Part shown: positions 1 through 64,000 of the stretch, in pieces
Numbering within the stretch: position 1 is the stretch's first letter
How the letters are laid out: each line of letters opens with the position of its first letter
DNA from: Terriglobia bacterium
GTDB lineage: Bacteria > Acidobacteriota > Terriglobia > 20CM-2-55-15
DNA: 64,000 nucleotides
Assembly: GCA_965218585.1 (NCBI GenBank)
Contig: CBDCLE010000003.1
Coordinates: forward strand, 128,001 to 192,000
Direction: 5' to 3'
Notes under the pieces: generated by a model
Database searches by the model: none
Told to the model about the DNA's origin: nothing
Seen by the model: only the letters and a program-made list of their open reading frames with translations
Made by a program: the position numbers and the translations under genes

Positions 1-15
1 CGCGGATATGAGACC

Positions 16-684
16 TTGACCCTGGATACGCAGCGGACGATGGTTCGGATCAAGGCAATGTATCGAGGACGTGGGATCCGGACGCCGGGCCACGGCGTCT
101 ACCTCCCATCGCAGCGGGAACACTGGATCGAACAGCTCGCCAATACCGGTGCACGGCGGCGTACCGGATGGTTGTATGAGGAGCTGGATCATCTGAGAGG
201 GTTAAGAAAAAAAGCGAAGCTGGCGATGTTAACCGAGAGCTGCAAGCATCGTGCGGTGGGGATATTGCAGACGATTCCCCAGTTGGGACCGATACGTTGC
301 GCCTTGATTGTAGCGACGGGGGACACCCCGCATCGATTTCGAACCAAACGCCAGCTCTGGAACTACAGCGGTCTGGCCGTGGCAATGCACATGAGTGCGG
401 AGTATGAGCAGGAAGGGAGTCGTGTGGTACGTCGTCGAAAGCCGATCGCCACGCGGGGACTGAACCGCAACGGCAACCGACGTTTGAAAGATGTGTTCAT
501 CGGGGCGGCGACCGGAGGCATGGGGGCCGAACCTTGGAAAAGCTACCTGGAGGGGCTCCAGAAAGACGGCAAGCGTAAGGAGATGGCTCGGCTGACACTG
601 GCGAGGAAGATTGCAGCGACCGCACTGAAGATGTGGAAGAAAGGAGACACGTTTAACGCAAAGAAACTGAACTTGGCGACATAG
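16..684 (+). CDS. IS110-family recombinase/transposase, C-terminal part (5' end outside window)
   Basis: Motifs LQTIPQLGPI, RF...QLWNYSGL, catalytic-Ser region HMSA, GNRRLK, LARKIA. Confidence 0.9.
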   Translation: MTLDTQRTMVRIKAMYRGRGIRTPGHGVYLPSQREHWIEQLANTGARRRTGWLYEELDHLRGLRKKAKLAMLTESCKHRAVGILQTIPQLGPIRCALIVATGDTPHRFRTKRQLWNYSGLAVAMHMSAEYEQEGSRVVRRRKPIATRGLNRNGNRRLKDVFIGAATGGMGAEPWKSYLEGLQKDGKRKEMARLTLARKIAATALKMWKKGDTFNAKKLNLAT

Positions 685-689
685 CCGTT

Positions 690-900
690 TCCAGACTTCT
701 GCCGACAGCGCGAGGCATTCGACCGCTCGTCGTCGGTGAGGCGTCGGAACGGTAGGGTCGAGGGTGAGGATCCGATACGCGGTTGGCACACAGCGCTTGC
801 TGAAGGCCCATGTAATACTCTATCCCCCCTCGCACGACCTGGAAAAGCGATAGCCCTCGAGGCTCAGATAGAACCGTGGTCGGCAATCACGACCCCTTTG
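690..900 (+). ncRNA. Putative bridge/seek RNA in the IS1111 right end
   Basis: Stems 700-706/879-885 and 756-770/823-839; internal segment 774-784 is the exact reverse complement of flank 1070-1080. Confidence 0.7.
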
Positions 901-1069
901 CGCTTTTCAGTTTCTCGAAACCACACCACGTTGTGATGAGTGATCGACTTCTCTGCGATGCCGGATCAACAGTTCGTCTCAACGGAGACAGGGGCTGGCT
1001 GCCACGACAGTGTTGGGTCCGGTGGTCCGCTCGGCGGGGACGTGTTTCTCTTGACAGCCCCTTCCATAG

Positions 1070-2877
1070 AACCGCGTATCTCCCTGTGCGTATTCGGCTT
1101 CGATGAGGCCATCCCTCCTCGCGCCGGTAGGGGCGAGGAAGACAAAGTCATCGATGTCGTAGTAGAAGAGATTGATCTCTCCCTGAAGGCGGTTCCTCCG
1201 GTGCCGCAGCGCGAAGTCAAAGCCGTGGCTTCGCTCCCTGCCCAGCGTCGGGTTTCCAATCTCGAAAGTCAGGTTCCCAACATGAGGACCGAAATTGTAA
1301 AGTTCTTCCATTGCCGGGGCCCGGAACGAGTCGGTGTAGTTGGCGACAAACGCCCCGCCGTCCCATAGGTCGAACCGCGCGCCTATACCGGCAGAGAAGC
1401 CCGTAAAGTCGATGTCCCGTGCCGCGGTGTTGCCGACCGGCTCGAAGTTGTTGTGTTCCAGGCGTCCCCCCAACTGCAGGCGGACCCGATCAAAACTCAG
1501 TTCTTCAAGCCCGAACACGGCGAACGCTTCTTGATCGACCGGAGGGGACAGAGCCTCTTCGCCCCTTGTTTCGAAGTCACGGGTCAGTCCCCAGAAACCG
1601 AAGCTGCCCGAGAGGTGATCGCCGCTTCCCTGAGTGAACACACCTCTGTAGACGAACTGTTGATTCTCAAACGTTGTGCCGATCTCCTGCACGCCGTCAT
1701 CGAAGATCTCCAGTTCGTCGTGATTCCAGTCCGAATAATTGAGCGAGAGTTCGAAAGAGTCGACGATCGACCCAAGGTTTCTCAGCCCCGTAGTCAGCCG
1801 GATTCCGTGCTGCCGGAACGCAACTTTCACAGCGTCCACAGCTTTCCCGGTTTCTCCTCCGCCTTCGAAAGTGTGCGCGAACGGAATGCCGTAGCGGCCG
1901 TCGTTACCCTGGTACCCAACGCTGGCAAATGCCTTTTCTCCGAACCAGCCGAGACCGACCGATCCATTGCTGATTCGGCTCATCGAGTTGTGGATCACGC
2001 CGATCGGGGTTTCGTAATCGTCCGTACGCTGCCCTCCGCCTCCCAACCACAGAAGCCATCCGCCAGCCCCGTACTCGGTCGTGAAACTGCCACCCGCCTG
2101 CTCGTTCGCCGAGCCCGCCGATGACGAGATCTGCCCGCGCAGGCCTTCGTAGGGTTGTTCCAGGAAGCTCTCGTGGGTGCTGATCGCATTGACGACGCCA
2201 CCGATGGTGTTGCTTCCGTACAGGAGCGTAGCCGGTCCCTTGACGACTTCAATGCGTTCGACGCTCCCCCCATCGATGGGTTCTCCGTGGTCGCCTGACT
2301 GCGACGCCAGCGACCCGATGCGCATTCCGTCCTGCATCACCAGTACGCGATCGCCATCGAACCCTCGAACCACCGGCCGGGAGTTGCCCGCTCCGAAGCT
2401 GCGCTTTCGGACGCCCAGTTCTCCATCGAGCATTTCTCCAAGAGATGTCGCCATCACCTCGGACAGATCGAACGAGTCCAAAGTTGTCACCGACGGGATT
2501 GCCTGGAACGTTGTTTCCTGGCGGCCCTGTGCCGTGACCGTGATTTCCTGACGCAGAGGAGAGATTCGCAGCCGGATGTCGAGTGTCGCCCTCGCGCCTC
2601 CGACCACTTCGACAAACTGCGTTTCCGAGTCGAGGGCCGACTGGAAGGCGAGGACCTCGTACACGCCCGCCGGTACGTCTTCAAATCGGTATTGACCGGT
2701 TTCGTCCGTTTCAGTCGTTACGCCCAGTTCCACCAGTAGCACAGTGGCCCGGTGGACAACTTCATCGGCCGAAAGCCTGACCCTTCCTTCAATGGATCCG
2801 GATTCTTGTGCCCAGCCCGGCCCGGGCACAGTTACCAACACGAAAAGGGCCACTAATGGAAAGTAAAAACGCTTCAC
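1070..2877 (-). pseudogene. TonB-dependent receptor (ZnuD-like), C-terminus removed by IS1111 insertion
   Basis: Signal peptide, carboxypeptidase-like N-domain, plug (SRPVVRG, ERIEVVKGPATLLYG, SGDH), beta-barrel strands; frame runs into IS sequence after GDTR. Likely GTG start at 2877 with GGAGG SD. Confidence 0.9.
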
Positions 2878-2950
2878 CGGTTCCTCCGCAGACATTGACG
2901 CTATCTGCGACCGAACGAATCAGATTTTTTCTTTGAAACAGTCGGAGGAG

Positions 2951-3292
2951 TCAGGCCCTTGGCGGGCCCCGGCCTAAGACGTTGGAGGCGTAACTGGTGA
3001 TCAGTGTGTCGGAAAAGGAGGCCTTGGTTGCACATGCCTGGCTATTGGCAGAACTGGAACTCAAAAGCCTGAACTGTGCGAAGGCGCTCGAATGCGGGCA
3101 TGCATGGGAAGCGTGTCCATCAACGCGGTTGTAGGATGCGTGGACGACTTCTCCCGTGCCGCTGTGCTGATGCGATGCGGAAAAGTCCTCCTCGAGGGGA
3201 TGGAACACTTCCAGCGCCCACTGGAAACTGAATCCAAGAAGGAGAGGCAATAGCAGAAGAGCTATTATTTTCTTATGGTCACGCCTCAGCAT
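2951..3292 (-). CDS. DUF2946-like leader / ribosome-arrest peptide, His-rich, C-terminal RGPP
   Basis: 113 aa from ATG 3292: basic N-terminus, hydrophobic segment, SHQH and HASHACPH, ends LGRGPPRA; directly upstream of the receptor. Confidence 0.75.
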   Translation of the reverse strand: MLRRDHKKIIALLLLPLLLGFSFQWALEVFHPLEEDFSASHQHSGTGEVVHASYNRVDGHASHACPHSSAFAQFRLLSSSSANSQACATKASFSDTLITSYASNVLGRGPPRA

Positions 3293-3303
3293 TGTTATTA
3301 GAA

Positions 3304-3309
3304 AGTATA
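3304..3309 (-). promoter_or_regulatory. -10 element (TATACT) for the leader-receptor transcript
   Basis: TATACT 11 nt upstream of ATG 3292, implying a near-leaderless mRNA. Confidence 0.4.
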
Positions 3310-3447
3310 CGGAAATCCCGTATTGAACAGTATGTTTTGTTACAGAGTGGTGTCGGTCTGCGGAGGGCAATGCTCGGGGTAAGAATCGGCTGAAAGCTAA
3401 AGAAGGCATGGCGGCTGGGCCACCATGCCTTCGATTCGGAAACGATT

Positions 3448-3756
3448 TTAGTACCGGCCGTATCCGCCACGGCCGCCGCCACCGCCGCGGCCACCGCCAC
3501 CGCCTCTGTCTACCTGAGGCCGAGCCTCGTTGACAGTCAGGGGGCGTCCTTCAAGATCTTTTCCGTTAAATTCGTTGATCGCCTTTTCGGCCTCTTCGTC
3601 ACCCATTTCAATGAAGCCGAAGCCTCGTGACCGTCCTGTGTCGCGGTCGGTGATGATTCGGACTGATTCTACGGCTCCAACTTGACCGAACATGTCGGAG
3701 AGGTCGTCTTCCGTCGTCTGGAAGGGCAGGTTTCCAACGTACAGTTTCTTTGTCAT
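3448..3756 (-). CDS. RRM RNA-binding protein with Gly-rich tail
   Basis: RNP2 LYVGNL, RNP1 RGFGFIEM, VNEARP, GGGRGG tail. Confidence 0.97.
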   Translation of the reverse strand: MTKKLYVGNLPFQTTEDDLSDMFGQVGAVESVRIITDRDTGRSRGFGFIEMGDEEAEKAINEFNGKDLEGRPLTVNEARPQVDRGGGGGRGGGGGRGGYGRY

Positions 3757-3896
3757 GCTTTTTCCTTGAGGTTAGCTGTAGGGAACTTCCAGGGCTTTGC
3801 GGGAAAGACTATGGTCAACTTGCAGAATCCAACTACTTTCCGAACAGAGGCACGGGGGCTCCAAAACAGGGATTATCATCAATTACTTACACGTTC

Positions 3897-3924
3897 AGTA
3901 TAGGGGTACTTACGCTCGTGTCAA
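3897..3924 (-). promoter_or_regulatory. Sigma70 promoter of the RRM gene
   Basis: TTGACA-16-TATACT; gives a ~135-nt 5' UTR. Confidence 0.6.
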
Positions 3925-4080
3925 TTGTTTGTGACCTCCCGGGATTATTCATTTAAGGGGACATAGTGCTCAATCCCCGCATCGATCTTTTGAGACCTCG
4001 CCACTGGGAATTCGGGGAGTCCCCCTAATTCCCCCCACGATTCGCCGCGTTAATCGCGGCTCTGAGGGCAAGAATCGCTC

Positions 4081-4146
4081 TTGACAAGGGGCCCGTCACG
4101 AGGCGAGAATCAAATTCATAATTGAAAATGATTTTCACTTTCAATT
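4081..4146 (+). promoter_or_regulatory. Promoter with Fur-type box
   Basis: TTGACA at 4081, GAGAAT at 4105; perfect 7-1-7 palindrome TGAAAATGATTTTCA at 4123-4137 inside AATTGAAA...TTTCAATT. Confidence 0.75.
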
Positions 4147-4172
4147 AGTATTTCGAGTCTAATTGGGTAGTA

Positions 4173-5634
4173 CTACTATGTTACAAACGGTCTATTTTAT
4201 GTTAGCATCCGGTCATGAGCGCCAAATCGAAGGCGCCAGGCACTCAGGAAAAACGTTTTGCGGCCTATTTGGAACGCCTGGCGTCGGCCGCAGGACACGC
4301 CGATCGTCATGAACCGTTGAAGTCGTACTGCACCGGGTTGTTGCTGCCGATCAAACGTAAGAGTGTGGAGCCGATGGCTGCACGATTGGCTCCGGATAAT
4401 GTACGCCGAATGCACCAGTCGCTACATCATCTGGTCGCGGATGCGCCCTGGGACGATGCGGCTCTGTTGGCAGAAGTTCGACAGTACGCGCTGGGGGCGA
4501 TGGAAGCCAACGGTCCGATTGAAGCCTGGATTGTCGACGACACCGGATTCGTGAAAAAGGGGACCCACTCGGTGGGTGTGGCCCGGCAATACTGTGGACA
4601 GGTCGGCAAACCAGAACTGCCGGGTGGCGGTGAGCCTGTCGGTGGCGACAGCGAAATCCAGCTTGCCGGTGGCATGGCGACTCTACCTCCCCGAGACCTG
4701 GGCGAAGGATCCGGAACGTCGAAGCAAAGCCGCTATTCCCGAAGACGTTCGATTTCAAACTAAACCTCAAATTGCTTTGGAACAAATCCGGCAGGCCGTC
4801 GATGACGGCATTGCTCCGACACCGGTTCTGGGCGATACGGCCTACGGCAACAACTACAAGTTCCGGCACGGCATCACCGAACTCGGACTTAGCTACGTCC
4901 TAGGGGTGCAAGGCACCACGACCGTGTGGAAACCGGGCCAGGGTCCCTTGCCGCCGAAATCCTTGACCGGCCGCGGACGGACACCGACCCGCATGCAGCG
5001 CAACAAGAAACATCAACCGGTTTCGGTCAAGCAACTGGCCCTCTCGTTGTCTCCCCAGCGTTGGAAGAACGTCTCCTGGCGCGAAGGCACCTCCGAGACC
5101 CTGCGTTCCCGTTTCGCCGCAGTTCGCATTCGTCCCGCTCATCTGGATCACGAGCGCCACTCGCCGCATCCGAAAGAGTGGTTGTTGGTCGAGTGGCCCA
5201 AGACCGCATCCGAACCGATCCGGTACTGGCTCTCCACTCTTGGGGCCCATACCTCGCTTTCCGATCTGGCCGGTCAGGCCAAACAGCGCTGGATCATCGA
5301 ACGCGACTATCAGGAACTCAAGCAGGAACTCGGTCTGGGACACTACGAAGGTCGCGGCTGGCGTGGATTTCACCATCATGGCACCTTATGTATTGCCTCT
5401 TATGGGTTCCTGGTCGCCGAGCGGAGCCGTTTTTCCCCCTCTGCATTTGTCGAGCATGTTGGACTATCCGTCCCCAAACTCCCCAAACACTTCAAACCCC
5501 GCGGAACCCCGGATCCGGCCCGAACGACATAACCCCTGCTCGATTGCCACGCTTCGCATTCGCATCGCCCGCTTCCTGATTCAGCAGCTTCCTCGTTGTC
5601 CGTTCTGTGGACCGCTTCGTTTGTAACACAGTAG
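4173..5634 (+). mobile_element. IS701-family element
   Basis: IRs CTACTATGTTACAAACG / CGTTTGTAACACAGTAG; 5-bp duplication TAGTA at 4168-4172 and 5635-5639. Confidence 0.92.
4215..5532 (+). pseudogene. IS701 DDE transposase, frameshifted near 4610
   Basis: WIVDDTGFVKKGTHSVGVARQYCGQVGK in one frame; QNCRVAV...RWIIERDYQELKQELGLGHYEGRGWRGFHHH in another. Confidence 0.88.
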
Positions 5635-5836
5635 TAGTAGGTAAGCCATCGTAATCAACAGATTGTGAGCGTTCCCAAGAGGTAGGGTGGGACGCGCCGG
5701 ATGGTCCCGGCGCATCCCTGGCGTAAAACTGTGCTGTTCGTTGCTAAACACCGGTTGCAGTATAAGTTCCGTCGCTCGGACGAGTCAACTCATCCTGCCC
5801 CCTGGTTCGATAACCACGCTGAGGTGAGGGGTCGAG

Positions 5837-7150
5837 ATGAGAAGTAAAGCGGTACAGAGAATTGTTGGAGCGATCGTTCTTGGTCTCGTGTCGAGTGTGA
5901 TGGCGATGGCATCTCCGGCACCAGCTGCCCAAAGGTCTGCGGCAGAGATCGAGGCCCGGATCGAGGAACTGAGTCGCCAGGTACAGGTATTGGCGGCCGA
6001 GATGGAGCGGCTTCGCAGCGGCGAATCTGATGTCGAAATCGAAGTTTCAGACGACGAGGCGAGGCAACTCGGCCTCGGGAGTGCTGCGGCTTCGGTTTAC
6101 CGGCAAGACCAGGGCGTTTCCATTGCCGGTTACGGCGAGATGCTCTATGAGAACTTCGCCAACAAGAATGAAAGCGGTGCCAGTGTAAATAAAGGGACCC
6201 AACGGGATTTTCTGAGGGCCGTCACTTATTTCGGTTACCGCTTTAACGACAAGTTTCTATTCAACTCGGAAATCGAAGTTGAGCATGCGAATGAAATCGG
6301 CGTCGAATTTGCTTATGTCGACTACCTGGCACATCCCGCACTCACGTTGCGCGGGGGTTTATTGCTGATTCCTATGGGATTGACCAACGAGTTTCATGAA
6401 CCGAACGCCTTCCTCAGTGCAAGGCGCACGGAGACCGAGAGCCGACTTTTGCCATCCACTTGGAGAGAGAACGGGTTTGGTGTCGTGGGCAGGGCTGGAA
6501 AGTTCAACTATCGGGCCTACGTCGTGAACGGCCTGGATGCAGGCGGTTTCAGCGCGAACGGTCTTCGCGGTGGCCGTCAGAAGGGATCGAAGTCGCAGTT
6601 CACAGATGCCGCCTTCGCGGGCCGGCTGGATGTGACGCCTGTTCCCGGCGTTTTCATTGGCGGGTCCTTCTATACGGGAGATTCGAACCAGGGACAGTTC
6701 TCCTCTAGCGGGGAAAGCTTTTCAGTCCGTACTCGGATGGTGGAAGTCCATGGGCAGGCGCAGTTGAGGGGATTCGATTTTCGTGGCTTGTATGCGCGTT
6801 CGGTTATAGACAATGCCGACCTGCTGAACAATGCACGGTCTCTCACAGGTACGAGCGGTGTGGGCGAGGTCCAGGAGGGCGGTTATTTGCAGTTCGGCTA
6901 CAACCTTTTTTCTCAGGTTCGGCCGGATGTCGCCCTGACGCCTTTTTACAGATTCGAATCGCTGGATACTCAGGCTCGCGTTGCCTCAGGGTCCTTGAAG
7001 GACGCGACCATGGATCGCGTGTTTCACACACTGGGTCTTTCGTTTGCCCCTATTCAGAACGTTGTCGTGAAAGCAGATTACCAGTTTGTGGCCAACGACG
7101 GTACGAGCGGAGTCGATCAGTTCAATGTCGCGCTTGGATATAGCTTCTAG
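5837..7150 (+). CDS. Outer-membrane porin-like protein with N-terminal coiled coil
   Basis: Signal peptide, coiled coil, GYGE, FNSEIEVEH, EFAYVDY, NEFHEP, C-terminal GYSF. Confidence 0.8.
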   Translation: MRSKAVQRIVGAIVLGLVSSVMAMASPAPAAQRSAAEIEARIEELSRQVQVLAAEMERLRSGESDVEIEVSDDEARQLGLGSAAASVYRQDQGVSIAGYGEMLYENFANKNESGASVNKGTQRDFLRAVTYFGYRFNDKFLFNSEIEVEHANEIGVEFAYVDYLAHPALTLRGGLLLIPMGLTNEFHEPNAFLSARRTETESRLLPSTWRENGFGVVGRAGKFNYRAYVVNGLDAGGFSANGLRGGRQKGSKSQFTDAAFAGRLDVTPVPGVFIGGSFYTGDSNQGQFSSSGESFSVRTRMVEVHGQAQLRGFDFRGLYARSVIDNADLLNNARSLTGTSGVGEVQEGGYLQFGYNLFSQVRPDVALTPFYRFESLDTQARVASGSLKDATMDRVFHTLGLSFAPIQNVVVKADYQFVANDGTSGVDQFNVALGYSF

Positions 7151-7661
7151 CCTTTCGTTGGCGCTGGTGTTTGGTTTTTCCCTCACCGGTATTGCAGAGG
7201 CGCAGACGACACGGGAGGAAGCACTTGCACAGGCTTTTCCCGGAGCCGACATCCGCGCTGAACGTGTCTTCCTGACCCAAGCCCAGCGAAGCGCGGCCGA
7301 AACAGAGTCTGGGGTAGAGGTCCCGTCTTTGCTGATTGCCCGATACGTTGCAACAGAAGGCGGAGATTCGGTGGGCAGTGCGTATGTGGATACCCATGTC
7401 GTGAGAACCAAGAATGAAAGCCTGCTGGTCAGCCTGGACACCGAGGGACAGGTGAAGCGGATAGAAGTCACAGCTTTCCTGGAGCCTCCCGATTATATGG
7501 CGCCTAGCGCCTGGCTGGCCCAATACGAAGGACAGGTCCTCACCGAGGAACTGAATTTGAACCGGACCATCCGGCCTATAGCCGGCGCGACTTTGACGGC
7601 GATCGCAACGACCGAGGCGGTTCGACGAGTTTTAGCCATCGATCGAGTTTTGAACCAATAG
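7125..7661 (+). CDS. Exported FMN-binding (flavinylated) protein
   Basis: Signal peptide; flavinylation-type motif IAGATLT; in an operon with apbE. Confidence 0.85.
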   Translation: MSRLDIASSLSLALVFGFSLTGIAEAQTTREEALAQAFPGADIRAERVFLTQAQRSAAETESGVEVPSLLIARYVATEGGDSVGSAYVDTHVVRTKNESLLVSLDTEGQVKRIEVTAFLEPPDYMAPSAWLAQYEGQVLTEELNLNRTIRPIAGATLTAIATTEAVRRVLAIDRVLNQ

Positions 7662-8022
7662 ATCTGAGAAAATACGATGAGACCCTGGGAGATCTGGTTG
7701 TCCCACATTTCTACGCTTCTGGTAACGGTGAGCGGAGTGGCTTATCTCTGGATGAAATACTTCATGGAGACCGCCGATCCCTTTGCCATCGTCAATCATC
7801 CGTGGCAGTCCGCGATGCTCAGCCTGCACGTTCTGGTGGCTCCCGCCCTGGTGTTCGTTGTCGGGCTCATGGTTCAGTCCCACATCCAGAAGAAGCTTCG
7901 GAGCGGTACGAATTCGAATCGCAGTTCGGGTCTTGTCTCGATGGTCACGATGCCGGTGATGATCGCTTCGGGATACATGCTGCAGGTCGTGACTGCGCCT
8001 CTATTGGCAAGTATCACGCTAG

Positions 8023-9572
8023 GAGCCTGCGCCGTAGGAAGTGAATGAGATAATAGTGTCGCAGTTAGGAGGAGAATGCGATGCCGACGACGTTTCGCCC
8101 GTACCAGCCGGAGCAGGGGTTGCTGCTGGCGCCGGATATACGGGATTGGTTGCCGGAGGGGCACTTGGCACACCATGTGAGCGATCTGGTGGACGGATTG
8201 GACTTGACGGCGTTTTACGCGCCTTACGAGGGGGACGGTCGTCGCAAGTCGCCGTATGAGCCGCGGATGATGGCGAAGGTGCTGATCTACGGGTACGCGA
8301 CGGGGGTGTTTTCGTCCCGAGGGCTGGCGCGGAAGCTGGAGGAGGACGTGGCATTTCGGGTGTTGGCGGCGGGGAATTTTCCGAGCCATCGGACGATTTG
8401 CGAGTTTCGCCGGCGTCATTTGTCGGATTTCAAGGCGCTGTTTGTGGAGGTGGTCGGTCTGGCGCGCGAGACCGGGGTTGGGAACTTCGGCAAGTTGTCG
8501 ATCGACGGGACGAAGGTTCGAGCCAATGCCAGCAAGCGCAAGGCGATGAGTTACGGTCGGATGCAGGAGGAGGAGCGGCGCCTGGAGGGCGAGATCGAAG
8601 CGTTGCTGTCGCGCGCGCGGGAGACCGATGCGGCGGAGGACGCGCGTTTCGGGGAGGCGCATCGCGGCGATGAGTTACCCGAGGAGTTGCGCCGCCGGGA
8701 GGATCGGCTGGCGGCGATCCGGGCGGCCAGGGCGCGATTGGAGGCCAGGCAACGGGAGGCCGACGAGGCGCGGGGACGCGAGCCCGGTTCGAAGCGCAAC
8801 CGGAAGAGCGGGCGGCCCTACAAGCGGGAATACGGCGAGCCGGACGAGAAGGCGCAGGACAACTTCACCGATCCCGAAAGCCGGATCATGAAGACCTCAT
8901 CGGAGGGTTTTCAGCAGTGCTACAACGCGCAGGTGGCGGTGGAGGGAGAGAAGCAGTTGATCGTCGCCACCGAGGTGTCGTCGAACGCCAGCGACCAGGG
9001 TCGGCTGGTCCCGTTGGTGGACGAGGTGGAGGCCACCCATGGGGAACGGCCCGAGACGGTGCTGGCGGATGCGGGCTACTGCAACGAGGACGACCTGGAG
9101 GCGCTGGAGGCGCGCGGCGTGGACGGCTATGTGGCCTTGGGCCGGGAGGGCCGGCGCGCGGTCGCGGTAGACGCCGCCAGGCATCCGGCGAAGGCCCGCA
9201 TGGCCGAGAAGCTGTCGATGGAGGCGGGACGGGTGCAGTACGCCCAGCGCAAATGGCTGTCGGAGGCGCCCAACGGGTGGATCAAGGAGGTGCTCGGCTT
9301 CCGCCGATTCAGCCTGCGCGGCCTGAACAAGGTCCAGGGCGAGTGGAACTTGGTGTGTCTGGCATTGAACGTCAAGCGGATGCAGGGGCTTCAGGCAGCC
9401 TGATGACAGGGATACCGCCCGCAAATCAGGCCGAACGAGGGTCGATTCAAGCACCCGTGGCGCACCCATCGGCGCCTCGTCGTCCAAAACGCCCATTCCC
9501 CGGTCACCGATACCGATCAATCGCCATATCGCGAAATTCGCCGAGTCGAAAATCGTCCTACGGCGCAGGCTC
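8023..9572 (+). mobile_element. IS1182-family element, copy 1
   Basis: IRs GAGCCTGCGCCGTAGGA / TCCTACGGCGCAGGCTC, CTAG on both sides. Confidence 0.95.
8081..9403 (+). CDS. IS1182 transposase
   Basis: LPEGHLA, SSRGL, IDGTKV, TDPESRIMK, ADAGY. Confidence 0.95.
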   Translation: MPTTFRPYQPEQGLLLAPDIRDWLPEGHLAHHVSDLVDGLDLTAFYAPYEGDGRRKSPYEPRMMAKVLIYGYATGVFSSRGLARKLEEDVAFRVLAAGNFPSHRTICEFRRRHLSDFKALFVEVVGLARETGVGNFGKLSIDGTKVRANASKRKAMSYGRMQEEERRLEGEIEALLSRARETDAAEDARFGEAHRGDELPEELRRREDRLAAIRAARARLEARQREADEARGREPGSKRNRKSGRPYKREYGEPDEKAQDNFTDPESRIMKTSSEGFQQCYNAQVAVEGEKQLIVATEVSSNASDQGRLVPLVDEVEATHGERPETVLADAGYCNEDDLEALEARGVDGYVALGREGRRAVAVDAARHPAKARMAEKLSMEAGRVQYAQRKWLSEAPNGWIKEVLGFRRFSLRGLNKVQGEWNLVCLALNVKRMQGLQAA

Positions 9573-9703
9573 CTAGGGCTTCATCTGGTGTCCTCTTCGA
9601 TCTTTGTGACTACCTACCTCGCCCATCAGGTCGTCAGCTACCGACTTGCCAGACGGTCGGAGCTTGGGGGCCAACCCGGAGTTTTTGCCTGAAAACAGGT
9701 CGC

Positions 9704-10714
9704 GTGAAGGCTCTGCTCCTGATTCCCGCCGTCTGTTTCGCGCTTGTTGCCGAGTGTTTCGCCTGGCCCGCCCCCGCGCCGGTCCAGGTGCGCCGGGACG
9801 TTTACCTGATGGGAACAAGGGCCTCGCTCGAGGCCTACGCTCCGGATCGCCAGTCGGGACTCAACCGGATTGAAAGTTTCCTCCGCATTCTAGAAAACAC
9901 CGACGAAGAGTTGAGCACCTGGAAGGCAGACAGTGTGATCAGTCGTCTCAACCGGCACCCTCTAGGTGAGAGCTTCGGGCTCAGTGCCTCATTGTGCGAT
10001 CTCTTCCCCAGACTTAAGACGTGGACTGATCGAACAGGCGGTGCCTTCGATCCTGGGGTTGGAACTCTCGTAGAAGCCTGGGGTCTTAACAGCGGAGGTC
10101 GACGGCCAACCGAGGGAGAACTTCGGAATGCGCTCGAGACTACGGGTTTCGGGAACCTTTCTCTGGACGCCGAGGCCTGTCTTGCCACCAGGGATCGAGC
10201 AGTGTTGATCGACGTGGGAGCGTTCGGGAAAGGCGATGCTCTGGACCGTGTCAGGGATTACTCAGTTGATGCCGGCTTCGATAGTTGGATGATCGATCTC
10301 GGAGGGCAGATCATGGTTCGGGGTGCGGGACCGGATAGAGGCGGATGGAGGGTTGACGTGGCACATCCCCTAAACCGGACCCAATCAGTCCTGACGATTC
10401 AGCTCAGGGAAGGCTCACTCGCAACTAGTGGTGGGTCGGAACGCGATATCGGAACAGGCGAGACACGCATCGGTCACATACTGAATCCCGAAACCGGGCA
10501 TCCCATCCGGACAAGCGCCACCGTTACGGTGTGGCACGAGCGGGCCCTGGTTGCCGATATCCTTTCGACCGCTCTCTACGTGATGGGTGTGGATAAAGGC
10601 CTTGCCTGGGCCGAGACGCACGGTATTGCGGCAATTTTTCTGATACCTGACGATTCGGGACAGGTTGAAGTTCGTGCCACTTCGTTGTTTGAAGAAACGT
10701 TTCTCGAAAACTAG
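9704..10714 (+). CDS. apbE: FAD:protein FMN transferase
   Basis: LMGT, GAFDP, DVGAFGKG, DLGG, ATSG, HILNPETG, ADILSTA. Confidence 0.95.
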   Translation: MKALLLIPAVCFALVAECFAWPAPAPVQVRRDVYLMGTRASLEAYAPDRQSGLNRIESFLRILENTDEELSTWKADSVISRLNRHPLGESFGLSASLCDLFPRLKTWTDRTGGAFDPGVGTLVEAWGLNSGGRRPTEGELRNALETTGFGNLSLDAEACLATRDRAVLIDVGAFGKGDALDRVRDYSVDAGFDSWMIDLGGQIMVRGAGPDRGGWRVDVAHPLNRTQSVLTIQLREGSLATSGGSERDIGTGETRIGHILNPETGHPIRTSATVTVWHERALVADILSTALYVMGVDKGLAWAETHGIAAIFLIPDDSGQVEVRATSLFEETFLEN

Positions 10715-10769
10715 TTCTTGGGGGTCCCACGCTTTGGGTGAGATTCCACCCTTCGGGCAAGAAGTCGGA

Positions 10770-10861
10770 TTACGCTCGGTCGTTCAAACGGCCATCCTGG
10801 CCGGGTCTTCTATTTAAGAGCAGGGCGTCCCTCGCAATCTTCCTGATTGCGAGGCCTTTCC
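10770..10861. repeat. Intergenic palindromic repeat family B (second copy 56815-56880)
   Basis: Shared CGCTC..TCGTTCA..CGG.CATCCTG.CCG...GCAATC(T)TCCTGATTGCGAGGCC. Confidence 0.7.
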
Positions 10862-10960
10862 CACATACCGTTTGGTTCGAGCAGACCCTGGAGGATCCGC
10901 ACCGGTCCTCCGGTGCGGATGGACAACAAGGCGCGAGGCGTCAGTGGTCAGCCCAACCCA

Positions 10961-11647
10961 CTAAACCGCCGCATACGCTCTTTCTGCCCCTTCAAACCGA
11001 CTGTTGCACGCATCCCAGTTCACGTTCCTCATAAACGCGTCGACATATTGGGCGGCAGCAGACCCATAGTCCATATGATAGGAGTGCTCGAACATGTCAT
11101 TGACGAGCACGGGTCGTCCAAAGCCAACATTGTCGGTGTGGTCGAACGCGATGTAATTGTGCAGGCGTCCGTCGTTGAAGTTGAAGTTGAGGATGGCCCA
11201 TCCGCTGCCGCCGCCCAGTGAAGCAGAGACCGCACGGAATTCTGTCTCCCAGGCGGAGAAGCTTCCGAAGTCCCGGGCGATTGCGTCTTCGAGTCCACCG
11301 GAGGCTTGTCCGTCGCCACCGAGAGTCTCGAAGTACTCTTCGTGCAGGATCACAGCGTTTGTTGCGGTCAACTCCTCCATCTTCAGTCCTTTTCTCAGGA
11401 ACCCCGGGGCGTCTGCTGGCAATCCGGCCAGTTCGGATTCGACTGCAGCCAAGCGGCGGAACGCACCACTGTAGTTGTTGCCGTGATGGGAAGTGATGAC
11501 CCTTTCCGAAATACCGTCCAGGCTGTTCGGTGCGAACGGAAGCGGTTTCAGCTGTCGCCCGCCCTGCTCCTGCGCACGAGCTTCGGTGGCGGCGGCGCCC
11601 ATGGCAGCTGTCGCGAACAATGTTGTTAGGACCTCTCGTCTGTTCAT
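10961..11647 (-). CDS. Fe/Mn superoxide dismutase (ChrC-like) with Tat signal
   Basis: MNRREVL twin-arginine signal; HH, LHEEYF, GSGW, DMFEHSY. Confidence 0.9.
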   Translation of the reverse strand: MNRREVLTTLFATAAMGAAATEARAQEQGGRQLKPLPFAPNSLDGISERVITSHHGNNYSGAFRRLAAVESELAGLPADAPGFLRKGLKMEELTATNAVILHEEYFETLGGDGQASGGLEDAIARDFGSFSAWETEFRAVSASLGGGSGWAILNFNFNDGRLHNYIAFDHTDNVGFGRPVLVNDMFEHSYHMDYGSAAAQYVDAFMRNVNWDACNSRFEGAERAYAAV

Positions 11648-11831
11648 CGTTTCTCCTTTCTGGATTCGAACACGCTACATCCGGAGCGATTCAAAGACAA
11701 CTAAACAAGTCTGGGTAACAGGAAGGACTGGCCGAAAGAGTTTCAGCTTACGAATGGCCTTGGATCGATTATGAACGGGTTTTTAGTTATATATGTGCTT
11801 ATAGAGCGCATCTGCGGGGTCCCAGAAGCCA

Positions 11832-12170
11832 TCACCGTGATAGCGCATACTCGTAGCTAACCTGCGTGAAGCAGTCCAGGTCCGACACCGGGCTGCAGTT
11901 GAACACCCGGACGCCACTGTTGGCCAGTTGGCGCGCGCCGTATTCCAGCATCCGCGCCATCTTCGGGAATTCGGTGTTTTCGTGGTCCCGGGAATGGAAA
12001 TCTGCTCCGAAGAAGTGCGTCTGCTTCTCCTTGTGCTTCAGGTCCAGACCGAGATAAACGACTTCGGTGAAACCCATATTATACGGCCAGTTGCAGAGAG
12101 AAATACGCAACGGTATAACCGGAGTGTATCCCCTCGGCCAGCCGGCCGGATTATTGTAAACAAATGACAA
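11832..12170 (-). pseudogene. Remnant of a DUF115/MptE-like protein
   Basis: GYTVAYFSLQLAV then a frameshift to YMGFTEVVYLGLD...THFFG...VFNCS; no N-terminus. Confidence 0.55.
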
Positions 12171-12202
12171 GACCCTATGCGATAGAGGCTGGAGGGAGCG
12201 GG

Positions 12203-14392
12203 CTAGAAACTGATGAGATTGGTTACCTTGACGATCAGCGCGCGCTGGACGAGCTGACCCCGGTCGGTGTCCCGGATGTCATTGTAGACGATGAATATGT
12301 CGCTCAGCGGACGATAGGTGAAACGGAACCGGATGTTGGAACTCACCTGCTGCCGATCCGCGTTGTATTGAACGAACGCATTGAAAAAAGTGTACGGCGA
12401 AAAAGCATAGTCGAAACGTGAGGCCAACAGGTCGGTCGTGAACTTACCGTTGGGAAGATCGACGCGGTTGTGGCTGTAATCGAGGGCGATCCTGAGATTG
12501 GGACTGGCCTTCACATCGACTCCACCACTGAACGATTTTCGATCCCCGTTCCAGAACTCTCCCCATTCATAGCTGGCGCTTCCGCTGAGCCTGTCGCTGG
12601 TATCGGTGTTGACCCTTGCAGAATAACGTCGGTACGTGTAATCACCGTCCGCAATCTGAATGTCGGGGCGGATATCGAACGGGTCCGTCAGTCGATCAAA
12701 AGTTTCACTTATGCTGAAAATGATGGATCCGCTGTCCCGCCACCGAACGCCCACGCTGGCGAACTGTTCCCGCGTTTCTATCTGTTGGGTTGTGCCGTTT
12801 TTGTAATAGTCCCAGCTGGCTCCGAAGACCAGGTTCCGAATAGCCTCACTACTCTCGACGAGCGGATTGAATCCAAATTCGCCGTTATAGTGCGTGTTGT
12901 CTCGGCGGCGGATGAAGCCGACTTCGGGATTGAAATTGGTCCCGACCTCGTTGTAGCCGCCCCTTATCGACAGTTCGGTGTCGCTCCATGCTGCCTGGAA
13001 CTGCCGCGCCTGATCCCGGCCGTTTAACCCCGGCGTATCGCTCCGCAGGATGAACGAGTCGAAACCCAACCGGTTGCCGTAGAACAGGAAGTGAGCGTCG
13101 GCGCCATATACTCGGTTGTAATCCCCGTCGACTGTGGAGTCGCGGTTGGCGAGCAAAGTTCCCACCCATGAATTCGTCAGAAAATTCCGTTTGACGCGTC
13201 CGACGAGATAGTTGTTTGAAGGCGTGGTGTCCTTGCTTTCGGTCTTCATTTCCAGGAAACCCACGTCCCAGCGTCCGACCTGTCCGGTCACGCGCGCCCC
13301 GCCGACGATGGGGATGGGAGTCCCGCCGGGGCCGAGACCGATCCGCCGACTGAAGAACGGCACCAGGTTGCCGCGATTTCCCCCGGCGCCGAACGTGAAA
13401 GTCCCCGAGTTCTCCAGAAAAAATTCCCTTTTCTCCGGGAAGAAGAGATTGAACCGGGTTAGGTTGACTTGTTGCGTGTCGACTTCCACCTGCGCGAAGT
13501 CGGTTCGGTACGTGGCATCCACCGTCAGGGATTGGTTGAGGCTGTACTTCAGATCCAAGCCACCGTCGTAGTCCTGATCAGTTCGGTTTGCGGAGTTACC
13601 CATCGAGGGTGTCGTCGTGAATCCCATAGTGGCAAAGGGTTTGACCCGGATGTTGCGCCCCTGCCGGATACCCTCGAGCCCGGTCAAGGTCCCGGCCAGG
13701 GAAACCCGTGTTGCTCTGAATCGACGGGGAACCGGCGACCACGTGCTCTCTTCGCTCAAGCCATTGACCTTGCGGGTCATGTTGAGGCCCCACTCCTGCG
13801 ACTCGGACTGCGAAAACCGGAGTGTCTTGAAGGGGACGACGAATTCCGCAGTCCACACACCATCTCCGCGAACTACCTTTACATCCCAGACACCGTCCCA
13901 ATCCTGATTTATCTCGCCGTCGTTGGAGATCTGGCCGTCGCGTCTGCCACCGACTGGATTCGTCCCAAACATGAATGCTGAACGGTTGTCATTGAGGCTG
14001 TCGATAATCAGGCTGACATTGTCGTTCTGTTGAAATCCGAAGTCCTCCCGCATGTCGCTGAAAGTCAGTCGATCCATATTCGGATCGTAAGAGTGATAGC
14101 CGGCGTAGAGATTCTCGCCGTCATAGAGGAAGCGCGCTTCGGTAACTACACCGGCAGGAAATCCCGTGTTGGGGAGGACCTGAAGGAAGTCCGTCGCCGG
14201 TTCGGCCAGTTCCCACACGGCTTCGTCGAGAAGACCATCAACAGTAATTTCGTCGTCGATCCGGACGGCGTAAACGATCTTCGTATCCCGGAGCGTGTCG
14301 TACTCGGATTCGGGGATGGGTTCGACATCCTGGGCGAGCAACGGAAGTGTGGTGGCTATCAGGGTCACGAGGACCGTCGTGAGATGTTTCAT
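12203..14392 (-). CDS. CBM9-like + DUF5916 outer-membrane protein
   Basis: Signal peptide, VDGLLDEAVW, WTAEFVVPF, TDFAQVEVD, LTRFNLFFPEKREFFLE, C-terminal F. Confidence 0.88.
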   Translation of the reverse strand: MKHLTTVLVTLIATTLPLLAQDVEPIPESEYDTLRDTKIVYAVRIDDEITVDGLLDEAVWELAEPATDFLQVLPNTGFPAGVVTEARFLYDGENLYAGYHSYDPNMDRLTFSDMREDFGFQQNDNVSLIIDSLNDNRSAFMFGTNPVGGRRDGQISNDGEINQDWDGVWDVKVVRGDGVWTAEFVVPFKTLRFSQSESQEWGLNMTRKVNGLSEESTWSPVPRRFRATRVSLAGTLTGLEGIRQGRNIRVKPFATMGFTTTPSMGNSANRTDQDYDGGLDLKYSLNQSLTVDATYRTDFAQVEVDTQQVNLTRFNLFFPEKREFFLENSGTFTFGAGGNRGNLVPFFSRRIGLGPGGTPIPIVGGARVTGQVGRWDVGFLEMKTESKDTTPSNNYLVGRVKRNFLTNSWVGTLLANRDSTVDGDYNRVYGADAHFLFYGNRLGFDSFILRSDTPGLNGRDQARQFQAAWSDTELSIRGGYNEVGTNFNPEVGFIRRRDNTHYNGEFGFNPLVESSEAIRNLVFGASWDYYKNGTTQQIETREQFASVGVRWRDSGSIIFSISETFDRLTDPFDIRPDIQIADGDYTYRRYSARVNTDTSDRLSGSASYEWGEFWNGDRKSFSGGVDVKASPNLRIALDYSHNRVDLPNGKFTTDLLASRFDYAFSPYTFFNAFVQYNADRQQVSSNIRFRFTYRPLSDIFIVYNDIRDTDRGQLVQRALIVKVTNLISF

Positions 14393-14582
14393 CAGCGTGT
14401 GTGATCGGGTCAAAAAACAAGGGCGCCGTTGCTCCTTCCTCTTGAAGCGCGACGCCCCTCTTAAAACAGAATCTCCATTATGCAGGAAACATGGTCTGAC
14501 GTGCAAAACGCGGATTTGAGACGATGGATTCCCTGTCGGAGTATGAACGTAGAACCGTTTATCGGCAGATGGTTTGCCGGAC

Positions 14583-15335
14583 TTATCGGGCCGAGCAGGG
14601 TGTTGGATTCCACCCCGAGTCGTCGGATTGCTTTCTGAACTGTGTGCTCGTGATGAAAGGCGGGCTCAGATATACGGGATCGACGACTTCCGTCACCACT
14701 ACGATCCACTGCTCGCCAGCGGGAGTCGTGATCAAGTCGTAGTATTCCGTTACGACGGCGTTTTCACTGTAGGGAACCCCGTTCTTGCGCAGGTATCCCT
14801 CCTGCATCCCGGTCGTAACGACTTTCAAATTGCCTTTTCGAGGGCCTCCCCGGCCGGTATTCGCGTATTCCCACTCGGCTACGGAATGTCCTTGCCGGTT
14901 ACGCTCTCCGGTCGGTGCCTCGGATTCTCCGAAATGGAAGAGCCGGGTCTGCATCCCCGCGTCCGTGTCGATCCGCAGCGTGTTCGCGTCTTCCCAGCCG
15001 ATGTTGAGGCGCCCGGGGATCCGCATGATGGCCGCAGCGCCATACGCCTTGCACTCGTTACCCGCAGCTTCGTCGGCGGCCGGATCCCAGGCATCGGCTA
15101 CGCTACGCCCCTCGGGGGTGAGAGGAACGGATTCATAGTAGCCTTTGGGTGGCGTCACCATTCGGACGCGCCAGTCTTCAGTGACGATCGAGACCCAATA
15201 TCCGGTGAGATCGATCGCTGCAGCGTCCTCGGCCGTCTGAGATTGGGCCTTAAGGTCAACGGGGTAGGTGAGCAACAGGGCCGTGGTGGCGATAACGCCG
15301 AGGCCAGTGTGTCGCAATAGCGTCTGGTAGTTCAT
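14583..15335 (-). CDS. Exported hypothetical protein (paralog family X)
   Basis: Signal peptide, DLTGYW, C..YG, GHSVAEW, YLRKNG, DPVYL, C-terminal Cys. Confidence 0.8.
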   Translation of the reverse strand: MNYQTLLRHTGLGVIATTALLLTYPVDLKAQSQTAEDAAAIDLTGYWVSIVTEDWRVRMVTPPKGYYESVPLTPEGRSVADAWDPAADEAAGNECKAYGAAAIMRIPGRLNIGWEDANTLRIDTDAGMQTRLFHFGESEAPTGERNRQGHSVAEWEYANTGRGGPRKGNLKVVTTGMQEGYLRKNGVPYSENAVVTEYYDLITTPAGEQWIVVVTEVVDPVYLSPPFITSTQFRKQSDDSGWNPTPCSAR

Positions 15336-15372
15336 TGTCTTCCGAGCAACGTGTTTCTCCCACGCATCTCGA

Positions 15373-15768
15373 TCAGTCGACGACTTCACCAGGACGCGTG
15401 CCCCACCCGAATCCATCTGCCGTTCGGTGGAGCGTGTTCATTTTCACTCTGTAGTCGGTGACCGTGCGCGAAGGATTCCCTGTGATAACCACCTCGTCAC
15501 CGACTTTAAACGTGCTGCGCGTCACGCCTTGTCCTCTGAGTTGGGAGGCGCCTCCCCACTCCACAGCCCAACGCTGCAACTGACCATCGGAATCCTGCGC
15601 CTCGATATGAACGAAGGCATGTGGATTGCGAAACATGAACCGGACCAATCGTCCCTCGAGTGTTACAACCCTTTCCTGATCATAGGTGGCCGAAAGAGAG
15701 TGGTGGGCGTGGGCCCCAACTCCAAACAGAAACATTCCGATCAGAGTCAGAGACAATCTGATTTTCAT
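15373..15768 (-). CDS. DUF6152 family exported protein
   Basis: Signal ending AHA followed by HHS; NPH, W.VE, GD.V.ITG.P. Confidence 0.85.
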   Translation of the reverse strand: MKIRLSLTLIGMFLFGVGAHAHHSLSATYDQERVVTLEGRLVRFMFRNPHAFVHIEAQDSDGQLQRWAVEWGGASQLRGQGVTRSTFKVGDEVVITGNPSRTVTDYRVKMNTLHRTADGFGWGTRPGEVVD

Positions 15769-15828
15769 GGCGTTTTCTCCCAAAAAGCGTTGATCATCTC
15801 ATCGTTCAGAAACACCGTCGTCCGGAAT

Positions 15829-16941
15829 CTAATTGGCCGACGGCAGGCTTTCATATACTGCCGTAAGAAACATATCCCTCGTCCTTGTGTTCGAACCGTA
15901 TCGTCCGTCGTAGTCCATCGTTGGATTGGCCGCCAAGACTTCTTCCAGGGTCATCCCCTTCTGAATCATGTCCTGGATCCGATCACGGATGATCGACATC
16001 ATATTGCGATAATTGGCTACATCGGCCACGTCACTGAGCCGTCCATGACCCGGAATGATCATCGTTCCGCCCTGCGATCTGAATTCCGCGTATGCCACGT
16101 CGAGAATGCGATTGAGTCCGTCAACGATACCCTGAATCGTGCCGCCATTCTCGATGTCTATCACCGGATAACTGAGCGTCGAATACACGTCACCCGTGGC
16201 GATCACGTCGGAATATCGGAACCAGACCATGGTGTCGCCGTCGGTGCTCGCTGCAGGCAGGTGAAACAGTTGTACGCCCTCACCGTTAAAGAATTGCGTG
16301 AGTTTATAAGACGGGTTCAGATATGTCTCGGTCGGCAACGCATCGCTGGAAATCGGAAGCTCGCTCATTCTCCAGAAGACGTTGTCATGGGCCAGTATGG
16401 CTGCGCCTTCCCCAGAGTCGGCAATCGTTCTGGTCACGTTTCCGCCTGTAAACGTAGTGCCGGCCAGGCTCACTATTTCATTTCCACCGGCATGGTCTGG
16501 ATCCATGCTCGTGTTGATGATGTAACGGATCGGCTTGGCCGGGCTCCGCGAGATCGTCGCTCCGTTGAAGCCCGGACCGGACCACCCGAACGGACTCAGG
16601 ACGCCGGCACAATTTGACCCGACACAAGCTGACGCCGGAATGGGCGAAGCGTTTACGGCGGCGACCAACTGCTGGACTGTTGCTACAAGCCGGTCCGCCA
16701 ACCGCGCAGATCCGGTGTCAACCAACAACGCGCCGTCCCTACCCGCGGAGACGGCGACATTACTACCGCCGTTGACGACCATATAGATGTTGCCGCGAAC
16801 CGGCAGGACATTGATTGCCGGAAGGCCGGCATCTTGAGTTCCCCGGGCCAGAGTCGGCCCGAATCCAGTGGCGGCAGTGATGAGGATGATGAGGAGTATC
16901 ACCCCGAGGGCCATCGCGCTCTGAGAGATGTTTTTAGTCAT
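15829..16941 (-). CDS. Exported MBL-fold protein (cyclase-like), degenerate metal motif
   Basis: LLVDTG, INTSMDPDHAGGN, TDGD, ATGD, IPGHG. Confidence 0.85.
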   Translation of the reverse strand: MTKNISQSAMALGVILLIILITAATGFGPTLARGTQDAGLPAINVLPVRGNIYMVVNGGSNVAVSAGRDGALLVDTGSARLADRLVATVQQLVAAVNASPIPASACVGSNCAGVLSPFGWSGPGFNGATISRSPAKPIRYIINTSMDPDHAGGNEIVSLAGTTFTGGNVTRTIADSGEGAAILAHDNVFWRMSELPISSDALPTETYLNPSYKLTQFFNGEGVQLFHLPAASTDGDTMVWFRYSDVIATGDVYSTLSYPVIDIENGGTIQGIVDGLNRILDVAYAEFRSQGGTMIIPGHGRLSDVADVANYRNMMSIIRDRIQDMIQKGMTLEEVLAANPTMDYDGRYGSNTRTRDMFLTAVYESLPSAN

Positions 16942-16962
16942 AACTGCCAGGGAATTTCCGTT

Positions 16963-17844
16963 TTAGTTTGTGCCGGTGTCTATTTCGGCCTGGTACTCGG
17001 GATATAAAGTTTTCCCGTATCCTCGGGCCGCTTCGACGGGTATCCCGAACTGAGCCGTCCACTCCGTCAGATATAAGTTTTCGCCCGGCAGGAAGTGCGG
17101 CACGTCGGGAGTGATGTTTTCACCCTCGACAACGGTGCAGGGGTAGTAGGTCAACTCCGAGTGCACATTCAGGGCGTAATTGATCGAAAAGATGTACGGT
17201 TCTTCCAGATACGTGGGTTCATCGATAATTCCGACGACCGTGAGAATATCCCCGTGCCGCGTCAGGTATTCGGTGACCTTCACCTGATCGGTGAACTTCA
17301 AGCCGTTGCGTCTGAAATAACTTTCTTTGAGATGAGTCGTCGTGACGACCAGAGTGTTCCCGTCCCACTCGCCAGTTGAGAAACCCTCCCAGGTATGTGC
17401 GGCATAGTCCGGAGGATGCGGGCGTCCATCCATGTATATTGTCCGGTCCATCGATCGGACCCAGTTGACGTGATAGGCGACGAGTCCCCGAGTAACGGGA
17501 TCGATTTCCTTGCTGATTCGCACTTCTCCCAAGGCGCGCCACACGTACGGGGTGGGGTGGGGCCGACATTGAAATTCCGGCAATCCCCAATCCGAAACGT
17601 CCGCCGTGTCTGCCCTCATTCGGCCTGCTTCAGTGAGCGCAAGTCCCAGGTAGTCACCGGGTGCCGGCCCGCCGCACTGCGGGGACGGGCAAGGACCGTT
17701 CGTCCTGTCCCATGCGTCCTCGTGGACTCGATCGTCCCACTCCCCGGAGAAATCGGTAGTTTGACCGAGGCCCGGCATAACGACGAGAAGGATCGTCAGT
17801 AACGACAAAGGCCCGACGATTCTGAGGTGTTGGACGGAATCCAT
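16963..17844 (-). CDS. Exported hypothetical protein (paralog family X)
   Basis: DFSGEW, QCRPHP, RTIYMDGRPHP, GFSTGEWDGNTLVVTTTH, YFRRNG. Confidence 0.8.
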   Translation of the reverse strand: MDSVQHLRIVGPLSLLTILLVVMPGLGQTTDFSGEWDDRVHEDAWDRTNGPCPSPQCGGPAPGDYLGLALTEAGRMRADTADVSDWGLPEFQCRPHPTPYVWRALGEVRISKEIDPVTRGLVAYHVNWVRSMDRTIYMDGRPHPPDYAAHTWEGFSTGEWDGNTLVVTTTHLKESYFRRNGLKFTDQVKVTEYLTRHGDILTVVGIIDEPTYLEEPYIFSINYALNVHSELTYYPCTVVEGENITPDVPHFLPGENLYLTEWTAQFGIPVEAARGYGKTLYPEYQAEIDTGTN

Positions 17845-17964
17845 GGCCCCTCCTATATAATAGACAAGTGGCGCTACTCAGATTCATGGCAGAGGCACAC
17901 AGATCGGCCCGAAACGGAGCGCTAACCCACACGTCGCAATGTCTTTAAAGCGAATATCGACGCC

Positions 17965-17992
17965 AGTCTAACAAACCAACTTGTGTTGTCAA
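17965..17992 (-). promoter_or_regulatory. Sigma70 promoter of the 17844-to-12203 operon
   Basis: TTGACA-16-TAGACT with TG extension. Confidence 0.55.
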
Positions 17993-18085
17993 TTTATTCG
18001 GGTCGAGGCCTCTGTCCGGAGAACTTCTTAGCGGATGAAACGTGATGTCTCTTGAAGGGACTCGGATTACCCGACCGAGGACAGT

Positions 18086-18102
18086 TCTTGTACCATACAA
18101 GA
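18086..18102. promoter_or_regulatory. Palindromic candidate operator upstream of metF
   Basis: Perfect 7-3-7 IR TCTTGTA-CCA-TACAAGA. Confidence 0.45.
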
Positions 18103-18174
18103 TTCTTCTGTAGGCGTGGGTGTCGCTAGGCACGCCGCACAAACTCTTGTTCCGGGAATCTTTGAGGCTATTGG

Positions 18175-19584
18175 ATGACCAGCGCACTTCGGCAAAAGCT
18201 GGACGCGGGTGAGTTCTGCCACATCGTGGAACTCGTCGCGAGTAAGCGGATCACCGAAGAACGGCTTCTCGAGATCTCTAGCGCATTGGCCGGACTGAAT
18301 GCCGTTGACGCCGCGGGTGTTACCAGTTATGCCGGTGGAGGAGGCGGTCAGGATCCGGTTCGGATTGCAGCGGGTGCGAAGGCACACGGCCTGACGCCTA
18401 ACCTGCACCTGACCTGCGTCTACCAGGATCGGGCCGGGCTACGACAGACGCTCGAAGAGCTCCATCGCTTCGAAATCCACGACGTCTTAGCTCTCACCGG
18501 CGACTACCCGAAGCAGCACGAAGAAAGAGCGATCTTCGATCTAGATTCGGTCGCGCTTGTGTCCATGATGAAGAACATGCGAGACGACGGGATGCCGTTT
18601 TCGATTTCCGTTGCGGTGTCGCCGTTCAAGTACAACGAACCGGACTGTTTGTACCAGTACATCAAGCTGGAAAAGAAATTCGCCGCGGGTGCGGACTTTG
18701 CGATCACGCAGATCGGCTACGACGCGGCCAAGTTTCGCGAGCTCAAGCAGTATCTGGATGAGCGCGGGATATCCAAACCGGTAGTCGGCAATGTGTATGT
18801 GTTGGGTAAGCGTGCGGCCGAGCTCATGTCCGAGGGTCGACCGCCCGGATGCTGGATTTCGCCCGAACTGGCCGAACGAGTCAAAGAAGAGGTAGCGACC
18901 GAAGACAAGGGGAAGGCCGCCAGACTTGAGCGCGCGGCACGCACTGTTGCCGTCCTGAGGGGCCTTGGTTACGCCGGTGCCTACGTCGGCGGAACACACG
19001 ACGTCGATCAGATCCGATGGATCATATCCAGAGGAGAGGAGCTTGCTCCGCGTTGGGAAGAGTTTGCCGAAGAACTGACCCATGCCCCAGAGAACGCGTT
19101 CTATATCTACAACTCGCCGAAAGGTACACCGAAGCGGCTTGGCTTGATTCCCAACATGCTGAACCTAGCGGGAAAGATGTTCCCGGTCCGGACTGAAACC
19201 GTGTGGCGGAAGCTTCTTCGCCGCATATCCGGTTGGATCGAGGGCCGGCCGTTCGTCGAGAGCGTCGTGGAAAAATTCGAGACGGCGGTGAAGGTCCCGA
19301 TGTTCGGCTGCAAATCGTGTGGCAACTGTGTCCTGGGCGACATGGAATACGTGTGTCCCGAGACCTGCCCCAAGCAGATACGGAACGGACCCTGCGGTGG
19401 TACAGCCAGCGGCCAGTGCGAGGTCATTCCCGAACAAGCCTGCATCTGGGTGGGTGTCTATGAGCGGGCTAAGTCGGGAGACGAACTGGAATCACTCAAG
19501 GTCTATATCCCATCCCCAGACCGGACGTTAAAAGGGACAAGCTCTTGGGTGAACTACTTCCTCGACCGGGACGTCCGGCCTTAA
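18175..19584 (+). CDS. metF: Methylenetetrahydrofolate reductase fused to a C-terminal MetV-like Cys-rich domain
   Basis: HLTC, LALTGDYP, KKFAAGADFAITQ; C-terminal CKSCGNC...CPETCPK...NGPCGG...CEV...C. Confidence 0.88.
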   Translation: MTSALRQKLDAGEFCHIVELVASKRITEERLLEISSALAGLNAVDAAGVTSYAGGGGGQDPVRIAAGAKAHGLTPNLHLTCVYQDRAGLRQTLEELHRFEIHDVLALTGDYPKQHEERAIFDLDSVALVSMMKNMRDDGMPFSISVAVSPFKYNEPDCLYQYIKLEKKFAAGADFAITQIGYDAAKFRELKQYLDERGISKPVVGNVYVLGKRAAELMSEGRPPGCWISPELAERVKEEVATEDKGKAARLERAARTVAVLRGLGYAGAYVGGTHDVDQIRWIISRGEELAPRWEEFAEELTHAPENAFYIYNSPKGTPKRLGLIPNMLNLAGKMFPVRTETVWRKLLRRISGWIEGRPFVESVVEKFETAVKVPMFGCKSCGNCVLGDMEYVCPETCPKQIRNGPCGGTASGQCEVIPEQACIWVGVYERAKSGDELESLKVYIPSPDRTLKGTSSWVNYFLDRDVRP

Positions 19585-19588
19585 CTAG

Positions 19589-20400
19589 GGCGTGCTAACA
19601 CTAATGAGCATGAATGTTTTATAATCAGGCATGGAGATCACACAGGAGCAGTATTGTCGCATCGAGCCGGAACTGCCGCGTCAGCGGGGCAACGTCAGTC
19701 TTTCGAACCTGACGGTCTTGAACGCCATTTTGTATGTGGCTGAGCAGGGCTGCAAGTGGCGCGGTCTGCCCAAGCGCTTTGGCAACTGGCACACCATCTA
19801 CACCCGGATGAACCGCTGGTCCAAGAACGGGGTGCTCGACGCCGTCTTCGAAAAACTCCAGCGCGAGCAACTGGTGCGCATCCGGGTGGAAGCCGTTTCG
19901 ATGGACTCGACCATTGTGAAGGTGCATCCCGACGGCACGGGAGCGTTAAAAAAAACGGTCCGCAAGCGATCGGCAAATCCCGCGGTGGATGGACCACCAA
20001 GATTCATCTGGTTGCCGCGAATGCTCGAACGGCGATAACGTTTGCGCTCTCGCCCGGCCAAGCGCACGACGCCCCGCAGGGCCGCGATCTGCTCGCCGGC
20101 CTGGGGCCGTTGCCCGCGCCGCTGCCGCTGCTGATGGACCGTGCCTACCAGGACGACCAGACCCGCCAATTGGCTCTGGATTTTGGGTGGATTCCCGTCG
20201 TGCCGCCCAAGCGCAACCGCCTGGAGCCGTGGGAATACGACCGCGTGCTCTACCGCCGCAGGAACGAAGTCGAGAGGCTCTTCCGCCGACTCAAGGGTTT
20301 TCGGCGTATCTTCTCCCGTTTCGATAAACTCGACGTCATGTTCCTCGCCTTCCTTCACTTCGCACTCATCGTCGAGGCACTACGTTAGTGTTAACACGCT
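19589..20400 (+). mobile_element. IS5-family (IS427-like) element
   Basis: IRs GGCGTGCTAACACTA / TAGTGTTAACACGCT, CTAG on both sides. Confidence 0.92.
19631..20388 (+). CDS. IS5 transposase, two ORFs joined by a probable programmed -1 frameshift
   Basis: GCKWRGLP..FGNW, DST; A8 run 19948-19955; GKSRGGWTTKIH, DRAY, RNEVERLF. Confidence 0.9.
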
Positions 20401-20404
20401 CTAG

Positions 20405-21778
20405 CTATTTGGGGCGATATGCCGTGCGCGCAACCTCCGCGTAAGGGGCGGGTGCAACAATCGCCTTGATCTCGGTCTGGACGTGACGCTCGACTGTCGG
20501 TTTGGACGTCCCGCGATCTTCTTCGCCCCAGACAAGCGTGACCTCGGTGCCCGGCTCGCTGTGAGCGATGTCGATACTTGCCAGAGAGATCATCGCCCGT
20601 TCGTTGTAGGTGTACCCCGTGTAGGTGGAAACACCCACCATCTCACCGTCCTTCAACACCTTGTCAAATGGGAGGGTCGCATAGTTGGCCAACGGCAGAT
20701 CGATGTGTTTGGCGGTGTCGCCATCATTGAATAAAGATCTGAAAACGCCGGCCACGGCATCGCCGCTCCAGACGAGGGTCGCTTTCTTCCGCCGCGGGTT
20801 TTCGGCGATCTTCTCGAGGGCCTCCCTTCCGAGAAAATCGTGATCGAACCGGACGAAGCGTCCATAGTCCAAATCGTACGGCGTCAGGTAGTAGTCGGTG
20901 ATGTCATCGGAGACCAGGCTCCCACCCAAAGACGCCATGCATTCGTAGCTGTCTGGCTTCAACCACTCGCGGTAGGGTTTCATTACTTCGCTGTCATAAA
21001 CAGCGGGACACGGAGACGGGATCCAACCTGATACCAACGCGGTGGTCGAGTAGGCCTTCGCGCCCACCTGTCGAATCCCGTATTCCTGGCCGGCTTCAAG
21101 AATGGCGTCGCGGATCGCATCCCCGTCTTCCCAAGGACCCCAGAGTTCCCACCCGGGCTGTCCGACCATCCCGTGACGCAACGCACGCACTTCGCGGCCG
21201 GCAATCGTGAACCTGTCCATATGGAAGAACTTGATATCGGGCGTGGACTTTCCCGTCGCCTTCTCCATTACGGTTACAGCATGAGGGCCCTGAACCTGGT
21301 AGCGGTAAACCAGTCGCCTGCCTTTCTTGTTCACAAAGGAGCGGTCGTCTCTCTCGGTTGTCACATCGTACCCACCGGTGTCAACGTTGTACTGCACCCA
21401 GTTGTGAGCGGGAGGCCGGCCGACGATATCTATTTTGTTTTCTTCCAGAACGAAGAGAATGGCATCGCCAATCAGGTAACCCCGTTCGTCGCAGGCGACG
21501 AATTGTTTCCCCCTGTCGGGTCTGAAATTCTTGACCGTGTTGACGCCGAGGTCGGAGAGCAACCTGACGACGTCGGGGCCTTCGACGTAAAGTTCCGTCA
21601 TATGGTGCGACTGGTCGAACAAGGCGCAGCTCTCATTCCAAGAACGCTGTTCATCTCTCCAGTTCGTGAACTCGGGAGGGACCACCGGGAACGCGTAGGG
21701 TCCGATCTGCGAATTGCGTAACAACCTGACGGGATTCCCGACGGCTTGTAACGCTTCCTCCAAGTTTCGATAGCTCAT
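20405..21778 (-). CDS. ligM: THF-dependent aryl O-demethylase (vanillate/3-O-methylgallate, LigM/DesA family)
   Basis: PEFTNWRDEQ, FDQSHHM, YQVQGP, RHGM.GQPG.E.WGP, GWIPSP, WGE...KPTVERH. Confidence 0.88.
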   Translation of the reverse strand: MSYRNLEEALQAVGNPVRLLRNSQIGPYAFPVVPPEFTNWRDEQRSWNESCALFDQSHHMTELYVEGPDVVRLLSDLGVNTVKNFRPDRGKQFVACDERGYLIGDAILFVLEENKIDIVGRPPAHNWVQYNVDTGGYDVTTERDDRSFVNKKGRRLVYRYQVQGPHAVTVMEKATGKSTPDIKFFHMDRFTIAGREVRALRHGMVGQPGWELWGPWEDGDAIRDAILEAGQEYGIRQVGAKAYSTTALVSGWIPSPCPAVYDSEVMKPYREWLKPDSYECMASLGGSLVSDDITDYYLTPYDLDYGRFVRFDHDFLGREALEKIAENPRRKKATLVWSGDAVAGVFRSLFNDGDTAKHIDLPLANYATLPFDKVLKDGEMVGVSTYTGYTYNERAMISLASIDIAHSEPGTEVTLVWGEEDRGTSKPTVERHVQTEIKAIVAPAPYAEVARTAYRPK

Positions 21779-21909
21779 AACTGCCGGCAACCTCCTACGA
21801 ACAAGAAGCTCTATTCTAGCGCCGCGTATTCTAACATCGCTGGGGGTAGTAGCGAATGCCCGGTCCGACGGGGACCAGAACAGAGCGGGTGTCCTGCTAT
21901 TAATCAGGC

Positions 21910-23298
21910 ATGATCAGGTACACACGCGCAGACACTCCGATGTCTCGGGAAAAGATGTTTGTCGGGCTGGGAATTGTCGCAGTTCTAGCCCTCCTGTTAG
22001 TTGTCGGGTTGAGTTTTCGGCGGCTGGAAGGTCGGGAACCGACGATCGTGTTCGACAGCGAATTCGAAGCACTCGGTCGGTCCCCGTCACTCGGCCTTAC
22101 CGTCGAAGACTTAGGAACCGGTCTCAGGCAGGTGAGCATCGTTCTCAATCAGGGAAACACGGAACTCGTCCTGGCCGAGGAATCCTTCGACAAATCTGCG
22201 GATACGCGTGTCCGGATATACGACGTCGGGAAACTCATCGACGAAACCTACGACGCTCAGGCTGGCCCGGCGAGCCTCAGAGTTTCGGCATCCGACCATT
22301 CGTTTCGTAGCTTCTTTAGCGGAAACCGGTCGGAGCTGACACGGGAATTCGAATTCGACCTATACCCCCCGAGTCTGGAAGTTCTTTCAGGCCTGCACTA
22401 CATCAACCAGGGTGGGTCCGAGGCCGTTGTCTACAGGGTATCGGAGGACGCCGTGGTTTCAGGTGTCCAGGTCGGTCCGCATTTCTTCTCCGGATACCCC
22501 CTCGATTCTGTGGATCCGGATCTTCGTTTTTCACTATTCGCGTTTGCGTACGATCTGGCTCCAGACACGCCTGTCCGGTTGATGGCCAGAGACGGGGCGG
22601 GGAACGAAGCACTGACCGATGTCGGACACCGGCTGACGCGACGTGAGTTCCGCAACCGGGAGATCGTCCTCTCAGACAGCTTTCTGAACATGGTCGTGCC
22701 CGAGATCATGAGCCGTACCCCTGAGGTTCGCGACCAAGGAACGCTCATCGACACGTACGTCGAGATCAACAGCAATCTTCGTGATGCCAACCACTCATCG
22801 CTTGCCGAACTCTCGATGCAGTCTGAGGCAGAGTTTCTCTGGGACGGGGCGTTCACCCAGCTCAGCAACTCGCAGGTGGAGTCTTTCTTTGCGGACCGGC
22901 GTACCTATATGTATGACGGCGAAGAAGTCGACCAACAGGATCACGTCGGCTTCGACCTTTCCGTCGTTCAGCGTTATCCGATCGAAGCGGCCAATTCGGG
23001 ACGCGTCATGCTGGCCGAGTACTTCGGTATATACGGCAACACGGTCCTCATCGACCACGGGACAGGACTGGTTTCGCTTTACGCACACATGAGTAGCATC
23101 GATGTAGAGACCGGGCAGATGGTTGGCAAGGGGCAGATTCTGGGGCGTAGCGGCGCAACAGGCCTTGCCGGAGGCGACCACCTGCACTTTGGACTGTTTC
23201 TGCACGGCGTTCCGGTCAACCCGATCGAATGGTGGGATCCCAACTGGGTCGAGGACCATGTTCTGGAGCGGTTGGCGTCCCCGCTTCCATCTGAGTAA
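21910..23298 (+). CDS. M23 family metallopeptidase
   Basis: N-terminal TM; HVGFD, YGN, YAH, HLHF. Confidence 0.92.
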   Translation: MIRYTRADTPMSREKMFVGLGIVAVLALLLVVGLSFRRLEGREPTIVFDSEFEALGRSPSLGLTVEDLGTGLRQVSIVLNQGNTELVLAEESFDKSADTRVRIYDVGKLIDETYDAQAGPASLRVSASDHSFRSFFSGNRSELTREFEFDLYPPSLEVLSGLHYINQGGSEAVVYRVSEDAVVSGVQVGPHFFSGYPLDSVDPDLRFSLFAFAYDLAPDTPVRLMARDGAGNEALTDVGHRLTRREFRNREIVLSDSFLNMVVPEIMSRTPEVRDQGTLIDTYVEINSNLRDANHSSLAELSMQSEAEFLWDGAFTQLSNSQVESFFADRRTYMYDGEEVDQQDHVGFDLSVVQRYPIEAANSGRVMLAEYFGIYGNTVLIDHGTGLVSLYAHMSSIDVETGQMVGKGQILGRSGATGLAGGDHLHFGLFLHGVPVNPIEWWDPNWVEDHVLERLASPLPSE

Positions 23299-23343
23299 CG
23301 GCTGGCACGTCCGCGTAACAATCGGGCTCCGGGAACTGATAAA

Positions 23344-24864
23344 ATGGATCCCATGAATACAGACACTTTTCGCGAGAACATACTGGAGCTTCTGCGGCGC
23401 ACTTCCGCCTTCTTACCTCCAGATATCCAGAACGTGATCGACCTCCAGCGCAAACTGGAAGTCTCGGGATCCAAAGCCGACTTCGCCCTGGAACTGGTAG
23501 CTCAGAACATCGGATTGGCGAAGGCCAGATCCCTCCCGATCTGCCAGGACACCGGGACGATCAACTTCTATATCAAGACGCCTATCGGTGTGGACCAGCT
23601 CGAACTGGCCGATCTCTGCCGCGAAGCGGTCCAGGAGGCGACCGCTGTGGGTTACCTGCGGCAAAACTCTGTGGACAGCGTGGACGGCAAGAACACCGGA
23701 GACAATCTTGGTCCCGGAAGTCCCGTGTTTCATTGGGAACAGACCCGCGACGCGGACATCGATATCCGCCTGATCCTCAAGGGTGGCGGCTGCGAGAACA
23801 TGAGTGCCCAGTACAGCCTACCTGCGGAGATCCAGGGCAAGCGAGTTAACCGCGATATGGAAGGCGTGCGCGCCTGTATTCTTGACGCGGTCTGGAACGC
23901 TCAGGGCAAGGGGTGTGGCCCCGGGTTCCTTGGAGTCGCCATCGGCGGTGACCGGGCCTCGGGTTATGAATTTGCGAAGCACCAACTGCTGCGTTCGATC
24001 GATGACTCCAGTCCCGATCCCCTCCTGGCCGAACTGGAGGGCGTGATCATGAAAGAGGCCAACACACTCGACATCGGCCCGATGGGTTTTGCCGGAAAGT
24101 TTACTGTTGGGTGCTGCAAGGTCGGGAAGCTCAACCGCCTGCCGGCGTCTTTCTTTGTGACGATCGCTTACATGTGCTGGGCCTACCGTCGCCGCGGCGT
24201 CGTGATGGACGTCGAAGGCAATATCAGAGACTGGCTCTACACCGAGGAACACGAGTTCGAGACCCAGGAGCCGATGCCGGATCTGACCCTTCCTGAAGGG
24301 GAAACGGTTCGACTGGAGACACCCTTGAGCGAAGCCGATGTCCGGGGTCTTAAGGTCGGTGATGTAGTCCTGCTCAACGGAATCGTGTTCACGGGACGGG
24401 ATGCCGTCCACAAGTATCTCCATGAAGGCGGAGAACTGGATGTTATCCAGAACGGTGTCATCTACCACTGCGGACCTGTCGTTCTCGAGAAAGACGGTGA
24501 ACACAAGATAATGGCCGCCGGCCCGACGACATCGATCCGCGAAGAACCTTACCAGGCCGATATCATCGAGAAGTTCGGCATCAAGGCCGTGATTGGTAAG
24601 GGTGGCATGGGCGCGAGGACCCAGAAGGCTTGTCAGGAACACGGTGCCGTGTACCTCCATGCCATCGGCGGCGCAGCGCAGATCTACGCGCAGTGCATCA
24701 AAAAGGTCTTGAGTGTCCGGCTTGAAGAGTTCGGCAGTCCCGAAGCGGTGTGGGAACTGGAAGTCGAGAACTTTCCGGCCGTCGTCACGATCGACAGCCA
24801 TGGCAACAACCTGCAGCAGGTCGTCGCCGACAGATCGCAGGCGCTCTTGGTAACAGCGCTTTAA
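23344..24864 (+). CDS. Class I Fe-S fumarate hydratase (alpha+beta fused)
   Basis: PICQDTG, KGGGCEN, GRDAVH, GPTTS.R, IGKGGM. Confidence 0.92.
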   Translation: MDPMNTDTFRENILELLRRTSAFLPPDIQNVIDLQRKLEVSGSKADFALELVAQNIGLAKARSLPICQDTGTINFYIKTPIGVDQLELADLCREAVQEATAVGYLRQNSVDSVDGKNTGDNLGPGSPVFHWEQTRDADIDIRLILKGGGCENMSAQYSLPAEIQGKRVNRDMEGVRACILDAVWNAQGKGCGPGFLGVAIGGDRASGYEFAKHQLLRSIDDSSPDPLLAELEGVIMKEANTLDIGPMGFAGKFTVGCCKVGKLNRLPASFFVTIAYMCWAYRRRGVVMDVEGNIRDWLYTEEHEFETQEPMPDLTLPEGETVRLETPLSEADVRGLKVGDVVLLNGIVFTGRDAVHKYLHEGGELDVIQNGVIYHCGPVVLEKDGEHKIMAAGPTTSIREEPYQADIIEKFGIKAVIGKGGMGARTQKACQEHGAVYLHAIGGAAQIYAQCIKKVLSVRLEEFGSPEAVWELEVENFPAVVTIDSHGNNLQQVVADRSQALLVTAL

Positions 24865-24902
24865 AAAGGGGACAGTGAGCTAATTCGCTGCTCTGTAGAT
24901 TT

Positions 24903-24962
24903 CTGTAGGTGCGGTCTATGACCGCACAAACATTGAACGGGCGCTCATAGAGCGCCCTACAG
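24903..24962. repeat. GTAG-type REP doublet (REPIN)
   Basis: TGTAGGTGCGGTCTATGACCGCAC ... GGGCGCTCATAGAGCGCCCTACA between convergent genes. Confidence 0.85.
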
Positions 24963-24970
24963 AAGAATCC

Positions 24971-25717
24971 TCAATCCAGTCTGACACCCACCTTGCCATC
25001 CGCGTCCACGAAATTCCGATTGTTTTCCTGGCAGATATATTCGGCGATTGTCCAGTCGCGGTGCCGCGCCAGGTTGCTGACGGTGACCCAGGGGCTGTTG
25101 AGGGCTTCCGGATCTGTGACGGTGGTTTCGATTTGCATCGTGTCCGGGTCGGCCAGGCGGAAGCGTTCGACAATCTTCATGTTTCCGCTATGTGGCAGGT
25201 TCGGTGAGATCTCGGTCAGGGGTGTAAACCCGACGCTCTCCACGATCAGCGTGTCTTCTTCCCAGCGCCCGACCGACGTTCCGAAGAAATTCTCGTCAGG
25301 GTCCTCCGGCAGCGCGCGCCCGTCGGTGTATATGTGGCGGACCTGCGTGTAGACTTCGAGGACGATCGTCACCTTATTCGGAGTGAGCAGAAACTCCATG
25401 GGATACGGTTGTCCCATGATGCGCGGCATCCCGGGAGGTAGACAGTTGGTCGTTTGGGCATCTTCCGCCCCACGTTCCAGGATCATGTCCCGGATTGCCG
25501 CATACTCGGATGTAGGCGAGAGCTCGGTCCCGCCGCCGCCTCCTCCAAAGCTGCGTTCCCAGACCCCGCTGAAGTCGGGCAGTTCAGCAAGCGCGGCCCA
25601 GTCTGCAGCGGTGGGCGAGGGCATCGTTGGTGATTGTGCCCCTGCGACAGGCGTAAGCGTTGTCGCAGCCAACCAGACCGCTACGAAGCCAAAAAGAGTC
25701 TTTCGAATGATCTTCAT
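24971..25717 (-). CDS. Exported hypothetical protein (paralog family X)
   Basis: PDFSGVW, CLPPGMP, RHIYTDGR, GTSVGRWEEDTL, EYICQENN. Confidence 0.8.
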   Translation of the reverse strand: MKIIRKTLFGFVAVWLAATTLTPVAGAQSPTMPSPTAADWAALAELPDFSGVWERSFGGGGGGTELSPTSEYAAIRDMILERGAEDAQTTNCLPPGMPRIMGQPYPMEFLLTPNKVTIVLEVYTQVRHIYTDGRALPEDPDENFFGTSVGRWEEDTLIVESVGFTPLTEISPNLPHSGNMKIVERFRLADPDTMQIETTVTDPEALNSPWVTVSNLARHRDWTIAEYICQENNRNFVDADGKVGVRLD

Positions 25718-25790
25718 CCCTACCCTCCGGCGCCCAAATTTCCTGGATTTCGCCTGCTTCGGGGAAGTCTTGAAGATGGAGACAATATTG

Positions 25791-27185
25791 TCAAGCTGAA
25801 TGGGAGCGTGAATGCCCTTCCTCTTCCAATGCCCGGACAAAACTCTTTCGCCAGTTGTTGATGTCGTTTGACCGGAGGACGGCGATCATATCTGCATACC
25901 GCTCCCGGCGTTCCTCCACCGGCATCTCGATTGCTTTTCGAATACCGTCGGCCATGCCGTCCCGATCGTAGGGGTTGACCAGGATAGCGGCGCTGAGCTC
26001 CCTTGCGGCTCCAGCCAGCTCGGACAGGACGAGTATGCCAGGGTCTTCCGGATCCTGGCTGGCCACGTACTCCTTAGCGACCAGGTTCATCCCGTCTCGG
26101 ATAGGCGTGACCAGACCGACGCTCGCCAGCCGGTAGAGAGACATCAGAACCGGCCGGTCGTAGAGTTTGTTCAGATACCGAATCGGAACCCAATCGATGT
26201 CGGCAAAGCGACCGTTGATGTTGCCCGAAGCCTGCTCAAGGTTTTCCCGGATTCGGTCATAAGTCCGGACACCCGTCCTTGTAGGTGGCGCAATCTGAAG
26301 GAGCGAAACACGCCCCCGCAGCCCCAGATTGTTCATCAGCAGGTTTTCGAAAGCGCGGAACCGCAGCTCGAGCCCCTTGCTGTAGTCGAGCCGGTCGACG
26401 CCGATAATCAGACGCCGATCGCCCACGCTCTTAGCGAGTCGGCGGACTTGGGAGTGTTCCATATTTTCCCCGGCCAAAGACTGACAGGCATCCACATCGA
26501 TGCTGATCGGAAACACCCCGGCACGAAACGTGCGTCCGAAGGCGGTAACACGACCATCGCCGAGAACAGCGCCACCGATCTCCGGCTGCGTGAGGCAATC
26601 CTGGAACGATGCCAGATCCCTGTCGGTCTGAAAGCCGACGACGTCATAACCGACCAGAGCCTCGAGGATCTCCCGGTAGCAGGGCAGGGCATGGATGACG
26701 TCGAAGTTGGGAAACGGCACGTGCAGAAAGAAACCGATCGGTTGTGTCACGCCCCTCTGACGTAACTCTTTACCCAGTGGTATCAGATGATAGTCGTGGA
26801 CCCAGACCACGTCATCCGGTGTGAGGAAGGGCACGAGCCTCTCAGCAAAGAGTGTGTTTACGCGGCAATAGGCGTCGTACTGGAGCTGGTCGTACTTGAG
26901 GTAGCCGAGCATGAAATGGAGCAGGGGCCAGAGCGTGTCGTTGCCGAAACCGTTGTAATACTCTTCGAAATCCTCCGCGTTCACGTCTGTCGTGACGATC
27001 TGAACGTTGCCGGATTTTGTCACCTTGGGTTCGGTGGGCTGGTCTGCGGTCGTTTCACCACTCCACCCGAACCAGACGCCGCCGTGATCTTCCAGCGCTG
27101 ACCAGAGCGCGACGGCCAGGCCCCCGGAGGTCTTGCCCTGCTTCGGTTCGGCGACGCGATTGGATACAGCGACGAGTCGGCTCAT
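25791..27185 (-). CDS. otsA: Trehalose-6-phosphate synthase
   Basis: [39 protein letters not shown]. Confidence 0.96.
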
Positions 27186-27198
27186 CGGGCTTCATCCC

Positions 27199-28989
27199 TC
27201 ATAGGGCTTCGTCCCAAGACTGGCTCAGGCGCATGGCTGCGGTGATCACGCCGACCATGCTGTAGGTTTGCGGAAAGTTCCCCCAGAGTTCGCCGCTTTC
27301 CGGGTCCAGGTCCTCTGACAGCAGTCCGAGTGAGTTCCTTCGATTGAGCATATTCGAAAACAATTCCCGCGCTTCATCTTTGCGTCCCACAGCAGCCAGG
27401 GCATTGATGTACCAGAACGTGCAGATGTTGAACGCCGTCTCGGGTGTACCGAAATCGTCCGAGCTGGTATAGCGAAAGACGTAGGAGCCTTGCTTTAACT
27501 CGTTCTCCACGGCCGCTAGCGTTGCCGCAAACTTCGGGTCTCCTGCCCGGACGAAGCCCAGATCCGCAAGCGTCAGTAGGCTCGCATCCAGCTGATCGCC
27601 CCCAAAGGTGGCCACGAAGCTCCCTCGTTCTTTGCTCCATGCCTGGTCCATGATCGTTTCCCGAATCCTGTTTGCGCGATCTCTCCAGTAATCAGCGCGT
27701 TCGGATAGTTCCAAATGCGCTGCGATCCGTGAGAGCCGATCACAGGCGGCCCAGCAGATGACGCTCGAATAGGTGTGCACCTCGCTCCGGCCGCGATACT
27801 CCCAGGGGCCGGCGTCGGGTTGATCGAACACCTCGGCGGCCCGATGTCCGAGAGATTCAAGGCGTTCGAACTCACGCCGACCCCCGCTTTGGACCAACCG
27901 CCGGTCGAAGAAACTCTGCGTTGCCGCAAGGACCGTCGCACCATAGACGTCGTTCTGGCGTTGCGTGTAGGCGTCATTGCCCACGCGGACCGGCCCCATC
28001 CCCCGATATCCCTCCAACGAAGTCACGGTCTTTTCCGTCAGGTCCGATTCGCCCGAGATCCCATAGACGGGTTGCAGATGGTTGCTGTCCCCGTGTTCGG
28101 CGACGAGATTGAAAATGTAAGACAGGAACTGCTGCATCGTCTTGGTCGCGCCCAGGCTGTTCAGTGCCTGCACCGTGTAATAGCTGTCGCGGAGCCAGCA
28201 ATACCGATAGTCCCAGTTGCGGCCGCTTTCTGGCGCTTCCGGTATCGAGGTCGTCAGCGCGGCCAGGACCGCACCGGTGTCTTCATACGTGCAGAGTTTC
28301 AACGTGATGGCCGCACGAATCACCTCTCTCTGCCACTCGAACGGGATCGACAGCGCGCGGGTCCAGTTTTCCCAGTAGGCCTTCGTCTCCCCGTACATCT
28401 CCCGGCTGACCTTGTCCGGACCCTCGGGAATGGATTCGTCCGGACCGAGGAGGAGCGTGATCGGCTTTTCCAACACGATCACGCGTTCCTCGAGCAGCGC
28501 CGCCAGGGGTGCGTTCGTCGTGAGCCGGATCGTGTAGCGCCCGTTGCTGAACCGGATATGATTGCTGCCGTGGGCCACGTCGGGTTTCCGGCTCCCGTAA
28601 TCGGCGGCGGGCCGCAGGCGGATTCGAAGAGCGGGTGTGCCACTGACCGGCGCAATGTGACGCACGACCATGATCGGATGAAAGCTGCGGCCGAGGTTCT
28701 GGTACCGCGGCGCAAGATCGGTAATCCGGACGCTCCCTCCGGAGGCGTCATGTAAGGTCGTTCGGAGGATTGCCGTATTGTCGATGTAGGCCTGCTCGGA
28801 GCGGTCGAAATCCTGGACGTCGACGGCGAAGAAACCGGTGTCATCGGATTTGTCCTCCGACTTAAGAAGCGAACAGAAGAAAGGATCGCTGTCGACGCGA
28901 GGAAAGCTCCCCCAGACATACCGCCCCACCGAATCCACCAGAACGGCGATCTGGCAATTGCCAATGACTCCAAGCTCCAAACTGCTCAT
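27199..28989 (-). CDS. GH15 glycoside hydrolase (trehalase-like)
   Basis: TTSIPE, RNWDYRYCWLRD, LLSEDLD, WGNFPQTYS. Confidence 0.93.
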   Translation of the reverse strand: MSSLELGVIGNCQIAVLVDSVGRYVWGSFPRVDSDPFFCSLLKSEDKSDDTGFFAVDVQDFDRSEQAYIDNTAILRTTLHDASGGSVRITDLAPRYQNLGRSFHPIMVVRHIAPVSGTPALRIRLRPAADYGSRKPDVAHGSNHIRFSNGRYTIRLTTNAPLAALLEERVIVLEKPITLLLGPDESIPEGPDKVSREMYGETKAYWENWTRALSIPFEWQREVIRAAITLKLCTYEDTGAVLAALTTSIPEAPESGRNWDYRYCWLRDSYYTVQALNSLGATKTMQQFLSYIFNLVAEHGDSNHLQPVYGISGESDLTEKTVTSLEGYRGMGPVRVGNDAYTQRQNDVYGATVLAATQSFFDRRLVQSGGRREFERLESLGHRAAEVFDQPDAGPWEYRGRSEVHTYSSVICWAACDRLSRIAAHLELSERADYWRDRANRIRETIMDQAWSKERGSFVATFGGDQLDASLLTLADLGFVRAGDPKFAATLAAVENELKQGSYVFRYTSSDDFGTPETAFNICTFWYINALAAVGRKDEARELFSNMLNRRNSLGLLSEDLDPESGELWGNFPQTYSMVGVITAAMRLSQSWDEAL

Positions 28990-29729
28990 AGCTCTACCAG
29001 TTTCTCGAGCCAGCTCAATACTGCATCCACATCGGTGAGTCGGGACCTCGCCACACTTTCGCCCGAGTTCACCTTGACCGACACACCACCCAGTTCGTTC
29101 ACAGTCCGAAAACCGTCCTCGTCGGTGGCGTCGTCGCCAATAAAGACAGGAGTTCGACCCACGAACGGTGCCTCGGCCATGAACGCCACTATAGCGCTAC
29201 CCTTGTCGCCCCCCGACGGCTTGATCTCGACGACCATGTTCCCGCAGATGACCTGCAGGTCGGATCCCAACCCGGCCAGGACCGATCGAACCTCGCCGAT
29301 CACCGCCTTTTCCAGTTCCGGCCTCTTCCGATAATGGAGGGCGAGAGTCAGTCCCTTGTGTTCGAGCAACGTCTCCGGGTTCCTCTCGACGAAGCCCCGC
29401 AAGGCCCGCTCGATTTCTCCAAATACTGCGCCCTCCACTGGCGTCCGCGTGACCTGTCCACCCGAATCGCGCCGCTCGAGTCCATGGACCGCGGCCAGGG
29501 GAAACTTCAGTGGCGCCAGTAACCGGTCCAGATCCTCCATCGTCCGTCCGCTGACCAGGGCGATCGCCCCACCGGTCACGTCATTCAACCGGACAAGCAA
29601 ATCGCGGACTCTTTCAGAGACCTCCACGCCCCCCGGTTCGTCCGCAAAATCCAGGAGCGTCCCGTCCAGGTCCAGAAAAAGCGCCGGCCGGTCGGGCCAG
29701 GCTGGCACGCTATCGTCAATCACGTGCAT
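28986..29729 (-). CDS. otsB: Trehalose-6-phosphate phosphatase
   Basis: FLDLDGTL, VSGR, LHYR, DKG, IGDD.TDE. Confidence 0.95.
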   Translation of the reverse strand: MHVIDDSVPAWPDRPALFLDLDGTLLDFADEPGGVEVSERVRDLLVRLNDVTGGAIALVSGRTMEDLDRLLAPLKFPLAAVHGLERRDSGGQVTRTPVEGAVFGEIERALRGFVERNPETLLEHKGLTLALHYRKRPELEKAVIGEVRSVLAGLGSDLQVICGNMVVEIKPSGGDKGSAIVAFMAEAPFVGRTPVFIGDDATDEDGFRTVNELGGVSVKVNSGESVARSRLTDVDAVLSWLEKLVEL

Positions 29730-29744
29730 ACGATACAACATCAC

Positions 29745-29874
29745 CTGTAGGGGCGGTCTATGACCGCCCGAGATTAACGTGCGGTCGGCATGGGGGGACC
29801 GTCCGTAGGACGGTGGGCCCGATGCCAATAAATGCCAGGGTCGCCACTTTGAAGGGCGACCACCGCACCTACAG
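29745..29874. repeat. Composite REPIN with nested insert
   Basis: TGTAGG-REP at left; right REP split by a two-hairpin insert; same layout as 51091-51226. Confidence 0.75.
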
Positions 29875-29892
29875 TTATATTCTGAATCTGTG

Positions 29893-30474
29893 ATGTCCAC
29901 CGATCTGGAGAGGGTCAAGCCGAGGTTGTTATCGGTCTCCGCAATTGGAGTCATCCTCGCCCTGACCGCCATCCTCCTCCGCGTCCAGGGCCGACTCTGG
30001 ATATGTGCCTGCGGTGAAGTCTATCTGTGGTCGGGCGAGATCCAGAGCCAGCACAACTCCCAGCACTTTTTCGATCCCTACACCTTCACCCATGTGCTCC
30101 ATGGCCTGGCGATCTTCTGGATCCTGCTCCCGTTGATCTCGCGTGTCCGGATTGAATACCTGATGGGACTGGCCGTCCTGATGGAGTCGGCCTGGGAAGT
30201 CTTCGAAAACTCGGCCTTTGTCATCAACCGTTACCGGGAGGCGACGATCGCGCTGGGGTATGAGGGCGACACGGTCATCAACGCCCTGTCCGACATCGCG
30301 GTCTGTGCGGGAGGCTTTGGTATGGCGACGTACCTGAGATGGAAAAAATCTATAGCCCTCTTCGCTGTAACCGAGCTCCTGTTGATCGCCTGGATCCGGG
30401 ACAGTCTTTTGCTGAACATCGTGATGCTCATCTATCCGTTTGAGGTGATCCGGGTGTGGCAGATGGGGGCTTAG
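29893..30474 (+). CDS. DUF2585 family membrane protein
   Basis: GR.WICACG, NSQH, YTFTHVLHG, WE..EN, RYR, Y.GD..IN, IRD. Confidence 0.88.
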   Translation: MSTDLERVKPRLLSVSAIGVILALTAILLRVQGRLWICACGEVYLWSGEIQSQHNSQHFFDPYTFTHVLHGLAIFWILLPLISRVRIEYLMGLAVLMESAWEVFENSAFVINRYREATIALGYEGDTVINALSDIAVCAGGFGMATYLRWKKSIALFAVTELLLIAWIRDSLLLNIVMLIYPFEVIRVWQMGA

Positions 30475-31540
30475 GAGCCTGTCTGGCCGTGCTCCGGTCG
30501 GGCTTCGGAACGTAGGGCGTGATCCCGGCGGCTTCGCAGTCCTCAATGTCTTCGATCTTGTAGTAGCCTCGGTCCGCGACCGCGTCGATCTCGTCGACAG
30601 CCAAGTTCTCCCGAGCCGCTGTAGCCGTCTCCGCGAGCAGACCGAGGTCCGAGACCTTGCTATGGACCTGCTGTTCGGCGATCAGGTTGTGCTTGGTGTC
30701 GACAGCGATCTGGACGTTGTAGCCCACTCCGACCCGTGTCCCGGAATGCATTGACCGGGAGTCCGGATCCGTAAGCGACAGCTGGGCTTTTCCGGTATCG
30801 TCCAGCGTCTGCCGATGCCCCTCCAAGGTCTCCTTCCTCTTACGGATCGATGCGATCTTCTCCTGAAGATCCGCCACGGCAGCCGCTCTGCCGCCGGCAT
30901 CATCCGCGTCGGCCTCGTTCACCTGGTCGAGGTAGCGGTCGAGTCGGTCGTCGATACGCTGCAGGTCCGTCTTCAGCTTGGCCCGCGTGAAGTTGCGGTC
31001 CCGGTGGTTCACCGCCTTGATGCGCGTGCCGTCCACGGCGATCAACTCCCGCCCGTACAGGTCGAGTTCCCGGCACAACCGCACGAACTGCCGAAACACC
31101 GCCCGGAACGCATGCCGATTGTCGCGCCGGAAGTCGGCGATCGTCTTGAAGTCGGGCTTCAGCTGGCGTAGCAGCCAGATCGCCTCGAGGTTGCGATGCG
31201 TCTCTGTCTCCAGCCTGCGGCTCGACCGAATACGATTCAGATACCCGTAGATATACAGCTTCAGCAGATCCGCGGGATCGTAGCCTGGACGGCCCTTGTC
31301 GTTGGGCCGAACGCGCTGGAATCCAGCCGCCTCAAGGTCGAGGCCGTCGACGAATGCATCAATGAAACGGACCGGGTTGTCCGGTCCCACGTAGTCGTCC
31401 ACAGCATCGGGCAGAAGCAGAAGCTGGGAACGGTCTTCACCGGTGATATGTGCCATGACACATTTTACCAACCGCCATGGGGACCCCGAAGCCAGTTCAC
31501 CGACTCCCGCCCGACTGTCGCCGACTTTTCACACAGTCTG
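30475..31540 (-). mobile_element. Truncated second IS1182-family element (transposase ~30490-31456)
   Basis: End CAGACTGTGTGAAAA at 31540; GRPGYDP, PDFKTIADFR, VDGT, TDPDSR, ADRGY; C-terminus missing. Confidence 0.85.
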
Positions 31541-31827
31541 GGACGTTTGCCGGTCAGGCCACGATGGACATTTTCAATGGTGTTCCGAGCGGCCGGGCCC
31601 GGCGAGCGTGTCCGGCTGCGCTCTGGCCCATAGCACGCCGCAAGCTGACACAGCTCAATCGTGTTCGGGATCTTCAGGAGCTGGCCGTGCCACCGGGCAA
31701 CCGCCTGGAACGACTGGCGGGCAAACGCCGAGGCCAATACAGCATCCGAATCAATGAACAGTATCGGGTGTGCTTTTTCTGGGAGGACGGTTATGCCGAC
31801 AAGGTCGAAGTCACCGACTGCCACTAA
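31541..31827 (+). pseudogene. higB: HigB (RelE/ParE) toxin lacking its first codons
   Basis: ARRKL..L, PPGNRLE.L.G.R.GQYSIRIN.QYR.CF.W; N-terminus replaced by the IS end. Confidence 0.85.
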
Positions 31828-32164
31828 ACGTCGGTCTGGCAATAAGCAGTTGGCGCGGCGCCCACTGCCCACCCATGTGCCTCCGACGCACCCGGGCGAA
31901 ATGCTTCTCGAGGAGTTTCTCAAGCCGCTCGGCGTATCCCAATCTGCATTTGCCATTCGTCTGGGCGTATCCTTCCCTCGTCTGAATGAGATCGTTCGTG
32001 GCAAACGATCGGTCACACCGGATACTGCGCTCCGTCTGGCCCGGGTGACGGGCATGAGTGCCGATTTCTGGCTCGGGCTCCAGCAGGACTGGGATCTCTG
32101 GCATGCCATGCGCTCGGCTGATCCGGCGATCGAGCGGTTGGAACCGTTGCCGCAATTTCGCTAA
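31793..32164 (+). CDS. higA: HigA antitoxin (HTH)
   Basis: PTHPGEMLLEEFLKP, RLNEIVRGKR.VTPDTALRLA, FWLGLQ; GGAGG before ATG 31793. Confidence 0.92.
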   Translation: MPTRSKSPTATKRRSGNKQLARRPLPTHVPPTHPGEMLLEEFLKPLGVSQSAFAIRLGVSFPRLNEIVRGKRSVTPDTALRLARVTGMSADFWLGLQQDWDLWHAMRSADPAIERLEPLPQFR

Positions 32165-32187
32165 CCCAGAACTGCCACCTTCAGGAG

Positions 32188-32871
32188 CTAATTTCCCCGC
32201 CCCCCACGCGATATCCGCCGATCGAGTTCCCGCTCCAACAACCCGATAACCTCCGGCTCCTCCATTCCTCCCCTCTCCCTCGCGTCCCGATCCTTCCGTC
32301 TCAGATAGGCCAACCGCGAATCCCGGTCCGGTTCCGCAAGCCAGGAGGACCAGTCGCGCAGGGAGCCTCTTAGGGGTGATGCCGGACTGACGAGAGGATC
32401 CGAATCCCGAAGCCCGCAATTAAAAGCCGCGCTCGACCACCGGTAATCCTCGGCCCGAGAGACGATTCCGGCCCGGACGGGATTGCGTTCCACGTAACGG
32501 ATGGCCTTCCACAGGTAGCGTGTCTGGACCGCCACGGAGTGGCAACGCCGGTGCCACAGCTCGTCATTAATTCCGTGGCCCCCGTGGCTATCATTGTGGC
32601 GGTCACTGAAGAGTTCAGCGTAGGCATTAAGCGTCTCGGTCATGGCATTCGAAATCGAATCGCGATCCTGGGGGACGGCGATCATGTGGACGTGGTTTCG
32701 CATGAGGGCATATGTCCATATTTCGAGACCGCATTCGGTAGAGGCCGTGTGCATGAGGCCGAGGAAGGTGAGGCAGTCGGTGGAGTCGGTGAATACGGGT
32801 TCGTGTGTCCGGCCTCTCGGGACGATGTGGTGGGGGGAGCCGGGGAAACGGGTCAAAGGTATCTGGATCAT
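32188..32871 (-). CDS. REP-associated tyrosine (HUH Y1) transposase, RAYT
   Basis: PHH..RG, YALM.NHVH (HUH), LW..R, RYVERNPVRAG, YRWSS. Confidence 0.88.
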   Translation of the reverse strand: MIQIPLTRFPGSPHHIVPRGRTHEPVFTDSTDCLTFLGLMHTASTECGLEIWTYALMRNHVHMIAVPQDRDSISNAMTETLNAYAELFSDRHNDSHGGHGINDELWHRRCHSVAVQTRYLWKAIRYVERNPVRAGIVSRAEDYRWSSAAFNCGLRDSDPLVSPASPLRGSLRDWSSWLAEPDRDSRLAYLRRKDRDARERGGMEEPEVIGLLERELDRRISRGGRGN

Positions 32872-33013
32872 TAATTAATAGATGTAGGTGAAGGGCGGTG
32901 GCCGGGGGGCGTCGGCGGGAAAGGGCACCCCTATTCTACGATGTGGACGAGCCCTGACGGCATGCATATTGAGGTAGCGAAGATCCTTTAGATCCTACGA
33001 AGAGGCTGGTTTA

Positions 33014-33469
33014 ATGACACAAATGGTAAAGGTTCGTTATCAGGACCTCTGGGACGCATTCGATTTTCTAAGTTTCGGACTGTCATTCGAGAATCGGGCG
33101 TACGTTTCGCTGGATACAGGAAAGATATTCTACTTTTCCGACGACATCGCAGGCGAGATCGAAGACGACGAACGCCCCGACGACGTCGAAACCTCGGATC
33201 GATACCTCCCAGTGCCCAACAAGGACGATCTCCAACTCGGCTCTGTCCTGGCCCGCCGTTTCGTCCGACTGGAACTGCCGGATCGTCTACGGGAAGTGGA
33301 AGACATGTTTAGTCATCGAGGTGCTTACTCGAAGTTCAAGGGGATGCTTGGGTCTGAGGGGTTGCTTGAGAGGTGGTATGAATACGAGAAGGAACGGGTT
33401 GAGGCGGCGTTGAGGGAGTGGGGGGAGGAGAATGGGATTGAGGTGGTGGGTGGGAATGATAAGGGTTGA
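33014..33469 (+). CDS. UPF0158-like protein
   Basis: YVSLDTGKI, F..RGAYSKFK, W.EYE, L.EW.EENGI. Confidence 0.7.
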   Translation: MTQMVKVRYQDLWDAFDFLSFGLSFENRAYVSLDTGKIFYFSDDIAGEIEDDERPDDVETSDRYLPVPNKDDLQLGSVLARRFVRLELPDRLREVEDMFSHRGAYSKFKGMLGSEGLLERWYEYEKERVEAALREWGEENGIEVVGGNDKG

Positions 33470-33561
33470 GAGAGGGTTCGAGTCGCATCTGTCCGTGGTC
33501 TGTCCGACTGGGCAAGAGTAGGGGAAGGCGAGGCGTCAGATGTCGTCTGTGAAGCTGAGGG

Positions 33562-34910
<1,349 letters not shown>

Positions 34911-34943
34911 TAAACAACACATAGTAAGATGGATATAATATTT

Positions 34944-34975
34944 GCTATTCGCGATTCGCGAATAGCGATTACAAT
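34944..34975 (+). promoter_or_regulatory. Operator palindrome plus -10 for the 34982 operon
   Basis: Perfect IR GCTATTCGCG-ATT-CGCGAATAGC, then TACAAT 6 nt before the ATG. Confidence 0.65.
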
Positions 34976-34981
34976 ATCCCT

Positions 34982-35536
34982 ATGATGTTGAAGCCTCAGG
35001 ATGTCGTTGTCGCCTTGAAGCTGTTGGAGTATCCCAAAGGTGGGAGACCACCTATTTCTCAAATTGCCCTTGAGTTGGCACTGAGCGCGTCTGAAGTCCA
35101 TGCGGCCCTGAAGCGTGGACATGCAGCACAGCTGTTGCTACCAGCGGAGTTAGGCGGATGCCCTGCGCTCAAGAATGTTGAGGAGTTCCTCGTACACGGG
35201 ATCCGATACGCGTTTCCTCCCGAACGGGGCGGCCCCACGCGGGGATTGCCGACTTCCTACGCAGCCCCGCCACTGAACCGGTTCGTCTCGGTTGGCAGTG
35301 AATTGCCTCCCGTCTGGCCTCATCCTGAGGGGGAGACTCGAGGTGTCGAATTCAAACCGCTGTATGGCAAAGTGCCTTATGCAGCCCTCAAAGACCCGTT
35401 TCTATATGAATGTCTGGCGCTCGTGGACGCGCTGCGAGAGGGTCGGGCACGCGACCGGAAAATCGCAATGCGTGAGCTTCGCTCCAGACTGAAAGAGAAA
35501 CATGTCGGTCCATCAAAACCTGGAGTTACTCACTGA
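34982..35536 (+). CDS. Putative AbiEi-like HTH antitoxin
   Basis: LKPQD, HTH-like N-terminus (ALELALSASEVHAALKR), HG.RYAFP, ALVDALR.GRAR; overlaps the NTase gene. Confidence 0.6.
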   Translation: MMLKPQDVVVALKLLEYPKGGRPPISQIALELALSASEVHAALKRGHAAQLLLPAELGGCPALKNVEEFLVHGIRYAFPPERGGPTRGLPTSYAAPPLNRFVSVGSELPPVWPHPEGETRGVEFKPLYGKVPYAALKDPFLYECLALVDALREGRARDRKIAMRELRSRLKEKHVGPSKPGVTH

Positions 35537-36203
35537 GGCAGCAAGGTTGCTTCGGCCCGTGCTGCCCGAGATTGTTTTTGTCGGCGGTTGTACAACAGGG
35601 CTGTTGATCACCGATACGGCTTCTGCTGATGTCCGGTCTACCGTTGACGTGGACGTCGTGGCAGAGATCGCTTCCTACGCCGAATTGACAAGATTCACTG
35701 AACGTCTTCGCACGCTTGGATTCCAAGAGGACCCGAGTGATGAAGCACCGATTTGCCGGATGTTGAATGGGGATGTGGTCTTGGACGTAATGACCTCTGA
35801 ACCCGTCATGGGCTTCTCAAACCGTTGGTACAGGGGAACGATACGAACGGCTGGGGAGCGTGAAATTCAAAAGGGCCTTCGCATTCGAGTCGTCACCCCG
35901 CCATATTTTGTCGGCACCAAACTCGAAGCGCATAAGGGAAGGGGAAGGGGAGATGTTGCGCTGAGCCATGACCTTGAGGACCTCATCTCTGTTGTAGATG
36001 GTCGCCCCGAGCTTTGTGACGAGATTAGGGCGGCAGAGGAAGATCTGAGGGAATATGTCGGCCGCGAGTTTGGGAAACTGCTGGAGAATGAGGATTTCGT
36101 AAACGCCTTGCCAGGATTTCTACTGCCAGATCATGCGAGTCAGCAACGTCTTCCGATGCTGAGGGACAGACTGAGAGAGATCGCCGATCTTGGAGCGCGC
36201 TGA
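35502..36203 (+). CDS. Putative nucleotidyltransferase toxin (AbiEii/DUF1814-like)
   Basis: VFVGG, R.T.DVD, TKLEA...RG, SHDLED. Confidence 0.7.
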   Translation: MSVHQNLELLTEAARLLRPVLPEIVFVGGCTTGLLITDTASADVRSTVDVDVVAEIASYAELTRFTERLRTLGFQEDPSDEAPICRMLNGDVVLDVMTSEPVMGFSNRWYRGTIRTAGEREIQKGLRIRVVTPPYFVGTKLEAHKGRGRGDVALSHDLEDLISVVDGRPELCDEIRAAEEDLREYVGREFGKLLENEDFVNALPGFLLPDHASQQRLPMLRDRLREIADLGAR

Positions 36204-36379
36204 AGATCGCCCACAAGAATCCAAAAAGTTATACTCGAAACTGCGGTGTGACAGGTGGATCCAACTGATCGTTCGATTGATCCGCTGGCCTCCCACGACA
36301 ATCATCCCACCAACCCCGTATAATTAGGGCCGCGTCTCCCAGCGACGACGCATCAACTTGTTTTACTTCGGAGACGCAT

Positions 36380-38587
36380 GTGACGATGGCCCGCTCAGCC
36401 CTGATACTCGTCCCTTTCTTCCTTGGCATCACCCTCGTCCCTTCGGCCTTGGCCCAAAACGGCCCCACCGACGACACCCCCATCCTCCAAGCCCTCCGCA
36501 TCCCCCCCGGCACCGAAATCAGCATGGACGGCGTCCTCGACGAAGCCGCATGGGAGCTGGCCACGGCGGGGCGGGAGTTTACGCAGTCGGATCCGGATTT
36601 TGGGGCTCCGGCGACGGAGCGGACGATTCTGAAGATCATCTATGACGAGAGCAACCTTTATATAGGTGCGGAGTTATTGGACTCAGAACCCGACGGAGTT
36701 CTCTATAACCAGATGGTCCGGGACGGGTTCTTAAGCGGCGACGATCGGTTCATGTGGACCCTGGATCCGTTGTTCGATCAGCGCAGCGGGTATTTCTTTG
36801 AGATCAACCCGGCGGGTGCGATGGGGGATGCGCAGTTGGTTCCTGACCAGACCGGGACGACACAGAACCGGGCGTGGGACGGCATCTGGTTGGCGCGGGT
36901 CACCCGGCACGATCGGGGGTGGACGGCTGAGATCCGGATTCCGTTTCAGACGGTGAACTTCAATCCCGATGCCCCGGCCTGGGGCGCTAACTTCCAGCGG
37001 ACCGTCCGGCGTAAGAGCGAAGAGAGTTTCTGGAGCGGCTACGGGCGCAATCAGGGGCTGTTCAACCTGAACTTCGCGGGACGGATCGAAGGAATCGAAG
37101 GCGTTTCACAGGGCCGGGGCCTGGATGTGACGCCGTATTAGATTGGGACCTACCGACGGCAGGGGAGCGGTGGCGGGGCGTTTTCGAACTACACTGGCGA
37201 TGCCGGGGTGGACATGGTCTACAGCATCACGCCGCGGCTAAAGCTGAACGCGACCTTCAACACGGACTTCGCGCAGACCGAGGTCGACGACCGACAGGTC
37301 AACCTGACCCGTTTCCCGCTGTTCTTCCCTGAAAAGCGGGACTTTTTCCTGGAAGGGACCGGCAGCTTCGACTTCAGCCGGGAGCGGCCACAGATCCTGA
37401 CGCCGTTTTTTACGCGCCGCATTGGACTGACTTCAGATGGACAGCCGCAGAAGATCGACTATGGTTTGAAGGTGACCGGACAGGCGGGAGGCCTGGATCT
37501 GGGTCTGATGCAGGTCCGCACGGCGGATGATGCCGGTGCGCTGGGCGAAGACTTTACGGCGATCCGGCCCAAGAAGACGTTCTGGAGCCAGTCCTATGTC
37601 GGCATGTTCTACTCGCGGCGGGCGACGCGAGAGTCTGCATCTGTTCCGGATAGGCACAGCATCGGTGCGGACTTCCAGCTGGGTACGTCGACCTTTCGAG
37701 GCGACCAGAACCTCCTCTTCAGAGGTTATTTCCTCAAAACGCCCAATGAAGCGCTGGGCGACGACAACACAGCCTGGAGCGCCCGGGTCGAGTATCCGAA
37801 CGACCGCTGGAATTTCCAGCTGGGTTACCGCGTGTTCGAGAAGAATTTCAGGCCGGCCATGGGGTTCACCGAACGGACCGACTACAAGAAATGGTTCAAC
37901 AACATAAATTTCCGTCCCCGGCCGGAGAACAGCCGGTGGGTCCGCCAGTTCAACTTCAGCATGCGCACCGAGTTGTTCATGGACATGGAGAGTAACCTCG
38001 GGGACTGGGTGTTCGCGATCACGGCTTTCGAAGTGGACTTCCATTCGGGAGACAGCTTCAGCATTCAGGTTGAGCCCGCCCACGAGGAGTTGACCCGGAA
38101 TTTCCGGCTCTCGGATGGGATCATCCTGCCTTCCGGAAATCAATACGACTTCACGCGCTATTCGGTGAACTTTTCGACGGCCAACCGTCGTCCGATCGCC
38201 GTCGATGTGTCTGTTGAAGGGGGGAGTTTCTTTTCCGGAGATCGCCGGGACCTGGAAGTGGGTCTCAGCCTCCGGCCGCGTCCGGGGTTTCTGGCCGAGT
38301 TGAGCGCCAACTTCAGCCGTGTCGAACTCCCGGAAGGGAACTTCTCGACCAAGATCCTGCGCGCGGTCGTGAATACTCAGTTCAGCCCGTGGGTTTCCGT
38401 ATCCAACAACGTTCAGTTCGATTCGGTCAGCGGGATCCTGGGCTGGCAGTCGCGCTTTCGCTGGATCGTGAACCCGGGCAACGACATCTTCTTCGTCTGG
38501 CTGAACAACTGGATCGACACGGGGACCGAGCTTCAAACGTTCGACCGGAGCGCGACGGCGAAGATGCTGTATACGTATCGGTTCTAG
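36380..38587 (+). pseudogene. CBM9-like + DUF5916 protein with one in-frame TAG (37139-37141)
   Basis: The ORFs at 36380 and 37208 share a frame and the gap is open apart from the TAG; paralog of 12203-14392. Confidence 0.85.
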
Positions 38588-38651
38588 GAGCCGAGCTGAT
38601 CTTCTTGTGAGCCACCAGAGCTGGAGGTATGATCTTAGTCAAGAGGATCTC

Positions 38652-38879
38652 ATGAGTACCATTGAGTCAGTCGTCCACAGTGACCCCGAAGTTCTCGGTG
38701 GAACACCCGTTTTTGTTGGAACGCGTGTGCCGCTCAAGAACTTCATTGATTACCTCGCTGCCGGGGACACGTTGGACCAGTTTCTCGATGATTTCCCTTC
38801 TGTTAGCCGACAGCAAGCGATTGCCGCCCTTGAATTAGCCAAGGATCTTCTCACATCACGTGCGCATCCTACTGGATGA
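38652..38879 (+). CDS. DUF433 antitoxin-like protein
   Basis: DPEVLGGTPVFVGTRVP, FL.DFPSV. Confidence 0.92.
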   Translation: MSTIESVVHSDPEVLGGTPVFVGTRVPLKNFIDYLAAGDTLDQFLDDFPSVSRQQAIAALELAKDLLTSRAHPTG

Positions 38880-39180
38880 GTCTCTGCCCCGTCGATTTTC
38901 TCAATTGCTGACCGGTCACGATGTCCGAACGGTGGCCGAAATGGGTTGGTCTGGGTTGACGAATGGTGTTCTCCTGAATGAGGCTGCGACCGAGTTCGAA
39001 GCCGTTCTGACAGCTGACCAGAACATCGAGTTTCAGCAGAACTTGAAGACGTTGCCAGTCGCGGTAGTCGTCCTGGCTGCGGACAGCAATCGAATTGAAT
39101 CTCTAGAAAGCTTGGTCCCGAACCTGCTGAGGACTCTTGCCGAACTCAAGTCCAGCAAATTTGTTCGACTGGACGCCTAA
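38860..39180 (+). CDS. DUF5615 PIN-like toxin
   Basis: MRILLDESLP, MGWSG..NG.LL, LTADQN...QQN. Confidence 0.9.
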   Translation: MRILLDESLPRRFSQLLTGHDVRTVAEMGWSGLTNGVLLNEAATEFEAVLTADQNIEFQQNLKTLPVAVVVLAADSNRIESLESLVPNLLRTLAELKSSKFVRLDA

Positions 39181-39212
39181 GGGCTCTTGGTCTGGGAAGT
39201 GAGAAATAGGCG

Positions 39213-41684
39213 CTAATCCATCGGCCTCAACTCCTTCCAACGCTCAATGAACTCTACGGCGGCATCGACGTATCTTGTGGTTTCAACCTGGCCCTGTTCC
39301 GCCGTTGCCTCCCTCGGATCACGCACACCCCATACTCCGGTGGTAGAAATATCTCTCGCTGACGTTCCTTTACCCGTCTCTTCGGCCTTGAGCCCCTCCG
39401 CAAGAAAGACACGCAGTACGGTTGGATCGCCGTTTACGACATCCGGGATCATGTCTTGAAGGTGACTTGGCATGGTGACCGTAGCTGGCCGCGCATTGTC
39501 CACTTGAGCTAGGAGCCTGCGCCGTAGGAAGTGAATGAGATAATAGTGTCGCAGTTAGGAGGAGAATGCGATGCCGACGACGTTTCGCCCGTACCAGCCG
39601 GAGCAGGGGTTGCTGCTGGCGCCGGATATACGGGATTGGTTGCCGGAGGGGCACTTGGCACACCATGTGAGCGATCTGGTGGACGGATTGGACTTGACGG
39701 CGTTTTACGCGCCTTACGAGGGGGACGGTCGTCGCAAGTCGCCGTATGAGCCGCGGATGATGGCGAAGGTGCTGATCTACGGGTACGCGACGGGGGTGTT
39801 TTCGTCCCGAGGGCTGGCGCGGAAGCTGGAGGAGGACGTGGCATTTCGGGTGTTGGCGGCGGGGAATTTTCCGAGCCATCGGACGATTTGCGAGTTTCGC
39901 CGGCGTCATTTGTCGGATTTCAAGGCGCTGTTTGTGGAGGTGGTCGGTCTGGCGCGCGAGACCGGGGTTGGGAACTTCGGCAAGTTGTCGATCGACGGGA
40001 CGAAGGTTCGAGCCAATGCCAGCAAGCGCAAGGCGATGAGTTACGGTCGGATGCAGGAGGAGGAGCGGCGCCTGGAGGGCGAGATCGAAGCGTTGCTGTC
40101 GCGCGCGCGGGAGACCGATGCGGCGGAGGACGCGCGTTTCGGGGAGGCGCATCGCGGCGATGAGTTACCCGAGGAGTTGCGCCGCCGGGAGGATCGGCTG
40201 GCGGCGATCCGGGCGGCCAGGGCGCGATTGGAGGCCAGGCAACGGGAGGCCGACGAGGCGCGGGGACGCGAGCCCGGTTCGAAGCGCAACCGGAAGAGCG
40301 GGCGGCCCTACAAGCGGGAATACGGCGAGCCGGACGAGAAGGCGCAGGACAACTTCACCGATCCCGAAAGCCGGATCATGAAGACCTCATCGGAGGGTTT
40401 TCAGCAGTGCTACAACGCGCAGGTGGCGGTGGAGGGAGAGAAGCAGTTGATCGTCGCCACCGAGGTGTCGTCGAACGCCAGCGACCAGGGTCGGCTGGTC
40501 CCGTTGGTGGACGAGGTGGAGGCCACCCATGGGGAACGGCCCGAGACGGTGCTGGCGGATGCGGGCTACTGCAACGAGGACGACCTGGAGGCGCTGGAGG
40601 CGCGCGGCGTGGACGGCTATGTGGCCTTGGGCCGGGAGGGCCGGCGCGCGGTCGCGGTAGACGCCGCCAGGCATCCGGCGAAGGCCCGCATGGCCGAGAA
40701 GCTGTCGATGGAGGCGGGACGGGTGCAGTACGCCCAGCGCAAATGGCTGTCGGAGGCGCCCAACGGGTGGATCAAGGAGGTGCTCGGCTTCCGCCGATTC
40801 AGCCTGCGCGGCCTGAACAAGGTCCAGGGCGAGTGGAACTTGGTGTGTCTGGCATTGAACGTCAAGCGGATGCAGGGGCTTCAGGCAGCCTGATGACAGG
40901 GATACCGCCCGCAAATCAGGCCGAACGAGGGTCGATTCAAGCACCCGTGGCGCACCCATCGGCGCCTCGTCGTCCAAAACGCCCATTCCCCGGTCACCGA
41001 TACCGATCAATCGCCATATCGCGAAATTCGCCGAGTCGAAAATCGTCCTACGGCGCAGGCTCCTAGGCTGGGTGCGAGATACATTAGCCGCGATGTTTCA
41101 CTGACACCACCGTGCCGATCGAACATCGGGACCGCTGGCGGTTCCAGAGCGGACATGAATGGTGTGGCTGCGGCACCTAACTCGACAGCAATTCCGGAGG
41201 TTTCGTGATTGATCCGGTCGACGATAAACGTCGAAATCGCGCTGTTGCCGCCATGAGAATTGAGAATGAGAAAACGCTTGAACCCATGCCGAATCAGGCT
41301 TTCGGCCGCTTCGACATACACTGCCTGGATTGTTTCAGCCCGCAGAGTGATCGTACCCGCAAAACCCATGTGGTAGGGCGACTGTCCTGGCATGAGAATG
41401 GGCGCAACAAGGACGTCGGTCTGTTGAGCTATCAACTTGGCACGCTCGATTCCGCTGAAAAAATCCGTGCCGATGGGCAGATGCAGTCCGTGCTGCTCAA
41501 GCGCCCCGACGGGTAAAATCACCATATCCGTTCTGGTCAGCAAATCCTCGACCTCCGGTCGCGTCATATGCGGGAGGTAGTTTTCTACCTTCTCCTCGGA
41601 CCATATCGGATTTGCCTGTCTGGCCACCGCTGGTAAGGCCCCCAGTAGATACAATGCAATGATTCCTGTTGTGATCGCTCTCAT
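39213..41684 (-). pseudogene. Exported creatininase-family amidohydrolase split by IS1182
   Basis: EQHG.HLPIGTD, NSHGGN, HGG.SETS; rejoined reads LAPSLAQVDNARP...GVWG..DP..AT.EQG. Confidence 0.88.
39513..41062 (+). mobile_element. IS1182-family element, copy 2 (transposase 39571-40893)
   Basis: Same IRs and identical protein as copy 1; CTAG duplication. Confidence 0.95.
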
Positions 41685-41935
41685 CGAACCCTCCATTCAC
41701 AGCACCCATTTATTGGGGCCGCGATTCGTTACGATCATTTGATCGGACACCCGGCTGGCCCGCTTGGTCAGCCCAGAGGGGGACTCGCGCAAATGACTGC
41801 CCGAATCCTATAGAATGAATGGTTTGGAAGCAACGATTGGAAGCAGCGAATTCCGAACCTTGAACCCTAATATAAGGTGACGGATAAAGCGTGATACTGT
41901 ACGCGTTTCCATTTCGAACACTCAGGATTTTGAAC

Positions 41936-42490
41936 ATGAACAAACCTTTTGTGTGGGCACTCAGTGCAACCATTTTTCTATTCGTCAGCGTTCAACCCGG
42001 CGCCCTGGCCGAACAAAACGATCAAGCCTATGACCCGGAGGCGCGTCTTACGGAATTGGGCATTGTCCTGCCTGAACCGCCCAATCCGGTTGCCAATTAT
42101 GTGAATGGCGTCCGGACGGGCAATCTCATTTTTTTGGCCGGCAAAGGACCGCGGCGCGCTGATGGTAGCGAGATAACAGGCAAGCTGGGTGCAGGTGTTT
42201 CTATAGAAGAGGGCTATGAAGGTGCGCGGCTGACCGCGATCAATCAACTGGCGGTCCTGAAAGCAATGCTGGGCGATCTGAACCGGGTTGTGCGCGTCGT
42301 TAAAGTATTGGGCATGGTTAATTCCGATCCATCATTTGTGGAGCAGCCCGCAGTGATTAATGGGTTTTCGGATCTGATCGTCGCCGTGTTTGGCGAGCGG
42401 GGGCGACATGCCCGTGCCGCCGTGGGTATGGCGTCCTTACCCAGAGCCCAGGCAGTTGAGATTGAGATGATTGTAGAAGTAAGAGATTAG
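41936..42490 (+). CDS. RidA/YjgF family protein with signal peptide
   Basis: PVANYV, GKLG, VINGFSDL, GRHARAAVG..SLP..VEIE. Confidence 0.9.
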   Translation: MNKPFVWALSATIFLFVSVQPGALAEQNDQAYDPEARLTELGIVLPEPPNPVANYVNGVRTGNLIFLAGKGPRRADGSEITGKLGAGVSIEEGYEGARLTAINQLAVLKAMLGDLNRVVRVVKVLGMVNSDPSFVEQPAVINGFSDLIVAVFGERGRHARAAVGMASLPRAQAVEIEMIVEVRD

Positions 42491-42497
42491 GGGGGGA

Positions 42498-44818
42498 ATG
42501 AAGAGTTGCACGACTGCTCTAACACTGATCGTCGCCGTGTTTGGTTTTGTGCTGATGGTGCCACAAGCAGGTGCACAGGAAACCGATCAAGAAAGCGGCT
42601 TGCAATTAAAATTCCTGGGCACGGCGGGCTGGGAAATTTCAGATGGCAACATTGTCGTACTCATTGATCCTTACATGTCGCGTTTGAAATTGGACGGCGT
42701 GGGGCATCCTGATGATGACCGTCCTGGTTTCACCCGCACAGATGTGGGTCAATCGGACACCGGTCTCATTGATGAGATTGTGGATAGAGCTGATTTTATT
42801 CTCGTGCATCATTCGCATTTTGATCACCTGTCCGATGTGCCCTATATCGCCCGGATGACGGGTGCTAGGGTTATTGGCACGGAAACAACCATCACAATAT
42901 TGCGGGCCTACGGCATCCCGGATGACCAGCTATATGCGGTTAGAGGCGGCGAAGACTATCAGTTCGATAATTTTTCGGTCCGGGTTGTTCCATCGATCCA
43001 TTCGGCCTTGGGTGAAAAGCATTACTTCGATTCAACGGAGTATACGCGCGACAGCAAACTCGAAGCGCCTCTTCGAATAGAGCAGTTTATTGAGGGCGGT
43101 TCGTTGATGTTTCTGGCCCGCTTTGATCACCATAGTGTGTTGACAATGGGATCGATGAACTACCTTGAGAGAGAAATCGAGGGTTTAGAGCCCGACATCC
43201 TTCTGGCAGGCGTTAATGGGTCGCGTTACGATCTGTATAATTACACCGAACGCTTACTAGCGGCGACCGGAAATCCACCAACGATCATTCCCGCCCATTG
43301 GGATAATTTCAGGCTGCCTGAGGTCGTTCCAATCGGTGTGTAAAAAGAGAAGGCGGTGTACGCTTTCGGTGAATTCGAAACCGTAAGCAATCCCGGCAGC
43401 AATCGGGAGAAAGGTACACCACCCATGAAGAAGAAGAACATACCGGCATCAGTGGCGTCAACGAACGCGTATGAAGGTTTGGAGGACTGGGCGCGATCCC
43501 GGGTCCAAGTCTGGCTACAGGAGCTGCTCGAGGACGAAGTCACTCAATTTCTGGGTCGGGAAAAGTTGGAGCGGAGTCCGAATCGACGAGGATACCGGAA
43601 CGGTCACGGGAAACCGCGACGCTTCGCAATGGTGAACGGTACGATGGAGGTTCGACGACCTCGGGTTCGAAACACCGCCGAGCGGTTCGAGAGTCAGATC
43701 CTGCCGTATTTTCGACGGAAATCGAAACAGCTGGGCGAGCTACTTCCCGATCTCTACCTCCACGGTCTGGCCACAGGGGACTTCGAGCAGGCCATGCGCG
43801 GACTGCTTGGCGCTGGCGCTCCGTTGTCGCGAGCATCGATCCAACGACTGAAATCGACCTGGCAGTTGGAGTATGACGAGTGGGTCCAGCAGGACCTGTC
43901 CGGCCTCGAGGTCGTGTACCAGTGGGCAGACGGCTTGTACGTGAAAGCGGGGATCGCGAAAGAGCGAGCGGCATTGCTGGTGATCATCGGAGCCTTGTCA
44001 GACGGGCGCAAAGTGCTGTTGGCCTGTGAGAGCGGGCAGCGGGAAAGCAAGGAGTCCTGGAGCCGCATTCTGCGCAATCTCCAGAGACGGGGCCTGAAGC
44101 TGGGACGGCTGACTGTCGCGGACGGTCACCTGGGCATCTGGTCCGCGCTGGCCGAGCAACAGCCCCAGGGCCAGGAACAACGCTGCTGGAACCACAAGTC
44201 GATCAACGTGGTCGATCATCTGCCGAAGACCGAGCAGCCCGCGGCCAGACAGCTGCTTCATGGGATGGCCTTCGCGAACTCCCGCGCGGCCTGCGAACGA
44301 AAGCGGGATCAGTTCGTCCGCCGATATGAGAAGAACTATCCCAAAGCGGGTGAGACGCTGTTGCGGGACTGGGACCGGATGATTACTTTCTATGAGTTCC
44401 CGAAACAACACTGGGTGCATCTGAGAACAACCAACATCGTCGAATCGCCCTTCGACATGGTTCGCCTCCGCACCAACGCCGCTCGCCGATTCAAGCGTGT
44501 CGAGAATGCAACGGCAATGATCTGGAAGCTACTACGTGTCGCTGAGAAGGCTTGGCGACACTTAAAAGGATCCGAACTCTTACAAGAGGTCTATGATGGT
44601 CAGCAATTCGCTGACGGCATCAGAGTCGTGATGAAATCGAAGGCCGCCGCCTGATGACTTTTACACACCTTTTGTAATGACCTCGGCTGCCTTATAGCTT
44701 CTCGCAGGCCGATTCGGTGCGTCGCAACATCGGACCGTTTATAGAAGAAGTCGGCGAGATATCTCCAAATTCACGCGTTGTTGTTCCTGTTCATCTAGAA
44801 ACGATCATCACTGATTAG
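42498..44818 (+). pseudogene. Exported MBL-fold hydrolase split by IS256
   Basis: FLGTAGW, HSHFDH, AHWD; frame resumes RLPYSFSQ...ITD* after the IS. Confidence 0.88.
43320..44684 (+). mobile_element. IS256-family element (transposase 43425-44654)
   Basis: IRs GAGGTCGTT...GGTGTGTAAAA / TTTTACACACC...AATGACCTC; 8-bp duplication GGCTGCCT; YRNG, WADG, ADG, QRCW.HK, RTTN..ES. Confidence 0.95.
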
Positions 44819-44824
44819 GGGGGC

Positions 44825-46054
44825 ATGGGTATGGAAAACAAACTGAACAGTGGATCCAAGTTAGGGGCGTCTGTAGTCGGGGTCATCGTGCTCAACATGT
44901 TTGCTCTGCCCTACCCCGTGATGGCGCAAGCACTCGCTTCTGATGAGCTCGGGCCGGGTGAAAACGGCATCTACTATTCAAACCGCACATCGTATCCCAT
45001 ATCGGTTGAACCCTTTATTACAGCGGGCATTGCCATCGGCGACATTGACGGGGATGGCGACCTGGACATGATCGAGGCCAACGGCCGCCATTGGCCCCAG
45101 GCAAGTTACGTGTATTTCAATGCGGACAACAGGGGTCTGAGCAAGCGCACCCAGTTAGGCGAACATGAGCGTACAGGCTATACGGTGATGTTGGCGGATT
45201 TGGATAGCGATGGTGATCTGGATGTTGTTCAGGCGTCTGACAGGCAAGAAAATCAGGTGTTTTTCAACGACGGCGCGGGCCAATTTGGATCCGCGCATCT
45301 GTTTGGCAGCGTAGATTCGAATACCCGCAGCATAGAAATCGCTGATTTAAACGGCGATGGCGCCCTGGACATCCTGGAGGTTTGCCGAGGCACACCGAAT
45401 CTGATTTTTCTGAACGACGGTGAGGGACACTTCGACTCTCCCGCTATTGCTTTCGGTGATTTGTCCGATCGCACTTTATCGGTCAGGGCGGCTGATATGA
45501 ACGATGACGGACAGGTTGATCTGGTTCTGGCAAACCGGGACCAACAACAGAACAAGATTCTTCTGGGTGACGGCAACATGCGGTTTCAAACTGCGATCCC
45601 TTTTGGTTCGGGCATGGATGACACCCGTGGACTTGTGGTTGCCGATATGAATGGCGATGGCCTGGAAGATATCGTGACGGCCAATATTGGCGAGGCCAAC
45701 GGCGTCCTTCTGAACATGGGAAATGGTGCGTTTGAATTGACCCAGCGCTTCGGCGATGAAGCGGGTCGCAGTTACGCGATAGTGGCCGATGATTTAGACG
45801 GTGACGGTGATCCCGATATCATCATTGGCAATGTCGCCGGCGTGAACCGCGTATTTATCAATGATGGTGCGGGACATTTGTCCCAGTTAGCGGAGATCGG
45901 ATCGCCCGACGACAATACCTATGCTCTGGGTGTTGGCGATATAAACGGTGATGGAAAACCCGATATTGTCCCGGGGAATTCTGAAGGGGCAAATATCGTT
46001 TACTATCAAACTACGCGGTCAAGTACCGGGAGGATTCGTCCGGAGGATTTTTAG
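44825..46054 (+). CDS. Exported FG-GAP/VCBS beta-propeller protein
   Basis: Seven D-x-D/N-x-D-G-x-x-D repeats. Confidence 0.9.
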   Translation: MGMENKLNSGSKLGASVVGVIVLNMFALPYPVMAQALASDELGPGENGIYYSNRTSYPISVEPFITAGIAIGDIDGDGDLDMIEANGRHWPQASYVYFNADNRGLSKRTQLGEHERTGYTVMLADLDSDGDLDVVQASDRQENQVFFNDGAGQFGSAHLFGSVDSNTRSIEIADLNGDGALDILEVCRGTPNLIFLNDGEGHFDSPAIAFGDLSDRTLSVRAADMNDDGQVDLVLANRDQQQNKILLGDGNMRFQTAIPFGSGMDDTRGLVVADMNGDGLEDIVTANIGEANGVLLNMGNGAFELTQRFGDEAGRSYAIVADDLDGDGDPDIIIGNVAGVNRVFINDGAGHLSQLAEIGSPDDNTYALGVGDINGDGKPDIVPGNSEGANIVYYQTTRSSTGRIRPEDF

Positions 46055-46112
46055 ATAGCCGTTACAAACCAGCCTTCCCACCAGCCAGCCGATTCGCACA
46101 ACTCATAAAAAA

Positions 46113-46186
46113 TGGGAGCGACCGGGATCGAACCGATGACCTCTGCCGTGTCAAGGCAGCGCTCATTCCAACTGAGCTACGCCCCC
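46113..46186 (-). tRNA. tRNA-Val(GAC), CCA not encoded
   Basis: GGGGGCG/CGCTCCC acceptor, TAGCTCAGTTGG D-arm, CTGCC-TTGACAC-GGCAG anticodon arm, GGTTCGATCCC T-arm; upstream TTGACG...TAAAAT promoter. Confidence 0.96.
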
Positions 46187-46243
46187 TTTGGTGTGCTCTA
46201 GGATTTTACGGCCTGGCGAATAATGGCGTCAAATCGGGTGTCT

Positions 46244-47523
46244 TTATTCAATCACCGCCTGATAGATGAGCGTCCGTAGCTTTGCCTGGTCGTCAAGCCC
46301 TCCGGTCGACCGGAGTTGCGTCAGGTAAACCACAATGAGGTCGTTCGAAGGGTCGACCCAGTATGTGGAATGGTACGCACCGCCCCACCCGAACTCGCCT
46401 ACCGAACCCGGTATCCCGCGGGCTCCAAGATCGGTCACCACCGAAAATCCCAGGCCAAAGCCCTGTCCGGGCCGAAACGGCGTGTCACCGATGTGGTTCT
46501 GGATCATCAGTTCGACTGTCGTCGGGCTCAGGAGGCGACGGCCGCCCAATTCACCGCCGTTGAGGAGCATCTGAAGGAAACGCGCGTAGTCGGTTGCCGT
46601 TGAAAGCAGGCCCGCACCGCCGGAGAAGCTCTTTCGGGGTCCATCGACGTAGGCGCCCTGCGCGTCCCACGCACCGGAGTTCTCGGCGCGGGTCAACTTG
46701 CCACCCCGTGTTCTGCCGTACACGGTAGAGAAACGGTCGAGCTTGTCGTGGGGCAGATAGAAGTGCGTGTCCGTCATCGAGAGCGGTTCAAAGATATGTG
46801 TTTGGAGAAACGGTCCAGGGGCATGTCCGAGGCGCGTTCCACAACCACGCCCAGGATGTCGATGTTGTAGCCGTAGATCCATTGTTCGCCGGGTTGGGCG
46901 TTGAGGGGCAGGGGCGCCATGCGCGTGACGGTTTCGCCGATGGGTTCGTCCTTGTCGGCGAAATACCACTGCTGGAAGCCCGCCTGGTCCCATTCTGAGC
47001 GCGCGGGTCCGGTTCCGTAACTGATGCCGGAAGTGTGCGTCAGCAGGTGCCGTAGAGTAATCGGCCGGCCCGGCTCGATGTCGTAGCCCCCGTCTTCACG
47101 CGCCACGGCCACACGGGTTTCGGCGAACTCAGGGATGTAGTCCGAGAGCCTGTGGCCTATTAAGAGTTTGCCTTCTTCCTGAAGCATCATGATTGCCGTG
47201 CTCACGATGGCTTTCGTCTGCGAGGCGATCCGGAAGATGCTGTCGGTCCGCATCGGGAGTTCGGCTTCCATGTCCTGCTGTCCAAAGGCCTCCAGGTAAG
47301 GGACCTTTCCGTCGCGTACGATGATGGCCACGCCTCCGGCCAACTCCCCGCGCTCGACGTAGCCTTCAAGGGTTTCACTGAGCCGCGAGAGTCTTTCCGA
47401 CGACATCCCGACTTCTTCAGGTGTCGCTCGCGGAAGGGACTGTGCGGATAGGCCTGCCGGGAGGAAAAAGGTCAGCAGAAGCGTTAAGAATAGGGTCGTC
47501 CGTAACAGTTGGGATCGAGACAT
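46244..47523 (-). pseudogene. Serine hydrolase (class C beta-lactamase-like), frameshift near 46806
   Basis: IASQTK, LLTHTSG, W.YG; second frame FLQTHIFEPL...GGAGL...FGWGG. Confidence 0.85.
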
Positions 47524-47584
47524 GGCGGAGGGTCTCCTTTATTGGTCGGCTGAAGGCTCAGCGTAGTGAGGTGAGTAGGGAGTG

Positions 47585-50095
47585 TCAACTTGAAACGGGC
47601 TTGAGATCCCTCCAGTTCGGGCCCACCTTTGTGTCGACGACGAGGGGCACCTTAAGGTCTGCGACACTCGACATCCAATCCCGAACCTGGGCGACAACTT
47701 CCATCTCCTTCTCCGGCACTTCGAAGATCAACTCGTCGTGGACCTGCAGGACCATGCGGGTTTCAAGGTTCTGGCGTTGGATCTCGTCGTGGATCCGGAT
47801 CATCGCCAGCTTGATGACGTCGGCCGCTGTGCCTTGAATGGGCGCGTTGACGGCCATCCGTTCGGCCATGCTGCGGCGCATGCCGTTTCGGGAGTTGATT
47901 TCGGTGATCTGGCGGATGCGCCCGAACAGGGTATGGGTCTGGCCGGTTTCCCGGGCGTCGGCCAGGGCGTTTTCGATGTAGTTCCGGACTTGGGGATAGC
48001 GGTTGAAGTAGCGGTCGATGAACTCCTCGGCTTCGTTGCGGCTGATGCCGAGCTGCTTGGCAAGCCCGAACGGCGTCTGGCCATAGACGATCCCGAAGTT
48101 GACGGCCTTGGCACGTCCTCTCTGTTCGCTATCGACGTCCTCGGGAGCAATACCCAGAACTTCGGCGGCCGTGCTTCGGTGGATGTCGGCTTCGTTCAGA
48201 AACGCTTCGATCAGGCGGGTGTCTCCCGACAGGTGCGCCAGGATGCGGAGTTCGACCTGTGAGTAGTCGGCCGAGAGCATCGTCGTCCCTTCTCTTGGGA
48301 CGAAGGCCGCACGGATGTTGCGGCCCATCTCGGTCCGGATGGGAATATTCTGGAGATTCGGATCGCTGGATGAGAGCCGTCCCGTCGCTGCGCCGGTCTG
48401 GTTAAACGACGTGTGGAGGCGGCCGTCCTTGTGAATGAGTGTTGGGAGGACATCCACGTACGTCGACTTGAACTTGGCCCGCTGCCGGTACTCGAGGATG
48501 AGACGCGGCAGCTCGTAGGTTTCGGCCAGTTCTTCCAGCACCTCGACGGCTGTGGAGTACTGTCCCGACTTTCGGAGTTTTCTCGAGTGCGGCAGGTTCA
48601 GCTTTTCGAACAGGATTGTCCCCAGCTGTTTAGGCGAGTTGATGTTGAATTCCTCGCCGGCCAGGTCGTAGATGTTGGCTGTCAGTTCTTCAAGTTCCGT
48701 TGTGATGGTTTCTGACATCGATTCCAGGACCTCGACGTCGAGGAGGATGCCGATCTGTTCCATTGCGGCGAGGACCGGAACCAGGGGCAGTTCGATCCGC
48801 GTGTAGAGGTCTTCCAGGTCCTGGCGGACCTCGGGGCGAAGTGTCTCGTGAAGGCGTTTGACCCATTCGACACCACCCGTCTCGGCAGTATCGGCTGATT
48901 CGCCGAACGACTCGCTTACAAGGTCTTCGACGGCGTACTTACCGCGGTTCGGCATCAGGAGAAAGGCAGTCAACATCGTGTCGTCCCATGGCGGCGTCGG
49001 TCGCAGGCCATGGCCTGCGAGCTTAAGAATCGCGGCCTTCAGGTTATGGGCTGTCTTGTGTCTTGTTGGATCGGAGAGGAGCCGGGCCAGCGTCTCGTTG
49101 AGTTCGAACGCGTAAACCGGTCCTTCACCCGTCCATACATGAAGCCTGTCTTCGTTGATGGCGAAGGTAAAATCGCCGTCGATTTCCTCGGCGTTGTCGG
49201 TCTGGACGACTTCAAGGGTTTCCTTCCCGTGGCCGGCGGCGAGCTGCTGCTTGAGGAGGCTTGTGAAATCCAGCTCTCGATAGAGGGCTATAAGGGCGTC
49301 CGGGTCGGAAGGTTGTGCTCTAAGCTTGTCCCATTTAACGTCGAACTCGACTTCGGTGTCGATCGTCACCAGTTCTTTACTCAAAACAATCTGGTCGCGG
49401 TTGTTCTCGAGCGACTCACGTTGCCGTTTGGCTTTAACGTCCGCGGCATGTTCGAGACATGCCTCTATTGAACCAAACTGTTCGATCAACGCCTTTGCAC
49501 CCTTCTCGCCGATACCCGGTGCGCCGGGGATGTTGTCGGAAGCGTCGCCCCAGAGGCCGAGCAGGTCGGTAATCTGTTCTGGCGTTACGCCGAAGAGTTC
49601 TTTGACCTCGTCGGGACCGATGACATGGTCGTCGCGCGACGTGTTCAGGACAACGGTGTCTTCATCCACCAGCTGCATCATGTCCTTGTCCAGTGTGACG
49701 ATGACGGGGTGGATCTTTTCCGCTTTCGCGCGTCTGGCTAATGTCCCAATGACGTCGTCGGCTTCCTGTCCGACCACCTCGAGCATCGCCACGTTCATCG
49801 CTTCGCAGAGTTGCCGGATGTAGGGGAGTTGTTCGGCCAGGTCGTCGGGCATCCCCTCGCGTGTCGCCTTGTACTCGGGATAGCGGATGTGCCGCGGCGT
49901 GGGTTCGCTCGAATCAAAGACCATCGCTATGTATTCGGGTGGGAACTTCTCAAGTACACGGTTGAGCATGAGGGCGAAGCCATACGTCGCGTTCGTGGGT
50001 ACCCCCTGGGCGTTTGAGAGGCCGCGGATCGCATAGTAGGCGCGGAACACCTGCGACATTGCGTCTACGATCAGGATGAGCGGCCGTTTGATCAC
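47585..50095 (-). CDS. polA: DNA polymerase I
   Basis: 5'-3' exo (EADD, GDASDNIPG), TGRLSSSDPNLQNIP, DYSQVELR, KAVNFG, QVHDE. Confidence 0.98.
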   Translation of the reverse strand: MIKRPLILIVDAMSQVFRAYYAIRGLSNAQGVPTNATYGFALMLNRVLEKFPPEYIAMVFDSSEPTPRHIRYPEYKATREGMPDDLAEQLPYIRQLCEAMNVAMLEVVGQEADDVIGTLARRAKAEKIHPVIVTLDKDMMQLVDEDTVVLNTSRDDHVIGPDEVKELFGVTPEQITDLLGLWGDASDNIPGAPGIGEKGAKALIEQFGSIEACLEHAADVKAKRQRESLENNRDQIVLSKELVTIDTEVEFDVKWDKLRAQPSDPDALIALYRELDFTSLLKQQLAAGHGKETLEVVQTDNAEEIDGDFTFAINEDRLHVWTGEGPVYAFELNETLARLLSDPTRHKTAHNLKAAILKLAGHGLRPTPPWDDTMLTAFLLMPNRGKYAVEDLVSESFGESADTAETGGVEWVKRLHETLRPEVRQDLEDLYTRIELPLVPVLAAMEQIGILLDVEVLESMSETITTELEELTANIYDLAGEEFNINSPKQLGTILFEKLNLPHSRKLRKSGQYSTAVEVLEELAETYELPRLILEYRQRAKFKSTYVDVLPTLIHKDGRLHTSFNQTGAATGRLSSSDPNLQNIPIRTEMGRNIRAAFVPREGTTMLSADYSQVELRILAHLSGDTRLIEAFLNEADIHRSTAAEVLGIAPEDVDSEQRGRAKAVNFGIVYGQTPFGLAKQLGISRNEAEEFIDRYFNRYPQVRNYIENALADARETGQTHTLFGRIRQITEINSRNGMRRSMAERMAVNAPIQGTAADVIKLAMIRIHDEIQRQNLETRMVLQVHDELIFEVPEKEMEVVAQVRDWMSSVADLKVPLVVDTKVGPNWRDLKPVSS

Positions 50096-50208
50096 GTGCA
50101 CACACAGGTGTGGACTGGAGTCCACAGTTTTCGCGGCTGATAGAATCTTAAGTGATTGAATATGGGCATGGAGTTTATTCGGCCCATTGATTGCATTGTC
50201 CTTTGCGT

Positions 50209-51081
50209 ATGAACGAACGCACGCTTGCCGATTCGATATCGTTTTCCGGTGTGGGCCTGCACACGGGCGAACCGGTTTCGATGGCGGTTACCCCGGCGGG
50301 GCAGGGTACCGGTATTGTCTTCCGCCGTGTAGATCTCGACAATTTCGAAATTCCGGCCGATGTGTCGTCGGTTTCTCGTGTGGCCTACGCGACAACGCTG
50401 ATGCAGAAGGGCGTCTGGATTTCTACGGTCGAACATCTCTTGTCTGCACTTTACGGTGTGGGCATCGACAACGCCTACGTCGACATGGACAACCTCGAGG
50501 TCCCGATCCTCGACGGCAGCGCCCGGCCGTTTACCGACGAGATCGCGCGCGTTGGTTTCGTCGAACAGGACAACCCGCGCGAGTACATTCGGATTACCCG
50601 CGAGTTCGTTGTCGAAGAGAACGGTAAGTCGCTGGCGATCTATCCGGCCGACACGTTTTCCATCGATTGTGCGATCGATTTCGAACATCCCTTCATCGGT
50701 CCGCAAAGTTTGTCCCTCGAGTGTTCAGAAGAAGGCTATGCCGCTTCCATCGCTTCGGCCCGAACCTTCGGTTTCCAGCGCGACGTGGCTGCGCTTCAGA
50801 ACAGCGGCCTCATCCGGGGCGGATCACTGGAGAACGCGATCGTTCTGACCGAGACCGGCATGCTCAACGAAGAGCCGCTCCGATTCAACGACGAGTTTGT
50901 CCGCCACAAGATCCTCGATCTTCTGGGCGACTTCGCCCTGATCGGAAAACCCGTCCTGGGCCACCTGGTAGCCAATCGGGCCGGTCATGCCCTTCATACC
51001 CGTTTCGTAGCCGGGCTGCTCGAGAGTACCGACCATTGGACGCGGGAAGCGGGGACTCCTCAATCTGCAGCTGCCTCTTAG
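50209..51081 (+). CDS. lpxC: UDP-3-O-acyl-GlcNAc deacetylase
   Basis: GVGLHTG, TVEHLLSA, ARTFGF, RHKILD..GD. Confidence 0.97.
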   Translation: MNERTLADSISFSGVGLHTGEPVSMAVTPAGQGTGIVFRRVDLDNFEIPADVSSVSRVAYATTLMQKGVWISTVEHLLSALYGVGIDNAYVDMDNLEVPILDGSARPFTDEIARVGFVEQDNPREYIRITREFVVEENGKSLAIYPADTFSIDCAIDFEHPFIGPQSLSLECSEEGYAASIASARTFGFQRDVAALQNSGLIRGGSLENAIVLTETGMLNEEPLRFNDEFVRHKILDLLGDFALIGKPVLGHLVANRAGHALHTRFVAGLLESTDHWTREAGTPQSAAAS

Positions 51082-51090
51082 GCTTTCTCC

Positions 51091-51226
51091 CTGTAGGTGT
51101 GGTCTGTGACCGCACGTTCTTACTTTCTGTGCGGTCACGCATGGGAGGACCGTCCAATGGACGGTGGCCCCCATGCTAAGGGATATCAGAGTCGCCGATT
51201 CCGGTCGGCGGCCAGCGCACCTACAG
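51091..51226. repeat. Composite REPIN with nested insert; supplies the comF stop codon
   Basis: Same architecture as 29745-29874; comF TAG is 51221-51223. Confidence 0.75.
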
Positions 51227-51949
51227 AAGATTCGGTCCGACTCTGGCCAGCGTTAGAACCTCAACCCTTGAGGCTCCAGCTCGTTTCAGTGCCTTTGCAA
51301 CTTCGTTGATTGTCGCGCCGGTGGTCTGTACGTCGTCGACGATCAGAACCGGACCGCCGACTGGTCTGCTGCACTCGAATGCTCCCCGGACGTTGCGGAT
51401 CCGTTGGGAGCGCGTCAGGTCGGTCTGGCTTTCCGTGTTCTTCCTTCGGCGGATGGCGCCCGGTTGAACGTCGAGGCCGAGCCGAGCGGCCAGCAACGCT
51501 GCCTGGTTGTATCCCCGTTGGCGTTCACGTTTTCTATAGAGCGGGACCGGGACGACACGGTCCGCGGCAAACCCGTTACTTCCGAGGCATGCCTCCAGGG
51601 CCCGTCCTAACGGTCGTGCCAGCGACACCCGGTCATTGTACTTGAAGTGGTGAATCACCTCCCTCAGGCTGGTATCGAAGGTGAGAGCCGAGCGACCCAG
51701 GTCGTATTGTGTCTTTCCGATGAGGCAATTTCCGCACAGCATATCCGGTTCAGACATCGCGAACCCACACTGAGAGCAGAACGGCGGTTTAACCGGTTTG
51801 AAACCACTCTCACAGGTAGGACACAGGGGTCCGGATCGCCAATCTTTGACGGGTTCCCCGCATACCACGCAATCGGTGGGGAAGAGAAGGTTCAGAACTG
51901 TATTGATCAAACGCTGCCTGGGTGGAAAAGGAAGGGGTTTGACGAACAT
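51221..51949 (-). CDS. comF: ComF family protein
   Basis: CxxC zinc ribbons, RGYNQ, VDDV.TTGAT. Confidence 0.93.
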   Translation of the reverse strand: MFVKPLPFPPRQRLINTVLNLLFPTDCVVCGEPVKDWRSGPLCPTCESGFKPVKPPFCSQCGFAMSEPDMLCGNCLIGKTQYDLGRSALTFDTSLREVIHHFKYNDRVSLARPLGRALEACLGSNGFAADRVVPVPLYRKRERQRGYNQAALLAARLGLDVQPGAIRRRKNTESQTDLTRSQRIRNVRGAFECSRPVGGPVLIVDDVQTTGATINEVAKALKRAGASRVEVLTLARVGPNLL

Positions 51950-51968
51950 AACACGGGGACATGAAAGA

Positions 51969-52064
51969 CAGAACCGAGAGGCGCAGAGACGCAGGGGATC
52001 TATCTGTCAAGGCACATTCCCTTCTGCGTCCTCAGCGAACTCCGCGTCTCTGCGTTGAAAGTCT
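51969..52064. repeat. GCAGAG/CTCTGCG palindromic repeat family C (second copy 53325-53425)
   Basis: Shared CACATTCCCTTCTGCGTC.TCAGCGA.CTC.GCGTCTC.GCGT...TGAAA. Confidence 0.8.
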
Positions 52065-52083
52065 TTCATGTACGGTCTCGTTC

Positions 52084-52782
52084 CTATCGTTTTCCAGCAG
52101 CGCGTTTCAAAGCGGCCCGGGCCAGGAGTCGGGTGGAATCCAGAGTGGGTAGAGGGGATGTTGGGGGCCCTACGGCCAACGGGATTTCCGTGCAGCCGAG
52201 TACGACTGCATCGCAATGTTCCTGGGACTTGAAGGTTTCTATTATCCTCACAAATTCCGATTCCGCTTGCTTTGTGACACGGCCGTAAACGAGATCGTCG
52301 AATATCAGGCTGTTCACCTTCTCTCTGTCGTGGGGAGCGGGGAGGCGCCATTCCACGCCAGCCGGAGCGAGCTTTTCCGGATATACCGAACTCTCCATCA
52401 AATACCGTGTTCCCAGCAGGCCCACACGTTGGAACCCCTGACTCACGGATTCCTCAACCACAACTTCGGCTATGTGCAGCCATGGGATGGGTGAGGACGG
52501 GATGACCTTCTCCATTGCCGCATGGATGGTGTTGTCCGGGCAAATCGCGAAGTCGGCGCCCGCGGCGGCGAGCTTCTGAACAGAACGGATCATCAGATCA
52601 GCGATTCCGTCCCAGTCGTCCTGCTCGAGGAAACGCACGTGTTCAGCCAAGTCGAACATGTGCAGGGATACCTCGGGATTGTGGTGACTGCCCAGATGAC
52701 GCTCCGCTTCCACGCAGATTGTCTCGTAGCAAAGGGCCGCACCCGGTGCGCTACATGCCACGATTCCAATATGTTGAGTCAT
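52084..52782 (-). CDS. Aspartate/glutamate racemase family protein
   Basis: CPDNT.H, GLLGT, LGCTEIP. Confidence 0.92.
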   Translation of the reverse strand: MTQHIGIVACSAPGAALCYETICVEAERHLGSHHNPEVSLHMFDLAEHVRFLEQDDWDGIADLMIRSVQKLAAAGADFAICPDNTIHAAMEKVIPSSPIPWLHIAEVVVEESVSQGFQRVGLLGTRYLMESSVYPEKLAPAGVEWRLPAPHDREKVNSLIFDDLVYGRVTKQAESEFVRIIETFKSQEHCDAVVLGCTEIPLAVGPPTSPLPTLDSTRLLARAALKRAAGKR

Positions 52783-52902
52783 AAATCCTCAAACTGTCCG
52801 CCAGCCGATGATACATCCGAAAGCGTATGTGTCAGAACTCCGTGGAGGTTCTGGTGAAACGATATGGACACGGCGCAGGTTTCGCTGGAGAATCGTCGCG
52901 AG

Positions 52903-53310
52903 ATGAAACATACACCGACAGATTTACAGATGCTGAATTCGATCTACGATCGTTACTACGACGAGCGTCGTTTTCGGATGAGAACAAGACACGGAGCACG
53001 AAGAACTATGTGCCCATAGACGTTAGGGAGATCGATAAGGAATTGGACGTGGACTCGGACATCATCTTCGGACGCCTGTTTTACCACTTTGATCGGAAGT
53101 ACGGATACAAGAAAGACGATGGGCCGGGTTCATTTCTTTGCGATCCAAATCGGCGGAGACCGGCACTGTATTCACTATCCGTATCTGGGATCAGTGGTGG
53201 CGGACCTGAGAGATGAGAGCAAGAAATTCCGAATCGCCACGTCGATGGCGGCGGTTTCGCTCGTCATATCCGTGACCTCGTTCGTGATATCGACGTGGCC
53301 TGGTGGGTAG
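52903..53310 (+). pseudogene. Hypothetical protein with C-terminal TM helix, two frameshifts
   Basis: MKHTPTD..L.SIYDRYY / YVPID...DIIFGRLFYH..RKYGY / VHFF...TM helix, spread over shifted frames. Confidence 0.55.
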
Positions 53311-53324
53311 TCGAACCAAAGACT

Positions 53325-53425
53325 AAACGCAGAGACGCAGAGGATTTATTTCCGAACGCACATTCCCTTCTGCGTCTTCAGCGACCTCTGCGTCTCCGCG
53401 TCTCTGCGTCTCTGCGTTGAAAAGT
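53325..53425. repeat. Repeat family C, second copy
   Basis: AACGCAGAGACGCAGAG ... (CTCTGCGT)n TGAAA. Confidence 0.8.
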
Positions 53426-53426
53426 C

Positions 53427-53886
53427 TTATCGGGCGTAGGGGTGATTGTTGATTATTGTCAGGGCGCGGTAGATCTGTTCTGTGAGGACGGCACGGGCGA
53501 GGTCGTGGCTGTAGGTTAGCGGCGAGAGTGACCAGAGGAGGTTGGCCCGCTCTCGGACGGGGGCGGAGAGACCGGCATGGCCCCCGACGATGAAGACCAT
53601 GTCCCGGGGGTTCTCGTTGATGTGCTTTCGCAGAAACCCGGCGAACTTTTCCGATATAGGTTCTTCCGAGCGGATCCAGAGCCACAACGAAGTCGGAGTC
53701 ATCGATAGCCGTAAGCAGTCGCTCACCTTCCAACTCCATCCGCTTCTTTTCATCCTTAATGTGGGATTCCTTGAGCTCGGCGATTTCCGTGCTTACGAAG
53801 TGGCCCGAGCGGGTGGCGAATTCCTTACAGACCGAGGCGAGATCTGAATTCTTGGTCTTACCGAGCCACAGAATCTTGAGTTTCAT
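53427..53886 (-). pseudogene. rlmH: 23S rRNA m3Psi1915 methyltransferase, frameshift near 53655
   Basis: ILWLGK...LDPLG in one frame; SEKFA...FIVGG..GL...SLSPLT..H...EQIYRA..I...PY in another. Confidence 0.9.
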
Positions 53887-53889
53887 GAT

Positions 53890-53950
53890 CTGTAGGTGCG
53901 GTCTGTGACCGCACAATCGAGAAAAGTGCGGTCATAGACCGCACCTACAG
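53890..53950. repeat. GTAG-type REP doublet (REPIN)
   Basis: CTGTAGGTGCGGTCTGTGACCGCAC / GTGCGGTCATAGACCGCACCTACAG. Confidence 0.9.
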
Positions 53951-53959
53951 AAGAAGAGA

Positions 53960-54361
53960 TCAGGCTTTCTGCCCGACTGTTTCTTTTACCTCACGCCGTT
54001 TGCCGGCCCGCCACAGTCGTTCCAGGTCGTAAAACTCGCGTGCCGACTCGGTGAAGATGTGGACGACGAAGTCGACGTAGTCCATCAGGATCCATTCGGC
54101 TTCCGTGTAGCCTTCGATGTGTGATGGCCGGATGCGCGACTTTCTTAGCCTTTCGTCGACACCGTCGGCTATGGCCTGAGTTTGCCGTGTCGAGGTTCCC
54201 GAACAGAGAATGAACTGATCTGAGAACGAGCAGATGCCTTCCAGGTCGAGAACGACTACATTACGGGCCTTTTTATCCAGCATGGCCTCGATTGCTGCTT
54301 CGACGTTGTTTTCAAATGTTGTGTCTGTTTCGCTAGACGACGTAGGCGACTCCTTATTCAT
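53960..54361 (-). CDS. rsfS: Ribosome silencing factor
   Basis: DKKA, WILMDY.DFVVHIF, R.FYDLERLW. Confidence 0.96.
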   Translation of the reverse strand: MNKESPTSSSETDTTFENNVEAAIEAMLDKKARNVVVLDLEGICSFSDQFILCSGTSTRQTQAIADGVDERLRKSRIRPSHIEGYTEAEWILMDYVDFVVHIFTESAREFYDLERLWRAGKRREVKETVGQKA

Positions 54362-54971
54362 AGAGTTTATGTTTCTCAATATATCCTGCAACTTCCTTCG
54401 GGACCCAGGCAGTTATGTCTTGCCCCTTCTGGGCTCGGTCCCGAATCTTTGTAGCTGAGACAGGTTCCTTTACGAAGGGTAGAAAGTAAACTTCTGGCTT
54501 GGTAGGGATCTGAACCGGAAAGGAGGGATCCACGACCTCCACTGGCGCCAGATCTTCCCGCATCGGAAAGCCGGGCCGGTTCACGACTGCGAAGCTCGTG
54601 AGCTCCATCAGACGCTTGTAGTCCTTCCATTCTTCGATTTCCCTGAACATGTCGGTTCCGGTAACAAAGAGGAAAGAAGAATCGGGATATGTGCTGTGCA
54701 TCAGTTCTAATGTATCCACCGAGTAGCGTGGTTCCAGGGTGTCGGTTTCGATAGTCGAAACATGGAAGTTGTCGAAGGGCGCAGTTGCGAGGACGACCAT
54801 AGCGAATCGATGGAATACCGGAGTAATGCCCGATGGCGACTTGTGCGGTGGAACAAATGCTGGAATGAAATGAACCTCATCAACCTCAAAGGCATCAGAG
54901 ACCGCGTGCGCAGCTCGAAGGTGGCCATTGTGGATGGGATCGAAAGTCCCGCCAATGATGGCTATTCTCAC
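54354..54971 (-). CDS. nadD: Nicotinate-nucleotide adenylyltransferase
   Basis: [21 protein letters not shown]. Confidence 0.96.
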
Positions 54972-55984
54972 GATCCGACGGCTTCTTCCATAGACCTGAG
55001 CTTACCGATAACTGTGCGCTTCAATCCATCGAGTCCCGTACCCGTGATCGATGAAATTCTAGCGAACTCTATGTTTTCCTGTCCACACCAATGCTCAAGA
55101 TTGCCGACTCGGTCGAGATCGATGACGTCGATTTTTGAGGCAACAACCATGCTTGGTTTCTTGATGAGTTCTGGATCGTGCTGTTCCAGTTCTGAGCGCA
55201 GGATCTTCAGTTGGTCGATCGGATCCTGGTCGTTACCGACCGATACGTCGATCAGGTAGAGCAGGAGCCGTGTGCGTTCGATGTGCCTCAAGAACTGGAG
55301 TCCGAGTCCATGTCCTTCGTGCGCTCCCTCGATGAGACCCGGGATGTCGGCTACGACGAAGGTCTCAAAGTCGCCGGCCGAAACAACGCCAAGACTGGGC
55401 TCGAGAGTCGTGAAAGGGTAGTCGGCGATCTTCGGATGGGCGGCAGATATCGTTGATATCAATGTCGATTTGCCCGCATTGGGAAATCCCACGAGGCCGA
55501 CGTCGGCCAGGAGCTTGAGTTCGAGCCGGAGCGTCCGTTCTTCGCCCGGCTCTCCGTCCTGAGCCTTTTTTGGGGCGCGGTTCGTGGAAGAAGCGAAGTG
55601 GGCGTTACCCCGTCCGCCGCGTCCGCCTTCGGCTGCGAGCCACTCCTCGTCCGGGCGGTCGAAGTCATGGAGCAGGGCTCCGGTTTCTTCTTCGTAAACG
55701 GTCGTTCCCACCGGAACCGTGAGGGTGAGGTCCTCACCGCTCTTGCCGTGCCGGTCACTGCCTTCCCCGTGCCGTCCACGCTTTCCCCGGAACAGACGGT
55801 TGTAGCGGAACTTCAGAAGGGTATTTTCCTGCGTGCTCGAGACCATATAGATGTGACCGCCACGTCCGCCGTTGCCGCCGCTGGGGCCGCCCCGGGGGAC
55901 GAACTTCTCGCGTCGGAAGGCGATGCACCCGGCGCCGCCTTCGCCTGCGCGGAGTGTGATTGTGGCCTCATCTATGAAAGGCAT
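54968..55984 (-). CDS. obgE: GTPase Obg
   Basis: [31 protein letters not shown]. Confidence 0.98.
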
Positions 55985-55985
55985 G

Positions 55986-56072
55986 GGAAATTCCAGGGAC
56001 TGATCCCTATTTCCAGCTCGATTTTCGCCTATAGAAGCACTTTTGGGAAATAGGGGTCTGTCCCGAATTTCC
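55986..56072. repeat. Long imperfect hairpin repeat, family D
   Basis: GGGAAATTC.AGGGAC.GATCCCTATTTCC ... GGAAATAGGGGTCTGTCCCGAATTTCCC. Confidence 0.6.
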
Positions 56073-56077
56073 CAAAC

Positions 56078-56111
56078 GCAAAAAGCCAGGGCTCGGACGA
56101 GCCCTGGCCTT
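56078..56111 (-). terminator. Rho-independent terminator after rpmA
   Basis: GCCAGGGCTCG-TC-CGAGCCCTGGC followed by TTTT on the minus strand. Confidence 0.8.
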
Positions 56112-56132
56112 CATACTTGCCCTTAGTTGGTG

Positions 56133-56393
56133 TTAGTTTTGCGATGCTTCTACGCTTATAAAACGGCCCATCCGGCCGCGGTCTCTGAACTGAACTACGC
56201 CTGATACCTTGGCAAACAGCGTATCGTCTTTGCCTCTGCCAACGTTGTCACCCGGTTTGAACCGTGTGCCGCGCTGCCGCACCAGGATCGAGCCTCCGGT
56301 GACGTACTGGCCGGCGAAACGCTTCACGCCCAGTCGCTGTGCGTTGCTGTCTCTGCCGTTTCGTGAGCTACCGACGCCTTTTTTGTGCGCCAT
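56133..56393 (-). CDS. rpmA: 50S ribosomal protein L27
   Basis: [16 protein letters not shown]. Confidence 0.99.
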
Positions 56394-56404
56394 GAGATCG
56401 ACTC

Positions 56405-56716
56405 CTAAACCTTGATGTCGTTGATCAGCAGTTCCGTATAGGGCTGGCAGTGGCCGCGGGTCCGCCGGTACTGCTTTTTCCGTTTCATCTTGAAGACGAT
56501 GATCTTCTTTTCTCGATCCTGATCCAGAACGGTTGCCCGGACCTTGGCTTTCTTGATCAGGGGATCACCGATGGTCACCTTGCCATCGTTCTCGACCATC
56601 AGGACTTCTTTCAGCTCGATCTTCGAGCCCACCTTGCCGTCGAATCTCTCAACCTTCAGCTTGCTGCCCGGCTCGACCCGATGTTGTTTCCCGCCTGAAC
56701 GAATAACTGCATACAT
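56405..56716 (-). CDS. rplU: 50S ribosomal protein L21
   Basis: [11 protein letters not shown]; upstream TTGACA-18-TAGAAT promoter at 56750-56779. Confidence 0.98.
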
Positions 56717-56891
56717 AAGAGGTGAATCCTCACATAGGGACAAAGTCCAATTCTACTGATATTGGCGCGTGGGTGTCAATTTAGGGGGGTTCCCGGCTTT
56801 GTGACGAAGGGGATTTCGCTCCCTCGTTCATGCGGACATCCTGTCCGAAGGAGGGCAATCTCCTGATTGCGAGGCCGTTTGCAAATAGAAT

Positions 56892-56981
56892 GGAACCGTC
56901 ACGCTAGCTGGTAAACTCGGTACTGAAATCCCAAAGAGAACTCTCAACTCGATTGTGCGTCAGGCGGGGTTAAGACAGTGA
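56892..56981 (+). pseudogene. hicA: C-terminal remnant of HicA toxin
   Basis: GTVTLAGKLGTEIPKRTLNSIVRQAGLRQ*, GTGA overlap with hicB. Confidence 0.75.
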
Positions 56982-57190
56982 AATACCTTGTGCTTATCGA
57001 AAAAGGACCGACAAGTTACGGGGCCCACGTTCCCGATCTTCCTGGGTGTGTCGCTGTGGGTCGGTCCGAAGAAGAGGTTCGGACACTGATACATGAAGCG
57101 ATCGATATCCATCTTGAGGACATGCGGCAATCCGGGGAGCAGATTCCGGAGCCTACAACCAAAGCAGATTACGTCGAAGCGACTCCCTAA
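56978..57190 (+). CDS. hicB: HicB family antitoxin
   Basis: YGAHVPDLPGCVAVG, EAI..HLE, IPEP. Confidence 0.92.
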   Translation: MKYLVLIEKGPTSYGAHVPDLPGCVAVGRSEEEVRTLIHEAIDIHLEDMRQSGEQIPEPTTKADYVEATP

Positions 57191-57264
57191 TTATCGACAA
57201 GTTCGAAGACTTCTCGGAGAACTCAGCCCATACCCAAATCTCCTTGCGGTGGAGACTTCCTTCC

Positions 57265-58182
57265 CTATTTCCGTCTTGCTCTGGGGTGTGTTTTCCGGTA
57301 TTCGTCGCGGAGGTGTTCGAGGCTCAGGTGAGTGTACTTCTGAGTTGTCGAGAGGTTCGAATGGCCGAGAAGTTCCTGGATGCTACGGAGGTCGGCCCCG
57401 CTCTCGAGCAGGTGGGTCGCAAAACTGTGGCGCAGGGTGTGAGGGGTCATCTGCCGTCCTGGAGTCAGGTAGGTGCGATAACTCTCCAGAAGGCGTTCTA
57501 CCGAGCGCACCGTCAGGCGTGTGCCGCGCATGTTGATGAACACAGGCAGATTCCCCTCGCTGTCGCGGCGTATCTTCCCTTCGACTTCGCGTTCGGTTCG
57601 GTAGGCTTCCAGTGCCTGGGCGGCAAACTGACCGAAGGGGACAATTCGCTCCTTCCCTCCCTTTCCCAGCACGCGCACGATGCGTTGGGACATGTCCATG
57701 TCCTCTTCATTCAGGCCGACCAACTCGCTGACGCGCAATCCGCTGGCATATAGGAGCTCCAGGATGGCGCGGTCCCGGAGGTTCTTGAGGTTGGGTTCGA
57801 CAGGAACTTCCATCAGCTGCTGGACTTCGGTTTCGGACAGCTTCGATGGGAGTTTTTGTTCGACCTTGGGAGAGGAGACCAGTTCCCCGGGATTCCGAGC
57901 GAGATATCCCCGGCGAACCATGAACTTAAAAAATGACCGGACCGACGAGAGGATTCGCGAAACCGAACTCTTGGCCAGCTGTTCCAGATAAAGCGTATTC
58001 AGGAAATCTCGGATGAAGATATGGTCGACATCGGCCACGTTCACCTGGCGGGCCTCCATGAAGACCGCAAATCGGCGAAGGTCTCTCTGATAGTTGGAAA
58101 CCGTATGCCCGGAAGCTGCCCGCTGCCTGAGAGAGTCGAGGAACTCTTCTATGGAGCTTTCGATGTTTAGACGAGCTGGCAT
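57265..58182 (-). CDS. xerC: Tyrosine recombinase XerC
   Basis: LYASGLRVSEL, GKGGKER, PHTLRHSFATH, LLGH, TTQKYTH; topA-trmFO-xerC context. Confidence 0.93.
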   Translation of the reverse strand: MPARLNIESSIEEFLDSLRQRAASGHTVSNYQRDLRRFAVFMEARQVNVADVDHIFIRDFLNTLYLEQLAKSSVSRILSSVRSFFKFMVRRGYLARNPGELVSSPKVEQKLPSKLSETEVQQLMEVPVEPNLKNLRDRAILELLYASGLRVSELVGLNEEDMDMSQRIVRVLGKGGKERIVPFGQFAAQALEAYRTEREVEGKIRRDSEGNLPVFINMRGTRLTVRSVERLLESYRTYLTPGRQMTPHTLRHSFATHLLESGADLRSIQELLGHSNLSTTQKYTHLSLEHLRDEYRKTHPRARRK

Positions 58183-59498
58183 TCGTCGAGCCTTTCAATC
58201 GCACGTTCCGCAATCAGACGCTGCCGGTCCTTCTTGCTCGTCTTCCTCTTGCCGACAGTTACAAGCGGCGGCAGCAGTCCGAAATTGATGTTCATGGGGG
58301 CGAAGTGCATTTGGGGCGTCGAAACATACCGGCAGAGAGATCCTATCGCTGTCTCTACCGGAGGAATCCATAGTTCGGATTCGCGTGTCCGGCGCACTGC
58401 ATTAACGCCGGCGACAAGGCCAGTCGCTATGTTTTCGATATAGCCTTCGGTTCCCGCGAGTTGTCCGGCGAAAAAAATCCGTTCGTCCTTCTTTGCGCTC
58501 AAAGTGGCATTGAGAACATCCGGCGCGTTGATGTATGTGTTCCGGTGTATCTGTCCCAGTCGTAGGAACTCGGCATTCTCGAGTCCGGGGATCATTTTCA
58601 AGATCCGCCGTTGCTCGGGGAACGTCAGATGGTTCTGAAAACCGACGAGGTTGTAACTGCTTTGCATGATGTCTTCGGAACGGAGCTGGACGACGGCGTA
58701 GGGGATCTTCCCTGTCCGTGGATCTTCCAAGCCGACCGGTTTCATGGGGCCAAAACGCAGGGTGTCGCGGCCGCGACGCGCCATTTCTTCTATGGGAAGA
58801 CACGCCTCGAAAAAACGGGTTTCCTCAAACGCATGCAGCTTGACGGCTTCAGCGCTGGTCAGGGCCTGGTAGAAACCGGCGTATTCAGACTCCGTCATCG
58901 GGCAGTTCACGTAGTCGTTCTGGGAATGGTCATACCTGGAACGGGAAAACACCTTTGAGCGATCGATCGAAGCTGCATCTACGATCGGCGATATCGCGTC
59001 GTAGAAATAGAGATGTTCGCTGCCGCAGAAGGTCCGTATCGATTCTGAAAGCCGGGGCGAGGTCAGAGGGCCACTGGCGATGATGACCGTGCCCGACTCG
59101 GGAATCTCTCCGAGCTCCTCCCGGTGCAGCGTGATGTTGGGTTCGGATTCGATGGCCTGGGTGACCGATTCGGAAAATCGCTCTCGATCGACGGCCAGCG
59201 CCCCGCCGGCTGGCACGCGGTCCTTGTCGGCGATTTCCAGCAGCAGGGAACCCGACTGACGCAGTTCCTGCTTCAGCAACCATGAAGCGTTGTATGGCCG
59301 GTCCGACTTGAACGAATTACTGCAGACGACTTCGGCGAGCTTGTTTGTTTTATGAGCCGGTGTGGTTTCCGCCGGTCTCATCTCGTAAAGATGCGCGTGC
59401 CCTCCGAGCCGCGCGATCTGCCACGCTGCTTCCGACCCCGACAGACCACCTCCGATAACGGTAATCTCGTGCACCTGAAGATTATAGCTCTGACTCAA
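58167..59498 (-). CDS. trmFO: tRNA m5U54 methyltransferase
   Basis: IGGGLSGSEAA, VCSNS, FYDAISP, GPMKPVGL, HRNTY. Confidence 0.97.
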   Translation of the reverse strand: MSQSYNLQVHEITVIGGGLSGSEAAWQIARLGGHAHLYEMRPAETTPAHKTNKLAEVVCSNSFKSDRPYNASWLLKQELRQSGSLLLEIADKDRVPAGGALAVDRERFSESVTQAIESEPNITLHREELGEIPESGTVIIASGPLTSPRLSESIRTFCGSEHLYFYDAISPIVDAASIDRSKVFSRSRYDHSQNDYVNCPMTESEYAGFYQALTSAEAVKLHAFEETRFFEACLPIEEMARRGRDTLRFGPMKPVGLEDPRTGKIPYAVVQLRSEDIMQSSYNLVGFQNHLTFPEQRRILKMIPGLENAEFLRLGQIHRNTYINAPDVLNATLSAKKDERIFFAGQLAGTEGYIENIATGLVAGVNAVRRTRESELWIPPVETAIGSLCRYVSTPQMHFAPMNINFGLLPPLVTVGKRKTSKKDRQRLIAERAIERLDECQLV

Positions 59499-59550
59499 TG
59501 ATTGAGAGCTTCAACACGAACCCGTGAATCTGAATAGGATTCGTTTTATA

Positions 59551-59670
59551 GCGCGGTTCAGACGTCGCTGAGACAAGGCGTGCGACACGAGGGCACCGGA
59601 GGCGTATATGAAATACGTCGAGGATGGCCGAGTGAGCACAACGCAGGATCAGTAGATGTATGGACCGCGC
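59551..59670. repeat. MITE-like element with imperfect terminal IRs
   Basis: GCGCGGTTCAGACGTC / GATGTATGGACCGCGC; internal CAAGGCG...GGCGTA..TACGTC...CAACGCAG. Confidence 0.55.
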
Positions 59671-59679
59671 GGTAGGTGG

Positions 59680-62163
59680 CTACGCAGCTTCTACGGGTTC
59701 CTTGTAATCGCAGGACTCTTCGTTGCAGTAGCGGATCGTGCCTTCTTTCTTGGTCGACTTTTCAAGGACGTAGGACGCCTTGCATTTGGGGCAGGATTCG
59801 GCGATCGGACGTTGCCACACCACGAAATCGCAGTCCGGATAATTGGCACAGCCGTAGAAGATCTTGCCGCGCTTTGTGCGTCGCTCGGTGAGTTCGCCTC
59901 CGCAATCCGGTTTCGGACATTTGACACCGATCGTCTTCGGCTTGATGTACTTACATTTTGGATAGCTTGAGCAGGCCGTGAATGGGCCAAAACGACCTTC
60001 CTTGATGACGAGGTTCGATTCGCATTTGGGACACGGTTCATCCAGCGGGATGTCGGGGACTTTGGGTTTGCTCTCTCCGGCTCCTATCTTACGTGTGGTC
60101 TTGCATTCGGGATATCCCGTGCAGGCGAGAAACTGCCCGAATCGACCCCGTTTGAGCGCCATCGGCTTGCCGCAGTTTTCGCAGGGTTCGATCTTCTCTT
60201 CCTCTGTCGTCTCGTCCTCTTCGTCTTCGCCTTCGACCTTGATCTCTTTCGTGTTCGAACATTCCGGATATCCGGTACACGCCATGAAACTGCCGAACTG
60301 ACCCCACTTGATCACCATCGGCTTGCCGCACTTCTCGCAGACCTCGTCGGTCGGGATCTCCTGCCGCTTGATGTTCTCCATGTTGACCGTTGCGTCGGCC
60401 AGGTCCTTCTCGAACTTCGTGTAAAACTCCTCCAGGGCCTCCACCCATGTCATCTTGCCTTCTTCAACCTCGTCGAGTTCTTCTTCCATCCGGGCCGTGT
60501 ACTGAACGTCGAAGATGTCTGCGAAATGTTTGACGAGTTGATCAGTTACGATGGTGCCCAGTTCCGTAGGTCGGAACTTGGCCTGTTTCTTGGAAGCGTA
60601 TTCCCTGTCCTGAATCGTCGTCAGAATTGAGGCATATGTCGATGGTCGTCCGATACCCTTCTCTTCCAGGGCTTTCACCAGTCCGGCTTCGTTGAAACGT
60701 GGTGGAGGTTCGGTGAAGTGTTGTACCGGATCGAGCTCGATCAAGCGTAAGGTTTCCCCTTCGGACAGTGGAGGCAAGCTCACGCTTTCGTCCTCAGGGT
60801 CCTTTTTCGCATCCTCGTCGGAAGTCTCTTCGTACACCTTCAGGAAACCGTCAAATTTCTGCACGCGTCCATTGGCCCTGAAGAGGTATTTCTTCGACTC
60901 GATTTCAACCGTGGTCTGGTCGTAGATGGCTGGATTCATCTGCGAAGCGACGAAACGGGTCCAGATCAGCCAGTACAGCTTGTATTCGTCGTCGGTGAGA
61001 GCGGCCTTGATCTTATCGGGCGCGTGTTCGACAAACGTCGGGCGAATCGCCTCGTGTGCGTCCTGTGCGTCCTTCTTGCTCTTGTAGAAAACAGGCTTTT
61101 CCGGAAGATAGGGTTCGCCGTATGTGCCAGAGATGTATGGTCGCACCATGTCCATCGCTTCATCGGAAATGCGCGTGGAATCGGTCCGCATGTAGGTGAT
61201 CAAACCGACGACACCTTCCGAACCGATTTCTTTTCCTTCATACAGCCGCTGTGCCAGCATCATCGTCTTCTTGACCGTGAAACGGAAACGGCGGGCCGCG
61301 TCCTGTTGAAGCTTACTGGTGGTGAAGGGGGGCACTGGCCGTCGTTTCTTTTCTTTCTTTACGACGGACTGGACGCGGAACTCGGAGTCACGGATCGCGG
61401 AAACGATATGGTCGGACGCTTCCTGGTTGGGAATCTCGATCTTTTCTCCCTGGTACTTCACCAGGCGCGCTGCGAACGGAGGCGGGGTGTGTCCTTCCAG
61501 TTGAGCCCCTATTGTCCAGTACTCCTCCGACTTGAAATCCTTGATTTCGCGTTCCCTCTCCACGATCAGGCGTAAAGCCACCGTCTGAACACGGCCCGCA
61601 GAGATCCCGCGACGCACCTTGTCCCACAGCAGGGGGCTGACCTGGTATCCGACTATTCGGTCCAGAATTCGCCTCGCCTGTTGGGCATCGACGACGTTCG
61701 AATCGATCTCGCCCGGTTTTTCTATCGCAGCGCGGATGGCCTTGGGCGTGATCTCGTTGAACAGGACGCGGAGAATTTCCGTATCTTCGGATTCAAGGAT
61801 TTCCTTGAGGTGCTGGCAGATGGCTTCCCCTTCGCGGTCATGGTCAGCGGCGAGGTAGATCTTGCTCGCTCCACGGGCTGCGGTCTTCAGCTCCTTAACC
61901 ACCTTTTCCTTCCCGGGGATCAGTTCGTAGGAAGGACGGAAAGACTTCTCGACGTCTATACCCAGCTTGCTCTTGGGCAGGTCCTTGATGTGACCGACCG
62001 AGGCCTTGACGACGTAACCCGACCCCAGATATTTCTTGATCGTGTTGGCCTTGGCCGGAGACTCGACGATAACTAGAGACCTCTTCGACGCAGTTTTCTT
62101 CTTCGTCGTTTTCTTTTTAGTAGTCTTCTTCGCCGTCTTCTTCTTGGTAGTTGTTGTTGCCAT
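59680..62163 (-). CDS. topA: DNA topoisomerase I
   Basis: IVESPAKA, D.DREGEAI, SAGRVQ, ITYMRTDS, GIGRPSTY, C-terminal zinc ribbons. Confidence 0.98.
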   Translation of the reverse strand: MATTTTKKKTAKKTTKKKTTKKKTASKRSLVIVESPAKANTIKKYLGSGYVVKASVGHIKDLPKSKLGIDVEKSFRPSYELIPGKEKVVKELKTAARGASKIYLAADHDREGEAICQHLKEILESEDTEILRVLFNEITPKAIRAAIEKPGEIDSNVVDAQQARRILDRIVGYQVSPLLWDKVRRGISAGRVQTVALRLIVEREREIKDFKSEEYWTIGAQLEGHTPPPFAARLVKYQGEKIEIPNQEASDHIVSAIRDSEFRVQSVVKKEKKRRPVPPFTTSKLQQDAARRFRFTVKKTMMLAQRLYEGKEIGSEGVVGLITYMRTDSTRISDEAMDMVRPYISGTYGEPYLPEKPVFYKSKKDAQDAHEAIRPTFVEHAPDKIKAALTDDEYKLYWLIWTRFVASQMNPAIYDQTTVEIESKKYLFRANGRVQKFDGFLKVYEETSDEDAKKDPEDESVSLPPLSEGETLRLIELDPVQHFTEPPPRFNEAGLVKALEEKGIGRPSTYASILTTIQDREYASKKQAKFRPTELGTIVTDQLVKHFADIFDVQYTARMEEELDEVEEGKMTWVEALEEFYTKFEKDLADATVNMENIKRQEIPTDEVCEKCGKPMVIKWGQFGSFMACTGYPECSNTKEIKVEGEDEEDETTEEEKIEPCENCGKPMALKRGRFGQFLACTGYPECKTTRKIGAGESKPKVPDIPLDEPCPKCESNLVIKEGRFGPFTACSSYPKCKYIKPKTIGVKCPKPDCGGELTERRTKRGKIFYGCANYPDCDFVVWQRPIAESCPKCKASYVLEKSTKKEGTIRYCNEESCDYKEPVEAA

Positions 62164-62317
62164 TTCTTAGCGTTCTCCGCGCTCCCACGTCCCCGAGACA
62201 GTTAAGTTATTAAGTCGTGTCGTGGGAAAAATCAACAGTGTCTTTTTCATCCTTTCGCTAAGTACGTGATTTTCGTTGTACCTAGCAGGCCGCAAAAAAA
62301 GGTTCCACCCACAGGCA

Positions 62318-63448
62318 TCAGGATGCTCTGAGGACATATCGATCGCCAGGGAGTTGGACGACAACACCTGCAAGTTCCAGTTCGAGCAAAGCCGAATAGA
62401 GTTCGCTTTGGGGCAAGTCGAGTTTCGATAAGAGGCCATCGATCGGGGTTTCCTCCGATGCCGACAAGGCATCCTGGACCATACGCTGTGAAGGCGTCAA
62501 CTCGGGGGCGTCAACGTCCGATTGAGAGGCAGGTTCGTTGAGTACTTTGACTACTTCGGCTCCGAATTCTTCCACGACATCGCCCCATCCGGTCACCAGA
62601 CAGGCGCCTTGTCGAATGAGCAGGTGTGGGCCAAAGCTCTGCGGTGAGAAGATCGGGCCCGGAACGGAGAACACCTCTCGGTTTGCCTCAAGAGCCAAAC
62701 GGGCAGTGATGAGCGAACCCGACCGTTCCCCGGCCTCGACGACGATCGTTCCGAGCGTCATGCCGGCCAGGATCCGATTGCGCATCGGGAAGTTCGACGG
62801 CAAAGGCGGCGTTCCAAGCGCGAATTCCGATAAAAGAGCGCCATTGGCGACGATTGATTCGCCAAGTGCGCGATTTTCGGAGGGGTAAACACTGTCCAGG
62901 CCTGTGCCGCACACGGCCACCGTCTTCCCCCCAGAGAGCGCACCTCGATGGGCCGCTGTGTCGATCCCGCGGGCCAGACCCGAGACAATGACAACTCCCC
63001 GTTCGGCCAGATCCCGCGCGATTTGCTCTGCGCAGTTAATACCGTAGGCGCTGGCACGGCGGGCCCCGACGATTGCCAAGTGCGGGCCGCCCGAGTCCCA
63101 TCCCTGGCTGCGAACGTAGAGGACAACAGGCGGATCGCACGTCTCCAGCAATAATGCCGGATAGGTCGGATCGTGGATGTCGATGATTCGAATGCCCAAC
63201 CCACGTGCCCGCTCCCACTCCTGCTCAGCGCGCTCCCGGGCCTGGGATGAAACGAGATCTCGGGCGATTCTGTTCGGGACCGACTTCGCCCTCAGTTCTT
63301 TGATGCTGAGAGATAGAATGTCGGAAGGCTCGGAGATCTCAGAGAGCAGCTGGTGTATCGAACGTAGGCCGAGACCGGACACCAGGCGTATTTGTAGAAA
63401 CGCCTTCGTTCGGCGAACGTCTTCGGACGTGTCTTTGCCCTCCCTCAT
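62318..63448 (-). CDS. dprA: DNA-processing protein DprA
   Basis: IVGAR, VSGLARGID, FP.RNRI, VVEA..RSGSLITA. Confidence 0.96.
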   Translation of the reverse strand: MREGKDTSEDVRRTKAFLQIRLVSGLGLRSIHQLLSEISEPSDILSLSIKELRAKSVPNRIARDLVSSQARERAEQEWERARGLGIRIIDIHDPTYPALLLETCDPPVVLYVRSQGWDSGGPHLAIVGARRASAYGINCAEQIARDLAERGVVIVSGLARGIDTAAHRGALSGGKTVAVCGTGLDSVYPSENRALGESIVANGALLSEFALGTPPLPSNFPMRNRILAGMTLGTIVVEAGERSGSLITARLALEANREVFSVPGPIFSPQSFGPHLLIRQGACLVTGWGDVVEEFGAEVVKVLNEPASQSDVDAPELTPSQRMVQDALSASEETPIDGLLSKLDLPQSELYSALLELELAGVVVQLPGDRYVLRAS

Positions 63449-63477
63449 CGTGTGATGCCAAGCAGTCGTGTTACCAA

Positions 63478-64000
63478 ATGAGTGTGAAGCCACCTGAAGA
63501 TTTCATAGTCCGTTTTGCAGATCGCGTCGTGGACCGAGAGCCCGCGGCCGAAGTACTTGATGTGGCCTGTGGTTCAGGCCGTCACGCGCTGTTCTTCGCC
63601 CAAAAGGGGTGCCGTGTGGTTGCGATGGAGCGGAGGAGGGAAGTACTCGAAAGTCTTCGTGAGACGGTCCGGAAAGATGGTTTGCCTGTCAGCGTCGTCA
63701 CTTCGGACGTAGAGAACATGTCGCTTTTACCCGTGTGTTTTGATGCGATCGTGAATACGTTCTTTCTCTGGAGGCCTCTGGCCCAGCAATATGCGAAGGC
63801 CTTGCGGCCGGGCGGTGTTCTTTACTTTCAAACTTTTACGACGGATAACCACGACGTCCTGGGCAAGACGAAGCCACGCAGGGATTTCCTGCTCGAACCC
63901 GGGGAACTGGGACAGATGTTCACCGCCCTGGAAGTGATTCACTATGAGGAGAAGATTGAAGAAGACCGTGCCATCGCCACGTTCGTAGCCCAGCGTCCAT
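63478..64000 (+). CDS. Class I SAM-dependent methyltransferase (TehB-like); runs to window edge, absent from the ORF track
   Basis: MSVKPP...VLDVACGSGRHALFFA...ALRPGGVL...FLLEPGEL. Confidence 0.88.
   Translation, partial: MSVKPPEDFIVRFADRVVDREPAAEVLDVACGSGRHALFFAQKGCRVVAMERRREVLESLRETVRKDGLPVSVVTSDVENMSLLPVCFDAIVNTFFLWRPLAQQYAKALRPGGVLYFQTFTTDNHDVLGKTKPRRDFLLEPGELGQMFTALEVIHYEEKIEEDRAIATFVAQRP

Follow-up and report, generated by a model that had tools for sequence, protein, structure and literature searches.

RNA-guided recombination of the kind considered here was already described in 2024, for IS621 (Durrant et al. 2024, PMC11208160; Hiraizumi et al. 2024, PMC11208158) and for the IS1111-group elements ISEc11, ISPa11, ISKpn4 and ISPst6 (Siddiquee et al. 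2024, PMC11187229). In IS621, top-strand pairing is made by the right-target guide and bottom-strand pairing by the left-target guide (PMC11208158), and the right-donor guide pairs discontiguously (PMC11208160). In the seekRNAs of the IS1111 elements, the top-strand match lies 5' of the bottom-strand match (PMC11187229). Published seekRNAs have a short form of 82–96 nt and a long form of 148–172 nt (PMC13604230). Published work treats donor recognition in less detail for IS1111 elements than for IS621, and among the papers listed by our search none was devoted, by title or abstract, to an IS1111 donor loop. Our search for bridge RNA work on "Acidobacteri" returned only an unrelated review; the supplementary tables of the 2024 papers may list the clade studied here. 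The element reported below is an additional member of this group, and the known picture of RNA-guided recombination is unchanged by it.

The analysed stretch of DNA (64,000 nt, the window) begins inside an IS110/IS1111-family element of 1557 bp, which spans window positions –486 to 1070. Sixteen near-identical copies (99.7–100% identity) were found in the genome, each with a different left flank. All 16 were identical through position 1070 and divergent beyond it, which defined the element end, and a search with a covariance model built on 52 sequences recovered exactly these 16 copies. The non-coding ends measure 109 nt on the left and 386 nt on the right, the long one lying 3' of the transposase gene as in the IS1111 group. 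The transposase is a DEDD/serine recombinase of 353 amino acids with both a DEDD (RuvC-like) N-terminal domain and a C-terminal Tnp domain carrying the conserved serine. It matched Pfam PF01548 (E 3.7e-17, 63 bits, cut-off 29) and PF02371 (E 4e-9, 37.2 bits, cut-off 21.3), and scored 127.2 bits against NCBIfam NF033542 (IS110 family RNA-guided transposase), under the curated cut-off of 140. Residues D10, E56/57, D93, D96 and S258 (G-L-x6-S-A) belong to motifs that 14 of the 17 related translations share, the other three rows (L078, L126 and L127) having been left out for wrong reading frames. The serine is followed by alanine (S-A), compared with the SG, TG or TA listed in PMC11187229. Among solved bridge recombinases, only distant sequence matches were obtained. 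The best-scoring relative was ISCro4 (PDB 9t56), whose match was weak (E 1.3e-9, two stretches, proteins only being compared) and in which the DEDD and G-L-x6-S motifs align; IS621 was distantly alike (E 3.3e-7). No named IS matching the element was found.

From this evidence and the guide analysis below, it is considered highly probable (roughly 0.88) that window 685–1070 forms the right, non-coding end of an IS110-family element that is active and of IS1111 type, and that this end encodes a bridge (seek) RNA. The initial annotation of this DNA had identified the segment as the right end of such an element, which is supported by the Pfam domains, the 386-nt right end and the 16 copies. Features are collected in Table 1.

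Table 1. Coordinates of the transposase gene, the predicted RNA, the element terminus and the insertion site in the window
Feature	Position	Strand	Basis
Transposase gene, 3' two-thirds (227 codons)	1–684	+	ORF; start 377 bases upstream of position 1
Predicted hairpin 5' of the guide modules, putative part of the RNA	690–748	+	Minimum-energy fold of 690–900
Target-binding hairpin (predicted)	758–834	+	RNAalifold, pair counts on 52 sequences, single-sequence fold
Right-target guide: 775–781 versus top strand CGCGTAT, 782–783 versus core AC	775–783	+	k-mer scan, covariation
Left-target guide: 809–816 CATGTAAT, equal to left flank consensus; 817–818, core AC	809–818	+	k-mer scan, covariation
Donor-binding hairpin (predicted)	835–882	+	Pair counts, covariation
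Probable right-donor guide AAAAGC, versus first left-end bases after the core	843–848	+	One covarying column
Left-donor guide ATAGA (the element's last five bases) plus core AC	868–874	+	Junction match, relatives
TTGACA, outward-facing candidate –35, 14 nt from the right terminus	1051–1056	+	Position kept in relatives
Right subterminal inverted repeat CCTTCC (1060–1065) plus 5-nt terminal extension ATAGA	1060–1070	+	16-copy identity
Right half of the insertion site: core AC (1071–1072), right target CGCGTAT (1073–1079)	1071–1079	+	16-copy logo
TonB-dependent receptor gene, 5' 608 codons, interrupted by the element	1071–2895	–	Pfam

The true left end starts ACGCTATAAGGAAGG and carries GGAAGG, the partner of CCTTCC at the right end. 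The two ends share only CTAT..GGAAGG with a 2-nt gap, to be compared with the 7–17 bp subterminal inverted repeats that serve as IS1111 criterion; in sister families there is a clean 10-bp repeat, CTATGAAAGG. Comparison of the copy on contig C25 with the empty site in three same-genus genomes showed that target-site duplication is absent, since the empty sites were colinear with the left and right flanks after removal of 1557 bp. In its putative subterminal inverted repeats with short terminal extensions, absent duplication and outward –35 at the right end, the element resembles ISEc11, ISPa11, ISKpn4 and ISPst6 as described in PMC11187229. It differs from them in clade and target, and its relatives are mostly labelled Acidobacteriota MAGs.

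For the RNA, 93 related elements were parsed from the genomes of relatives and a DNA pattern scan, and 52 sequences were placed in a structural alignment, whose 5' region aligned poorly. In most relatives the position of the left end was given by sequence pattern and not by several copies or empty sites. The covariation favours a target hairpin followed by a donor hairpin in tandem, each with a large internal loop. In this predicted layout 94.5% of 1196 cells were paired, and ten pairs showed changes on both sides, counts that overstate independence because the elements are related to each other; the paired fraction and the covariation score were each reached in 0 of 500 shuffles. G-U pairs were frequent, for example in 38 of 52 sequences at pair 126/198. 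On the other strand they would be A-C mismatches, as expected if the RNA is of + sense. Across relatives, covariation with the DNA partner was seen for three of the four guides.

In the target hairpin, both closing helices (759–764/827–832 and 768–771/822–825) were paired in 100% of the cells of the 52 sequences, with pair 126/198 (alignment numbering) occurring as UG, CG and GC, and the hairpin was recovered in the fold of the single sequence as well. The internal loop consists of strands 772–784 and 809–821, beyond which lies the distal hairpin 785–808. The stem 756–770/823–839 proposed in the initial annotation is close to these covarying pairs, and its location of 774–784 in an internal loop, opposite a partner at about 807–815, was borne out, the 3' strand of the loop holding 807–818. 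As had been noted, 774–784 (GATACGCGGTT) is the exact reverse complement of 1070–1080, and the 64-kb window has no further occurrence of the 11-mer (0.01 expected; two matches in 0 of 100 shuffles). When 3098 element k-mers in both senses were compared with the 16 right flanks, 775–783 ranked first (116 of 144 matches, z 5.0); among 3100 k-mers compared with the 16 left flanks, the first rank fell to 809–816 (68 of 128 matches, z 4.1). Guides can be read against the insertion site as proposed, with 775–783 retained from 774–784. Pairing of G774 with C1080 is due to chance, as flank position +10 is C in four of 16 copies, and T784 pairs with the last base of the element, A1070. A role of T784 as handshake extension is considered doubtful, for the equivalent base does not track the terminus in relatives.

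The same guides were followed through the relatives. Over 45 distinct guide pairs the Watson–Crick run of the right guide from the core had a mean of 5.62 nt (at least 6 in 27 of 45 and at least 8 in 19 of 45). It was scored in free register, fixed-register scoring being unsuitable because the loop is one base shorter in some families. With permuted flanks the mean was 1.27 and the maximum 2.13, and the observed value was reached in 0 of 2000 permutations. For 33 distinct guide pairs, the identity of the left guide with its own left flank was 0.85–0.97 at LT-4 to LT-1 and 1.00 at the core, a level again reached in 0 of 2000 permutations. The left guide would pair with the bottom strand of the target. 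The top-strand guides lie 5' of the bottom-strand guides in both hairpins (775–783 before 809–818, and candidate 843–848 before 868–874).

In the donor hairpin, the basal stem 835–839/878–882 was 89.2% paired in the 52 sequences with changes on both sides at four of five pairs; it reads CGACC/GGTCG here and CGGCC/GGCCG in the close relative G029b. The loop strands are 840–851 and 865–877, and the distal hairpin (852–855/861–864) was 99% paired with changes on both sides at three of four pairs. The initial annotation had read 868–876 (ATAGAACCG) as a donor guide on the basis of its identity with 1066–1074. The match is exact, and the 9-mer occurs nowhere else in the 64-kb window (0.40 expected; at least two matches in 3 of 100 shuffles); taken alone, it is borderline. 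Covariation upheld 868–874, leaving 875–876 as a conserved stem-side motif with a chance match to the flank. The left-donor guide was the sole non-self match of at least 7 nt to the computed end-to-end junction. Its 5-mer equalled the terminal 5-mer in 72 of 72 relatives (ATAGA in 34, ATAGG in 38), and the two letters after it tracked the core through the variants AC, TC, AT, AG and GC. Of the 49 elements with both junctions read, 46 had one and the same core at the two junctions, in the left guide and in the donor guide. The dinucleotide shared here is AC, changing with the guides to TC, AT, AG and GC in relatives, and the earlier TT/AA core was given up, as was the statement that all four segments end in TT or AA, since ATAGAACCG ends in CG.

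The right-donor guide is the weakest of the guide assignments; it is probably 843–848, with discontiguous pairing to the left end. Its GC opposes an invariant GC or AC of the left end, and in 89% of 27 elements the base in alignment column 219 (A845) was the complement of left-end position 4, three letter types occurring on each side. In the element studied here, GC and two of the next three positions pair, and the A-A mismatch at left-end position 4 is attributed to its left end being 2 nt shorter. Two other candidates were rejected. ATAGC at 850–854 is complementary to left-end bases 3–7 in this element, but relatives do not keep the complementarity, and the segment extends into the conserved distal hairpin. 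The base adjoining the donor-loop GC, considered as core-pairing, showed no covariation with the core among relatives.

It might be argued that the target hairpin (758–834, 77 nt) is the sole guide, that the second hairpin is a protein scaffold or part of a precursor, and that ATAGA with AC is an echo of the conserved end that pairs with no donor DNA. The 82-nt short seekRNA of ISEc11 alone supported transposition (42%, PMC11187229), the right-donor guide is weak here, and the covariation of the donor guide involves few states (A/G at one position and the core dinucleotide) because the end sequences vary little. Against this, the donor-guide 5-mer and core track the terminus and core of their own element in all 72 of 72 cases, five core variants included. 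The internal loop that holds segment 868–874 also has the same build as the target loop, its 3' side again carrying the guide identical to the top strand. The two hairpins together measure 125 nt, between the short and long published forms and in agreement with neither. We regard the single-guide explanation as improbable and prefer target and donor hairpins in tandem.

Still less probable is the arrangement of the initial annotation, with the target loop placed within a split donor loop and the whole forming one compound structure closed by stem 700–706/879–885, with donor guides 711–719 and 868–876 and a TT/AA core. The seven pairs of this stem are perfect in the present sequence, and a multi-loop holds candidate donor-binding bases in many IS1111 elements according to Durrant et al. 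(PMC11208160). In relatives, by contrast, the stem was not kept: 49.7% of its cells were paired in the 52-sequence alignment, in which the 5' region is poorly aligned, and the best complement of the arm anywhere in the 5' region scored 6.19 of 7, against 5.91 of 7 when shuffled. Stem 835–839/878–882 showed compensatory changes at four of five pairs, among them changes in a close relative whose outer stem is disrupted. Segment 711–719 is gapped in most relatives, and the left end, ACGCTATAAGG..., has no complementarity to it, so that the left junction already contradicts this segment as donor guide; the junction does share TAAT with 807–815. The core is AC, and the covariation favours the two tandem hairpins.

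In elements of the IS200/IS605 type, guide segments act in the single-stranded DNA of the element end. That the segments act here in single-stranded DNA or as protein-read sites, RNA being uninvolved, is scarcely credible: the folding energy is no better than that of shuffles, but RNA guidance has been shown experimentally in both DEDD/serine subgroups (PMC11187229, PMC11208160), and the guides lie 190–300 nt from the end in a structure with many G-U pairs of one strand sense.

Compared with IS621 (PMC11208160, PMC11208158), the predicted RNA has the same succession of target loop and donor loop, right guides directed to the top strand and left guides to the bottom strand, a 2-nt core common to target, donor and guides, and a probable right-donor guide that likewise pairs discontiguously. 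Unlike in IS621, where the RNA lies in the left end, it lies in the right end, 3' of the gene, and each loop has its right guide 5' and its left guide 3', the opposite of the IS621 order. The inverted repeats exceed those of IS621 in length, AC takes the place of CT as core, and no conserved handshake extension was seen among relatives. In this RNA, predicted from sequence, a donor-binding loop can be read with covariation support, whereas PMC11187229 gives target matches only. The donor guide would occupy a simple internal loop that follows the target loop in tandem, and a 386-nt "non-coding end" becomes a readable guide RNA. The roughly 45 natural guide pairs on one conserved scaffold constitute a ready reprogramming series for an IS1111-type RNA, in which sequence by itself gives the core and all three well-supported guides.

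From published relatives we infer the following course, which covers RNA production, recombinase binding, circle formation, the junction promoter and the order in which strands are exchanged. The element would excise as a circle, whose abutted ends would create a TTGACA-N18-TATAAG promoter. The right end would be transcribed in the sense of the transposase gene to give the bridge (seek) RNA, which would be bound by the recombinase. In the target loop, 775–783 would pair with the top strand over the core and right target, and 809–818 with the bottom strand. In the donor loop, 868–874 would read the last five bases and the core, and a short discontiguous match to the left end would be made by about 843–848. 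The complex would align the circle junction with C-A-n-G-T-A-A-T / AC / CGCGTAT sites, and strands would be exchanged at AC with no duplication.

The core of the left junction equalled that of the guides in 16 of 16 sites and in every relative correctly read, whereas the core of the right junction differed from the guides in six of 16 sites (AA in five, GC in one) and in four single relatives. Strand exchange in IS621 is reportedly staggered around the core. From a staggered exchange, a mismatched core would be expected about equally at either junction, unlike the one-sided pattern found here. The two core copies may be non-equivalent, with exchange of both strands taking place on the core's left-target side or with directional repair, an explanation we think unlikely. 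If it were true, the element would always bring its own core and tolerate a mismatched target core, and with the very short right-donor guide the clade would be a mechanistic variant of bridge recombination and not a copy of IS621.

TTGACA, to which the initial annotation had assigned a promoter role on circularisation, kept its distance from the end in 12 of the 15 related loci that were scanned; the other three gave no match to the pattern. TATAAG is found 4 nt into the left end, and the resulting TTGACA-N18-TATAAG, in which the final G of the –10 is unfavourable, may be a promoter completed by circularisation, as ISEc11 suggests by analogy (PMC11187229). Within the linear element, a search of the + strand gave no sigma-70-like site. 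Assembled metatranscriptome contigs (four runs, three studies) covered parts of 531–1077 at 90–99% identity; they give neither strand nor ends, such libraries can contain DNA, and the uncovered parts are uninformative. Two contigs of one study end at 844, an observation that was not counted as evidence. The folding energy of 685–1070 gave z +1.85, 98 of 100 shuffles folding at least as well, and that of 690–900 gave z +0.06 versus shuffles. A long-range structure from the fold of 685–1070 was rejected as not common to relatives. An Rfam scan with E up to 10 gave no match in 685–1080, and a single-protein scan of genome contigs for relatives gave 18 pattern matches, of which none was confirmed.

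The 16 flanks yield C-A-n-G-T-A-A-T, AC, CGCGTAT as site consensus and landing rule for the element; the target deduced earlier, CCCATGT-AA-CCGCGTATC, is two bases short relative to it. In the right flank, positions +1 to +9 were A15, C11, C15, G13, C14, G14, T13, A10 and T11 (of 16), and position +10 was random across the copies. Recognition of the left target is loose, LT-6 being equal to the guide in only two of 16 sites. The genome contains 43 exact ACCGCGTAT sites, 41 of them unoccupied. At these 41, on average 0.93 of eight positions agreed with the left guide, versus 4.25 at the 16 occupied sites, which implies that both half-sites count.

At the copy in the window, the left flank agreed with the left-target guide at four of eight positions (TAAT only). 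This copy exchanged flanks with an inverted copy about 55 kb away, through inversion between the two, so that its present left flank is not the original one. The predicted left junction CCCATGT-AA-TGCCTCG was not present at this copy, owing to the wrong register and to the flank swap. The remaining 3' part of the receptor gene, expected beyond the left junction of this copy, was located instead about 55 kb upstream on the contig, where it adjoins the left end of the inverted copy. In relatives G001, G002 and G003 the site is intact and the two receptor halves are contiguous. The interrupted receptor contains CarboxypepD_reg, Plug and a truncated beta-barrel domain (profile positions 43–312 of 436); the five weak matches in the Rfam scan all lie within this gene, at 1097–2367. 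The 16 identical copies disrupt genes, here that of the TonB-dependent receptor, and at least one pair of copies inverted about 55 kb.

The transposase gene was found to span the start of the window, with 353 codons on the contig. The protein scored above the cut-offs of both PF01548 and PF02371 and below that of the NCBIfam model 'IS110 family RNA-guided transposase' (127 bits, cut-off of 140), and its homologues numbered in the thousands. By aligning the 16 copies of the element in the genome (99.7–100% identity) together with their flanks, the left terminus (ACGCTATAAGGAAGG) was placed 486 bases upstream of the window and the right terminus (...CCCCTTCCATAGA) at window 1070, giving a length of 1557 bp with non-coding ends of 109 nt (left) and 386 nt (right). 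A long non-coding region at the right end is the IS1111-type arrangement according to two reports (PMC11187229, PMC11208160). None of the defining features tested for an IS1111-type element and its bridge/seek RNA failed; the element is of the IS1111 type and belongs to an already known kind. Transposase residues 128–290 also matched NCBIfam's model of the TIGR-Tas RNA-guided endonuclease, though weakly, at 32 bits against a cut-off of 100. A distant link between IS110-type transposases and TIGR-Tas has already been published, and the match would fit that link and no more.

The initial annotation had read guides in the right end from two sequence matches, and both were reproduced: 774–784 is the exact reverse complement of 1070–1080, and 868–876 is identical to 1066–1074. 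The 11-mer had no further occurrence in the window (0.01 expected; two copies in 0 of 100 shuffles), and the 9-mer alone was borderline (0.40 expected; two or more copies in 3 of 100 shuffles). As a guide, 868–874 was retained, comprising the terminal 5-mer and then the core; the agreement of 875–876 was coincidental, these bases lying within a conserved Y-R-T-G-G motif and agreeing with the flank in the window element alone when compared with relatives.

To locate the target guides, all k-mers from the full length of the element were compared in either sense with the flanks of the 16 copies. The right-flank consensus was A15 C11 C15 G13 C14 G14 T13 A10 T11 (counts of 16), with noise beyond, and the left-flank consensus from –8 to –1 was C9, A6, none, G11, T9, A13, A8, T10. 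The reverse complement of 775–783 ranked first of 3098 against the right flanks (116/144, z of 5.0), and 809–816 in the same sense ranked first of 3100 against the left flanks (68/128, z of 4.1); the two stretches lie opposite one another in a single internal loop. The left guide runs on into AC (817–818), the dinucleotide with which both the element and the right flank begin, and this is the hallmark of a common core. Three same-genus genomes have an empty site where contig C25 carries a copy; this site was colinear with the joined left and right flanks minus 1557 bp, and thus there was no target duplication. The genome contained 43 exact ACCGCGTAT sites, 41 of them free; the free sites agreed with the left guide at a mean of 0.93/8 positions versus 4.25/8 for occupied sites, indicating that both half-sites matter. 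The left-junction core was AC in all 16 copies and never differed from the guides, whereas the right-junction core differed in 6 of 16 (AA in five, GC in one) and also in four single relatives. These one-sided departures go beyond the textbook picture and hint at the place of strand exchange, a reading with modest odds. One copy, on contig C1, was without one C of the right target. In a sister family in the related genome G001 (L038, L024, L058–L062), the right flank TCATCTTGTCGGACGTTGAGA was kept over more than 25 nt with few changes in 7/7 copies, which suggests that the target of this family is a longer, repeated sequence.

A search of 61 related genomes turned up related elements in 16 of them, the own genome included. 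Multi-copy families were excised from four relatives with their ends defined, and a DNA pattern made from the conserved hairpin stems retrieved 114 further stretches from species-representative genomes, 80 loci among them being available for analysis (as labelled, mostly Acidobacteriota/Terriglobia MAGs, plus one Chloroflexota and a few Myxococcota). The parsed set came to 93 elements, of which 73 showed a recognisable right end and 49 a left end. The scaffold was kept across relatives, and three guide stretches varied with each element's own flanks, as in the right-target guide/flank pairs ATAAGCGGT/ACCGCTTAT, GTATAGGCG/CGCCTATAC and ATAAAAACGT/ACGTTTTTAT. The covariation counts overstate independence because the elements are mutually related. 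The mean contiguous Watson–Crick run from the core was 5.62 nt for 45 distinct right-target guide pairs versus 1.27 nt with permuted flanks, and was matched in 0 of 2000 permutations. The left-target guide equalled the element's own left flank in 85–97% of 33 pairs at the four core-proximal positions and in 100% at the core, the left end being positioned by pattern in most relatives. The donor guide 868–872 was identical to the element's terminal five bases in 72/72 cases (ATAGA in 34, ATAGG in 38), and the next two letters followed the core through AC, TC, AT, AG and GC. A right-donor guide was tentatively placed at 843–848, where GC lies opposite the invariant bases with which the left end opens; among 27 elements, a neighbouring column could pair with position 4 of the left end in 89%, with three states per side, and was mismatched in the window element. 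PMC11208160 describes the IS621 right-donor guide as likewise discontiguous.

RNAalifold on 52 non-redundant sequences retained both helices that close the target hairpin, and in the second module it retained the distal hairpin. Under a tandem model, 94.5% of the cells were paired and both sides had changed at 10 pairs, which was reached by 0 of 500 shuffles.

Hairpins predicted under the tandem model (window coordinates)
Feature	Paired segments
Target hairpin	759–764/827–832, 768–771/822–825, 785–787/806–808
Donor hairpin	835–839/878–882, 852–855/861–864

The target loop had been thought to be nested in a split donor loop closed by an outer stem, 700–706/879–885. This stem competes with the donor basal stem, was 49.7% paired across relatives, and its best upstream partner was no better than shuffled sequence; in a close relative it is broken, while the basal stem is doubly compensated. 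Covariation therefore argues for tandem loops, target then donor, as in IS621. The guide order within each loop is reversed relative to IS621, and such reversal is reported for IS1111 seekRNAs (PMC11187229; PMC11208158). A covariance model of both hairpins matched exactly the 16 copies in the own genome. Single-sequence folding energies were no better than those of shuffled sequence, and an Rfam search of the RNA region gave no family match, meaning that no curated model exists and nothing more. Frequent G-U pairs are consistent with an RNA that has the same sense as the transposase gene. Judged from its sequence, the element RNA with its second guide loop is predicted to be a bridge/seek RNA of the known kind.

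The remainder of the TonB-dependent receptor gene cut at window 1071 had been expected beside the left end of the window copy. Instead, the flanks of this copy map to two separate loci in relatives, and the receptor 3' part adjoins the left end of an inverted second copy (C3:70,657–72,213), which is on the same contig ∼55 kb upstream. The receptor halves were contiguous in three relatives (G001, G002, G003) and the remaining two flanks in a fourth (G004), so the two copies swapped flanks through an inversion, and the expected junction fails at the window copy for this reason. The arrangement points to a ∼55-kb inversion between the copies, with homologous recombination or the action of the recombinase itself as possible causes. 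The original receptor site reads ...CCGGAAT, then AC, then CGCGTATC.

Contigs from four metatranscriptome runs covered parts of 531–1077, carrying neither strand nor ends. No sigma-70-like promoter was found on the + strand within the linear element, which would fit expression by read-through or from a promoter formed at the junction, an argument already made for ISEc11 (PMC11187229). The stretch 990–997 (AGGGGCTG) is the reverse complement of 1055–1062 (CAGCCCCT), a stretch overlapping the TTGACA box; relatives conserved the motif on the upstream side, GGGGCTGG, but the pairing was not retained in G002. Contigs of two RNA libraries (X16, X17) carried A>G and T>A at 810–811, weakly read positions of the left-target guide, and a third library (X18) showed T>C at 819; these differences derive from close element variants in other samples.

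A second repeat of ∼960 bp (L008:1–960), probably another mobile element, adjoined the element copy on C25; it had at least 24 copies at 100% in the own genome and dozens at 72–90% in the four genomes of the same genus. An ordinary-looking 102-aa ORF with a glycine/arginine-rich tail (3448–3756, – strand) looks, by eye, like a small RRM-type RNA-binding protein.

Follow-up and report, generated by a model that had tools for sequence, protein, structure and literature searches.

A leader peptide ahead of a zinc-type receptor gene in Acidobacteriota is most likely a translation switch that senses metal, as already known for copper

The locus and its features

The window, that is, the whole stretch of 64,000 nucleotides analysed, carries near its left end a small ORF directly upstream of a gene for a TonB-dependent receptor, which is itself interrupted by an insertion sequence (IS). 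The features discussed below are as follows (SD, Shine-Dalgarno sequence).

1..1078, plus strand: right part of a 1568-bp IS110-family element, with its transposase ORF at 1..684, interrupting the receptor gene
1063..2877, minus strand: TonB-dependent receptor, N-terminal part of about 605 codons (CarboxypepD_reg, Plug, barrel), starting at GTG 2877..2875 and cut by the IS
2878..2950, minus strand: intergenic spacer of 73 nt, in whose predicted fold a long-range helix encloses two inner hairpins
2882..2888, minus strand: receptor SD, CGGAGGA, predicted unpaired probability 0.01
2943..2949, minus strand: anti-SD, TCCTCCG, starting one base past the leader's stop, +16..+22 from the first base of the P-site codon, pair probabilities 0.92-0.97 in the fold
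2951..3292, minus strand: leader ORF of 113 codons plus stop (ATG 3292, TGA 2953..2951), delimited with the help of homologues
2960..2971, minus strand: putative arrest motif R108-G-P110-P111, read from the sequence
2972..3091, minus strand: linker of variable sequence and fixed length (Cys-to-Arg 43 residues, from family comparison), its RNA C-rich and G-poor
2984..2988, minus strand: upstream CCUCC within Ala-Ser-Asn codons, pairing with the SD as a back-up in the folds
3092..3115, minus strand: motif 2, HxxHxCxH (H60-A-S-H63-A-C65-P-H67), candidate metal sensor, from alignments
3188..3211, minus strand: motif 1, ExxHPxEE (E28-V-F-H31-P-L-E-E35), at the helix end, candidate metal ligand set, from alignments
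3203..3289, minus strand: N-terminal hydrophobic helix, residues 2-30, predicted by AlphaFold2 (signal peptide or membrane anchor)
3304..3309, minus strand: -10-like hexamer TATACT, 11 nt upstream of the leader ATG, from sequence reading
3402..3432, minus strand: terminator-like intrinsic hairpin of the upstream RRM-protein gene, a 14-pair stem followed by a T run

The GTG at 2877, originally predicted to be the receptor's start, is favoured over the ATG at 2895, as homologues begin with V/L/M-K-R and have GGAGG 4-8 nt upstream. Intact relatives of the receptor have 742-773 residues; in the window the gene is a split pseudogene, broken by the 1568-bp IS and then by a 55-kb inversion. Its missing C-terminus lies 57 kb off, adjoining an inverted copy of the IS. 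The genome contains at least 16 copies of this IS110-family element, and two more copies were found within 10 kb of the locus. Short-read contigs over 600-3500 end at the edge of the IS and none spans it by 31 nt on both sides, so the junction between IS and receptor is taken from the assembly alone. Given that the receptor is broken, the genome of the window has nothing left to be switched.

The leader ORF was borne out by direct reading of the sequence. It runs from 3292 to 2951 and closes with the codons CGG GGC CCG CCA AGG GCC TGA (R108 G P P R A stop); the FHP, SHQH, VH and GHASHACPH clusters attributed to it are present, and CxxC is absent. The start at ATG 3292 is supported because at three related loci (L002-L004) the upstream reading frame closes 2-16 codons before it. 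Genome-wide, the leader is the sole ORF with both a hydrophobic N-terminus and an R[GA]PP among the final 12 residues. AlphaFold2, run with a 52-row alignment, gave mean pLDDT values of 83, 96 and 81 for the successive 10-residue blocks of the helix (residues 2-30) and values near 50 for the remainder, with no fold beyond the N-terminal helix.

With a terminator-like hairpin closing the upstream gene, the leader should have a promoter of its own. No SD lies between TATACT and the leader ATG, and by eye a -10-like hexamer stands 9-14 nt ahead of the start in most of 15 upstream regions; read in this way, the leader mRNA is probably nearly leaderless. A consensus promoter scan found no sigma-70 site, and Rfam gave no family for 2600-3600 at E <= 1. 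A conserved upstream motif, GTAACAAAA..TACT, occurs once in the genome, so that no regulon can be derived from it.

Conservation of the leader

The leader belongs to a small family of Acidobacteriota, for which a profile search (E <= 0.001) found 43 clusters among 1.84 billion representatives, and its homologues align along the whole length. A 92%-identical leader (P0002) is present on other contigs. The RGPP/RAPP ending proved to be conserved, with R[G/A/S]PP 2-8 residues ahead of the stop in 39 of the 43 representatives (26 RGPP, 11 RAPP and 2 RSPP); the four without it comprise a frameshifted and a fused form, a fragment and P0041. Within motif 1, E28 is invariant and E34 nearly invariant in both alignments (18 and 52 sequences), and H31, P32 and E35 are invariant in the 18 and nearly invariant in the 52. 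Within motif 2, C65 and H67 are invariant in both, H60 is invariant in the 18 sequences and H63 is nearly invariant. The Cys of motif 2, which lies inside HxCxH, is the single invariant Cys of the family. The distance from motif 1 to this Cys varies from 31 to 47, and that from the Cys to the Arg of the arrest motif is exactly 43 residues in 36 of 38 sequences, across a linker of variable sequence.

Pfam has no match for the family, PF11162 (DUF2946) in particular matching 0 of 18 members at E <= 10. A PF11162 search of the leader's own genome (E <= 1) gave no match, and hhalign of the family against four acidobacterial DUF2946 proteins returned a probability of 0.4% (E 0.16). The leader has no CxxC either, as originally described. 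NCBIfam gave weak matches to the putative copper lipoprotein LpqS for 3 of 18 members (best E 0.008). DUF6153 was also weakly matched.

Twenty-five loci were retained for comparison; they are related (roughly ten lineages), so that counts over them overstate independence. Collection scans had supplied one extra locus in genome contigs and two in metagenome contigs, and the order-level search covered the same 35 genomes as the family-level search. Left out were duplicates (L009, L010, L013, L015, L022, L033, L035-L048), L021 (a His_kinase-type membrane protein downstream, 167 nt away), L034 (no complete leader by pattern match), and L049 and L050 (spacer > 200 nt). L020, whose leader is frameshifted, lies outside the 25 loci and was used solely in the anchored pair counts, and L024 comes from an unpublished genome (G096).

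Downstream genes and the likely metal

The same receptor type lies downstream at 23 of the 25 loci, as seen from N-terminal translations and confirmed by Pfam for three. The best solved relative of the window's receptor is ZnuD (4rdr, 7e-36) and its best NCBIfam model is also ZnuD (NF038289, 2.2e-64), where its 218 bits fall below the cut-off of 950; to judge by sequence, the receptor is ZnuD-like and not a ZnuD equivalog. The original placement of the leader before a ZnuD-like TonB receptor thus stands as regards the type of the gene and its position directly downstream, but the receptor here is a pseudogene. At L055 and L056, which represent two lineages, the leader heads a porin-like gene, a gene for ZnuA (1e-48 and 1e-42) and one for an ABC-3 permease, which favours zinc and lends plausibility to the earlier suggestion of a metal other than copper. 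Proteins of the ZnuA family are also carriers of Mn or Fe. The cognate metal of the leader family is most likely zinc. A comparison of window and L056 porin-like genes gave a marginal likeness only (E 0.029).

Shine-Dalgarno masking

Beyond the conservation of the family and its 43-residue ruler, the comparison of loci shows, in silico, the sequestration of the downstream SD and the position of the strand that masks it, with compensatory changes in the flanks of that strand. At all 25 loci the leader is followed, on the same strand and after a spacer of 61-85 nt, by an SD-preceded start. The predicted unpaired probability of this SD averages 0.02 and does not exceed 0.14 at any of the 25, as against a mean of 0.31 and a median of 0.24 for 116 other GGAGG genes of the genome, 26% of which are at or below 0.14. 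The partner of the SD lies within the footprint of a ribosome stalled at the motif (0..+14) at 19 loci, on the Pro-Pro codons at 8 and at +8..+12 at 11, so that the anti-SD consists of the Pro-Pro codons themselves or of the last codons plus the stop codon; at 3 loci it is located elsewhere.

RNAalifold found 0 pairs in 15 spacers, since the lineages do not share one register of the masking strand, and MAFFT mis-registered the SD by one column among nine same-register spacers. Pairs were therefore counted in anchored coordinates with a custom script. Of 156 cells, 123 pair in the +8 register, compared with 66-82 once the partner strand is displaced by 1-3 nt, and several pair types occur at +13..+20. 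The covariation of anti-SD and SD looked for in homologues is thereby found in part: compensatory changes are seen in the flanks of the masking strand, but its position is not conserved. The cognate duplex ranks 1-3 of 25 at 12 of the 25 loci; at the ten distant loci (L023-L032), L024 excepted, cognate pairing is no better than non-cognate. A modelled stall lifts SD accessibility to 0.15 or more at 12 of the 25 loci, and at the other 13 it stays lower because other C/U-rich stretches re-pair.

For the window itself, CTCCTCCG at 2950..2943 had been described as complementary to CGGAGGA, and the two do match over 7 bp (TCCTCCG with CGGAGGA), the first C standing opposite an A. The RNA fold of 2860-2990 (-46.5 kcal/mol, z = -2.3, equalled by 5 of 200 shuffles) predicts a paired SD, as anticipated. 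However, TCCTCCG is found 21 times over the two strands of the 64-kb window, where 17.5 would be expected, its chance of appearing in a given 60-nt spacer is roughly 1%, and the energy of the window's own SD duplex is no better than that of shuffles of the C/U-rich 5' segment (z = -0.2). The pairing in the window, taken alone, is therefore weak evidence, and the weight comes from the family comparison.

A ribosome stalled at RGPP had been predicted to cover the anti-SD. This agrees with the 19 homologous loci, but not with the window, where the SD partner (+17..+21) lies just beyond a footprint that reaches roughly +14 with Pro110 in the P site, an edge known to within 1-2 nt only. SD accessibility in the window is 0.00 with a modelled stalled ribosome (the SD stays paired) and 0.33 with a terminating one. 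The window's switch design is atypical and probably defunct.

A related possibility is that the logic of the window differs altogether or has been lost, either through termination coupling, with the SD opened at the stop codon only, or because the locus is a decaying remnant. The window is alone among the 25 loci in the position of its SD partner, the two modelled accessibilities would suit termination coupling, and the dead receptor, struck by IS and inversion, with two further IS copies within 10 kb, would suit decay. Against this, the leader ORF is intact and retains every motif, the 92%-identical P0002 is found on other contigs, and the footprint edge is uncertain while the lower part of the helix (+9..+13) does lie under the stalled ribosome. 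Termination coupling would moreover turn uptake on when metal is abundant, an arrangement that is hard to make sense of physiologically. This explanation is a serious one, although we would not expect it to prevail.

Comparison with known arrest peptides

CruR of Bordetella pertussis (Bp2923, DUF2946/PF11162) is encoded upstream of the TonB-dependent transporter BfrG; its regulation depends on RAPP, the spacing between CxxC and RAPP is conserved, and its mature part is poorly structured (PMC9426467). Its arrest was demonstrated by toeprinting, according to the available text of PMC12992588, and this toeprint is the basis for assigning the putative stall of the leader to Pro110 (2965..2963) as the P-site residue and Pro111 as the A-site residue. 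The leader family and CruR have much in common: both are small exported leaders directly ahead of a TonB-dependent metal-uptake receptor, both end within a few residues of an R-x-P-P, and both have a 3' half biased to C over G and a poorly structured mature part. Their expected logic, by which metal would relieve the stall and shut uptake, is also shared. The sensor-to-arrest distance is also similar, with 45 intervening residues in CruR, 44-45 in acidobacterial DUF2946 proteins (second Cys to Arg) and 43 in the leader family. In contrast, there is no detectable sequence relationship (Pfam 0/18, hhalign 0.4%), the candidate sensor consists of HxxHxCxH and ExxHPxEE where CruR has CxxC, the spacer measures 61-85 nt and contains a masked SD where that of CruR measures 162 bp and contains a Rho terminator, and the likely metal is zinc instead of copper.

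CruR, named originally as a copper precedent, does not act by unmasking a ribosome-binding site (RBS) but through Rho-dependent termination (PMC9426467); the RBS-unmasking case is, in the available text of its reports, CutF of Rhodobacter capsulatus, whose stall melts an RBS-shielding stem-loop (PMC9973294; bioRxiv 10.1101/2025.02.05.636593). The CruR route raises the possibility that the leader, too, acts mainly through Rho, the stalled ribosome shielding a C-rich rut site towards the leader's 3' end (its 3' half) and its release allowing termination in the spacer, with the SD helix secondary. At 25/25 loci C prevails over G in the leader's last 150 nt (mean C 38.7%, G 25.1%, compared with 29.4/29.4 in the first 150 nt), a bias that suits the Rho mechanism of CruR just as well, the window's 3' stretch (2972..3091) has 36-40% C and 17-23% G, and a C>G bubble from ORF to spacer accompanies Rho regulation in CruR (PMC9426467); the Rho route would also explain why the window's anti-SD need not be under the ribosome. 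However, the bias may be a mere effect of the Pro/Ala/Ser/Thr-rich linker, and it continues into the spacer only in a mixed manner (mean C 26.7%, G 25.0%; 25/25 in the window). The spacer is furthermore short for Rho beside the 162 bp of CruR, and Rho does not explain lineage-specific compensatory pairing of the SD with ribosome-covered codons. A mainly Rho-dependent mode is thus conceivable, but rather unlikely.

On another reading, the ORF would code for a small protein that binds metal and has a function of its own in the periplasm or membrane, as a chaperone or in a metallophore-like role, and RGPP would be incidental. This would fit the conserved His/Cys/Glu motifs, the export-type N-terminus and the weak LpqS matches, but is very improbable given the lack of a predicted fold (pLDDT about 50 past residue 30), a linker kept in length and not in sequence, an RxPP always 2-8 residues before the stop and the strong avoidance of RAPP/RGPP in proteomes outside arrest peptides stated in the available text of PMC12992588.

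As far as the available text on CutF goes, copper induces its stall and turns on a detoxifying oxidase; the leader family precedes uptake genes, and the opposite sign is therefore expected. CutF is a DUF2946 member, which the leader family is not. RBS sequestration by an RNA helix of the CutF type is predicted in silico at 25/25 loci, and a masking strand at the stall site is found at 19/25 but not in the window. The survey of CutF-like leaders reports, in its available text, 29 clusters whose motifs are of Cys, of His or mixed, which often have TonB-like genes as neighbours (among the most frequent types) and whose spacers are mostly < 100 nt (PMC9973294; bioRxiv 10.1101/2025.02.05.636593), and calls phyla outside the three major ones minor (PMC9973294). 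The available text of Fujiwara et al. 2025 (PMC12992588) describes a 'TonB-related' class throughout Gram-negative bacteria, which the leader resembles in its RGPP/RAPP near the C-terminus, its localisation signal and its place as a small protein just upstream of a TonB-dependent receptor; that text gives statistics, without the motifs, ruler, anti-SD design or metal of the leader family. By its sequence, the leader would count among RAPP/RGPP arrest peptides, with its near-C-terminal RGPP, its predicted helix (residues 2-30) and its same-strand upstream position. The original suggestion of something undescribed does not hold for the kind as such, since the available texts already report RAPP/RGPP uORFs ahead of TonB receptors as well as CutF-like leaders whose motifs are His-only or mixed Cys/His.

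In SecM and MifM, a stalled ribosome holds an RBS-masking structure open. These peptides monitor secretion or insertion machinery, not metal, and their arrest sequences differ.

Proposed mechanism

As a whole, the evidence is best explained if the product of the 113-codon gene is a regulatory leader peptide and no working protein, which is a probable though by no means secure conclusion. Preceding a receptor of zinc type, the leader is most likely a translation switch that senses metal, of the kind already known for copper. The stall, the binding of metal, which metal it is and which way the switch works are, we infer, as follows. The N-terminal helix would steer the nascent chain to the membrane and the C-terminal RGPP would stall the ribosome while Pro110 occupies the P site and Pro111 the A site. 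During the stall HxxHxCxH, exactly 43 residues upstream, would be positioned just outside the exit tunnel. In the absence of metal the stall would persist, and in the family the ribosome would then hold the masking strand, namely the Pro-Pro codons or the last codons and stop codon with which the downstream SD is predicted to pair, and so keep the uptake gene translatable. Binding of the cognate metal (most likely zinc) to HxxHxCxH of the nascent chain, possibly together with ExxHPxEE, would release the stall, after which the leader would be completed and the SD masked again. The uptake gene would thus be active when metal is scarce and shut off when it is abundant.

Joined together, these steps would describe the first zinc-sensing nascent-chain switch: a Pfam-less acidobacterial leader with a single-Cys/His sensor, set at the tunnel mouth by an exact 43-residue ruler, and an anti-SD made of the stall codons (CCU CCN) or of the last codons and stop, by which one ribosome both reads the metal and physically gates the translation of ZnuD-like receptors and ZnuA/ZnuB importers. 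This full combination is put forward tentatively, as something we consider possible without counting on it.

Significance

The message for the window's own genome is modest, namely an IS-riddled locus with a dead receptor. In the literature searched, no zinc-sensing arrest peptide was found, metal sensing being demonstrated for copper only (CruR, CutF). If the proposed mechanism is true, translational control by metal would extend to zinc uptake in soil Acidobacteriota. The leader family provides a compact example that differs in its ligand set, has an unusually exact ruler between sensor and arrest motif, and bears its masking strand at the stall site. For annotation, it would mean that 'hypothetical' 113-codon ORFs ahead of TonB receptors are to be called regulatory leaders.

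The leader family

The 113-codon reading frame ending in RGPPRA that had been described is present on the minus strand of the window, opening with ATG at 3292 and closing with ..CGG GGC CCG CCA AGG GCC TGA (2971..2951). Immediately 3' of its stop codon stands CTCCTCCG (2950..2943), and the receptor side carries CGGAGGA (2888..2882) and GTG at 2877 on the same strand. This GTG, and not ATG 2895, is borne out as the receptor start by relatives, which begin V/L/M-K-R with GGAGG 4-8 nt upstream. A longer leader reading from ATG 3409 was rejected, as it would cross the terminator hairpin (3432..3402) of an upstream gene and as homologous frames close 2-16 codons ahead of the equivalent ATG. The upstream gene (3448-3756, minus strand), which lies directly before the leader and ends in this strong terminator, encodes an RRM-type RNA-binding protein with a Gly/Arg-rich tail and has the same position in L009, a leader locus of a relative. 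An inverted repeat, ATACGG-N5-CCGTAT (3307-3343, minus strand), overlaps a -10-like TATACT, and the motif GTAACAAAA..TACT, with a single occurrence in the genome, is kept in four genus-level relatives; either could serve as an operator for additional transcriptional control.

A word-indexed search yielded 11 proteins, the window's own among them, whose alignments span the full length at 47-92% identity. In whole-genome searches the gene turned up in 14 of 35 genomes of the window's family (4 of 11 genera); of 401 genomes sampled from the class 16 had it, and of 401 from the phylum 11. One named record is from Terriglobia, Acidobacteriota, which places the leader group there. A profile of 18 sequences recovered only 43 clusters at E <= 0.001 among 1.84 billion representatives. 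Pfam gave no meaningful match for any member, and NCBIfam gave weak matches to the putative copper lipoprotein LpqS in three of the 18 (best E 0.008). The leader thus belongs to a real, small, unannotated family, and no other reading frame of its genome has both a hydrophobic N-terminus and R[GA]PP among the final 12 residues. Contigs of a second study (run X2) covering 2895-3323 carry a variant leader region with 17-20 differences per 224-234 nt, probably from the strain of the 92%-identical protein P0002. Elsewhere, a paralogous leader (L020; second copy in G001:C6, about 1471-1930) is frameshifted and shows RGPPLL-stop in another frame, and its spacer, masking helix and receptor start are retained.

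Peptide motifs and spacing

Four elements make up the peptides of this family: a basic N-terminus that bears a hydrophobic helix, ExxHPxEE where this helix ends (motif 1), HxxHxCxH (motif 2, the putative sensor) and R[G/A/S]PP. AlphaFold2 predicts a helix at residues 2-30 (mean pLDDT per 10-residue block 83, 96 and 81), with the remainder near 50. Among 18 sequences F21, L27, E28, H31, P32, E35, H60, C65, H67, A70, A72, R108, P110 and P111 are invariant, and F21, E28, C65, H67, R108, P110 and P111 remain so among 52. Conservation of the C-terminal RGPP/RAPP, which had been proposed as a check, holds in homologues: RxPP stands 2-8 residues from the stop in 39 of 43 representatives (26 RGPP, 11 RAPP, 2 RSPP), the exceptions being a frameshifted form, a 54-residue fragment, a fused form and P0041, which has no such motif near its end.

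The invariant Cys and the Arg are 43 residues apart in 36 of 38 measurable sequences (42 once, 44 once). The intervening sequence is not conserved, and the spacing from motif 1 to the Cys varies between 31 and 47 residues. Length conserved without sequence is what a nascent-chain ruler predicts. The ribosomal exit tunnel spans roughly 30-40 residues, and with Pro110 in the P site of the inferred stall the sensor motif would lie 43-50 residues from the peptidyl-transferase centre, just beyond the tunnel. CruR, a known copper leader, has the same sort of conserved sensor-to-arrest spacing, at 45 residues (PMC9426467), and the four canonical DUF2946 proteins found in Acidobacteriota have 44-45. 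The leader family itself tested negative for DUF2946, the family of CruR and CutF.

Predicted masking of the Shine-Dalgarno sequence

At all 25 distinct loci the next start preceded by a Shine-Dalgarno sequence (SD) lies 61-85 nt past the leader stop, and this SD is predicted to be nearly fully paired throughout (P(unpaired) mean 0.02, maximum 0.14), against a mean of 0.31 and a median of 0.24 for 116 other GGAGG-SD genes of the genome, 26% of which are at or below 0.14. The 25 loci are related and represent about ten lineages, which means that counts over them are not independent; one, L024, is from the unpublished genome G096, and the conclusions hold without it.

Positions take the first base of the first Pro codon as 0. 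The SD partner is formed by the Pro-Pro codons themselves (CCUCC, 0..+4) in 8 loci and by the final sense codons together with bases of the stop codon (+8..+12) in 11; it falls partly within 0..+14 in two, elsewhere in three, and at +17..+21 in one, the window. In the +8 register (12 loci) an ungapped helix from +8 to +20 pairs 123 of 156 cells, against 66-82 if the partner strand is shifted by 1-3 nt. A single position can show several pair types; at +13 there are GC (4 loci), AT (3) and GU (2), including a UGA/UAA stop-codon change with a matching change on the SD side. In 12 of 25 loci the best partner of the leader end is its own or a sister's SD region (rank 1-3 of 25), with a mean duplex energy of -15.8 kcal/mol for cognate and -12.4 kcal/mol for non-cognate pairs.

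The footprint of a stalled ribosome reaches about +14, as toeprint and frameshift-spacer data indicate. The stall was modelled with this edge and with the P and A sites on the two Pro codons, where the CruR toeprint places them (PMC12992588). A ribosome so placed would hold the masking strand in 19 of 25 loci, which would explain why RxPP always stands so near the stop. In a thermodynamic model of the stall, SD accessibility is at least 0.15 in 12 of 25 loci, and in the remaining 13 other C/U-rich stretches re-pair with the SD; the modelling is supportive, not clean.

Downstream genes and the likely cognate metal

In 23 of the 25 loci the next gene starts like the window's receptor, judged by N-terminal translations; in the window and in L058 a Pfam search bore this out with CarboxypepD_reg, Plug and barrel domains. 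L009 has a homologous full-length receptor of 748 residues. For the full-length relative the nearest solved structure is ZnuD (4rdr, 7e-36), and the best NCBIfam model is also ZnuD (2.2e-64), yet at 218 bits against a curated cut-off of 950. Two lineages differ: in G004, of the same genus, and in G021 the genes that follow the leader encode a porin-like outer-membrane protein, a ZnuA-family binding protein (1e-48 and 1e-42) and an ABC-3 permease fused to HEAT repeats. These Znu-type genes, a ligand set of His, Glu and a single Cys, and the lack of CxxC or Met-rich motifs make the evidence lean towards zinc as the cognate metal, at slightly better than even odds, since Mn or Fe can also be the cargo of ZnuA-family proteins.

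The porin-like gene behind the G004 leader (L055 6077-7617, minus strand) seems split into overlapping frames near its 3' end, possibly by a frameshift. Two distant members (L049 and L050) end in RGPPLS-stop; their spacer exceeds 200 nt and includes a strong GC hairpin ahead of the receptor, which suggests a different output device. At L021 (G049:C167) the tail is GRGPPTV-stop, and the next gene encodes, in place of a receptor, a multi-spanning membrane protein that has a His_kinase domain (E 2e-7).

Proposed mechanism and relation to known leaders

The original prediction is partly supported as an overall interpretation, its sequence observation being confirmed. A metal-relieved arrest peptide probably gates translation of the uptake genes by holding the anti-SD strand, which would unite the regulatory logic of CruR with CutF's RNA device. 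Were the chain engaged with the translocon, motif 1 would lie beyond the membrane and motif 2 at the tunnel exit; the metal may be sensed in the cytoplasm, as proposed for CruR, or in the periplasm, as for CutF.

Rho-dependent attenuation is a serious rival to, or partner of, SD gating. At every one of the 25 loci the final 150 nt of the leader are rich in C and poor in G (38.7% C and 25.1% G, compared with 29.4% each over the first 150 nt), and CruR employs exactly such a region (PMC9426467). That the leader is a stable metal-binding protein is unlikely, since structure prediction gives no fold, the linker is conserved in length and not in sequence, and RxPP is always near the stop.

The original suggestion of a possibly undescribed Zn/Ni/Co-sensing version does not extend to the kind of switch, which is known from the literature (PMC9426467; PMC12992588; PMC9973294; bioRxiv 10.1101/2025.02.05.636593; PMC4176598). 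RAPP/RGPP arrest is established, and such uORFs with signal peptides are reported ahead of TonB receptors across Gram-negative bacteria (PMC12992588); CutF-like leaders fall into 29 clusters, their motifs built of Cys, His or both and their spacers short (PMC9973294); and both output devices, Rho-dependent termination (CruR, PMC9426467) and shielding of the ribosome-binding site (CutF, PMC9973294), are on record. What appears to be new is the Pfam-less family with its sensor motifs and exact 43-residue ruler, the coincidence of stall codons with the masking strand, and the link to Znu-type genes. No zinc-responsive arrest peptide was found in the literature searched, and the supplements of two survey papers may already list family members. 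The family lends itself well to experiments on nascent-chain sensing of metals other than copper.

The locus in the window

The anti-SD/SD complementarity claimed for the window stands as a 7-bp pair, the first C of the masking octamer opposing A. By itself this pairing is only mildly unusual: the fold has z = -2.3 (5 of 200 shuffles fold equally well), the duplex has z = -0.2 against shuffles of the C/U-rich 5' segment, and the anti-SD 7-mer occurs 21 times in the window (17.5 expected). The Pro codons (CCG CCA) and the last codons are unable to pair with GGAGG, and the masking strand is post-stop, at +16..+22. Under a stalled ribosome would lie the lower helix part alone (GCC and G at +9..+13); in the model the SD stays paired (0.00) with footprint edges up to +20, and a terminating ribosome gives 0.33. 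A second CCUCC, in Ala-Ser-Asn codons (2988..2984), is a back-up partner. Coverage of the anti-SD by the stalled ribosome, as first proposed, is therefore doubtful here and applies to the family.

The locus is atypical and, as a copy, probably defunct, and its receptor gene, read from the assembled sequence, is broken. Homology to the 748-residue relative ends at residue 612 (window 1063), where an IS110-family element begins.

Insertion elements and the divergent gene cluster
C3:127511-129078 (1568 bp; window 1-1078): IS110-family element, Transposase_20
4215-5532: transposase, DDE_5 type, in two overlapping frames (4215-4763 and 4576-5532)
8081-9403: transposase, DDE_Tnp_1/DUF772 type
5837-7150, plus strand: outer-membrane protein with N-terminal coiled coil
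7086-7661, plus strand: FMN_bind-domain protein (E 3e-4)
within 5837-10714, plus strand: small membrane protein of the divergent cluster
9704-10714, plus strand: ApbE flavin transferase

The IS110-family element has at least 16 nearly identical copies in the genome, including C3:70650-72209. The missing receptor C-terminus (from about residue 610) lies 57 kb off on the opposite strand, adjoining an inverted copy, and the two inverted copies, 55 kb apart, bear the receptor halves on swapped flanks. This fits insertion followed by inversion between copies, or an assembly join at the repeat; short-read contigs from four public runs stop at the element's edge and none bridges it, so the junction rests on the assembly. 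The other two elements lie within 10 kb, and the DDE_Tnp_1/DUF772 element seems to remove the last ~45 codons of a membrane-protein gene (7677-8048), by comparison with its 161-residue L009 homologue. The divergent cluster (5837-10714, plus strand) is syntenic in L009 and may be an extracytoplasmic flavoprotein system tied to metal uptake.
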